From: a virus | Virus record (IMG/VR): IMGVR_UViG_3300030399_000053 | Length of the DNA stretch: 35,477 nt | Reading direction: 5' to 3' (one strand) | Notes under the pieces: model-generated | What the model was told of the DNA's origin: nothing | Seen by the model: only the letters and a program-made list of their open reading frames with translations | Database searches by the model: none | In this document: positions 1 to 35,477 of the stretch, in pieces | How positions within the stretch are numbered: the stretch's first letter is position 1 | How the letters are laid out: each line of letters opens with the position of its first letter | Made by a program: the position numbers and the translations under genes

Positions 1-127
1 CTTATGAAAAGTCGGTTTATCGCAATGACTTTGCACAGCAGACTAGAAAACCTGATAAACGTAGCACGCCGTGTCTTAAAATGACAATGAACCGGTCAAA
101 CTCAAGTACTTTTAGGAAGTAATATGA
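1..127. repeat. Terminal direct repeat copy A (identical to 35351..35477). The window is one complete circularly closing genome unit of 35350 bp.
   Basis: 1..127 matches 35351..35477 base for base. ORF 35284..35472 crosses the junction and its 3' end recurs at 1..122. Confidence 0.97.
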
Positions 128-312
128 TGAATGATTGGATTGATGTTAAAGATAGATTGCCAGCTGATGGCGATGAAGTTATAGCTTTTAATGGCAATAA
201 TGTAGGGGCATTGACTTATTTTAAGAGAGAGAATCTCTGGTGTGATTACCACAGCTATTATTGGCCAAAAGTAATATATTGGATGCCTTTGCCTCCGCTA
301 CCAAAGGAGTAA
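124..312 (+). CDS. DUF551-like small phage protein
   Basis: AGGAAG RBS upstream of the ATG. WIDVKDRLP near the N-terminus and YWMPLPPLP at the C-terminus match the DUF551 pattern as I recall it. Confidence 0.7.
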   Translation: MMNDWIDVKDRLPADGDEVIAFNGNNVGALTYFKRENLWCDYHSYYWPKVIYWMPLPPLPKE

Positions 313-318
313 TATAAT

Positions 319-513
319 ATGCAATGCAGACAATGCAATTATCCCGAAAGCCATGTAGTCATGACTACAAAAGATGATAGACGCAATCAGTTATTGCGTA
401 GGCGTGAGTGCATTAAATGCGGTGTACGTTTTACTACTCAAGAAGATTTAAGACTAAGTGGTAGTGGTCAAGACTATAAAACTATACCTCCCAAATCGGT
501 ATTAGACAAATGA
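319..513 (+). CDS. NrdR-type zinc-ribbon protein lacking the ATP-cone. Candidate DNA-binding regulator or packaging specificity factor.
   Basis: AAGGAG RBS. C3-x2-C6 ... RRRxC31-x2-C34-x2-RFTTxE has the same spacing and residues as the N-terminal zinc ribbon of NrdR. The stop overlaps the terL start (ATGA at 510..513). Confidence 0.7.
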   Translation: MQCRQCNYPESHVVMTTKDDRRNQLLRRRECIKCGVRFTTQEDLRLSGSGQDYKTIPPKSVLDK

Positions 514-2063
514 GCCTCTCAGATTTCAAGAAAAGAACTGCAATGCTAGAAGAGTCTAAAAACAAATCAACTGAAATACAATTAACAATAAAAGATAATA
601 GCATGATAATTCATGCAGGTGGCGGGGATAAAATATATGTACCGACAGCAACAGGTAATGTGGCTCATAATAATGATTTTTTTGTGCGTGTTATTATGGG
701 ACCTTACGGCAGTGGTAAAAGCACATGGGCAGCTACTGAAATCGTTAAACGAGCTTGTGAAGTCCCTAGATGGTATTCTGGACGCAGAAAAAGCCGCTGG
801 GGAATCGTACGCAATACAAGCGGCGAATTACAAAGTACAACGCTAGCAACATGGCTGGCATGGTTTGATGACTTGGGCGATGTAAGAAAAAGACAAAAGC
901 CTATCCTGACTTATGAGCATTGTTTTAATGATGGCAATGGCGTAGTTGAATTAGAGCTTTTATTCATTGCATTAGATAGACCAGAGGATGTGCGTAAGAT
1001 TAAATCGCTAGAACTGACGGGATGTTATATTAATGAATTGTCAGAGGTTCCCAAAGCTGCGTTAGCTCACATGAAAGGTCGTGTTAATCGCTATCCATCC
1101 AAAGCTTTTTGTTCACAACCGTATTGGTCTGGAATTATTGCAGATAGTAATCCTTGCGAAGATGACCACTGGATATACAAAGACTTTGAAGAAAAACATA
1201 CAGAACATCATGTTCTCTTTAAACAACCGCCTGGGTTGCTCAAAGACGAAAATGGTAAATGGGTACGCAATCCGAACGCAGATAATGCCAATCATTTACC
1301 AGATAATTATTATGAAATGTTGGCAGCTGGTCAGTCTGAGGATTTTATTAAAGTATTCTGTTTAGGAGAATGGGGAACGGTTGGATTTGGCAAGCGTGTC
1401 TATCCTGAATTTAATCCTGACCTTCATGCTGTACAGGCATTAGAAGCAATCCAAGGTGAAAAATTAATAGCGTCCTGGGATTTTGGTTTAACCCCAGCAT
1501 GTGTTATATCACAATTATCGGCGCGTGGTCAGCTGATGGTATTAAAAGAATATGTGGGTGACGGAATGGGCATTAGAACATTTGCTGAATCTATCGTTAT
1601 ACCTGGATTATTAAGAGATTTTCCATATTGTAAGGTAGGAATATCTGTAGCAGATCCAGCTGGAAATGCGCGCAATGAAATTGTAGAAGAAATGTCCTGC
1701 ATTGGGGAATTATCATCATTAGGTATACCAACAACAAGTGCTAGAACAAATGATATTGACCCTAGATTAGGTTCAGTCAGATATTTTTTAAATAAGATGA
1801 TTGATGGTAAACCAGCATTTATATTAGATAGAAAAAATTGCCCTACCTTATTTAAAGGATTTGTTAAAGATTATGTATATGCTAGGCTAGCTGTGAGTGG
1901 AGAAGAGCGCTTTAAGGATAAACCAAATAAAAATATGGCTTCTCATCCTATGGATGCGTTAGGTTATGCTTGCCTCGAAGTAGCAAGTGATAGGATAATG
2001 GCTGATAAAATGGTTGGTAAGGAATCAGAAAATATGTTCAATCCGGTCTTTCGATGGCAGTGA
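510..2063 (+). CDS. terL: Terminase large subunit
   Basis: 517 aa. Walker A GPYGSGKST. The C-terminal RNaseH-like nuclease motifs are SWDFG, VADPAG and HPMDALGYA. The gene sits upstream of the portal. Confidence 0.9.
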   Translation: MSLSDFKKRTAMLEESKNKSTEIQLTIKDNSMIIHAGGGDKIYVPTATGNVAHNNDFFVRVIMGPYGSGKSTWAATEIVKRACEVPRWYSGRRKSRWGIVRNTSGELQSTTLATWLAWFDDLGDVRKRQKPILTYEHCFNDGNGVVELELLFIALDRPEDVRKIKSLELTGCYINELSEVPKAALAHMKGRVNRYPSKAFCSQPYWSGIIADSNPCEDDHWIYKDFEEKHTEHHVLFKQPPGLLKDENGKWVRNPNADNANHLPDNYYEMLAAGQSEDFIKVFCLGEWGTVGFGKRVYPEFNPDLHAVQALEAIQGEKLIASWDFGLTPACVISQLSARGQLMVLKEYVGDGMGIRTFAESIVIPGLLRDFPYCKVGISVADPAGNARNEIVEEMSCIGELSSLGIPTTSARTNDIDPRLGSVRYFLNKMIDGKPAFILDRKNCPTLFKGFVKDYVYARLAVSGEERFKDKPNKNMASHPMDALGYACLEVASDRIMADKMVGKESENMFNPVFRWQ

Positions 2064-2074
2064 GATAACTAATA

Positions 2075-2677
2075 ATGAAATGTTCAATAGATATATGTGA
2101 TAGAGAAGCTAAAAAGAGAAATCTTTGCCTTGCGCATTATGAAAGATTCATAAGGAATGGAGAAGATTTTGATAGGTCGCCAATTGTAGATGTTAAATGC
2201 ATGAAATCAAAGTTTACATCCAAAATTGGGATGCCAAACGATAATGGTTGCATGGAATGGCTGGGATGGAAAAACAAACATGGTTATGGGAAGTTCAGTG
2301 TAGGTTCTAAATACGCATTTGCACATAGATATTCGTATGAATTTCATATTGGTGCGATACCAGTTGGATTGTTTGTTTGTCATTCGTGCGATAATCGTGG
2401 GTGTGTAGCACCGCAGCACTTATGGTTAGGAACTAACATAGAAAATCAACAAGATATGCGGAATAAAGGAAGACAAAATCATCATAGAGGGCCATTACCC
2501 AACATCCAGGGATTAAAGCATATCAATGCCAAACTAACTGAAGACAAAGTTAAAGATATAAAAATTAAACTACTCAAAGGCATTAAAGGGACAATAATCG
2601 CAAGAAAGTATAATGTATCTGATCAGACCATATATGACATAAAAAATGGCAAAAATTGGAAGCATGTCAATATTTAG
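2075..2677 (+). CDS. HNH (HNH_3 type) homing-like endonuclease with C-terminal HTH
   Basis: N-terminal Cys cluster CSIDICD..CLAHY. HNH core CHSCDNRGCVAPQHLWLGTNIENQQD. C-terminal IARKYNVSDQTIYDIKNGKNWKHV is typical of phage HNH_3 enzymes. Confidence 0.85.
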   Translation: MKCSIDICDREAKKRNLCLAHYERFIRNGEDFDRSPIVDVKCMKSKFTSKIGMPNDNGCMEWLGWKNKHGYGKFSVGSKYAFAHRYSYEFHIGAIPVGLFVCHSCDNRGCVAPQHLWLGTNIENQQDMRNKGRQNHHRGPLPNIQGLKHINAKLTEDKVKDIKIKLLKGIKGTIIARKYNVSDQTIYDIKNGKNWKHVNI

Positions 2678-2841
2678 ATGGCAATAAAATAACTATGTTT
2701 ACAATTTATAAAAAACAAAGCCCCAATAAAATTAGAGATATAAATATTGCTATTGAGTATCATAATACTGGCCAAAGTCTACGTACGATAGGGGATAAAT
2801 ATGGTATGTCCAGTTCTAGAGTTTATCATAATACGTCGTAA
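2656..2841 (+). CDS. Second HTH (NUMOD1 / sigma-70 region 4-like) module. Probably a -1 frame extension of the HNH gene rather than an independent gene.
   Basis: It has only a TTG start and no RBS. GQSLRTIGDKYGMSSSRVY is HTH-like. The frame opens at 2638, immediately before the slippery A AAA AAT at 2641..2647 in the HNH frame. Confidence 0.4.
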   Translation: MEACQYLDGNKITMFTIYKKQSPNKIRDINIAIEYHNTGQSLRTIGDKYGMSSSRVYHNTS

Positions 2842-3047
2842 AACCTCGTGCTTTAGGTCGAGGATATAAGACGCGAGTAAAAAAGTTTGCAAAGTAAATA
2901 ATCTTTGCTATGCTGGTTCTTGTCGCCGATAACCAAGACGATCTACCGCCGGGCAGGCGGGATGTAATGCTTGTGGAGTGGAATGCATAAGCACCACTGT
3001 GAAGCAAGAACCGGAATCACCTTCCTTTAGGTCGGTGAGGATGTCAA
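2834..3047 (+). ncRNA. Copy 1 of a 214-nt duplicated structured element (candidate ncRNA, class unknown)
   Basis: 212/214 identical to 26703..26916. It contains multiple nested helices, including the long-range helix 2913-2922/3005-3014. There is no conserved credible ORF. The strand call rests on G-U wobbles. Confidence 0.55.
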
Positions 3048-3110
3048 CGATTTAAAATGCTAAACTTAGCGTAAACATTAACTTATTAACACCGTAAAGG
3101 AGTGATTCAA

Positions 3111-3371
3111 ATGACTACCCAAGCAGCAGTCGATCTGATATTAAATTTTGCAGGCCAGAACAATGAAGTTGTGCCAAGATTAGGTAGATTATATGCCCCT
3201 AATAATACATTGTCTCAAGTCTCAACAGCTGGGTTCCTAGATGCTTATTTAAAAGCCAATAGCAACCCACTTTTAGCTACCGATTTGGTTGCAGCTGTTG
3301 CAAGCAATGGCACGCAATGGTATAAATGTGTATTTACTGCAGGATCTTGTCAGTTAACTGTTTTACCATAA
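3111..3371 (+). CDS. Hypothetical protein
   Basis: AAGGAG at 3097..3102, 8 nt upstream of ATG 3111. The ORF-track GTG start at 3102 lies inside that RBS. Confidence 0.6.
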   Translation: MTTQAAVDLILNFAGQNNEVVPRLGRLYAPNNTLSQVSTAGFLDAYLKANSNPLLATDLVAAVASNGTQWYKCVFTAGSCQLTVLP

Positions 3372-3391
3372 ACCAAAGAGGAGTAGTAGTA

Positions 3392-3613
3392 ATGAACTTA
3401 AGTCAAGCCCTAGAAGAGTTACAAGCCGGTAAATGTATGTCTCGTGAAGCGTGGTTATATGACGATGGGTATTTAAAGATTTTACCGGGCATGAGCGATG
3501 TCTGGAAAATTATGTTAAAACCTAATGCAGGCAATTACATCTTTACTATAGCCGATTTACAAGCAACGGACTGGAAAGAGTTTGAGTTAGCAGAGGTCCA
3601 CACTAACGATTAG
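3392..3613 (+). CDS. DUF2829-family protein (family of the Thoeris anti-defence sponge Tad2)
   Basis: AAGAGGAG RBS upstream of ATG 3392. N-terminal MNLSQALEELQAGKCMSREAW and C-terminal ADLQATDWKEF fit the DUF2829 pattern (FxxAlxalkxGkkvxRxxW ... dllAxDW). Confidence 0.6.
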   Translation: MNLSQALEELQAGKCMSREAWLYDDGYLKILPGMSDVWKIMLKPNAGNYIFTIADLQATDWKEFELAEVHTND

Positions 3614-3642
3614 TGTAATCATCTAAATAATAAGGTTATAGT

Positions 3643-5865
3643 ATGGAAACTATTAGCGATCAAATGCCGGTTGATGAAATTGAAGCAATCAACGAGAAGT
3701 TATTTGAGAGACTTTCAGATGCTGGAATTGATGAAGCTGAAGTTTTAAGAAAATGCCGTGAGGATTTGGTGCTTTGGGACGGCTATTTTGATGAGAATGT
3801 GGTACGTGGACGCGATGACATGAACTTTCTTTTACGCGACCAGTGGTCAGCTGTAGAACGTTCCGAATTCTCCCGACTATTTAAGCCTGCTATGACATTT
3901 AATAAGCTCTATGATGTTACTAAAAAGATAGCTGGAGAGCAGAGAAAGAACAAACCAGACCTAATGGTTCGTTCGCTAACTGGTAAATCTAAGCAGCAGC
4001 AGATTGATATGAGAGCTGATTTAGTACGTACTATTGCCTATCGTAATCAGAATGACTTAGTGTATCAAACAGCATTTAAATCAGCTCTGACGATGGGTTT
4101 TGGGGCTTTTGAGATATGTCTTGATTACGAAAGCCCCACTTCATTTAAACAAATGGTAAAATATGAGCTAATCCCTGATGCTGCACGTACGAGTTTCGAC
4201 CCATGCGCCATGAAGCCACATAAAGGAGACGGTAACTTCTGTTCACGCCAGTATCTATATACCAAACAGGAATTCTACGCTACATATCCGCATGTGATGA
4301 ATCCTGTGTCATATTCTGATCCACGCTCTCTCTTAGACTTCCAGTGGGAAACTAGAGATACTATTGTTGTTTGTAAATATACACGTAAAGAATGGTTCCC
4401 CGTGAAACTATTTTTGTTATCTGACGGTCAAAGCGTAACAGAAGATGAATGGGAAGAAATGCAAATTAATCTTAAATTTAAAGAAAAATTGGCTGATTCC
4501 TCTGAGGTAGTAGGAGATATAATCCGAAAAGGTATTCCGCGCATAATCGGTGAGCGCATGAGTAAAGATTATTTTATTCGCCAATATGTATTAACTCAGA
4601 ACCAGGTAATAGAGTTTACAGACTGGCCGAGTAGACATCTACCGATAATATTTGTTGATGGCGATAGCAATTATATTAATGGCAAGCAATACACACGTTC
4701 ATTTATTCATGAAGCGCGAGATTCCCAAAGATTTGTCAACTATGTAGGGTCTGAAATTGCCGCAGAAATTAAGAATCGCAGACGTGAGCAATGGCTTGGT
4801 ACACCTGATAACATTCTTGGAAACGAACAACTCTGGCGTAATCCTGAATTGCAATCAGGTATATTAATAGCTAAACCAGACCCTAAAACAGGAATGATGC
4901 CGACTAAGCAGCCACCGTGGGAGCTCTCACAGACCTTATTGCAACAGTTCCAGCGTGGTTGCCAGGACATGCGCGAAATTCTAGGATTTTCAGAGAATGA
5001 GCAGCTACAAGGTCACGATATGTCGGGGAAAGCTCGGCGAGAACGTAAACTCGAAGGCTCGATGTCTGCTTACGTATGGTTTGATAACTTAAACCAGGCT
5101 GTTGAGCAGGGTGGAAGGGTAGTACTAGACTTATTACCAGTGATAATTGGTGACTTCGAACGGTCAATGGTTGTATCTAAAGCGGATGGACGCACCGAAT
5201 CATTAACTTTAAATAAACAAGTTGGTGAATCAGATGATGGCGAACCGATGCGGGAGAATGTGCTAGATAGTGGCGATTATGATATTGAGATTGATGTTGG
5301 TCCGAGCTTCGCTGTGCAACGTGATATTGCGTTAGAGTACTTTCAAAATACTACTGCACAGAATCCACAGGTATTTAACCTCATTGCCGATCTATGGGCT
5401 GATAACTTAGATATACAACAACGTGATCAGGTGAAGGAAAGATTAAAAACTTTAGTTCCCCCAGAAATAATAGCGCAATCTGAAGGGAAACCCCCCCCAC
5501 CTAAACAACCTAATCCACAAGAAGTTGCTATGCAACAGCAAATGCAAATGATGCAAGAAGAAATGAAGAACAAGCAGGCTGAGGTTCAAATTAAGATGCA
5601 AAAATTGCAACTTGAACAAGAAGAACTTCAATTGAAGAAAGCCGAAATGTTATTAAAAGCTCAAAAGGTACAACTTGATAGCCAATTAGATATCTATAAT
5701 CATCAAGCTAATCTAGAGAAGACTAGATTAGCTCATGGATTAGATAAAGAAAAAGCAGAATCTAAATTTTCAGGCGATTTAGCAAAAGTATTAGCTGATT
5801 TGCATAAACAAGAACGACAACACGATCATGAGAAGCATTTAGAAAAAAATAATTCTACTGATTAA
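3643..5865 (+). CDS. Portal protein with long C-terminal coiled-coil (P22-barrel-like) tail
   Basis: 740 aa. It is the first large gene after terL. The C-terminal ~150 aa are Q/E/K-rich heptad-like (QQQMQMMQEEMKNKQAEVQIKMQKLQLEQEELQLKK). Confidence 0.75.
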   Translation: METISDQMPVDEIEAINEKLFERLSDAGIDEAEVLRKCREDLVLWDGYFDENVVRGRDDMNFLLRDQWSAVERSEFSRLFKPAMTFNKLYDVTKKIAGEQRKNKPDLMVRSLTGKSKQQQIDMRADLVRTIAYRNQNDLVYQTAFKSALTMGFGAFEICLDYESPTSFKQMVKYELIPDAARTSFDPCAMKPHKGDGNFCSRQYLYTKQEFYATYPHVMNPVSYSDPRSLLDFQWETRDTIVVCKYTRKEWFPVKLFLLSDGQSVTEDEWEEMQINLKFKEKLADSSEVVGDIIRKGIPRIIGERMSKDYFIRQYVLTQNQVIEFTDWPSRHLPIIFVDGDSNYINGKQYTRSFIHEARDSQRFVNYVGSEIAAEIKNRRREQWLGTPDNILGNEQLWRNPELQSGILIAKPDPKTGMMPTKQPPWELSQTLLQQFQRGCQDMREILGFSENEQLQGHDMSGKARRERKLEGSMSAYVWFDNLNQAVEQGGRVVLDLLPVIIGDFERSMVVSKADGRTESLTLNKQVGESDDGEPMRENVLDSGDYDIEIDVGPSFAVQRDIALEYFQNTTAQNPQVFNLIADLWADNLDIQQRDQVKERLKTLVPPEIIAQSEGKPPPPKQPNPQEVAMQQQMQMMQEEMKNKQAEVQIKMQKLQLEQEELQLKKAEMLLKAQKVQLDSQLDIYNHQANLEKTRLAHGLDKEKAESKFSGDLAKVLADLHKQERQHDHEKHLEKNNSTD

Positions 5866-5916
5866 ATTTTAAATATGCGTAAGCTGATTCTAATATTTCA
5901 AAGGAATAAATAAATA

Positions 5917-6138
5917 ATGGAATTCAAAGCTGGCGACATAGTATATTGGTTTGCCTTTGACGAGGACAGGATTGTCGGGGTAAATGAAGATGTGATTATT
6001 GCTTTTATCAATAAAAAAGCATTAATGATGAAAGCCGATCATCTTGTGCCATTATCTCTTTTATTTAAAAGCGAAATAGTTTGCGAAGATGCAAATACTA
6101 GAAGCTTCTCAATTTTAAATACACGCCCTCACTTATAA
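5917..6138 (+). CDS. Small protein, FKxGD paralogue family member A
   Basis: AAAGGAA RBS. The N-terminus MEFKAGDIVYWF is shared with ORFs 26546 and 26962. Confidence 0.55.
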   Translation: MEFKAGDIVYWFAFDEDRIVGVNEDVIIAFINKKALMMKADHLVPLSLLFKSEIVCEDANTRSFSILNTRPHL

Positions 6139-6281
6139 ATATTCTAATCAAGTCATACCAATAAGGTGTAATTCCATATAATATATGCCATAATGGTATT
6201 AACAAGAATTCTTTCTTAGGGTTTCAAGTCAACCGTATGACTTAGGGCATATTAAGTGTCAGATGTGGAGCATAGATTTTT

Positions 6282-7097
6282 ATGAGTGAAGATACAAACG
6301 CTTTAGCCGAAAGTTTAAGCGGCGATAATGAAAATGATGTTAGGAATGATAGTCAGGGCCCAGGGGAAACCGAAGAGCTAGCAACTTTAGAGGAATCTAA
6401 CAACGGTCTTGGCGATGATCCTCATAGCATTAAAAAACGCTTAGGGATGCAAGCTAAAAAACACCAGCGCGAAATGCGGGAAATGCGGGATCAAATGTCC
6501 CAAATGCACGCAATGATGCAAGGTGGTAATAATGCTAATCCCAACGCATCAAGTTATCAGCCAGAACCTTATCCGTCGCCAGGCCAGCCTAACCCGCCAG
6601 CTATGTCGGAACAGGATAAAATACAGTATGCGGTACGCCATGCTTTAGGAATGCGAGAGCACGAACAAAGACAGGCAGAAGAAGCCCAAAAGCAGGCTCA
6701 TGTACATAAGCAATATAAGCGCTTAAATGATGAGTTTGATAAGGCTTCTGACAAGTATGAAGACTTTGACGAAGTGGTTAGAGGGGATGACGTCCCGTTT
6801 ACAGAGCACGTTAGAGATGCTTTATTACTCGTTAATAATCCCGTAGAGGTAGCTTATAAATTAGGCAAAAATCCATCTGAACTCCAAAGAATATCTAAAC
6901 TCCATCCTTTAGATCAGGCAAGAGAAGTTAATAAACTTTCATTTTCTCTGATGGGTGGCACAAGTGGAAAAACCCAGTCATCCAGAACAACGCCATTGGG
7001 CAATGTCAGAGTAAATCCAGGAGCTTCTCAAGCCGTTACGGACAAGACCCCTGTTTCTAGTATTAGATCCAGGATGAAGGCTGGCGACTGGAAATAA
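6282..7097 (+). CDS. Scaffolding protein (candidate)
   Basis: 271 aa, acidic N-terminus, Q/E/R/M-rich helical composition. It lies between the portal and the coat gene. Confidence 0.55.
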   Translation: MSEDTNALAESLSGDNENDVRNDSQGPGETEELATLEESNNGLGDDPHSIKKRLGMQAKKHQREMREMRDQMSQMHAMMQGGNNANPNASSYQPEPYPSPGQPNPPAMSEQDKIQYAVRHALGMREHEQRQAEEAQKQAHVHKQYKRLNDEFDKASDKYEDFDEVVRGDDVPFTEHVRDALLLVNNPVEVAYKLGKNPSELQRISKLHPLDQAREVNKLSFSLMGGTSGKTQSSRTTPLGNVRVNPGASQAVTDKTPVSSIRSRMKAGDWK

Positions 7098-7144
7098 AAT
7101 AATTATAGCCATTCGCCATTTAATTTTAAATGGAGACCTATAGA

Positions 7145-8362
7145 ATGACTACTGTTAACCAATTTATTACAACTGATTTGGTATCTAATACCGCTCTGGC
7201 TATGTTTGCGAATAACGCACCATTTGTCATGACGGCCTCAAGAATTTACCAAGACGATTTCGTTTCATCTGGCTATAAAATCGGTGATACCTTACAGGTA
7301 AGAAGACAAAACCACTTTATTGTTGGCGATGGAAGTGTCGCAACACCTCAGTCAATTATAGAAACTGTGGAAACCATTGTTGTTAACCATCAATATAATG
7401 CTTTGATTGCTTATACCATACAGGATTTATCTTTAAGAATTGAAGACTTTTCCCGTATATTTATAGCACCTGCTATCCAAGAAATTATTACGCAGATGGA
7501 AAAAGATATAGGTTCTGCCGCTGAGCAAGAACTTAATTTCTTCACTGGTACTGCTGGCGTAGCTATTAACTCTTTTACCACCGTTGATACGGCTGGAGCT
7601 AAATTATTAGAGCAAGGTGTTAATATTGCATCCGATGCTTATCTAGCTATGACCGTTAGAGATGGCTCAAGCTTAAAAGGCGCATTATTAAACAACTTCA
7701 CTCCTGTATTCAACGAGGATATAGTAAGGAGCTCTGCAATTGGCCATTTATCTTATTTTGATATTTTCCAATCTCAAAATATTAAACGCCACACCGCAGG
7801 AGCTGGACCAACTCTTTACTCAGCTGATACGTTACTTGTTAATGGGGCGGTATCATCTGGATCAACTATTATTCTCAGTGGGGCTACTGATAATATTACT
7901 AATTATTTTGTGGTTGGGGATGTAATTTCTATCGCCGGGGTTGATTCGGTGAACCCTGTTGGTCGTGGTGATACTGGCCAAAACATGCAATTTGTTGTAA
8001 CTGCTAACGCAAGCTCTAATGGTAGTAATGCGGTAACGCTATCTGTTGCTCCGAGCATTATATCTGATACTACTAATCCAAATCAAAACGTTACTAATGC
8101 AGTACCAACAGGTGCGGCCGTAACGGTAGTAGGATCGCATAATGTAAATGTAGCCTATCCGTCAAGAGGGCTAGATATCGTGTGCCCACCCCTCTATAAG
8201 TTGCAGGTGCCCTATGCATCCGTTGCGGTTGATCCTGAAACAGGATTGTCATTAGCGGTGACACAAACTGGAGATATACTAGGATATCAAAACTATATGC
8301 GTTTAGACTTATTATGTGGCTTCTTATGGCATCCACAATACGCAGTGAGAGTATTATCATAA
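7145..8362 (+). CDS. Major capsid protein (P22 coat-like)
   Basis: GGAG at 7132..7135, 9 nt before ATG 7145 (the alternative ATG 7130 lacks an RBS). 405 aa. YKIGDTLQVRRQNHF resembles the P22-coat family N-arm motif. An intrinsic terminator lies downstream. Confidence 0.8.
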   Translation: MTTVNQFITTDLVSNTALAMFANNAPFVMTASRIYQDDFVSSGYKIGDTLQVRRQNHFIVGDGSVATPQSIIETVETIVVNHQYNALIAYTIQDLSLRIEDFSRIFIAPAIQEIITQMEKDIGSAAEQELNFFTGTAGVAINSFTTVDTAGAKLLEQGVNIASDAYLAMTVRDGSSLKGALLNNFTPVFNEDIVRSSAIGHLSYFDIFQSQNIKRHTAGAGPTLYSADTLLVNGAVSSGSTIILSGATDNITNYFVVGDVISIAGVDSVNPVGRGDTGQNMQFVVTANASSNGSNAVTLSVAPSIISDTTNPNQNVTNAVPTGAAVTVVGSHNVNVAYPSRGLDIVCPPLYKLQVPYASVAVDPETGLSLAVTQTGDILGYQNYMRLDLLCGFLWHPQYAVRVLS

Positions 8363-8374
8363 AAGGAGATAGAC

Positions 8375-8605
8375 ATGTTAACTTGTGTTTATCATGCCCT
8401 GGGTAATATGATCGTAGTTGAAGATGACGAAGCTCAACGCCTGTTTGATACAGGCGTTTGGTTTAACAGTCCTAAAACAGCACGTGAATATAAAGCTAAA
8501 GTTGAGCAAGACATTTTAAACGAGAAGGCTCAAGAAAAGCTACAACTAGCAAAGCTTAATGACAGAATCAAAGATAAAGTAAAGGGGAAGAAAAATGAAA
8601 GATAA
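8375..8605 (+). CDS. Hypothetical small head-module protein
   Basis: AAGGAG RBS. Lys/Glu-rich C-terminus. Confidence 0.55.
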   Translation: MLTCVYHALGNMIVVEDDEAQRLFDTGVWFNSPKTAREYKAKVEQDILNEKAQEKLQLAKLNDRIKDKVKGKKNER

Positions 8606-8825
8606 TAAAAAAGTTGAGTCTAACAATGCATTTGTAAGACGCGAAGAAGCTAAGTTAAAAACCATGATGGGCGGACGTCCTAAAATGAAAGCTGAAATGG
8701 AAAAGTTCAATGCTTATATGAGCAATGATGGCATGGCAGCTGAAGATTTTGGTCGCAAGCTATGCAGTGGACTTGATGATGCTTTCCCAGCTAACTTCAA
8801 CTCAGCAGTTGACCATTTAAAATAG
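8595..8825 (+). CDS. Hypothetical small head-module protein
   Basis: GGGGAAG RBS. It overlaps the previous ORF by 11 nt. Confidence 0.55.
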   Translation: MKDNKKVESNNAFVRREEAKLKTMMGGRPKMKAEMEKFNAYMSNDGMAAEDFGRKLCSGLDDAFPANFNSAVDHLK

Positions 8826-8833
8826 GTAGGTGG

Positions 8834-8867
8834 AATCGACATATGCTCTCCCATATGTCGATTTTTT
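8834..8867 (+). terminator. Rho-independent terminator after the capsid operon
   Basis: 12-bp perfect stem AATCGACATATG / CATATGTCGATT, loop CTCTCC, followed by a T6 run. Confidence 0.85.
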
Positions 8868-8894
8868 ACTCTTATTTATACATGAGGGAAGGTC

Positions 8895-9641
8895 ATGCCG
8901 CAAGTTACAAAAACAGTAAACGACCTGATAATTAATTCACTCTACTTACTAGGTGAGCTAGGAGTTGGAGAAGCACCTGACTCATTCATGCTTTCATCAG
9001 GACTTGAACTTGTTAACGAACTTCTAGATAAATTTGCATCTGATAGTATCTACATCCCTTACCTGACAGAACTTAGTTTTAATATGGTGGCTCAACAAGC
9101 AACATATATAATCTCTGATATTATCACTGCGAACCCTACGCCGGATGTCAAAGCCGATAGAATTGTTGATTTATCTTTTGCTAACTATTATGTTCCAAGT
9201 GACGGTCAAAATATTGTTTATCCGTTAGATATTATTAATAAAGCTCAGTATTTCGGCGTAACACGCCTGCCCATACTCTATACTCGCCCTGCATTTGTAT
9301 ATCTTGATAAGCAAGCTTTATATAGTAGCGTGACATTTTATCCGGCTCCAGACCAGCCCTATCCCTGTTTGCTAGGGGTTAAAAGCATGCTTGATAGCTT
9401 GATAGCGAATCAAAGTTTATCAGAATTACCACCATTTTATTACGGCTTCTTAAAATATTGTTTAGCTAGAAAGTTCCGCTCATATTATCCATCCGGGAAC
9501 TGGAATGAAACAGCAGAAGAAGAATACCAAGATTATTTTAATATTATTAAAAATGCGAATGAAACAGATCTTACTATTAGACCATCTGCAGTATTAAGTA
9601 GGCCAGAGCCATTCTACTGGCAAAATATATTAGCATATTAA
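8895..9641 (+). CDS. Head-tail adaptor / tail tubular protein A-like
   Basis: GAGGGAAGG RBS. The N-terminal LIINSLYLLGELGVGEAPD...LVNELLDKF pattern is typical of podovirus adaptor proteins. It is in the T7 gp11-equivalent position. Confidence 0.5.
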   Translation: MPQVTKTVNDLIINSLYLLGELGVGEAPDSFMLSSGLELVNELLDKFASDSIYIPYLTELSFNMVAQQATYIISDIITANPTPDVKADRIVDLSFANYYVPSDGQNIVYPLDIINKAQYFGVTRLPILYTRPAFVYLDKQALYSSVTFYPAPDQPYPCLLGVKSMLDSLIANQSLSELPPFYYGFLKYCLARKFRSYYPSGNWNETAEEEYQDYFNIIKNANETDLTIRPSAVLSRPEPFYWQNILAY

Positions 9642-9642
9642 T

Positions 9643-11787
9643 ATGAAAAAAGATTACGACATAGTCGGTAGTTATGATAACCAGCGTTACAGTACGATTA
9701 ACGCTGAGAGATCTATTAATCTATTTGAATATATGGATCCTCAAGGTAAACGGCCCAAGACTCTATTATCTACCTCAGGGTTAGATAACGCTGATTTAAA
9801 CTTTGGTACCGAAACTGGGGGAGCTAGAGCAGCATTTGTATTTAATAATGCCGTTTATCAGGTTTTTGGTGCTAATGTCTACAAAACGACCGGAGTAACC
9901 GGCTCTTTAATGACTGTTAAAATCAACACTACAGTACTCACCAACACGGCCGGGTATGTAGGTATAGATGCTAATCAATATCAAGTAATTTTTGTCGATG
10001 GCACATTAGGCTATATTTATGATACTACGCCAGGAAATCTTGCCCCATGGCAACAAATTACTGATACTGGTTTTCCCGCGAACCCATTGGATGTCTGTTT
10101 TTTAGATGGCTTCTTTGTCGTAGTAGCTGGCGGCACAAATACATTCCAACTTTCCGCATTTAATAATGGTTTGGTTTGGAGTGGCGGAATAGGCAGCGGG
10201 ATTTCATTTACAGCCAGTTCAAGTATCCTCACACTTTCTGGAAGTAACGCTAACTTTGCTACGGGTGTTCCTGTTACATTCTCAACAACAGGCAGTGTAA
10301 CATTTACCGCAGATACAACTACCAGCATTCTCACATTAAGTTCGAGCAATCAAAATTTCCCAACTGGAACACCGCTTATATTTACTACTACAAGCGCGTT
10401 GCCAAGTCCATTAATGGTATCTACTACCTATTACGCAATACAAGTTGGAGTCCCTACGACTAACCCAGGAACAATTAGAGTGGCCACAACGCTTGCTAAC
10501 GCAACGGCTGGAACATATATCACGCTATCCACTATAGGAAGCGGTACAAATACTATTAATGCTAGCAGCGCATTACCTCCTCCTTTATCATCTGGCCCAC
10601 CGCAAACTTATTATGTAATTAATATTCCGAGCATGGATAATAATACTATTCAAGTTGCCTTAACCTATGCTGATGCGATAGCTGGACTTGCGTTAACCCT
10701 GACTGGTAATGGAACCCCGCCGAATACTATTACAGTTGCTGGTCAATTGCAACTCGGTAGTATAACGTCACATCCGGGTACAATTGTTGGTTGCGATACG
10801 CTGCATAGAAGATTATTTTTATTTTCTCAAAACTTCACAGAAGTTTGGGAGAATTCTGGACTAGGAAGCAATCTACCGTTTCGGCGTAATAATTCTTTAC
10901 TAATGGAAGTCGGCACGCCTGCGGTAGGAAGTATTCAAGTAGGATTTGATCAAATGTATTTTCTAGCGCAAGATAAAGACGGTTTAGCCGGCGTGATGGG
11001 CGTTAAAGGTACTGAATCAGTATTAGTGAGTAACAGAGCGTTGGATTATCAGCTAGGGCAATACGCTGAAACTACAGGCGTCTCAGATGCTAGAGGCATT
11101 CTTATCAAAGAAAACGGACTTATATTCTACCGTTTAAACTTTACTGCATCTAATCATACCTTTGTGCTTGGTGTGAGCATGAGCACGCCGGAGGAGCCTA
11201 AATGGCATGAAGAAGAAGTTTTAAACTTTAATCGTCATCCAGCTCAAACTCATTTCTATTTCCAGGGTACTAACTATTACGGTGATTATAGCCAGGCAGT
11301 TTGTTATATAGTTGATGATACAGTTTCAACTAACAATGGCCAACAGATTAGACGCACTAGAATCGGTCGCCAAATGACCCCGGAAGGCTATAACAGGTTA
11401 AGAATTGATAGATTCCAGGTTGATTTACTTCAGGGTTCTGTACAAATAGCACAAATAGTTCCTATTAATTTATTAACCGAACTTTCGCAGCCAATCCTCA
11501 CTGAATCGGGAATAAATATTATATTGGAAGATTCCGGTACAAGTGATGGTGGTAATTTTACTAACCCACAAGTTTATTTATCGATTTCCAAAGATGGCGG
11601 TCAAACTTATGGCTATAGGTTACCAGCTAACATGGGTCAAATTGGTCAGCGAACTTATAGAACAGTTTGGAGAAAGCTAGGAACTACGCCTAGGGGACAG
11701 GGATTCGTTCCTAAGATAGAGTTCTTTTTCCCAATACCATTTATCATCCTAGGCGCGGCCTGGGATTTTGAAGATATGCCGGAGTAA
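9643..11787 (+). CDS. Tail tubular protein B / nozzle-like protein with an inserted repeat domain
   Basis: 714 aa, in the T7 gp12-equivalent position. The N-terminal QRYSTINAERSINLFEY...LLSTSGL motif is seen in podovirus hub proteins. Internal direct repeats lie at 10192..10740. Confidence 0.5.
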   Translation: MKKDYDIVGSYDNQRYSTINAERSINLFEYMDPQGKRPKTLLSTSGLDNADLNFGTETGGARAAFVFNNAVYQVFGANVYKTTGVTGSLMTVKINTTVLTNTAGYVGIDANQYQVIFVDGTLGYIYDTTPGNLAPWQQITDTGFPANPLDVCFLDGFFVVVAGGTNTFQLSAFNNGLVWSGGIGSGISFTASSSILTLSGSNANFATGVPVTFSTTGSVTFTADTTTSILTLSSSNQNFPTGTPLIFTTTSALPSPLMVSTTYYAIQVGVPTTNPGTIRVATTLANATAGTYITLSTIGSGTNTINASSALPPPLSSGPPQTYYVINIPSMDNNTIQVALTYADAIAGLALTLTGNGTPPNTITVAGQLQLGSITSHPGTIVGCDTLHRRLFLFSQNFTEVWENSGLGSNLPFRRNNSLLMEVGTPAVGSIQVGFDQMYFLAQDKDGLAGVMGVKGTESVLVSNRALDYQLGQYAETTGVSDARGILIKENGLIFYRLNFTASNHTFVLGVSMSTPEEPKWHEEEVLNFNRHPAQTHFYFQGTNYYGDYSQAVCYIVDDTVSTNNGQQIRRTRIGRQMTPEGYNRLRIDRFQVDLLQGSVQIAQIVPINLLTELSQPILTESGINIILEDSGTSDGGNFTNPQVYLSISKDGGQTYGYRLPANMGQIGQRTYRTVWRKLGTTPRGQGFVPKIEFFFPIPFIILGAAWDFEDMPE

Positions 11788-11789
11788 CT

Positions 11790-12089
11790 ATGGCAAGAGA
11801 TTTCGATAACTTTCCGACATATGATCAATTAACCAACAAAGGTGATTATCTAAGTGGTATATGGTCAGACTTCTTTGCCACTTTTGTGCAAACTTTACAA
11901 GGATATTTAGGTCAGAATGGAATGTTTGTTCCGGTGCTAACTGTGGCTCAACAAAACTTGATTCAAAGCCCGCAGGAGGGCCAGTTGGTTTATATTGTCG
12001 ATTCTAATACGCCAACGCTGCCAAGGACTGCCCAACTGCAGATTTGGCAAGTAGTGGCTGGTGTAGGACAATGGACAGTAATTGTTTAA
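11790..12089 (+). CDS. Hypothetical virion-module protein
   Basis: 99-aa ORF tightly packed after the nozzle gene. Confidence 0.5.
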   Translation: MARDFDNFPTYDQLTNKGDYLSGIWSDFFATFVQTLQGYLGQNGMFVPVLTVAQQNLIQSPQEGQLVYIVDSNTPTLPRTAQLQIWQVVAGVGQWTVIV

Positions 12090-12143
12090 AGATTTTAGTG
12101 TATTATTAACATATAATGTTAGTAAATTTTAAAGGATTAGATT

Positions 12144-12695
12144 ATGTTCGGACTTTTTGGATCAGATAAACCGTACAATGATGCGATGGAACAGTATCAA
12201 AATAACATGAATCAGGCGCAAGGAGTACAACAGCCTTGGCTCCAGGCCGGACAAGGGGCTATTGGTGACTATCAGAAGTGGTTACGAGGCCAACAAAACC
12301 CTAGTGGTTTTATTAATAATTTAATGAAAGACTATCAACAAAGTCCATATAATCAATATTTGCAACAAGAAAGCCAGAACGCTGGGATAAATGCTGCATC
12401 AGCTAGTGGATTAACTGGAAGTACGCCATTCATGCAGCAACAGCAACAGAATGCTGGAAATATTGCTCAGGGCGGCATGAATGACTGGCTAAAAAACGTT
12501 CTTGGCATTAATACGCAATATGGCGAAGGTCAACAAAACTTAATGAAAGGTGGCCAGACCTCAGCAAATGCCCTTAGTGGGCTGTTTCAAAATAATGGAC
12601 TAAATGCAGCCGGATCTACTTTTGGTGCCGGTCAAGCGCGTGATCAAGATATGAGTAATCTTTTTGGCTGGATTGCCAAGATGTTTTTTAAGTGA
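12144..12695 (+). CDS. Q/N/G-rich internal virion (ejection) protein candidate
   Basis: AAAGGA RBS. Low-complexity Q/N/G-rich 183 aa. In the T7 gp13/14-equivalent position. Confidence 0.4.
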   Translation: MFGLFGSDKPYNDAMEQYQNNMNQAQGVQQPWLQAGQGAIGDYQKWLRGQQNPSGFINNLMKDYQQSPYNQYLQQESQNAGINAASASGLTGSTPFMQQQQQNAGNIAQGGMNDWLKNVLGINTQYGEGQQNLMKGGQTSANALSGLFQNNGLNAAGSTFGAGQARDQDMSNLFGWIAKMFFK

Positions 12696-12704
12696 GGATA
12701 TAAC

Positions 12705-13895
12705 ATGAGCTGGTTACCAACACCTAAAATGCCAGGCCCGGGAGGAAGTTTAGTAGAGGCTATTAATGCTATTAGTGAAATGCAAAAACAACATCAGGTA
12801 CAGAAATATTATGGCCCTAATATTCAATCCGAAATGGGTTATAGAAATGCGTTAACGCAAGGTCAAAATATAGAAAATGAGTATATGCCAGAAAAATTAC
12901 GACAAGCTAATGCTTTTGCTGGATTACAAAATCAATATTATGGCCCCAAGGCTCAAGCTGAGATAAACTACAGTAATGCTCTTACAAATAAATACAATAC
13001 GATGGTCCCTTTAGAGGCAAAAGAGTTAGAATTAAAGAATACATATTATCCTGATGTGACAAAGTCAAATATAGGTCTTAACAATTCTCTTGTTAAGCTG
13101 AGAGAAGAGGGAGGAAGTGGATTAGGTGTTGGTGGAAAAGAAGAGTTAAATTTTCAAAAATTTGTTCATAAAGATAACCCGCACTTAACCCCAGAGCAGG
13201 TTTATGAGGCATCTAATGTTGTACGTCAAGGGGGGAATCAATTATCTGATGGGACCAAGTTAAACCCAATGTCAGCAGCCACTCAATCATCTTTGGATAG
13301 AGTAACTAAAGCAGGAACTACCGCACCGATCCTAACCGGAAATATAAAAGCTAAACAAGCAGAAGCGGAATTAGCTGTTTTAAATAAGTACGCCCAAGAA
13401 GCCTTAAAACCTTATGGCACTACATATGGGGGGAAATCTCCTCAGCAGATTTTAGATAGTTTTAAATCCGATGAAAAATCACAAATACAATTAGGCAGAT
13501 TTATTGCAGCTCAAGCCTTAAATTATGAAACAGCACAAAATAGGATTAAATTAGCAAACGGACAACCTGGTGTAACAGCTACAGAAGAATTAATGAGAAT
13601 ATCAGGACAACAAATAGAAGGAAATTTTCCAAAATTAAGTCAAACAGCAAGACAAGAGGCGGCTAGATACCTGGATGAGGCATTAGCGAAAGGCTTAGAA
13701 GCAAGACAAGCCGTTCCTATTGGAGCATCCACAACACAGCAAGCAAATAAAAAAGAATCTAATAATAAAAAAGAACCTGACGATTTAAGCCTTATGTCTG
13801 ATAATGCGTTAGAAAAATTATATTTGGAACCTGATACAAGTGAAGCAACAAAATTAGTTATCGAAGCAATAGCAAAAAAAAGAAGAAAAAAATAA
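12705..13895 (+). CDS. Internal virion protein candidate
   Basis: GAGGA RBS. Repeated YYGP(N/K)xQxExxYxNALT motifs. Lys-rich C-terminus. Confidence 0.4.
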   Translation: MSWLPTPKMPGPGGSLVEAINAISEMQKQHQVQKYYGPNIQSEMGYRNALTQGQNIENEYMPEKLRQANAFAGLQNQYYGPKAQAEINYSNALTNKYNTMVPLEAKELELKNTYYPDVTKSNIGLNNSLVKLREEGGSGLGVGGKEELNFQKFVHKDNPHLTPEQVYEASNVVRQGGNQLSDGTKLNPMSAATQSSLDRVTKAGTTAPILTGNIKAKQAEAELAVLNKYAQEALKPYGTTYGGKSPQQILDSFKSDEKSQIQLGRFIAAQALNYETAQNRIKLANGQPGVTATEELMRISGQQIEGNFPKLSQTARQEAARYLDEALAKGLEARQAVPIGASTTQQANKKESNNKKEPDDLSLMSDNALEKLYLEPDTSEATKLVIEAIAKKRRKK

Positions 13896-15817
13896 TGGAC
13901 TTATACGATAGGATCCAAGAGCATAAAGCCAAAGCCCCTAAAAGTTCAGAAAGCTCATTATATGATCGTATTCAAGAACATAAAGAGAATGAGAGTAATA
14001 AAGAGACTGATTACTCTTATTCAGCTGCAGAGGGAAGAGAGCATAGGCAAGAAGCGTTAGAATATCTTAAAGAACCTTTGATATCTGCATTAAATTTTGG
14101 GCAAACAATTGGTAAATATACTAACCCATTAGAATATATTTGGCCTCAACCAAATATTGATTGGAGACAAGCTACTGGCGGGGTACCAGAAGAAAAAAGA
14201 AATTTCGGACATATGGCGGCTGGTTTCGTTCCAGAGCTTGCAGCAACTTTAGCCGTTCCGCAGGCAACCTTAGGGCCTCGGGCCGTTGCTGCACTTGGCC
14301 GCTTCGGTGCCCCGGCAGCGAGAGTTGCTTTAAACAGTTTAGCTCAAGGCGGAATTGGAGCGGCCTTTAATTCTGAAAATCCTTTAGGTGCTGGAATGGC
14401 TGGAACAGCCACCTCATTACCATTTGCTATTATTAATGAATTATCTAAACATTCTCACCCGTTAGTGAGACAAATAGCAAGATTAGGCAGCAAAGCAGGA
14501 TTAGGTTACGCGGCTCATGAAGTAACAAAAGGCGTTACAGGTTCAGAGGCCGCAGCTGATACAGCGGCTATTGCTACTACTTTAGGCATGAGCCGGCCAG
14601 GTTTAAATGCTTTGGCTAGAAAGATTAATAGAGGTAGACAAAATCCATTGCAAGAACAAGCTTTGATGGAGGCAGGGGAAAGATTAGGCATTCACGTTAA
14701 ACCATCAGAAGCAAACCCAACGTTTTATATGGGACAACAAGTAGGAAACGTCGGTAAAACTTCCGGTGGATCTGTTAAATTAGCTGAAAATCAAGCCGAA
14801 AGAACAAGACAAGAACAAGACGCTATTCTTCGTCTATTTCATACCATTTCTAGTCCAGAAGCAGAAGACCAGATATCAGCATTATATGACAAGGCTGGTA
14901 AAACCATAGTGCCTGAAAAATACACACATAAATACGAAGGCAAGCCAGTACGAAATAATTATGTTGAAACCAAAGAAGGTGATAAATATGCTAAGAAAGA
15001 TTTATTTGCTGAAAAACCGGGACAAAATTTTGTGGAAACTCCAGAGGGAGAAATAATTCTTAAAAAGGATTTAATAGAAGAAGCTACCGGTAAAATAAAA
15101 GGTGGTAAAGCAATCTTTAGAGAAGCGATTAAACAATTAGAAAACGACGTGACCTATCAAGATATTTTAAAAAACACACCTAAAAATAGTATTGAATATT
15201 ACAACCAAGTTAAAAGAAAGCTTTATGCTATGGAGCGTGCAGCAAAACGCGGAGATAAGCCAGATTTGACCTCCGCAGCTAATATAAAGAAAGTAAGAAA
15301 ACAGATGACTAAAGATTTAGATAAATATTCTGATGAATACAAAGAGGCACGTGAATTATCAGAACTTAAAAAGGTTAAAGAAGGATTAATAAAAGCATTT
15401 AATAAAAAACCGTTAACAATGGCGAACATGGCTCAGGTATTAGGTGATAAGGCAGAATTTGATAAATTAATAGCAAGCACAAGGAATGCGCCTAAAGCAC
15501 AACAACAATTAAGAGACATGCAATTATTGGCGCAGCATATGGGTGGCAAAAATTTAGATGCCAAAGCTGGCGAGAGAATGGCCCAATTAGACACTAATAT
15601 GGTAAAAAGCGCATATGATGCTATGAGAGTAGCGATTAATGAGCACTTTGGAGGTAATTTTGATGTAGCAGCAGTAGAGCTTATGTATAATCCAAAATGG
15701 CGAGATGAAGTACATCGATTATCTCAGATTACAGATAGAGAAAAGCTAACATCAGAAGGATTGAACTTATTTGGAAAAATATTAAGCCAAAGTGCTAGTA
15801 ACGCTATTGGTGGTTAA
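13895..15817 (+). CDS. Large internal virion / ejection protein candidate
   Basis: TAATG coupling to the previous gene. 640 aa with a hydrophobic Ala/Gly-rich segment. In the T7 gp15/16-equivalent position. Confidence 0.4.
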   Translation: MDLYDRIQEHKAKAPKSSESSLYDRIQEHKENESNKETDYSYSAAEGREHRQEALEYLKEPLISALNFGQTIGKYTNPLEYIWPQPNIDWRQATGGVPEEKRNFGHMAAGFVPELAATLAVPQATLGPRAVAALGRFGAPAARVALNSLAQGGIGAAFNSENPLGAGMAGTATSLPFAIINELSKHSHPLVRQIARLGSKAGLGYAAHEVTKGVTGSEAAADTAAIATTLGMSRPGLNALARKINRGRQNPLQEQALMEAGERLGIHVKPSEANPTFYMGQQVGNVGKTSGGSVKLAENQAERTRQEQDAILRLFHTISSPEAEDQISALYDKAGKTIVPEKYTHKYEGKPVRNNYVETKEGDKYAKKDLFAEKPGQNFVETPEGEIILKKDLIEEATGKIKGGKAIFREAIKQLENDVTYQDILKNTPKNSIEYYNQVKRKLYAMERAAKRGDKPDLTSAANIKKVRKQMTKDLDKYSDEYKEARELSELKKVKEGLIKAFNKKPLTMANMAQVLGDKAEFDKLIASTRNAPKAQQQLRDMQLLAQHMGGKNLDAKAGERMAQLDTNMVKSAYDAMRVAINEHFGGNFDVAAVELMYNPKWRDEVHRLSQITDREKLTSEGLNLFGKILSQSASNAIGG

Positions 15818-15973
15818 GGTTGTGAAAGATCATAAAGAATAGCAATAACAATAAATGTTGCAAGTAATTCTACCATGGTGATTATCTCCACTTAGTTAAA
15901 AAGATAAGTATAATAGTTAGTAAGGTAGAAAGCAAGGATTATTTGCAAAATGAATAAAATAAAGGGTGAATAA

Positions 15974-17593
15974 ATGTCAATCTCTTATGTGTTAGGTGCC
16001 GAGCCAATATGGTACATTGTAAATAATAATGGGACACCGTCTGGTGGCGCGACACTTACAAGTTATGATGCGCTGACTGGAAACGCTAAACCTATCTATA
16101 TGAATGCTGAAGGCGCCGCGTGGGATAACCCGATTGATTTTGATCTGAATGGTACGAGTGGACCGTTTTATTTTGCGGTTGATAGTGCAAATCCAAACGA
16201 TGGGTATTTCCTTGTTGTTAAAGATGCGCAAGGTAATCCACTTTGGAGTGTAAATAACTATCTTCCAGCTGGAGGCGGAGGGGGCGGTGGTGGTGGCACA
16301 GATTATAGCCAAATTCTAAACTATATCACTAATGGGCCAATGATTAATCATATAGGTAATACGCAGATAACGCCGGCTGTGAGTCTTCCCATTAGTTTAG
16401 TAGTGGCTCCATCAAATCACAAAGGTTTTACTCCTTATACATCAGTCCCTATTATCGGAACTTATGGTGCATTAGGTCCAGATATAATGTTCTTAAAAGG
16501 CTCTACCGTCAATCAAGATAATATACAATTTATGTTATTTGCTTTCTCTAGCTCGCCTATGGCAGCTGGAAGTTCTACTGATATAACCCCGGTAGATTTT
16601 TTACAATACCAATGCACAAGTTCTAACACTGGGGATGTCTATAAATGCTTCCAGTTTCCGATAACCCAAAAGGTTAAGAATTTATCTAATCAGAAAATGA
16701 CTTTTAAAGTCTGGGCGATGGTGTCAACAGGCACACAAACTTTACCGGTTTATTTGAGGCAATATTATGGCTCTGGAACCGCTGCCACACCAGAATCAAC
16801 GTCTACTCTTACATTAATAGGTAATTGTGCGGTAACAACAACATGGACAGCATTTTATCTAAACTTTACTGTTCCAAGTGTTGGCCTAAATTCAATCGGT
16901 ACGCTAGGCTCCCAAACAGATGATGATGCTATATATGTTCAATTAGGAATGCCTTTAGATACAGCTGTTATAATCTCTTTTACTAAGCCTGCATTGTATC
17001 TTGGAACTATTCAACCACCTCAAGATTTTAATACTTATGACCAGATAGATTCCGTTAACTCTACCGCTAGGACAGGAGATGTTAAGACAAGTTATCTATC
17101 GACGGCTCCTCTTGGTTGGATAGCGATGAATGACGGCTCTATTGGTAATACCGGTTCGGCTGCAACAATTCCAGCTGCAAAGGGTGCGCATGCTTTTGCT
17201 TTGTTTAAAACTATTTGGGATGGTGTATCGAATAATACTTATGCTCCAGTATCTGGGGGGAGAGGCTCTACAGCTTTAGCTGATTTCTTGGCGAATAAGA
17301 CTTTAACATTGCCACGTGCTTTAGGACGGGCTTTGGCTGGAGCTGGTTCAGGTTCAGGGCTTACGCCAACAACTTTAGGTGAATGGCAGGGCCAAGAAAC
17401 TGTCCTTCTGACGGGAGTAAATCTTCCATCTGGTACCCCGTTTAATAGTACAGGCTCTGGGACGGCTCTAATCACTCCTGACGGCACTTATAATGTGCCA
17501 GCTAGTACTAGCAATGCATATTCACAAGGTGGCAATACTGCATTTTTTATTATTCAACCAACAACTTATTTTAATGTATTTATCAAACTATAG
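15974..17593 (+). CDS. Tail fibre protein with phage tail-collar domain
   Basis: AAGGGTGA RBS. Contains a G8 linker. The C-terminal GDVKTSYLSTAPLGWIAMNDGS...TLTLPRALGRAL...GEWQGQETVLLT fits the tail-collar (PF07484-like) pattern. Confidence 0.75.
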   Translation: MSISYVLGAEPIWYIVNNNGTPSGGATLTSYDALTGNAKPIYMNAEGAAWDNPIDFDLNGTSGPFYFAVDSANPNDGYFLVVKDAQGNPLWSVNNYLPAGGGGGGGGGTDYSQILNYITNGPMINHIGNTQITPAVSLPISLVVAPSNHKGFTPYTSVPIIGTYGALGPDIMFLKGSTVNQDNIQFMLFAFSSSPMAAGSSTDITPVDFLQYQCTSSNTGDVYKCFQFPITQKVKNLSNQKMTFKVWAMVSTGTQTLPVYLRQYYGSGTAATPESTSTLTLIGNCAVTTTWTAFYLNFTVPSVGLNSIGTLGSQTDDDAIYVQLGMPLDTAVIISFTKPALYLGTIQPPQDFNTYDQIDSVNSTARTGDVKTSYLSTAPLGWIAMNDGSIGNTGSAATIPAAKGAHAFALFKTIWDGVSNNTYAPVSGGRGSTALADFLANKTLTLPRALGRALAGAGSGSGLTPTTLGEWQGQETVLLTGVNLPSGTPFNSTGSGTALITPDGTYNVPASTSNAYSQGGNTAFFIIQPTTYFNVFIKL

Positions 17594-17604
17594 GAGCCAA
17601 ACAA

Positions 17605-17907
17605 ATGGCAGTTCAATTAGTAGTTCTACCCCCTTTAGACCCGAATATTTTTACAGGACCTACTAGGGTAATGGCTGGTGTTGGCCGTACTGGCACATCA
17701 ACGCTAGATACTTACTATGGTCCAAATGGATCGGTAGAGTTTGCCCGCTGGTTGTATGTGGGCGTTACGGGAAATGTTAGTTATACTAAATGGGACGGAA
17801 CTGAACAGGTGCTTATAGGCATTGCAGCAGGTGTGTGGCATCCTATATACTCTATCAGGGTTAATTCAGATTCGACTACAGCTACTGATGTGGTATGGGG
17901 AAGCTAA
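17605..17907 (+). CDS. Hypothetical small tail-module protein
   Basis: AGGAG RBS. 100 aa, beta-rich composition. Confidence 0.55.
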   Translation: MAVQLVVLPPLDPNIFTGPTRVMAGVGRTGTSTLDTYYGPNGSVEFARWLYVGVTGNVSYTKWDGTEQVLIGIAAGVWHPIYSIRVNSDSTTATDVVWGS

Positions 17908-17957
17908 CAAGTTAGCCAATGTAATTGTAATAATTTTAATATTAATAAGGAAATAAA

Positions 17958-19223
17958 ATGACAACTTCAAATTCAGAATATGTATTCTCTCCGTGGTTAA
18001 CGCCTGTACGTTTAGTGCAAACCTCTAACTTAGCCGGTACATACTATAACGGTCCGAATAACAACGGTGTTGGAGCAACATTTACTGTTGCCGCTTCATC
18101 ATTAACTGTGGATAGTGTTGTTGCTGCGGTGGGTGATCGCATACTATTTATAGACCAAACATCAGGGTTTCAAAACGGTATTTATGTTGTCGAAAGTATA
18201 GGTTCAACTGTTGTGTTACAACGCGCTTTTGATCAACAAAACTTAGAGCAAATCCAAACAGGGCAATATGTATCAGTTAAAGGCGGCTCTGTAAATGGAG
18301 GCAGTATCTTTACAGTTATTGAGCCACGTCCGCAACAGTTAGGTGTTAGTAATATTGTTTATAGTAGCGAGCCTGCTTCAGGAGCTTCTGTAACATTTTC
18401 TGGCGGTCCGTCAGTGGCAAATGCTTTAGCCGTATTCTCCAATACAGCAGGGGATGTAAAGCCACAAACTACAACTTCTACATTAGCTTATGGATTAACA
18501 GCAGCTACTGGAAATATACAAGCAACAACAGGAAATCTTGTTGCCGGTTCTTCAGGTAATTCCGGAACGGTTGGATCTTTTCCAGCAACATCTGCAGAGG
18601 GCGAACTATTACTTGCCGCTGTAAATAATGCTGCAGGTAACTTCAATACAACTATAAGTAATGCTGCTTCTGTTGCACAATCTCAAGTTGTATCTATTCC
18701 TGATTCTGGCTCTGCTACTGCACAATTTTTAGTAAAGGCTGCTCCATTAGTCAGTGGTAATTATGTAGTGGCTTCAGGAACTGGTGGCCTTGTCGTTGAT
18801 TCTGGCGTCCCTGCTGGCGGATATGCTCAAGTTGCTTTAACTGCCGCGCAGTTTAATGGAATGTATGCGACGCCAGTTTTATTAGTAGCTGCTCCAGGTG
18901 CTAATTTAATGATCGTTGTTGATAATATTGCTTTAGTTATGACTTATGGCTCCGCAGCATTTGCAGCTGGCGGCGTCGTGGCAGCTCAATATGATTCTAC
19001 AGCAAATGGTGCTGGCGTCTTAGCGTCTACAACTGAAGCGGCAGCAGATTATTTCGCAACTGCTAGCACGGTATTTAAATTAAATCCTGGTGCTGTATTA
19101 GCACCATTTACTACATGTGCGAATAAAGGCTTATATCTAAGTAACGTCACGCAGGCATTTACTACCGGAAACTCTACGTTTATCGTAAAAGTTAAGTTTC
19201 ATTTAATAAGCACTAACTCATAA
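17958..19223 (+). CDS. Tail fibre / receptor-binding protein
   Basis: The N-terminal GDRILFIDQTSGFQNGIYVV...QRAFD motif is common in phage fibres. A central segment is paralogous to ORF 22860 (NAAGNFNTTISNAASVAQSQVVSIPDSG vs NSAGDFSTTVSNNSTVGQNQVIYIPDAG). Confidence 0.65.
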   Translation: MTTSNSEYVFSPWLTPVRLVQTSNLAGTYYNGPNNNGVGATFTVAASSLTVDSVVAAVGDRILFIDQTSGFQNGIYVVESIGSTVVLQRAFDQQNLEQIQTGQYVSVKGGSVNGGSIFTVIEPRPQQLGVSNIVYSSEPASGASVTFSGGPSVANALAVFSNTAGDVKPQTTTSTLAYGLTAATGNIQATTGNLVAGSSGNSGTVGSFPATSAEGELLLAAVNNAAGNFNTTISNAASVAQSQVVSIPDSGSATAQFLVKAAPLVSGNYVVASGTGGLVVDSGVPAGGYAQVALTAAQFNGMYATPVLLVAAPGANLMIVVDNIALVMTYGSAAFAAGGVVAAQYDSTANGAGVLASTTEAAADYFATASTVFKLNPGAVLAPFTTCANKGLYLSNVTQAFTTGNSTFIVKVKFHLISTNS

Positions 19224-19363
19224 TGCAAGGTGCTTACGGCGGATTGATAATGATATTATTCTACGGGGGCGGCGGTTACGCTCCCGAAGAATTTTATTTA
19301 ATAGCTCATACGAATTTTGATATCTTAACGCAAAATTCAGATAGGATTTTCATTCATAGATAA
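19223..19363 (+). CDS. Small ORF (46 aa) between fibre genes
   Basis: TAATG overlap with the preceding stop. It ends 10 nt before the next gene. No homology is recognised. Confidence 0.3.
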   Translation: MQGAYGGLIMILFYGGGGYAPEEFYLIAHTNFDILTQNSDRIFIHR

Positions 19364-19372
19364 GGATAAGTC

Positions 19373-21247
19373 ATGGCTGGCACGTTCATAGATGCTTTAC
19401 CCGCAGTTAGTGCAGCACAGTTAACTGATGTTTTTCCAGTTGACCAATTGCCAGGACCAATTACCTATCAAGAATCAAACGCTCAGCTTTTGGCTTTATT
19501 TGAAGCAAATATTACAATTACAGATTCTAATTTTACCGGTACATTAAGTCCAACACATGGCGGGACGGGAATAAATAACGGCTCAAGTACATTGACACTT
19601 GGCGGTAATTTAACTACATCGGGTGCCTTTAATTCAGTTTTTACCATGACAGCAGCAACCAATGTAACTTTTCCTACTAGCGGAACTTTGGCTACAACTA
19701 GTTCCATCCCGTCGTTACCTTTATCGTTAGCGAATGGTGGCACCGGAGCAGGTTTAACAGCTAGTGCCGGCTCTATTGTTTACTCAGGGGCAAGTGCTCT
19801 TGCTCTAACAGCGGCTGGAACATCAGGACAATTATTAAGTTCCGCAGGAACTGGGACACCATCCTGGACTACTGCTACATATCCATCTACTACTACTATT
19901 AATCAAGTTCTATATAGTTCTTCTAGTAACGTTGTAGGCGGCATCACAGCGGCTGATAACGGTGTCATGATTAGTGGTACTACGGGAATACCTTCCTGGC
20001 TCGCTAATTCAGGAACGCCCGGATATGTTCTAACTGCTAATAGCTCAGCTCCTGCGAGCTGGCAAGCAATTTCGGCTAGCGGTGCTATAACTACTATCGA
20101 CGGTGATTCAGGAAGTGTTACACCATCAAGTGGAACGATAACCATTTCAGGGGGCACGACAGGCTTAACAACTAGCGGTACTTCCGCTACATTGAATTTA
20201 ACAGGTACTCTTAATCTAGCTGGCGGAGGAACTAATCACGCTCTTACGGCAAGTGCAGGTGGCATAGTATGGAGTGATGCTAGTAAATTAAATATTCTAG
20301 CTGGCACTTCAGTTGCTGGACAATTATTATTATCCGGCAATGCAGCAACTCCAAACTGGAGCACATCCACATATCCCAGCACTAATGCTGCAAATACATT
20401 GCTCTATGCTAGTTCGGCCAATACAATGGCAGCATTAGCAACTGCAACCACGGCGGTTTTAACAACATCAAGCAGCGTTCCTACCTGGGCAGCTACACTG
20501 TCATTGGCATTAGGTGGTACAGGTGCCTCTTTGACTGGTAGTGCTGGAGGAATATTTTACATTAATGTTGGTAGCGTTGGTGCTATATTGGCTGGCACCG
20601 GTACAGCAAATAAGGCTTTGTTATCAGGTAGCAATGCAGCTCCGTCATGGAGTGCATATGCTTTTCCATCTACTTTGATGTCTAGTGGATTGATGTATGC
20701 CAACTCTAGCACATCTCTTACTACTCTTAGTCCAACAACCGATGCAGTACTGACATCCGACGGATCAGGAAACCCAAGCTGGAAAGCCGTTACAGATGGT
20801 CAAGTTATTATAGGTTCAAGTATTGGGATCCCAGCGGCAGCTACCATCACTGCTAGTACAGGAATTACTATAACTAATGGTCATAATACGATTACCATCG
20901 CGACGAACGGTGCTGACCACTGGGTAGATCAATCTAGTTCTCCTGTTACAATGACTACAAATACCGGTTACACATCAGATGATGCATCTTCATTAGTAAC
21001 ATTTACTTTACCGACAACATCAGCTATCGGTGATTTCGTTGAAATTGTAGGCAAAGGTAGTGGCTTATGGAAAATAGCTCAGGCGGCCGGTCAGCAAATA
21101 CAAATAAGTCCTAATTCTACTACATCAGGCGCGACAGGTTATTTAGCGTCAGTGAATCAATACGATGCAGTAAAATTAAGATGTGATACAGCAAATACAA
21201 TATGGTCAGTGGTATCACAGCAATCAACAGGATTAACAGTTAATTAA
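19373..21247 (+). CDS. Tail fibre with about 100-aa tandem modules (GGTG ... GQxLxS ... PxW ... YPST)
   Basis: AAGGATAAG RBS. The N-terminal anchor ALPAVSAAQLTDVFPVDQ..ITYQES..QLLAL is shared with ORF 22860. It contains repeated GGTGxxLTxSAGxIxY...GQLLxS...PxWxTxTYPST modules. Confidence 0.7.
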   Translation: MAGTFIDALPAVSAAQLTDVFPVDQLPGPITYQESNAQLLALFEANITITDSNFTGTLSPTHGGTGINNGSSTLTLGGNLTTSGAFNSVFTMTAATNVTFPTSGTLATTSSIPSLPLSLANGGTGAGLTASAGSIVYSGASALALTAAGTSGQLLSSAGTGTPSWTTATYPSTTTINQVLYSSSSNVVGGITAADNGVMISGTTGIPSWLANSGTPGYVLTANSSAPASWQAISASGAITTIDGDSGSVTPSSGTITISGGTTGLTTSGTSATLNLTGTLNLAGGGTNHALTASAGGIVWSDASKLNILAGTSVAGQLLLSGNAATPNWSTSTYPSTNAANTLLYASSANTMAALATATTAVLTTSSSVPTWAATLSLALGGTGASLTGSAGGIFYINVGSVGAILAGTGTANKALLSGSNAAPSWSAYAFPSTLMSSGLMYANSSTSLTTLSPTTDAVLTSDGSGNPSWKAVTDGQVIIGSSIGIPAAATITASTGITITNGHNTITIATNGADHWVDQSSSPVTMTTNTGYTSDDASSLVTFTLPTTSAIGDFVEIVGKGSGLWKIAQAAGQQIQISPNSTTSGATGYLASVNQYDAVKLRCDTANTIWSVVSQQSTGLTVN

Positions 21248-21261
21248 CAAATGGAGTTAGC

Positions 21262-22221
21262 ATGGCAACCACTAATGCAGTCGGGAACGGTCTTTCAGGT
21301 GCTACAGGAACAGGATTATTTGTGGGACAAACTTCACCGAGTCTAATCACTCCAGCTTTAGGCACGCCAGCATCAGGTACATTAACTAATTGTACTGGAT
21401 TACCAGTGGTAGGAGGAGGCACAGGGGATAGCGCTTTCCCTGCTTACACTTTAGTATGCGGCGGAACAACAACAACAGGAGCATTGCAAAATGTTGCGTC
21501 TGTTGGTACGACCGGACAAGTCTTAACTTCTAACGGAGCAAGTGCCTTACCTTCATTTCAAACTAACCCGGCTGGAATTACAGCTTTAATTAATGTGCAG
21601 GTTTTCACTACAGGCACAGCAGCAACATCTACCACTACGGCTGGAACAACTGCCATTTTAGTAGAACTTGTAGGCGGCGGAGGCGGAGGCGGAGGTGCTG
21701 CTGGGGGTTCAGCAACCATTGCAATCGGAGGAGGGGGCGGCGCAGGCGGCTATGCAAGATTATATATCTCAACTCCTTCAGCCACTTATACCTATACTGT
21801 TGGAGGAGGTGGCGCAGGAGGAGTTGCAGGAAATAACGCCGGGACGACAGGAAGTACTACCACTTTTAGTGGATCTACTTTGCAAGCAACAGGTGGGGTA
21901 GGGGGTAGTGGAGGAGCTGCGACTGCCCAAGCTCTTTCTATCGCTGCAGGCGGCGGAGCTGGAGGAGTCGGTTCTAATGGAACTATGAATCTAGCTGGAC
22001 AGCCTGGAGGTGTAGGATTCTTCAGCAATGGCAATGCATATTCAGGCTCCGGCGGATCTTCTTATTTCGGAGGGGGGGCCATTGCTCTTGTGACTACTAA
22101 TGCCGGTGTTGCGGGCGGTAACTATGGCGGTGGAGGCTCTGGAGGTTTAACAGGCTCGGCCACTGGCAAAGCAGGAGGTGCCGGCTCAGGCGGCGTTATA
22201 TTTATATGGGAATTCTCATAA
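21262..22221 (+). CDS. Glycine-rich fibre-associated protein
   Basis: TGGAG RBS. The N-terminal fibre-like TGQVLTSNGASALPSFQ repeat is followed by long GGxGG runs around YARLYISTPSATYTYTVGGGG. Confidence 0.6.
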   Translation: MATTNAVGNGLSGATGTGLFVGQTSPSLITPALGTPASGTLTNCTGLPVVGGGTGDSAFPAYTLVCGGTTTTGALQNVASVGTTGQVLTSNGASALPSFQTNPAGITALINVQVFTTGTAATSTTTAGTTAILVELVGGGGGGGGAAGGSATIAIGGGGGAGGYARLYISTPSATYTYTVGGGGAGGVAGNNAGTTGSTTTFSGSTLQATGGVGGSGGAATAQALSIAAGGGAGGVGSNGTMNLAGQPGGVGFFSNGNAYSGSGGSSYFGGGAIALVTTNAGVAGGNYGGGGSGGLTGSATGKAGGAGSGGVIFIWEFS

Positions 22222-22222
22222 A

Positions 22223-22708
22223 ATGTTTATTATAGATAATCTGCAGCCAATACATGATTCAATATTCTACTCTCAAGATATAATAGAAAAAGTGGAATAT
22301 ATTCCTTTAGATACATGGGTTCCCTATCGAGAATATGTTTTATATTCTACAAAAGTAGAAAATTTACAAGAGAATGATTTATTGTCTATTACAACTGAAT
22401 TTGAAGTGACTAATAATACTGGGATTAATCTTATGATTGCTTCAAGCGTTAAACTATGTGATTCTGCGACCTCAGTTAAAGGCAATATATTAATATCAGC
22501 TAATGGATTTAATGTTAGTCCTTCGATGCATCACGGAGTGATGACACATGCTAGACAAATAAAACTTAATAAAGATTACGGAGATAAATATGTAAATGTC
22601 ATAATTGTTGCTGCGAGTACTGACGCAAAACCTATTCATAGATTAAAAATAGAAAAGGAATATGGACATTTAGATATTATGGTTTTCAAGAACAAGAACC
22701 AGGACTAA
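22223..22708 (+). CDS. Hypothetical protein in an AT-rich islet
   Basis: ATG 22223 follows the stop of the previous gene by 1 nt. The ORF-track start at 22178 would overlap that gene by 44 nt. Confidence 0.5.
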   Translation: MFIIDNLQPIHDSIFYSQDIIEKVEYIPLDTWVPYREYVLYSTKVENLQENDLLSITTEFEVTNNTGINLMIASSVKLCDSATSVKGNILISANGFNVSPSMHHGVMTHARQIKLNKDYGDKYVNVIIVAASTDAKPIHRLKIEKEYGHLDIMVFKNKNQD

Positions 22709-22710
22709 AA

Positions 22711-22836
22711 ATGAACACAGATGAGCTGATAAAAGATATTAAAGAATTAATTTTAGTTTTAGAATTATTTTTAGAAAAAATAAATACTCATGAGCTAAGC
22801 GAATCTGATATAGACTATATAGGATGTGGCCGCTAA
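22711..22836 (+). CDS. Small ORF (41 aa)
   Basis: The ATG lies 2 nt after the previous stop. Helical, Leu/Glu-rich. Confidence 0.3.
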   Translation: MNTDELIKDIKELILVLELFLEKINTHELSESDIDYIGCGR

Positions 22837-22859
22837 AAAATTAATAAGGAAATTAAACC

Positions 22860-23882
22860 ATGTCAACTCCAGGCGTAAAAATCAGCGCATTACCAGAGAT
22901 TGTAGCTCCAGCACTTACTGATGTTTTCCCAGTAGTACAAGGAGGCGTCACATATAAAGAAACGTGTACACAATTAGCGGCTTTAATAGCCACAGCTACT
23001 GGCTTCGTATCGTATACGCCTCCTATCGTGGCAGGGCAGATAGCTGTTTTCACGAATACGACTGGGAATTTATCATCAGGAACCGGCACAATTGTAAATC
23101 CAGGAGGCAGTATTCAAGCTGGACTATCCGGAACATCCGGCTGTTTTATTGCATACCCAAGCGTAGCGGCAAGTGGAACGTTAAGTTTATGTGCAGTTAC
23201 AAATAGTGCCGGAGACTTTTCTACTACTGTTAGCAATAATAGCACTGTAGGACAAAATCAGGTTATTTATATCCCTGATGCCGGAGCCGGCACAGCTAAT
23301 TTTGTTATAAATTCCTCCCTTACTGGACAACTTGTAACTACAACAAGTGCCTCAGCAACACCTACAATAAATTCTTTAGCTACTCTTTTAACATTATCAG
23401 CTACTACATTGACAGGCGCCCAGGGTTACGGTATCGTTGGGCATGTAAATATGGTTGGAGCGTCTGCTGGAGGCTATGCAGGAGTTGACGGTACTTTAGT
23501 TGCTACCGGGATCTTATCTGGATCGACTCAGGCAACAGGCGTATACGGCAATATAACTTTAACCGGTGGCACTATTAACGGGGCTCTTGTATCTCCTGTT
23601 TTATCTGCTTATCTTGGTACATCTCCGACTACTACTGATGTGTCTAAAACATCCGGATTTGCCCATGTTAACGGTACTACTATGGTTCTTAATTCAGTTA
23701 TTTCAGCCGTAACGGATGCAACATATTTAATGAATTTACAAAATGTAAGCACATATTTTGCTACTGCCGGGGTTAGCTCAGGGAGTTGGGGAAATGGTAC
23801 ACCACCAACCCCTAGCAAGGTCTTAGCAATCAGGGTAGGCTCTACTACGTATTATTTGCCACTCGTGGCACAAAACACTTAA
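22860..23882 (+). CDS. Tail fibre / receptor-binding protein paralogue
   Basis: AAGGAA RBS. It shares the N-terminal anchor with ORF 19373 and a central segment with ORF 17958. Confidence 0.65.
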   Translation: MSTPGVKISALPEIVAPALTDVFPVVQGGVTYKETCTQLAALIATATGFVSYTPPIVAGQIAVFTNTTGNLSSGTGTIVNPGGSIQAGLSGTSGCFIAYPSVAASGTLSLCAVTNSAGDFSTTVSNNSTVGQNQVIYIPDAGAGTANFVINSSLTGQLVTTTSASATPTINSLATLLTLSATTLTGAQGYGIVGHVNMVGASAGGYAGVDGTLVATGILSGSTQATGVYGNITLTGGTINGALVSPVLSAYLGTSPTTTDVSKTSGFAHVNGTTMVLNSVISAVTDATYLMNLQNVSTYFATAGVSSGSWGNGTPPTPSKVLAIRVGSTTYYLPLVAQNT

Positions 23883-23897
23883 TAATTGGAAGTATTC

Positions 23898-24065
23898 ATG
23901 ACAACGATAGAATTACAAGACAGAATTAACAAATTAGCAAAAGAATTAGAACAAGCCTTTGCAGTTTACAATAAATTACTCGGACATCTCAGCGAAGCAA
24001 AATTTATGCTTGAAGAAGAATTGAAAGATGAGCAACGGCTCAATGATGCTCTGAAATCTGTTTAA
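23898..24065 (+). CDS. Small coiled-coil protein (55 aa)
   Basis: Last + strand ORF of the late block. It overlaps the convergent gene by 4 nt. Confidence 0.35.
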   Translation: MTTIELQDRINKLAKELEQAFAVYNKLLGHLSEAKFMLEEELKDEQRLNDALKSV

Positions 24066-24253
24066 AGCTCTTCGAAGATAAACAAGCATCTTCCCCGTGC
24101 ATCATTATCTACGACGCCTATAAGCTTATGGGTCATGTGTCTTTTTTCGCATTTCTGGTCTGGAATGCTTAGATACATGGTTCCATAAACTCGTAGAACT
24201 GGTGCGTTATCGTCAAAGTTCTTTAGCTCTTCCTTGAGTTCTCTCACATTCAT
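24062..24253 (-). CDS. Hypothetical protein
   Basis: TAGGAT RBS. Last gene of the leftward recombination operon. Confidence 0.5.
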   Translation of the reverse strand: MNVRELKEELKNFDDNAPVLRVYGTMYLSIPDQKCEKRHMTHKLIGVVDNDARGRCLFIFEEL

Positions 24254-24256
24254 ATT

Positions 24257-25099
24257 TTATCCTATTAATTGCGCTACAAAATCATCAACTTGTTCAGATG
24301 CTAATTTCTCAACGTGAGTAACGTTAAAGTTTTTCAAGACTTCATCACGTCTTTGATTACTTATATTATTCTCTATGAGAAATTCTTTTACTACTGTTAA
24401 TTCATCAATAGTCATTGCTGTGAGAACTGGCGTGTCGTCTTCTCTAGTTTCTGATAATGGCTCTTCTACAGCAGCCTTGTTTTTCTCTACTAAAGCCTTT
24501 AAATCTTCTTTAATACCATTATTTTTATCTTTCGGCGTGATATCTTTTAGATCGTAATCCTGGACTTCTTCAGCCATCCGTACGCCTCCTAATGCATCAG
24601 CAAAACTATCTCTTAAAGCAAAGCCGCGTGCGCGCATTTGCAACATCCGAGACGGATAAGAAGTCCACGGCCCTGCTTTACCCCATAGATTAGCAGTTAC
24701 CGCATCCTGAATAGTAAATAAATTAGACACTTCAGTTCTACCTCGTCGTTTTACTATACATTCATAGCCTATAGTTTTTTTATCTTGGTCTAAAATCTTA
24801 TGTTCTTTGATATCTTCAAAATCCGGATGACCAGAACATACAGCTAGCATTCCATCACCGTATAATGCCGGTTTACCATTAATAACGGCTATATTTTGTA
24901 CTGCAGCGAGCGGAGACAGGCGCAGACTTCTACCCATTTCCATGGCTATCAAAACATCCTGCGGCTTATTCGCGTAGGCTTTAGGAACCATCGCAGACTT
25001 AGAAATCATATTAGCCATTCTAAAAGCATGCTCAAAATTCTTCGGTGATAAAAATGAATTATCGTTATCGTGTGTAGTTATAGTTATTTCATTACTCAT
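24257..25099 (-). CDS. RecT / Red-beta family single-strand annealing protein
   Basis: AAAGGT RBS. GKAGPWTSYPSRMLQMRARGFALRDSF parallels lambda Bet GPWQSHPKRMLRHKAMIQCARLAF. The gene lies next to an exonuclease gene. Confidence 0.8.
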   Translation of the reverse strand: MSNEITITTHDNDNSFLSPKNFEHAFRMANMISKSAMVPKAYANKPQDVLIAMEMGRSLRLSPLAAVQNIAVINGKPALYGDGMLAVCSGHPDFEDIKEHKILDQDKKTIGYECIVKRRGRTEVSNLFTIQDAVTANLWGKAGPWTSYPSRMLQMRARGFALRDSFADALGGVRMAEEVQDYDLKDITPKDKNNGIKEDLKALVEKNKAAVEEPLSETREDDTPVLTAMTIDELTVVKEFLIENNISNQRRDEVLKNFNVTHVEKLASEQVDDFVAQLIG

Positions 25100-25100
25100 T

Positions 25101-25304
25101 TTATTTACCTTTATTTTTAGTTATTAATTTCATTAATTTATATGCAGATTTTATTTTTATACGTTTAGCCTTTCTTTCAGTCATATCCGCATCTTTAAGA
25201 ATATCTTTGATAATGCGCATTATAATATGTTTATAATCTTCTACTAAAGTATTGATAAGATTCTGTATTTGTTCTGCATTATAAGGTCTATCTAGATCAA
25301 TCAT
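25101..25304 (-). CDS. Hypothetical small protein
   Basis: GAGGA RBS. Tightly packed between the exonuclease and SSAP genes. Confidence 0.5.
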   Translation of the reverse strand: MIDLDRPYNAEQIQNLINTLVEDYKHIIMRIIKDILKDADMTERKAKRIKIKSAYKLMKLITKNKGK

Positions 25305-25306
25305 AA

Positions 25307-26194
25307 TTAATCCTCATTGTTAGCATAATTCGGTATAGTAAGTATTTGCGAATTATATCCCGGCCAATCCCCATTGTCAAGGCAGATTGCTAGCTTTTGC
25401 ATTGAATTATTAAATTGATTCATCCCGTGGTTGATAGCTTCATCATCAAGTATATAATAAACGCATGGATATCCTGGTGTCTTCTCAACACAATAAAATA
25501 CGAACTTTTCAAGCGTAATACCGACAGACGCTAAACCAGCCCTGATAATCGCTGCTTGCATAAAATAACCGCTGCTGTGTGCAGTTGCTTGGAATGCTCT
25601 GTAGCTTGCATCTTTAGCCGTTTTAAGATCGGTTACTACTGACCCTACCCAGGCATCAGGACGACACTTAACTTGTAAGCCAGTAGGCCCATGCGTGAAA
25701 TAAATACTATTCTCAGTTTTAACATTAGTAAATAAATCTTGCCCCATTTTATCATTCAGAACAGCTTTAGCAGTAGCTTTTGCCTCGGCATATATGTCAC
25801 TTGCTATAACCTCTTTGCCTATAGACATTCTATTAAATTTCTCTTTAAATGCCTGATTGATTGCAATTGTTTCTTCACGTGCTTTTTTTTGTCTTTCGTA
25901 TTTATCGCGCCCTACATCTCTGAGTAATTCTACTTTAGGTAAAGCTATATCGTTAGGTTCGACAATATACCTATCAGCAAAACTCGTAGGTTCAAGCACT
26001 AAAGCGTGTACTAATTCCCCAAGCTTCATACATTTAGTTGATTTTTGTTGAACTGCGTCAGGATTAAGGTATTTGTTCCAGTAATGCCAAGGGCTACGTT
26101 TAAACTCCCAAAGCGCGCTGCGTGATAAACCTTCGCTTGTGTGATATTCGGCATTAGATATAGCGTGAACACCATTGTTTAATTTCTGTTTCAT
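25307..26194 (-). CDS. PD-(D/E)XK exonuclease (RecE C-terminal / DUF3799-like)
   Basis: AAGGAGA sits 7 nt upstream of ATG 26194, whereas the 37-codon ORF-track extension covers the promoter region. Motifs: ISNAEYH..LSRSAL, GELVHALVLEP, DLKTAKDAS, YFMQAAI. Confidence 0.8.
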   Translation of the reverse strand: MKQKLNNGVHAISNAEYHTSEGLSRSALWEFKRSPWHYWNKYLNPDAVQQKSTKCMKLGELVHALVLEPTSFADRYIVEPNDIALPKVELLRDVGRDKYERQKKAREETIAINQAFKEKFNRMSIGKEVIASDIYAEAKATAKAVLNDKMGQDLFTNVKTENSIYFTHGPTGLQVKCRPDAWVGSVVTDLKTAKDASYRAFQATAHSSGYFMQAAIIRAGLASVGITLEKFVFYCVEKTPGYPCVYYILDDEAINHGMNQFNNSMQKLAICLDNGDWPGYNSQILTIPNYANNED

Positions 26195-26217
26195 TGTATT
26201 TTCTCCTTTGTTTAGTA

Positions 26218-26237
26218 TATAGCAATATGTTGCTATA
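26218..26237. promoter_or_regulatory. 20-bp palindrome TATAGCA-N6-TGCTATA in the divergent exo/recT versus cro-like control region
   Basis: Perfect 7-bp arms with a 6-bp spacer. The same architecture recurs at 31406..31425. Confidence 0.6.
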
Positions 26238-26274
26238 GCTATAATTGCATAAGTAAAACTATAATGCAATAGCT

Positions 26275-26283
26275 TGCTATAAT
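26275..26283 (+). promoter_or_regulatory. Extended -10 promoter element TGCTATAAT for the rightward early operon
   Basis: Perfect TGnTATAAT 55 nt upstream of ATG 26338. One of three perfect copies of this 9-mer in the genome. Confidence 0.6.
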
Positions 26284-26337
26284 TTAATTTCCTTGTTATA
26301 GTCATCCTGAAAATAAAACATTAATTAAGATATATAT

Positions 26338-26553
26338 ATGACTCCTGAAGAAGTAAAAGAATATTTTAGTACAACTTATAATTTCCAAAAAGTTACCAAA
26401 ATGTCAAATAACACGTTATGCAACTGGCTAAAGTGGGGATATGTGCCTTATCTATCTCAAAAGAAAATAGAAATCCTAACGAATAGCAAGTTAATCGCTG
26501 AATGGCATCCAAAAGAATTAGAAGTAAGAGAGAAGGGGTATAGTCATGATTGA
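26338..26553 (+). CDS. Cro / YdaS-like HTH regulator
   Basis: KVTKMSNNTLCNWLKWGYVPYLSQKKIEILTNSKL fits the YdaS/Cro pattern (HTH, then W..g.iP....ie.lT.G.l). First gene of the divergent early operon. Confidence 0.55.
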   Translation: MTPEEVKEYFSTTYNFQKVTKMSNNTLCNWLKWGYVPYLSQKKIEILTNSKLIAEWHPKELEVREKGYSHD

Positions 26554-26737
26554 TTTTAAAATTGGCGATGAGGCTTTTTTTTTACGTAACATAAGATTTG
26601 ACAGTGACACAGATATATCCGAAATAATTTTAAAATTTGAAGAAGTTGAATCATGCCATGATTTAGACTATCTGAATAAAAATCCAGGTGTTTATTATCC
26701 GCGTCGTAAGACCTCGTGCTTTAGGTCGAGGATATAA
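26546..26737 (+). CDS. FKxGD paralogue family member B. Its 3' end is supplied by the repeat element.
   Basis: GAAGGGG RBS. The N-terminus is MIDFKIGDEAFFL. The last 12 codons and the stop lie inside element copy 2. Confidence 0.5.
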   Translation: MIDFKIGDEAFFLRNIRFDSDTDISEIILKFEEVESCHDLDYLNKNPGVYYPRRKTSCFRSRI

Positions 26738-26916
26738 GACGCGAGTAAAAAAGTTTGCAAAGTAAATAATCTTTGCTATCCTGGTTCTTGTCGCCGATAA
26801 CCAAGACGATCTACCGCCGGGCAGGCGGGATGTAATGCTTGTGGAGTGGAATGCATAAGCACCACTGTGAAGCAAGAACCGGAATCACCTTCCTTTAGGT
26901 CGGTGAGGATGTCAAA
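26703..26916 (+). ncRNA. Copy 2 of the 214-nt duplicated structured element
   Basis: 212/214 identical to 2834..3047 and in the same orientation. It lies between two paralogous small genes. Confidence 0.55.
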
Positions 26917-26961
26917 TTAAATCAAAACAAGAATGCATAGATGCTTTCAAACGGAGATTAG

Positions 26962-27153
26962 ATGAACTTTAAAGAGGGCGATATAGTTTATTATTTTGTG
27001 CCGAATAAAGTAGATTTTAAACTAAAGGTTAAAATATTTATGATTATTGTTAATGATGATCTTGATGACGAGTATTTATGCAAGGATCTAAAAACTAATT
27101 CTGTTTTTCATGTATCTAGCCGCGATTTAAAAACTTTAAAAGAAGTTGGATGA
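26962..27153 (+). CDS. FKxGD paralogue family member C
   Basis: CGGAG RBS. The N-terminus is MNFKEGDIVYYF. Confidence 0.55.
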   Translation: MNFKEGDIVYYFVPNKVDFKLKVKIFMIIVNDDLDDEYLCKDLKTNSVFHVSSRDLKTLKEVG

Positions 27154-27328
27154 GTTATGAATAATAACAGAGTTATTGTTTTAAGCAAAAAAAGGTATTA
27201 GAATCAGAGAATTGGATCGGGGCATGGCGGAAAATGTACCACACCCCAACAGAGTATTTTAATTTTAACATTACGTTTGCCGATCCTCAAGACCATTTTT
27301 TAAATATCTTATTACCAAGGAAAGATAG

Positions 27329-27469
27329 ATGCCTGACTTCATGGAAGAACTTGCAGAAATGGAACTCGCAGAGATGAAAGAGTTATTAGCAGCCCTAGAG
27401 CACGAAATAACTTTTACCCCGACCGATATATCCCTAGACGAATTAAACACAATAGAGAGGCTCTCATGA
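27329..27469 (+). CDS. Small acidic protein (46 aa)
   Basis: AAGGAAAG lies upstream. There is an ATGA overlap with the next gene. Confidence 0.4.
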   Translation: MPDFMEELAEMELAEMKELLAALEHEITFTPTDISLDELNTIERLS

Positions 27470-27678
27470 AGAAAATACCACTACCAATTTTAAAATCTAT
27501 AAGCGTGATCGAAAACACACTAAAAGAGATAAGAGAAGATCTAATATCTGAAGACCAGGCGGAAGTTCTACGCGCCCAACTTCAAAGTATAACCCTAGCT
27601 AAATACATTAATGATTGGTTCGATGACCAACTCATGGATAATTTAGAGATGTATAACAAAATGAAGGAGTCTGACTAA
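27466..27678 (+). CDS. Hypothetical acidic early protein
   Basis: GAGAGG RBS. Translationally coupled. Confidence 0.5.
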   Translation: MKKIPLPILKSISVIENTLKEIREDLISEDQAEVLRAQLQSITLAKYINDWFDDQLMDNLEMYNKMKESD

Positions 27679-27918
27679 ATGGAGCCTTATCTTTCGAATT
27701 TATCATACTTTGAGATAAGACGCTTTCAAGCAGAGTCTAAAAAGTTACTACAATTAACTGAAGATTTTTTAACATCGATAGATCATATGCATTTAGAAGC
27801 ACTCCTAAAGCGTCCTAATCATAATATTGTAGATGCAATTAGGTTACGCGACGGACTTAATATTGTATTATCGATACTTAATGACGAATTAGAAATGAGA
27901 AGAAAACCTGCAAATTAA
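27679..27918 (+). CDS. Hypothetical early protein
   Basis: AAGGAG RBS. Confidence 0.5.
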   Translation: MEPYLSNLSYFEIRRFQAESKKLLQLTEDFLTSIDHMHLEALLKRPNHNIVDAIRLRDGLNIVLSILNDELEMRRKPAN

Positions 27919-27939
27919 ATTATAAAAAGGAAGGAAGTT

Positions 27940-28149
27940 ATGCCATGTGAACCTATATTTATGGTTATCGGTCTTTGGCTATTATTCGCTAATATCGGGT
28001 TAATGATTATAGCTTACAAACATCATCAAGAACTAGATATGATGTATACTCAGACGATTAGATTTACTAATTTAATTGACGACTTTTTAGTGCGCATCAA
28101 AGTACTAAATGATAAGATTAGTAAGTTAGAGAAAAATGAAAGTAGCTAG
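27940..28149 (+). CDS. Small membrane protein (N-terminal TM helix plus coiled coil)
   Basis: AAGGAAGGAAG RBS. The hydrophobic stretch IFMVIGLWLLFANIGLMIIAY is followed by a heptad-like C-terminus. Confidence 0.55.
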   Translation: MPCEPIFMVIGLWLLFANIGLMIIAYKHHQELDMMYTQTIRFTNLIDDFLVRIKVLNDKISKLEKNESS

Positions 28150-28235
28150 TCATGGAACCAGCTACTTTGCTAATAGGGAATTAGGCAATAATCACAATTA
28201 TTATATGTCAGAATATAGTAGAAAGAAAGGGACTT

Positions 28236-28301
28236 AAAAATAAAAAAGGGCAGTTTTAGCTACCCTTTAAATTTGTTAATGGGCCCGGCAGCCCCCCAAC
28301 A
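28236..28301 (-). ncRNA. Candidate ~65-nt leftward small RNA (promoter plus terminator, no ORF). The layout is oop-like, upstream of the replication gene.
   Basis: A minus-strand TGCTATAAT at 28316..28308 predicts a start near 28300. On the minus strand, the hairpin AAAGGGUAG-CUAAAA-CUGCCCUUU is followed by UUUAUUUUU. The interval contains no ATG. Confidence 0.4.
28245..28268. terminator. Bidirectional intrinsic terminator hairpin (stronger leftward)
   Basis: Stem AAAGGGCAG / CTACCCTTT with one mismatch. There is an A6-T-A5 run on the left and TTTAAATTT on the right. Confidence 0.55.
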
Positions 28302-28332
28302 GTTGGCATTATAGCACACTACTGTTGGGGGG
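28292..28332. promoter_or_regulatory. Inverted repeat CCCCCCAACAG-N19-CTGTTGGGGGG enclosing a minus-strand TGCTATAAT (28308..28316)
   Basis: 11-bp perfect arms. The spacer carries ATTATAGCA, the reverse complement of TGCTATAAT. It lies 34 nt upstream of the replication gene ATG. Confidence 0.6.
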
Positions 28333-28365
28333 CAAGATAAATTTGTGCTATTTGAGAAATATTTT

Positions 28366-29445
28366 ATGTCCACTCCACAAAATCAAAAATCTCTGATTAA
28401 TAATAAATCCAAACATAGCTTCGATGTTGAGGTTGCTTCAAAAATAGGCATTCAATGCGCTATAGTTTTAAGTGATATATGCAACTGGGTGAAATGGAAT
28501 CAAGACGAAGGGAAGCAAGATAACTATCACCACGGTAGATTTTGGAGTTATCGTAGTTATCCGGCCTTTGTTAAGCATTTCCCTTACTGGAACGAAAGAC
28601 AAATCAGAACAATTATTGAAAAATTACTAAAAGAAGAGTTATTGTTAGTTGGTAACTTTAATAAATTGAAGTACGACCGCACTTCCTGGTATACCCCTTC
28701 TGACAAAGGCTTAAAAATTCTCGGAAGATTAATTGAAGACTCCCAAATTGACACATCCGATGAACACTCGCCCCGCGAAGATGCTAATTTTGAAAAACCT
28801 TCTGAACCCACATCACCACTCATCTGTCAAAAAAGTCAGATGGAAGAGACTAAAAAGTCAGATGAAAATGACGAAAATGACAGACCTATACCAACTCTAC
28901 CTTCAACTCTCCCTTCATCTCAAAGATCTACTACTACTACTAGAACTCCGGAATTTAAAAATTTCAGTGAAGTAGTAGTAGAGGTTTTGAATAATGATAA
29001 GACAACTAAATTAGATATTTCAGAATTAGTTGATTATGGATTTGATGGAACACATATCAACCAACTAATAAACTTTCATTATCAAGGCAGACAGGTATTG
29101 CATGACAGGATTCAACAAGCACTCAATAATTTTGTTTTTTATCTAAAACAAGGCTCTAATGCAGAAAGAATCGCTGACAAACCGAGTTATTTTTTTAAAA
29201 CTTTCAATTCTACGGGCTTCTTTCCTCCACCGCCTCCCTTTCCATCTAATAAAAATGGCTCTAATAAACCTAAAGAAGCCACAGTAGATTCATTTATGAT
29301 TTTTGATAAAAAATATCAAGCATGGACAAGCAATTTAACGAAAGAAGAACTTGCAGAAATCCACGAAGTGTCAAATAAAAACATTCCTATGCAATCTAGG
29401 TTACGTACTTATTTTAGAAATAATATTTGGAAAGAGCAATCATGA
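28366..29445 (+). CDS. Replisome-organiser-like replication initiation protein (winged-helix N-terminal domain)
   Basis: The N-terminal GIQCAIVLSDICNWVKW...GRFWSYRSYPAFVKHFPYWNERQIRTIIEKLLKEELL..NKLKYDRTSWYT fits the phage replisome organiser N-domain pattern. An alternative GTG start is at 28345. Confidence 0.55.
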   Translation: MSTPQNQKSLINNKSKHSFDVEVASKIGIQCAIVLSDICNWVKWNQDEGKQDNYHHGRFWSYRSYPAFVKHFPYWNERQIRTIIEKLLKEELLLVGNFNKLKYDRTSWYTPSDKGLKILGRLIEDSQIDTSDEHSPREDANFEKPSEPTSPLICQKSQMEETKKSDENDENDRPIPTLPSTLPSSQRSTTTTRTPEFKNFSEVVVEVLNNDKTTKLDISELVDYGFDGTHINQLINFHYQGRQVLHDRIQQALNNFVFYLKQGSNAERIADKPSYFFKTFNSTGFFPPPPPFPSNKNGSNKPKEATVDSFMIFDKKYQAWTSNLTKEELAEIHEVSNKNIPMQSRLRTYFRNNIWKEQS

Positions 29446-29693
29446 GTTCAGAATCAATAAACATATTAAACAACTTCTTCAGACATGCCGAAAAAATCAA
29501 TTTAGAGCTGTTAGAGGGCGACAAAAGGTATTTAAGATGTCTAGCAATGGCTGCAAAACCAGACCGCCTTAGAAACGCTCTAATTGCGTATATCGACCAT
29601 TGGCAAAAAGCTATGCAAAATGAACTTAACGAAAATAAAAAGCAGGGCGAAGGAAGAAGAGCAGCTAATAATTATATTAGGGATGCTATATGA
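29442..29693 (+). CDS. Hypothetical protein coupled to the replication gene
   Basis: ATGA overlap at 29442..29445. Confidence 0.5.
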   Translation: MSSESINILNNFFRHAEKINLELLEGDKRYLRCLAMAAKPDRLRNALIAYIDHWQKAMQNELNENKKQGEGRRAANNYIRDAI

Positions 29694-29935
29694 CTGAACA
29701 TAGATTTAACACAAGCAAAAAGAAATACACGCTTGAGCGGCTTTTCGCCATGATTTGGGTTGATGGACTAACTCCCAAGTACAGAAAAGAATATTCAAAG
29801 CATATGTGTAAATGCAAGAATTATGAAAGAAATATCCCCGCAGTTGAAAAACTGTATGATTATTATATGTTATATAAATGGCCAATAGCTGATGAGAAAT
29901 TACAAAAGCTGATAAAGAAATATAAGGGAATTTAA
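29690..29935 (+). CDS. Hypothetical protein
   Basis: ATGA overlap with the previous gene. Confidence 0.5.
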   Translation: MTEHRFNTSKKKYTLERLFAMIWVDGLTPKYRKEYSKHMCKCKNYERNIPAVEKLYDYYMLYKWPIADEKLQKLIKKYKGI

Positions 29936-29982
29936 ACGCCGAAATCGGGTATACGTCATCTATATAGTTACGCTATTTTCTT

Positions 29983-30015
29983 ATTGTAGTATGATTGTAT
30001 AGGTAGCATTGTAGT
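29983..30015 (+). promoter_or_regulatory. Three ATTGTA(G/T) iterons just upstream of a sigma70 promoter
   Basis: ATTGTAGT at 29983, ATTGTATA at 29994 and ATTGTAGT at 30008, spaced 11 and 14 bp apart. Confidence 0.4.
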
Positions 30016-30040
30016 CTAAACTATCACGGTGATATTTTAA

Positions 30041-30069
30041 TTGACAAATCATTATGACTTTTCTATCAT
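30041..30069 (+). promoter_or_regulatory. Sigma70-type promoter TTGACA-N17-TATCAT
   Basis: Consensus -35 at 30041..30046, a 17-nt spacer, and -10 TATCAT at 30064..30069. It lies 35 nt upstream of ATG 30104. Confidence 0.6.
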
Positions 30070-30103
30070 CATCCCATTATTAACTAATCTTAAAGTGATT
30101 TTT

Positions 30104-30457
30104 ATGCATCAAGAAGAACTACTAGCTAATTATCCAAATCTAACTATAAGAAAATTAGAAAATGAAGTTAAGAGAAATGGTTTTATTTATAAGTTAGTCG
30201 AGCGCGCAAATCACAGATGTTTGTATGCGCAATATACTAAACTTGGTACGATTAACTCTTATGAGGTTTTTTTAACGAAACTGGGGGATATCAATAAAAC
30301 GAAAGAAAGCTTTGCAAAACTTAATAATACCGTTTTTGAAGATACCGGTAACAAAGAATATTACGAAATATTCCCACGTGATGAGGAATTCGGTAAAAGA
30401 GCCTGGACTTATCCCAATCTTGAACTTGCAAAAAAAGCGTACGATTCAAAAGGGTAA
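30104..30457 (+). CDS. Hypothetical protein (117 aa)
   Basis: ATG 30104 is chosen over the ORF-track TTG at 30041, which is the -35 box of the promoter. Confidence 0.5.
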   Translation: MHQEELLANYPNLTIRKLENEVKRNGFIYKLVERANHRCLYAQYTKLGTINSYEVFLTKLGDINKTKESFAKLNNTVFEDTGNKEYYEIFPRDEEFGKRAWTYPNLELAKKAYDSKG

Positions 30458-30653
30458 GCCCTTGAAAATAGTTCTTTTTCTAAGTATTTAATTACGATTA
30501 AACTTAAAGTTATGTACGCATTGGTATTGATAGTGCTAAATATAGCTTGCCTTTAATCATATCTCTGGTTTCTGCAAGCCTATTACTTTCATGATAGCTA
30601 TACGCATTTGCCACTGCTATTAGTTTGTTAAGCACCACGGGAACAGTTGCCTG

Positions 30654-30701
30654 GGGAACAGTTTGTGTGTTATTAACAACCTTAACACTACAACTGTTCC
30701 C
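30654..30701. other. Long imperfect hairpin GGGAACAGTT...AACTGTTCCC, 5 nt beyond the stop of the leftward cassette
   Basis: A 10-bp outer stem, a 3-nt internal loop and a 6-bp GTGTTA/TAACAC inner stem. A third GGGAACAGTT copy is at 30639..30648. Confidence 0.6.
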
Positions 30702-30706
30702 GGTTC

Positions 30707-30850
30707 CTACTCGTGATAACCCTCGTCTATCAAAAAATCATTTTCCATGTATGTTACAAATTCCATCATCCTATCGCACTTGCAGTTATCATACCCACAA
30801 TTGCACCAGTCGAGGTGCTCGTCCCCGTGCGGCTCATTGAGATTAAGCAT
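30707..30850 (-). CDS. Cys-rich micro-protein (47 aa)
   Basis: MLNLNEPHGDEHLDWCNCGYDNCKCD... The start overlaps the upstream stop (ATGCTTAA coupling). Confidence 0.45.
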   Translation of the reverse strand: MLNLNEPHGDEHLDWCNCGYDNCKCDRMMEFVTYMENDFLIDEGYHE

Positions 30851-30977
30851 GAGTCACCTCACTAACCCTGGCTAATACTCCAGTGTCTAACATGAGATAA
30901 AACTGAGTGTCACCAACTACGTCAAGCCAATTTTCTTTGCTGTCCTTAATTCTTCCGTATACGTAAGAGATTTTCAT
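30843..30977 (-). CDS. Small protein (44 aa). The alternative 65-aa form would start at 31040.
   Basis: GAAGGA sits 8 nt upstream of ATG 30977. The longer form has no RBS. Confidence 0.45.
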   Translation of the reverse strand: MKISYVYGRIKDSKENWLDVVGDTQFYLMLDTGVLARVSEVTHA

Positions 30978-31085
30978 TTTTCGATCCTTCGAAAAGATTT
31001 GCTTAAATGCAGTATATTTGATTATAATATTATTGTTCATTATATATTTTTGTATATTGTAATTTTAGTTTAGATATCCATATAT

Positions 31086-31118
31086 CATGTGCTACCTTTG
31101 CCCGTAGCACATGTTTTT
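31086..31118 (+). terminator. Strong + strand intrinsic terminator embedded in the leftward gene cluster
   Basis: 10-bp perfect stem CATGTGCTAC / GTAGCACATG with an 8-nt loop, then a T5 run on the + strand only. Confidence 0.6.
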
Positions 31119-31257
31119 AGAATGGACATTCGTCTAGTGCTAAATTATCTAGACAATCCCAGCAGACTAACTCGCAATTATTCGCCGGGTGTATTTCGCA
31201 TTCTGCATCGTCAGCATCTTTTATTTCTTCGCATTCAAAACATCTATACATACTCAT
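31117..31257 (-). CDS. Cys-rich zinc-ribbon-like micro-protein (46 aa)
   Basis: GGAG RBS with a TAAATAAAAATG spacer. MSMYRCFECEE...CEIHPANNCELVCWDCL...ECPF has CxxC-type pairs. Confidence 0.5.
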   Translation of the reverse strand: MSMYRCFECEEIKDADDAECEIHPANNCELVCWDCLDNLALDECPF

Positions 31258-31259
31258 TT

Positions 31260-31346
31260 TTATTTACTCCAGTTTTCTATCGCGTAATAAAGTACTAACC
31301 CAGTTGCTAGTGCTATTGTTATTGCTAAGTGAATTGTTAGAATCAT
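31260..31346 (-). CDS. Hydrophobic micro-protein (28 aa, single TM)
   Basis: AAGGT RBS with the same TAAATAAAAATG spacer. MILTIHLAITIALATGLVLYYAIENWSK. Confidence 0.4.
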   Translation of the reverse strand: MILTIHLAITIALATGLVLYYAIENWSK

Positions 31347-31403
31347 TTTTATTTACCTTTCTTTTGTGTTAATCTTAGAGCTGATGTATCAGTTCATATT
31401 TGT

Positions 31404-31425
31404 ATTATAGCATCCACTTGCTATA
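31404..31425. promoter_or_regulatory. Minus-strand extended -10 TGCTATAAT (31412..31404) fused to the palindrome TATAGCA-N6-TGCTATA (31406..31425)
   Basis: Perfect 9-mer on the minus strand, 58 nt upstream of the start of the leftward cassette. The palindrome has the same architecture as 26218..26237 and overlaps a second inverted repeat, CCACTTG-N8-CAAGTGG (31414..31435). Confidence 0.6.
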
Positions 31426-31501
31426 TGTCAAGTGGTTGAGTGAAATAATTCAAATATTCTGTGAAATAAATTATTAGTTAGTTATATAAGGGGCGTCAAC
31501 G

Positions 31502-32011
31502 ATGAGCCAGGATGCTGAGTTAGATCGGTGGGGCAGTAAATACAAAGATGGGATGTGTGATGAACTCATTGAGATGTTTTCTAAAGGCAAAACACAAGCT
31601 CAGTTTTGTGCCAAACATTCAATAGCCACTGATACTTTCCAAAAATGGCGTAAGAGCCACAAAGCATTCGATAAAGCATGTGAGTTAGCTCATAATAAAG
31701 CACGTGATTATTATGATGAGATGCGTCATGAAAACATGTTAGATCCGACTGTAAACTGGGGTACATTTAATAAAATGTATAGTGCTCGCTTTAATGTAGC
31801 TGACAAACGCACAGTGCGCGTGAAGGGCCTCGGCAAAGCAAAAGATGAGCGTGAAATGCTCAAATGCTTAAACAAAGCAGTCGATGAAGAAGAATTAACG
31901 CCCGATGAAGCACAAAAACTATCATCCCTGATAGATATTAGTTTGAAGGTTAAGCAGACTTGTGAATTAGAAGATAGAATTGTTACTCTTGAGAACGGTC
32001 AGAAAACTTAA
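31502..32011 (+). CDS. Terminase small subunit candidate (Sf6 gp1-like HTH)
   Basis: AAGGGG RBS. YKDGMCDELIEMFSKGKTQAQFCAKHSIATDTFQKWRKSHKAFDKACELA parallels the Sf6 gp1 N-terminal HTH pattern. The C-terminal helix ends in ELEDRIVTLE. Confidence 0.55.
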   Translation: MSQDAELDRWGSKYKDGMCDELIEMFSKGKTQAQFCAKHSIATDTFQKWRKSHKAFDKACELAHNKARDYYDEMRHENMLDPTVNWGTFNKMYSARFNVADKRTVRVKGLGKAKDEREMLKCLNKAVDEEELTPDEAQKLSSLIDISLKVKQTCELEDRIVTLENGQKT

Positions 32012-32307
32012 ACATGCTTCCAGCTTGCAATCAACATACCTAATGCAAACAAAACCAACGGCATACATATAGCACCGATTGCTAAGTTATATAAATTATG
32101 TATTTTAGTATCTATTTTCATATCTAGATTTTGTATTTTAGTATCAATTTTTGTATCTAGATTCTGTATTCTTACATCTAATCTTTCGATAGCTGCTTCA
32201 ATACTAGAAAATTTACTATTTTGCTCTGATAAACGTAGCTCGTGATGTCTAAGTTTTACTTCATGTTGTATCCATGCCTCATCGTGGATCGGTTCTATTG
32301 TGCTCAT
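32008..32307 (-). CDS. Tail-anchored coiled-coil membrane protein with 11-residue tandem repeats
   Basis: GAGGT RBS. RIQNLDTKIDT / KIQNLDMKIDT / KIHNL repeats are followed by the C-terminal TM segment LAIGAICMPLVLFALGMLIASW. Confidence 0.6.
   Translation of the reverse strand: MSTIEPIHDEAWIQHEVKLRHHELRLSEQNSKFSSIEAAIERLDVRIQNLDTKIDTKIQNLDMKIDTKIHNLYNLAIGAICMPLVLFALGMLIASWKHV
32101..32166. repeat. 33-bp tandem repeat (2 copies, 29/33 identical, plus a partial third) inside ORF 32008..32307
   Basis: TATTTTAGTATCTATTTTCATATCTAGATTTTG / TATTTTAGTATCAATTTTTGTATCTAGATTCTG. Confidence 0.85.
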
Positions 32308-32526
32308 ATTATTTACCTCTTTTTTTGTTTGAATTAAGACTATAATATCATAGCAAACTACTTACATGAAGCGATTGCTACAATTTAATTTATCCCCGTT
32401 TTTTGTGCATAACTACATTAAGAATAGCGAAAACCCTTTATATTATACTGACTTAAGAGTTTGTAAAGTTATTGATCAAAACTACTAAGCATGTTAATCT
32501 ATATATCTTTTTATATTGGATAATAT

Positions 32527-32733
32527 ATGTCATATGAATTTAAGTATATAACCACAGACCTTAATGAAGAAATCACTTATAAAATAAATAAAACTGATGG
32601 GATACTTAATTTATTATATTTTTTTGAGGAATTCTTAATAGCTTCAGGTTATAGTGAAAGTACGGTTGAAGAAGTTATAAAAGAATATTTGGATGATACC
32701 CTTAAATATAATATCACTCCCAATTCGGAATAA
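32527..32733 (+). CDS. Small acidic protein
   Basis: 68 aa, rich in E/D/Y, with a weak RBS. Confidence 0.4.
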   Translation: MSYEFKYITTDLNEEITYKINKTDGILNLLYFFEEFLIASGYSESTVEEVIKEYLDDTLKYNITPNSE

Positions 32734-33145
32734 CTGCTCCTAGTTTATTTTTTAACTCTGTATATTCTTTCTTACCGACTACATCTAGCCTAATCTTTGG
32801 ATAATACTTAGCCATTCGCCTAATCTTTGTGCGGCTTTTGCTATCCATGAATCCTTTTACTTCTATATAGCGTGGCTCACTATCTTGCTTATCCCAAATC
32901 TTAAAATCAGGTAAATAGCTTCTAACCCCACGCTTAATTGCATTAAACCAGAAAACATCAGGCTCAAACTCCCATTTGTAGATAATCTTTTGTTTGATTA
33001 AGAAATTTAAATAGCGGGCAAAATTCGCCTCCCAGCCGCTGCGGAAATGTATATCTCCCAAATCGGAACGTTTACCTTGGTGCGCTGTAAATGTTTTAGG
33101 AATTCTTCTTGTCCTAAAAGGTTTTTTGAATTTGATACATGCCAT
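32714..33145 (-). CDS. T7 endonuclease I-like PD-(D/E)XK Holliday junction resolvase
   Basis: AAGGAC RBS. FRSGWEANFARYL...YKWEFEP...SYLPDFKI...YIEVKGFMDSKSRTKIRRMAKYYPKIRLDVV parallels T7 gp3 (RSGLE...FEYE...YTPDF...VETKG...DRKK...HPELDIRIV). Confidence 0.7.
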   Translation of the reverse strand: MACIKFKKPFRTRRIPKTFTAHQGKRSDLGDIHFRSGWEANFARYLNFLIKQKIIYKWEFEPDVFWFNAIKRGVRSYLPDFKIWDKQDSEPRYIEVKGFMDSKSRTKIRRMAKYYPKIRLDVVGKKEYTELKNKLGAVIPNWE

Positions 33146-33213
33146 AATAGTCCTTTATTGGATGTGGTGTATTATTATATAATACAACTGAATATAATAA
33201 TTGAGGTAGTGTT

Positions 33214-33537
33214 GTGACAGATAAAAGATTTACAAATGAGAGATGCTCTGCAATCATTGATGCGATTGCGCATCATATACCGCACGATTTGGCTGCTGAG
33301 GCCAACGGCATATGCTATACAGAGTATTATGACTGGCTTGAAACGGGTAGGGCGCATATGTTAGATGGCGTGGAAACTAAATATGCAAAATTTTATCAAG
33401 ACATTAAGCGAGCTGAGATGCAAGCTATTCGTTCACATTTAGATATAATGAATGCTAGACCGGAACATTGGGAAGCACACGCTTGGATACTTCATCACAG
33501 ATGGCCGCAATATTTTAATCAAAAGGAAACAGAATAA
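33214..33537 (+). CDS. HTH protein, small-terminase-like or regulator
   Basis: GTG start with GAGGT 6 nt upstream. The C-terminal HWEAHAWILHHRWPQYF resembles the W-x-A-x-x-W-x-L-E-R-R-x-P motif of many small terminase / HTH phage proteins. Confidence 0.4.
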   Translation: MTDKRFTNERCSAIIDAIAHHIPHDLAAEANGICYTEYYDWLETGRAHMLDGVETKYAKFYQDIKRAEMQAIRSHLDIMNARPEHWEAHAWILHHRWPQYFNQKETE

Positions 33538-33540
33538 ATC

Positions 33541-33660
33541 ATGAAAGATAAGAAGAAAGAAAGTAAGAAAGAAGACGCACATAAGAAACATGAAAAGCAT
33601 TTGATGGAAAAGCCAAAAGCTATGAAAGCAAAGATAAAGAAAAAGAAAGATTGCCCATAA
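33541..33660 (+). CDS. Lys-rich micro-protein (39 aa)
   Basis: AAGGAA lies upstream. MKDKKKESKKEDAHKKHEKH... Confidence 0.3.
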   Translation: MKDKKKESKKEDAHKKHEKHLMEKPKAMKAKIKKKKDCP

Positions 33661-33670
33661 GGAGATTATC

Positions 33671-33856
33671 ATGAGTGGAAAATATGTTTCGGACAAGCCT
33701 GATGGCTATATGAGAACACGTAACAATGTTTATCTTGAGCGTGAAACAAAGCTTCAAGACAGAACATTCAGAGAACAAGGGGCATTGCGTAATTTGCCGC
33801 CACAAAGCAAGAAAAATTACGGTAAGAACGATCTGCGAATAGACAAAGACAGATAA
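33671..33856 (+). CDS. Hypothetical basic protein
   Basis: AAGGAG RBS. Confidence 0.5.
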   Translation: MSGKYVSDKPDGYMRTRNNVYLERETKLQDRTFREQGALRNLPPQSKKNYGKNDLRIDKDR

Positions 33857-33929
33857 TTAGCTCTAGACAAACATAGGTCTCTCTCTTATAGTTATGGTGA
33901 AATTAATAACTATAAAAGGGATATTTACT

Positions 33930-34817
33930 ATGTCTACTAACATGAAAGGATGTTGTACAGGACCTGCGGGCCCGGTCGGTCCGCAAGGCGTCCAAGGATT
34001 GCAAGGTCCATCTGGCGCGGATGGTGCAGCAGGTGCTCAAGGGCCGGCTGGTCTAAATGGTGCTCCGGGTGTGAACGGAGTAGCTGGACCAGTCGGCCCG
34101 ATGGGTGCTGCTGGCGTCAACGGAGCTAATGGCCTTAATGGTGCTAATGGTGCTCAAGGCCCACAAGGTGACCAGGGCGCAGCTGGCGTTAATGGCGCAG
34201 CCGGGTTAAATGGTGCTCCTGGCTTAGCTGGCTTGCCAGGTGCTCAAGGCCCGATGGGATTACAAGGCCCTCAAGGGTTACAAGGTTTACAAGGCGTTCC
34301 TGGTGACTGTGTTAACTGTCCGTGCGAGGGCGCAGGCGTTGAATATGCAGAAGTTTACTCTAATGCTATTCAAAATCTAGCGGTTTCCCCTGGACTTAAT
34401 ATGCCCGGTGGTGTTGTAATATTAGAAAAAACTGTGGTGGCTACTGCTAATATAGACGTCTCCAAGGCAGCTACAACAGGTCAAATCACGGTAAACCGAA
34501 AGGGTTGGTATGATGTTGCGACCGGTATTTGCGGCGCCTTAAATCCTGTGCCTTCTCCGTTGCCATGCTGGACATTGTCGTTGTTTAAAAATGGCGTATT
34601 AGTTCCAGGATCAACATTTGCTAATCAGACTATTAGTCCCGAACAGGCATCTAATGAGATTGTTGCAGATGTTTATTTATATTGTGCAGCTGGTGACGTC
34701 TTAGCTTTAGCAAGTACGAGTACAAATCCGGTAATCTTATCATCTCCTACGCTAGGCACTAATGCTCAGCCGTCTTGTGGTTATTTAAAAATCAGTTCCC
34801 TTCAGCTTGACGTCTAG
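33930..34817 (+). CDS. Collagen-like protein: 38 uninterrupted G-X-Y triplets plus a globular C-terminal domain (BclA / C1q-like candidate)
   Basis: The G-X-Y run spans 33960..34301, followed by a CVNCPC knot and a ~165-aa beta-rich domain. ATG 33930 is preferred over 33894. The gene is clearly more GC-rich than its flanks and a terminator hairpin lies downstream. Confidence 0.85.
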
Positions 34818-34825
34818 TTAAATTA

Positions 34826-34859
34826 ATATCCGGCTTTATATTGTTATAAAGCCGGATAT
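34826..34859 (+). terminator. 15-bp perfect hairpin after the collagen-like gene (terminator-like, no clear U tract)
   Basis: ATATCCGGCTTTATA-TTGT-TATAAAGCCGGATAT. Confidence 0.55.
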
Positions 34860-34901
34860 ATATAATAATATCATTAGTTTATTTAAAAAAAGGTTATTAG
34901 T

Positions 34902-35093
34902 ATGGCTAAAGATAACAAATGGATTGAGAAAGCATTGCCACCATCTAGTAAGGGTAAGTTACATAAGAAACTTGGCGTAAAACAGGGCGATAAAATCCCC
35001 GAAAAGAAGCTAAAAGCAGCAGAAAAGAAAGGCGGTAAACTGGCTAAAGAGGCCAACTTAGCACAAACTTTAGGTAAAATGAAGAAAAAATGA
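34902..35093 (+). CDS. Small basic protein with a KGKLHKKLGVKQGDKIPxxKL motif
   Basis: AAGG RBS. The motif resembles a widespread small conserved family (KGxLHxxLGxxxGxKIP) whose DUF number I do not recall with certainty. Confidence 0.55.
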   Translation: MAKDNKWIEKALPPSSKGKLHKKLGVKQGDKIPEKKLKAAEKKGGKLAKEANLAQTLGKMKKK

Positions 35094-35278
35094 TGGGAAT
35101 GATTCAAAATAGATTAGACGAATTCAATATGTGTGCAGAAATGTTAGAGATTAATGCTATTGAATTGAATAAATGGATGGAATGCATAGCTACAACTTTA
35201 ACTGAGCGTGCAAAAAAGAGCATACACAAGCCAGGGGTTTATGTTTTTAATATGTCTATTGATGAAATCAAGGATTAG
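35090..35278 (+). CDS. Hypothetical protein
   Basis: ATGA overlap with the previous gene. Confidence 0.5.
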   Translation: MMGMIQNRLDEFNMCAEMLEINAIELNKWMECIATTLTERAKKSIHKPGVYVFNMSIDEIKD

Positions 35279-35283
35279 TAGAT

Positions 35284-35472
35284 ATGATAACTATCTTAAA
35301 TTCATGGGTTGAGAAAACCAAATCTAAAAAAAAAGCTGAAACTGCCCCAGCTTATGAAAAGTCGGTTTATCGCAATGACTTTGCACAGCAGACTAGAAAA
35401 CCTGATAAACGTAGCACGCCGTGTCTTAAAATGACAATGAACCGGTCAAACTCAAGTACTTTTAGGAAGTAA
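35284..35472 (+). CDS. Hypothetical basic protein spanning the circular junction
   Basis: AAGGA RBS. The 3' portion lies in the terminal repeat and recurs at 1..122. Confidence 0.5.
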   Translation: MITILNSWVEKTKSKKKAETAPAYEKSVYRNDFAQQTRKPDKRSTPCLKMTMNRSNSSTFRK

Positions 35473-35477
35473 TATGA
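35351..35477. repeat. Terminal direct repeat copy B (identical to 1..127)
   Basis: Base-for-base identity with 1..127. Confidence 0.97.

Follow-up and report, generated by a model that had tools for sequence, protein, structure and literature searches.

Two copies of a probable miniature IS200/IS605 transposon with an omega-RNA-like scaffold in a P22-like phage genome

Introduction

The genome of a P22-like phage contains two nearly identical copies of a 214-nt sequence, each of which is very likely a miniature, non-autonomous transposon of the IS200/IS605 family: a PATE of a tnpB-only (IS1341-type) lineage, in which a deletion has removed the coding part of tnpB. In order, each copy comprises a left end (LE), a promoter-like site, and a final stretch of ∼106 nt in which the tail of tnpB and the right end (RE) together form an omega-RNA-like scaffold. 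The repeat adds a further example, this time in a phage, to an established kind of mobile element, and does not represent a new class of phage RNA.

The original prediction described the repeat as a structured, apparently non-coding element, with candidate roles that included an antitermination or processing element, a trans-acting decoy, and the RNA component of a mobile cassette. The last of these was essentially correct. What had looked like a new structured phage RNA can be interpreted as an IS200/IS605 mini-element that lacks tnpB and whose guide-RNA scaffold looks intact.

Results

The repeat and its phage context

The window (the whole 35,477-nt stretch of viral DNA analysed, IMG/VR record IMGVR_UViG_3300030399_000053) was scanned with a repeat finder, which recovered a 214-nt direct repeat of 99% identity at 2834-3047 and 26702-26915, with a spacing of 23868. 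Pairwise alignment found 212 of 214 positions identical, as first reported, although copy 2 had been placed one base too high (at 26703-26916, with a spacing of 23869). The copies differ by two substitutions (A2842/G26710 and G2912/C26780), and their flanks are unrelated except for TTATC immediately upstream. The sole other repeat of at least 50 nt, in agreement with the earlier statement that no other large duplication exists, is a 127-nt terminal overlap (1-127 = 35351-35477), which indicates a circular assembly.

The phage is P22-like, with RecT and a PDDEXK nuclease; the portal proteins of cultured phages are no more than 26% identical to its own, too little for a host assignment. Each copy is situated at a gene end and is oriented like the neighbouring genes. 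On the + strand, the 3' end of a 48-aa helix-turn-helix ORF (2695-2841), a truncated form of a 146-aa gene in the related phage L069, runs into copy 1, and the last 12 codons of a 63-aa ORF (26546-26737) are, by translation, sequence of copy 2; in a reconstruction from which the element following TTATC is removed, the latter ORF would terminate in ...VYYH*. An HNH gene is located 150 nt upstream of copy 1.

Transposon ends and target motif

Both ends of the element carry a subterminal imperfect palindrome, in the same orientation and on one strand: CCTCG-TGCTTTAGGT-CGAGG (2844-2863) at the left and CACC-TTCCTTTAGGTC-GGTG (3018-3037) at the right. The stems of the end hairpins covary across loci (CACC/GGTG, CCCC/GGGG, CCTC/GAGG), and the flanks of both copies lack a target-site duplication. 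The CCUCG/CGAGG and 3' hairpins, originally proposed as RNA helices, are first of all the subterminal DNA palindromes of the transposon.

The RE of copy 1 (3014-3047, + strand) consists of GAAT (3014-3017), the hairpin with a remnant tnpB stop codon (TAG, 3028-3030) in its loop, and a terminal TCAA (3044-3047), 10 nt 3' of the hairpin foot. Identity between the two copies, and identity among dozens of relatives, both stop exactly at this TCAA: identical or near-identical REs were recovered at 31 viral, 57 genomic and one metagenomic loci, all of which terminate in ...GGATGTCAA at the boundary.

The LE of copy 1 (2834-2870, + strand) is made up of a linker (CGTCGT), the tetranucleotide AAAA (2840-2843), the hairpin CCTCG (2844-2848)/CGAGG (2859-2863), and then GGATATAAG; it aligns with the LEs of the tnpB-carrying elements L030, L019, L008 and L155 (GTAAAACCTCG..TTTAG..CGAGGATATAAG). 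In copy 2 (LE at 26702-26738, + strand), the tetranucleotide is AAGA (26708-26711) and the hairpin lies at 26712-26716/26727-26731.

The motif TTATC upstream of each copy (2823-2827 and 26695-26699, + strand; in copy 2, the overlapping TTAT at 26692-26695 could serve instead) is the candidate transposon-adjacent motif (TAM) and left cleavage site. In independent relatives, namely L030, L022, L029, L014, L155, and 15 copies in Calothrix, Microcoleus and Tolypothrix, the left end is immediately preceded by TTATC or TCATC, and the probability that a + strand TTATC would end 0-6 nt before both identity starts by chance is ∼2.5e-4. The GTTTAT(C/T)AT that had been treated as incidental is better read as the insertion target motif.

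Between the TAM and the onset of inter-copy identity lie left-end tips of 2-6 nt that differ between the copies, ATAATA in copy 1 (2828-2833, + strand) and CG in copy 2 (26700-26701, + strand), although the copies are otherwise 99% identical; the spacing from TAM to hairpin is 16 nt in copy 1 and 12 nt in copy 2. ATAATA probably belongs to the element, even though copy 2 does not share it; as at the copy-1 tip, relatives show an A/T-rich stretch and, after it, a G/C-rich linker. The difference in tip and spacing is not predicted by simple sibling transposition and counts against the transposon reading. A generally hypervariable left tip was considered as the cause and set aside, as near-identical Calothrix and Tolypothrix copies have common tips and only sub-families differ.

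The positions 5' of the hairpin feet that correspond to guide tetranucleotides are occupied by AAAA (AAGA in copy 2) at the left and GAAT at the right. By analogy only, AAAA versus TTAT resembles the IS608 pattern of AAAG versus TTAC; within a Nostoc family of 165-nt elements, TTAC occurs together with ..AAAG and TCAC with ..GAAG. The substitution A2842/G26710 would fall in this tetranucleotide, at the position of the IS608 guide G_L.

Relatives with and without tnpB

Relatives of the ends and 3' half of the element are IS200/IS605 elements in cyanobacteria, Proteobacteria and unrelated viral contigs. In L030, L006, L013, L019 and L008, LE-like and RE-like motifs are 1.16-1.25 kb apart, and in L030 they enclose a 352-aa ORF identified as TnpB (Pfam Cas12f1-like_TNB and OrfB_IS605; NCBIfam guided_TnpB, 253 bits). 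TnpB ORFs of 351-409 aa that end in the RE hairpin are present in these five and in L015, L005, L007 and L018; no tnpA was found next to the TnpB ORFs of the full-length relatives. The tnpB-bearing viral contigs are unrelated to the window phage.

A search of GTDB with a 23-mer from the RE returned 57 loci in bacterial genomes, mostly multi-copy mini-elements of 165-385 nt, all ending in ...TCAA, with the TAMs TTAC/TCAC or TCATC/TTATC at the left junctions of the mini-elements; none is similar to the window element past the ∼36-nt right end. A 33-mer from the RE matched a single contig in the JGI metagenomes, L155, which contains a decayed tnpB and has the TAM TTATC. L155 is the closest relative; its similarity to the window element is limited to the ends and ∼100 nt in the scaffold region. 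Forms reduced to a solo hairpin of 36 nt occur in L017, L022, L029 and L134.

These two RE searches yielded neither a close full-length parent nor a host, and an exact 28-mer from the interior of the element was absent from IMG/VR. A full-length parent would be expected to show ...GGAATCACCTTCCTTTAGGTCGGTGAGGATGTCAA adjoining an intact tnpB. The element (blastn) and 20 kb of the window (megablast) had no match in 50,697 GenBank phages, and the RE has relatives at viral, genomic and metagenomic loci.

An omega-RNA-like scaffold

Positions 2942-3047 align to the 3' ends of tnpB in L005, L007, L018 and L155, and the alignment extends over the remnant stop codon within the RE loop. Judged by its sequence, the 3' 106 nt of the element is a tnpB tail that would double as an omega-RNA scaffold, a designation that also draws on a covariance model and on covariation. 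The predicted scaffold of copy 1 (2942-3047, + strand) contains helix A (2946-2950/2956-2960), helix B (2970-2974/3004-3008), helix C (2977-2981/2994-2998) and the right-end hairpin (3018-3021/3034-3037). The covariance model R1, which was built from 13 other loci with the window left out, matches the window only at the two copies (that of copy 2 at 26810-26915) and only on the + strand, over the full model, at 67.2 bits (E 2.3e-16), which is ∼25-35 bits above loci that retain only the right end. The strand-specific match agrees with the earlier assignment of function to the + strand.

The helices covary across the family: 88.6% of cells pair, compared with 33-46% when the partners are slid, and double changes occur in 34 of 41 pairs. 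The alignment is model-fitted and so leans towards structure; for helices A and B, the pairing was in addition recognised in the raw sequences, independently of the model. Three of the helices originally drawn by eye (CCGCC/GGCGG, AGUGG/CCACU and UCACC/GGUGA) are conserved with covariation, whereas the long-range helix (2913-2922/3005-3014) is unsupported: it needs the CAAG that pairs with 2970-2973 in the conserved fold, and has no counterpart in L155. The window scaffold lacks a penultimate hairpin present in most relatives, as does L005, which encodes an intact 381-aa TnpB; those family-conserved helices that are retained are all intact in the copies.

Rfam returned nothing at gathering thresholds in the whole window or in nine relatives. 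The only sub-threshold signal in a permissive scan was to HgcC (RF00062), at 17.7 bits in the window and 21.8 bits in L018, against a gathering score of 50.

Upstream of the scaffold, a promoter-like site in copy 1 (2887-2914, + strand) consists of TTGCAA, a 16-nt spacer and TGnTATGCT, with the putative -10 at 2909-2914; its counterpart in copy 2 (26755-26782, + strand) has TATCCT as the -10. The copy-1 site matches at only 8 of 12 positions and fell below the threshold of the consensus scan, which did not list it. The same position upstream of tnpB is occupied by TTGACT-16-TAATAT in L155 and by TGCTATAAT in L030, and the site is apparently the former tnpB promoter. The substitution G2912/C26780 would fall in its -10-like hexamer, so that the two inter-copy differences, formerly assigned to unpaired linkers, are more plausibly located in a guide-like tetranucleotide and a -10-like hexamer.

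In TnpB systems, the guide of the omega RNA lies immediately outside the RE (PMC10055086). By this rule, the predicted guide segments are the flanking phage sequences CGATTTAAAATGCTAAACTT (3048-3067, + strand) for copy 1 and ATTAAATCAAAACAAGAATG (26916-26935, + strand) for copy 2. A second match to the former was not found in the window, and the latter likewise has no other close match there.

Dependence on host proteins, and the search for empty sites

No tnpB was found in the window (tblastn), nor was Y1_Tnp among the 30 window ORFs scanned against Pfam. As the phage lacks both tnpA and tnpB, the proteins needed for mobility, and for any RNA-guided activity, must come from the host; the 99% identity of the copies implies recent movement.

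Neither an empty-site allele nor an excision product was found in 60 portal-linked relatives, among upstream ORFs, by protein look-ups or by a flank-mer search of IMG/VR, and precise insertion is for that reason a matter of inference. The 60 relatives are too divergent for an empty-site comparison, and their TerL-p86 interval is hypervariable. Flank 24/25-mers were absent from IMG/VR, the upstream ORFs are singletons with no other allele in the protein collection, and exact-protein look-ups returned the same phage or nothing; the gene for the PDDEXK nuclease beside copy 2, used as a query, retrieved two loci only, at ∼55% identity. Excision by TnpA would leave the donor joints ...GAGTTTATC|CGATTTAAAATGC... 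and ...GTTTATTATC|ATTAAATCAAAAC... (or TTAT-offset variants), and an excised circle would carry the junction ...GGATGTCAA|ATAATACGTCG... or ...GGATGTCAA|CGCGTCG....

Alternative explanations

The alternative that survives best accepts the same IS200/IS605 mini-element and holds that both copies are now inert, dead insertions lying harmlessly between genes with neither RNA function nor mobility. We regard this as possible, though doubtful. It accords with the lack of tnpA and tnpB in the phage, the missing scaffold hairpin, the below-threshold promoter, the decayed tnpB of the closest relative (L155), and the state of copy 2, in which the -10 hexamer is weakened and the left tip reduced to a 12-nt spacing. 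However, the identity between the copies implies that they moved recently, the retained conserved helices are intact and outscore right-end-only loci by the margin given above, and the intact-TnpB element L005 has undergone the identical hairpin loss.

Far less probable is a structured RNA that belongs to the phage and is needed at two transcription units, such as a put-like antiterminator, a processing element or a decoy. The location of both copies at gene ends, oriented with transcription, and a + strand fold z-score of -2.7 would fit such an RNA; yet the minus strand, at -3.4, folds equally well, so the fold statistic says nothing about strand, and the both-strand folding comparison that had been suggested could be made without discriminating between strands. 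The element was not found in the 60 related phages, for which the terminase–portal region (∼5 kb on either side of the portal, corresponding to the copy-1 site only) was fetched, and no Rfam family matches it. The end hairpins, TAM and TCAA are features of transposons, and the ends and scaffold are common to IS200/IS605 elements of cyanobacteria and Proteobacteria; the antiterminator and decoy roles first suggested are not supported in view of this homology and the absence from the relatives' terminase–portal region.

The possibility that the repeat is an assembly artefact (collapsed, duplicated or mis-joined), a concern raised at the outset, is exceedingly slight. A short ENA contig (L033) links the copy-1 5' flank, through the repeat, to the copy-2 3' flank, and contigs from other samples end within the element; the L033 junction is either a graph chimera or a product of recombination between the copies. 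Against an artefact, two substitutions and unlike left tips distinguish the copies, the flanks of copy 1 show synteny with related phages (TerL ... p86-portal), and an independently assembled Logan contig of 11.3 kb (SRR8554086_437880, 11337 nt) begins within copy 2 and ends within copy 1, with exactly the flanks of the window.

Open frames of 63/70 codons do exist on the minus strand, but a protein gene there can be dismissed almost entirely, as a search of 5.8 billion proteins yielded no homologue of its product (in keeping with the non-coding character first ascribed to the element) and both substitutions are, as already pointed out in the original prediction, non-synonymous in it, and the same holds for another RNA class (group I intron, tRNA-like or retron RNA), given that ARAGORN reported no tRNA or tmRNA and that no Rfam family reached its gathering score. 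A group I intron was specifically rejected: it gave no Rfam signal, and the element does not lie within a continuous ORF.

Discussion

If the repeat is, as we consider very probable, a tnpB-less IS200/IS605 miniature, a Y1 transposase (TnpA) of the host would have moved it as single-stranded DNA to two phage sites, 3' of TTATC in each. Transcription from the putative internal promoter, or read-through from the phage, would then produce the scaffold joined to a guide of ∼16-20 nt copied from the phage flank. With this scaffold RNA bound, a compatible TnpB of the host would cut 'empty' sites consisting of TTATC plus the guide sequence, whether excised sites or element-free co-infecting genomes, and recombination would restore or spread the element.

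A more speculative extension, which we think improbable, is that the two 'orphan' guide-RNA cassettes borrow a host TnpB to drive RNA-guided homing, or marker exclusion, among phages, with no need for a phage-encoded nuclease. Here the RecT/nuclease recombination of the phage would copy the element into cut co-infecting genomes, in a manner that can be likened to that of homing endonucleases, such as the product of the HNH gene upstream of copy 1.

The family defines an omega-RNA/right-end lineage that lies outside every Rfam model, is found in cyanobacteria, Proteobacteria and viral contigs, and very often takes the form of gene-less miniatures. The miniature described here resides, without its own transposase or nuclease, in a lytic-type P22-like phage, and the lack of a phage transposase points to mobilisation during infection. 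The element provides a molecular clue to the host of the phage, which must carry the cognate TnpA. With a TAM (TTATC) and two guide sequences predicted, it also offers a test case for trans-acting omega RNAs; if functional, it would bring RNA-guided transposon homing into the competition between phages.

Comparison with known systems

The closest parallel is with PATEs, minimal non-autonomous IS200/IS605 elements such as the PATE-like ISGst elements of Geobacillus stearothermophilus, among which PATEs encoding omega RNAs used in trans have been described (Meers et al. 2023, PMC10055086). Like these, the window element has no protein-coding gene, ends conserved with those of tnpB-bearing relatives, and a scaffold that would need TnpB and TnpA in trans. 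It differs from the ISGst PATEs in belonging to another lineage, with another sequence and TAM (TTATC; right end ...GGATGTCAA), and in its location in a P22-like phage without tnpA or tnpB.

IS608 of Helicobacter pylori (He et al. 2011, PMC3201880) has TCAA as its right cleavage site, at 10 nt from the hairpin. It shares with the window element same-strand subterminal hairpins, the position of TCAA 10 nt 3' of the right foot, a left target tetranucleotide about 16-19 nt upstream of the foot of the left hairpin, and the absence of a target duplication. In contrast to the window element, IS608 has both tnpA and tnpB, targets TTAC rather than TTAT(C), and has a spacing of 19 nt (16 in copy 1 and 12 in copy 2); sequence homology between the two is confined to short motifs. 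RNAs have also been described from the 3' end of IS1341-type tnpB genes (sotRNAs) and from a PATE (VNG_R0052 of Halobacterium salinarum), along with the HgcC motif, RF00062 (Gomes-Filho et al. 2015, PMC4615843). These RNAs resemble ours in lying at a tnpB 3' end or in a fused LE-RE element and in having an RE-like hairpin motif, but they are archaeal, and the likeness is confined to the right-end hairpin.

The TnpB omega RNA, or reRNA, of ISDra2 and related elements was reportedly characterized by Karvelis et al. and Altae-Tran et al. in 2021. In omega RNAs of the ISDra2 type, the scaffold extends over the 3' end of tnpB into the right end, with the transposon boundary as its limit; the adjacent flank serves as the guide, and the TAM is the motif used by TnpA. 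The putative window scaffold has the same placement and the same stop at the boundary, and its guide and TAM would follow the same rule, but it has no detectable sequence similarity, no TnpB alongside, and a short length (106 nt matched by the model).

Two further systems resemble the repeat in outline. The put RNAs of HK022 are structured RNAs present in two copies per phage genome and acting in the direction of transcription; they have no homology to the window element, and are not known to have transposon ends, a target motif or bacterial transposon relatives. REP/REPIN sequences are short, hairpin-based, non-autonomous elements, mobilised by RAYT (Y1-type) proteins and related to IS200/IS605 ends; REPINs are inverted pairs of REPs and are not known to carry a tnpB tail or omega-RNA scaffold, whereas the hairpins of the window family are direct and, in full-length relatives, enclose tnpB. 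The solo-hairpin forms (L017, L022, L029 and L134) are the members of the family that look REP-like.

Results

A repeat finder detected one long internal repeat in the window, consisting of two direct, 99% identical copies (2834-3047 and 26702-26915), in a circularly assembled phage genome of 35.35 kb (terminal overlap 127 nt) whose genes include those for a large terminase and for portal and coat proteins of P22 type; no tRNAs were found in the window, and no similarity to GenBank phages. Pairwise alignment gives identity at 212/214 positions, with substitutions A2842/G26710 and G2912/C26780, so that the 214-nt repeat of the original prediction and the rest of that observation stand, save for copy-2 coordinates that were one base too high. 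The 99% identity of the copies shows that the duplication is recent. The same phage and the same element are present in independent assemblies: an 11,337-nt Logan contig (SRR8554086) starts within copy 2 and ends within copy 1, with the flanks of the window. A 692-nt contig (L033; ENA ERZ27249803, k141_606478) runs from the copy-1 5' flank through one element copy, bearing the copy-1 variants, into the copy-2 3' flank; a chimera of the de Bruijn graph or recombination between the copies accounts for this junction, and in the latter case 23.9 kb would be deleted or circularised.

At each end of the element stands a hairpin of the same type, the two in direct orientation and read on the + strand as ...GTAAAA-CCTCG-TGCTTTAGGT-CGAGG-ATATAAG... 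(left end, 2838-2870) and ...GGAAT-CACC-TTCCTTTAGGTC-GGTG-AGGATGTCAA (right end, 3013-3047). A degenerate pattern of this motif matched 31 viral contigs, and in five of these (L030, L006, L013, L019, L008) a left-end-like and a right-end-like copy point the same way and are separated by 1.16-1.25 kb. The ends in L030 enclose a 352-aa ORF, its stop codon within the right-hairpin loop, that encodes a TnpB (Pfam Cas12f1-like_TNB and OrfB_IS605; NCBIfam 'RNA-guided endonuclease TnpB', 253 bits), and further contigs carry TnpB genes of 351-409 aa terminating in the same right end, beside which no tnpA was found. Since ends of this type enclose TnpB genes, the window element derives from a tnpB-only (IS1341-type) IS200/IS605 element and has lost the gene. 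The 5' hairpin predicted earlier is the left-end palindrome of the transposon. In the phage, tblastn detects no tnpB, and none of the 30 ORFs scanned encodes a Y1 transposase.

In alignments, the 3' half of the element corresponds to the 3' ends of tnpB genes, the part of TnpB elements in which the guide RNA is encoded (omega RNA, reRNA or sotRNA; PMC10055086; PMC4615843). One frame of this half reads ...TAGQAGCNACGVECISTTVKQEP..., a typical TnpB tail, comparable in sequence to ...MAGHAIIACGENALAISMKQEP... in the metagenome contig L155 and ...TAGLAGLVCGANIRP in L098. Raw sequence comparison, independent of any model, revealed compensatory changes in two helices: helix A (2946-2950/2956-2960), which is CCGCC/GGCGG in the window and CCGCA/TGCGG, CGGCA/TGCCG, TGGCA/TGCCA, CCGTG/CACGG or CCGCT/AGCGG elsewhere, and helix B (2970-2974/3004-3008), CTTG/CAAG in the window and CCTG/CAGG, TCTG/CAGA or CCTC/GAGG elsewhere. 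A covariance model built from 13 tnpB-3'-end/right-end regions, the window excluded, and searched with filters off gave two significant matches in the window and no more, both on the + strand and over the full model (2942-3047 and 26810-26915; 67.2 bits, E 2.3e-16), with the inner and penultimate hairpins deleted in both copies; the score is 30-45 bits at loci where nothing but the right end is retained. In a 59-member alignment, which is model-fitted and hence biased towards structure, 88.6% of cells pair, vs 33-46% with partners slid, and 34/41 pairs show double changes.

Three of the helices originally proposed are helix A, helix C (2977-2981/2994-2998) and the right-end hairpin (3018-3021/3034-3037) of this conserved fold. 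Two others fared less well: L155 has no equivalent of the long-range helix 2913-2922/3005-3014, which competes with conserved helix B, and the GCAAAG/CUUUGC helix lacks comparative support and overlaps a promoter-like site (TTGCAA-16 nt-TGnTATGCT, 2887-2914, + strand) between left end and scaffold. This site is positioned as are TTGACT-16-TAATAT (L155) and TGCTATAAT (L030) upstream of tnpB; it matches the consensus at only 8/12 positions and is absent from consensus-scan output. The first inter-copy substitution alters the tetranucleotide that precedes the left hairpin (AAAA vs AAGA), the second the -10 hexamer of the promoter-like site (TATGCT vs TATCCT). On the minus strand, 2889-2908 in the left part of the element forms a terminator-like hairpin, GCAAAG-N8-CTTTGC, followed by AAACTTTTTT; antisense transcripts entering the element might end there. 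Folding statistics did not discriminate between the strands.

The right-end 23-mer occurs at 57 loci of representative bacterial genomes, mainly of Nostoc, Calothrix, Microcoleus and Tolypothrix with some Gamma- and Betaproteobacteria, most of them multi-copy miniatures of ~165, 275 or 380 nt whose similarity ends exactly at ...GGATGTCAA. The closest relative of the element is L155, of AT-rich, bacterial context, which shares the right-end 33-mer and the transposon-adjacent motif (TAM) TTATC and carries a decayed tnpB. Solo hairpins of ~36 nt (L017:4701-4740, L022:10345-10383, L029:1677-1715, L014:2489-2528, L134:2990-3027) fuse the 5' part of a left end (GTAAAACC..) to the 3' part of a right end (..GGAGGATGTCAA), are preceded by TTATC or TTTAC where this is visible, and are minimal palindrome-associated transposable elements or fused left-right-end remnants, REP-like in look.

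Left junctions give the target TTAC/TCAC for the Nostoc miniatures and TCATC/TTATC for those of Calothrix, Microcoleus and Tolypothrix; five contigs with a left end resembling that of the window (L030, L022, L029, L014, L155) each have it 3' of TTATC. The TAM TTATC lies at 2823-2827 (copy 1) and 26695-26699 (copy 2) on the + strand, with a chance probability of ~2.5e-4 for both sites. The short GTTTAT(C/T)AT noted earlier is indeed present 5' of both copies and, because TTATC precedes the relatives as well, is the TAM. No target duplication was seen in the flanks of either copy. With copy 2 removed after TTATC, the last codons of the upstream ORF would read ...VYYH-TAA and 44 nt would separate it from the next gene, a reconstruction that fits a clean insertion where a gene ends.

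The left end of the element is expected to begin immediately 3' of the TAM. The two copies differ in the bases that separate the TAM from the first shared position (ATAATA, 2828-2833, in copy 1 vs CG, 26700-26701, in copy 2), and the TAM lies 16 nt (copy 1), 12 nt (copy 2) or 15 nt (relatives) from the hairpin foot. Such differing tips are unusual, because near-identical copies in other families have common left tips; the copies may stem from two different donors, one may have suffered a small secondary deletion, or the overlapping TTAT at 26692-26695 may have been used. In a 165-nt gene-less Nostoc family with the same right end (L101, L145, L133, L121, L108, L138, L115, L154, L151, L136, L110, L146, L148), the target motif covaries with the base 4 nt 5' of the left-end CCCCG, which is preceded by ..AAAG in TTAC-flanked copies and by ..GAAG or ..GAAA in 4/4 TCAC-flanked copies, as would be expected if an internal guide base-pairs with the target, as in IS608.

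Copy 1 lies within the hypervariable TerL-p86 interval, whose length ranges from ~25 to ~2,000 nt among relatives and which is therefore a mobile-DNA hot spot. The copy adjoins a truncated HTH gene and an HNH_3 homing-endonuclease-like gene (2075-2677, + strand, 200 aa), the latter between the large terminase and the HTH gene and 150 nt upstream of copy 1; the related phage L069 lacks the HNH gene at that place and has a 146-aa HTH gene directly after TerL. The element was found in 0/60 related phage loci (portal 23-86% identical, ~5 kb each side of the portal gene), regions that cover the copy-1 site only. A RecT-family annealase and a PDDEXK (DUF3799) nuclease are encoded at 24257-26305 (- strand), ~400 nt upstream of copy 2. 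Elsewhere, two tandem 33-nt AT-rich repeats (32088-32153, 82% identical), intergenic and near a divergent gene pair, may be iterons, an origin or an operator region, and 33894-34817 (+ strand) encodes a 307-aa protein that contains collagen triple-helix repeats and weakly matches the BclA C-terminal domain, a fibre-like protein unusual for a small podovirus-type genome.

Discussion

Transposon ends, target motif, gene-less architecture, conserved guide-RNA scaffold and trans-factor dependence are all documented here. By analogy with the IS200/IS605 and TnpB pathways (PMC3201880; PMC10055086), host TnpA would have inserted single-stranded copies 3' of TTATC, and transcripts of scaffold plus flank could load host TnpB; the loaded nuclease would then cut empty sites composed of TTATC plus guide, favouring retention or spread of the element via recombination. 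The phage's own recombination system (RecT, PDDEXK) bears on any such homing-type spread.

As predicted, no Rfam family reached its gathering score. The sole permissive match in the window was HgcC (RF00062), an archaeal RNA of unknown function, over the 3' hairpin (17.7 bits vs a threshold of 50); it was the top sub-threshold match both on the mini-element (2944-3060, 17.7 bits) and on an intact-TnpB relative (L018:5267-5470, 21.8 bits, E 0.004). These matches agree with the IS1341 right-end-like motif published for HgcC (PMC4615843). The RNA is structured, as first proposed, and is not of an unknown kind: tnpB-bearing relatives and the model match identify it as the omega-RNA/right-end module of a miniature IS200/IS605 transposon. 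The element thus belongs to a known kind of transposon, and Rfam has no model for its bacterial omega-RNA lineage; its value lies mainly in the phage setting and in a testable trans-guide hypothesis.

The geometry of the element matches that of the reference element IS608, whose left hairpin lies 19 nt downstream of the tetranucleotide after which cleavage takes place, and whose right hairpin is followed at a distance of 10 nt by the cleavage site TCAA (PMC3201880); in the window, TCAA (3044-3047) likewise sits 10 nt from the foot of the right hairpin.
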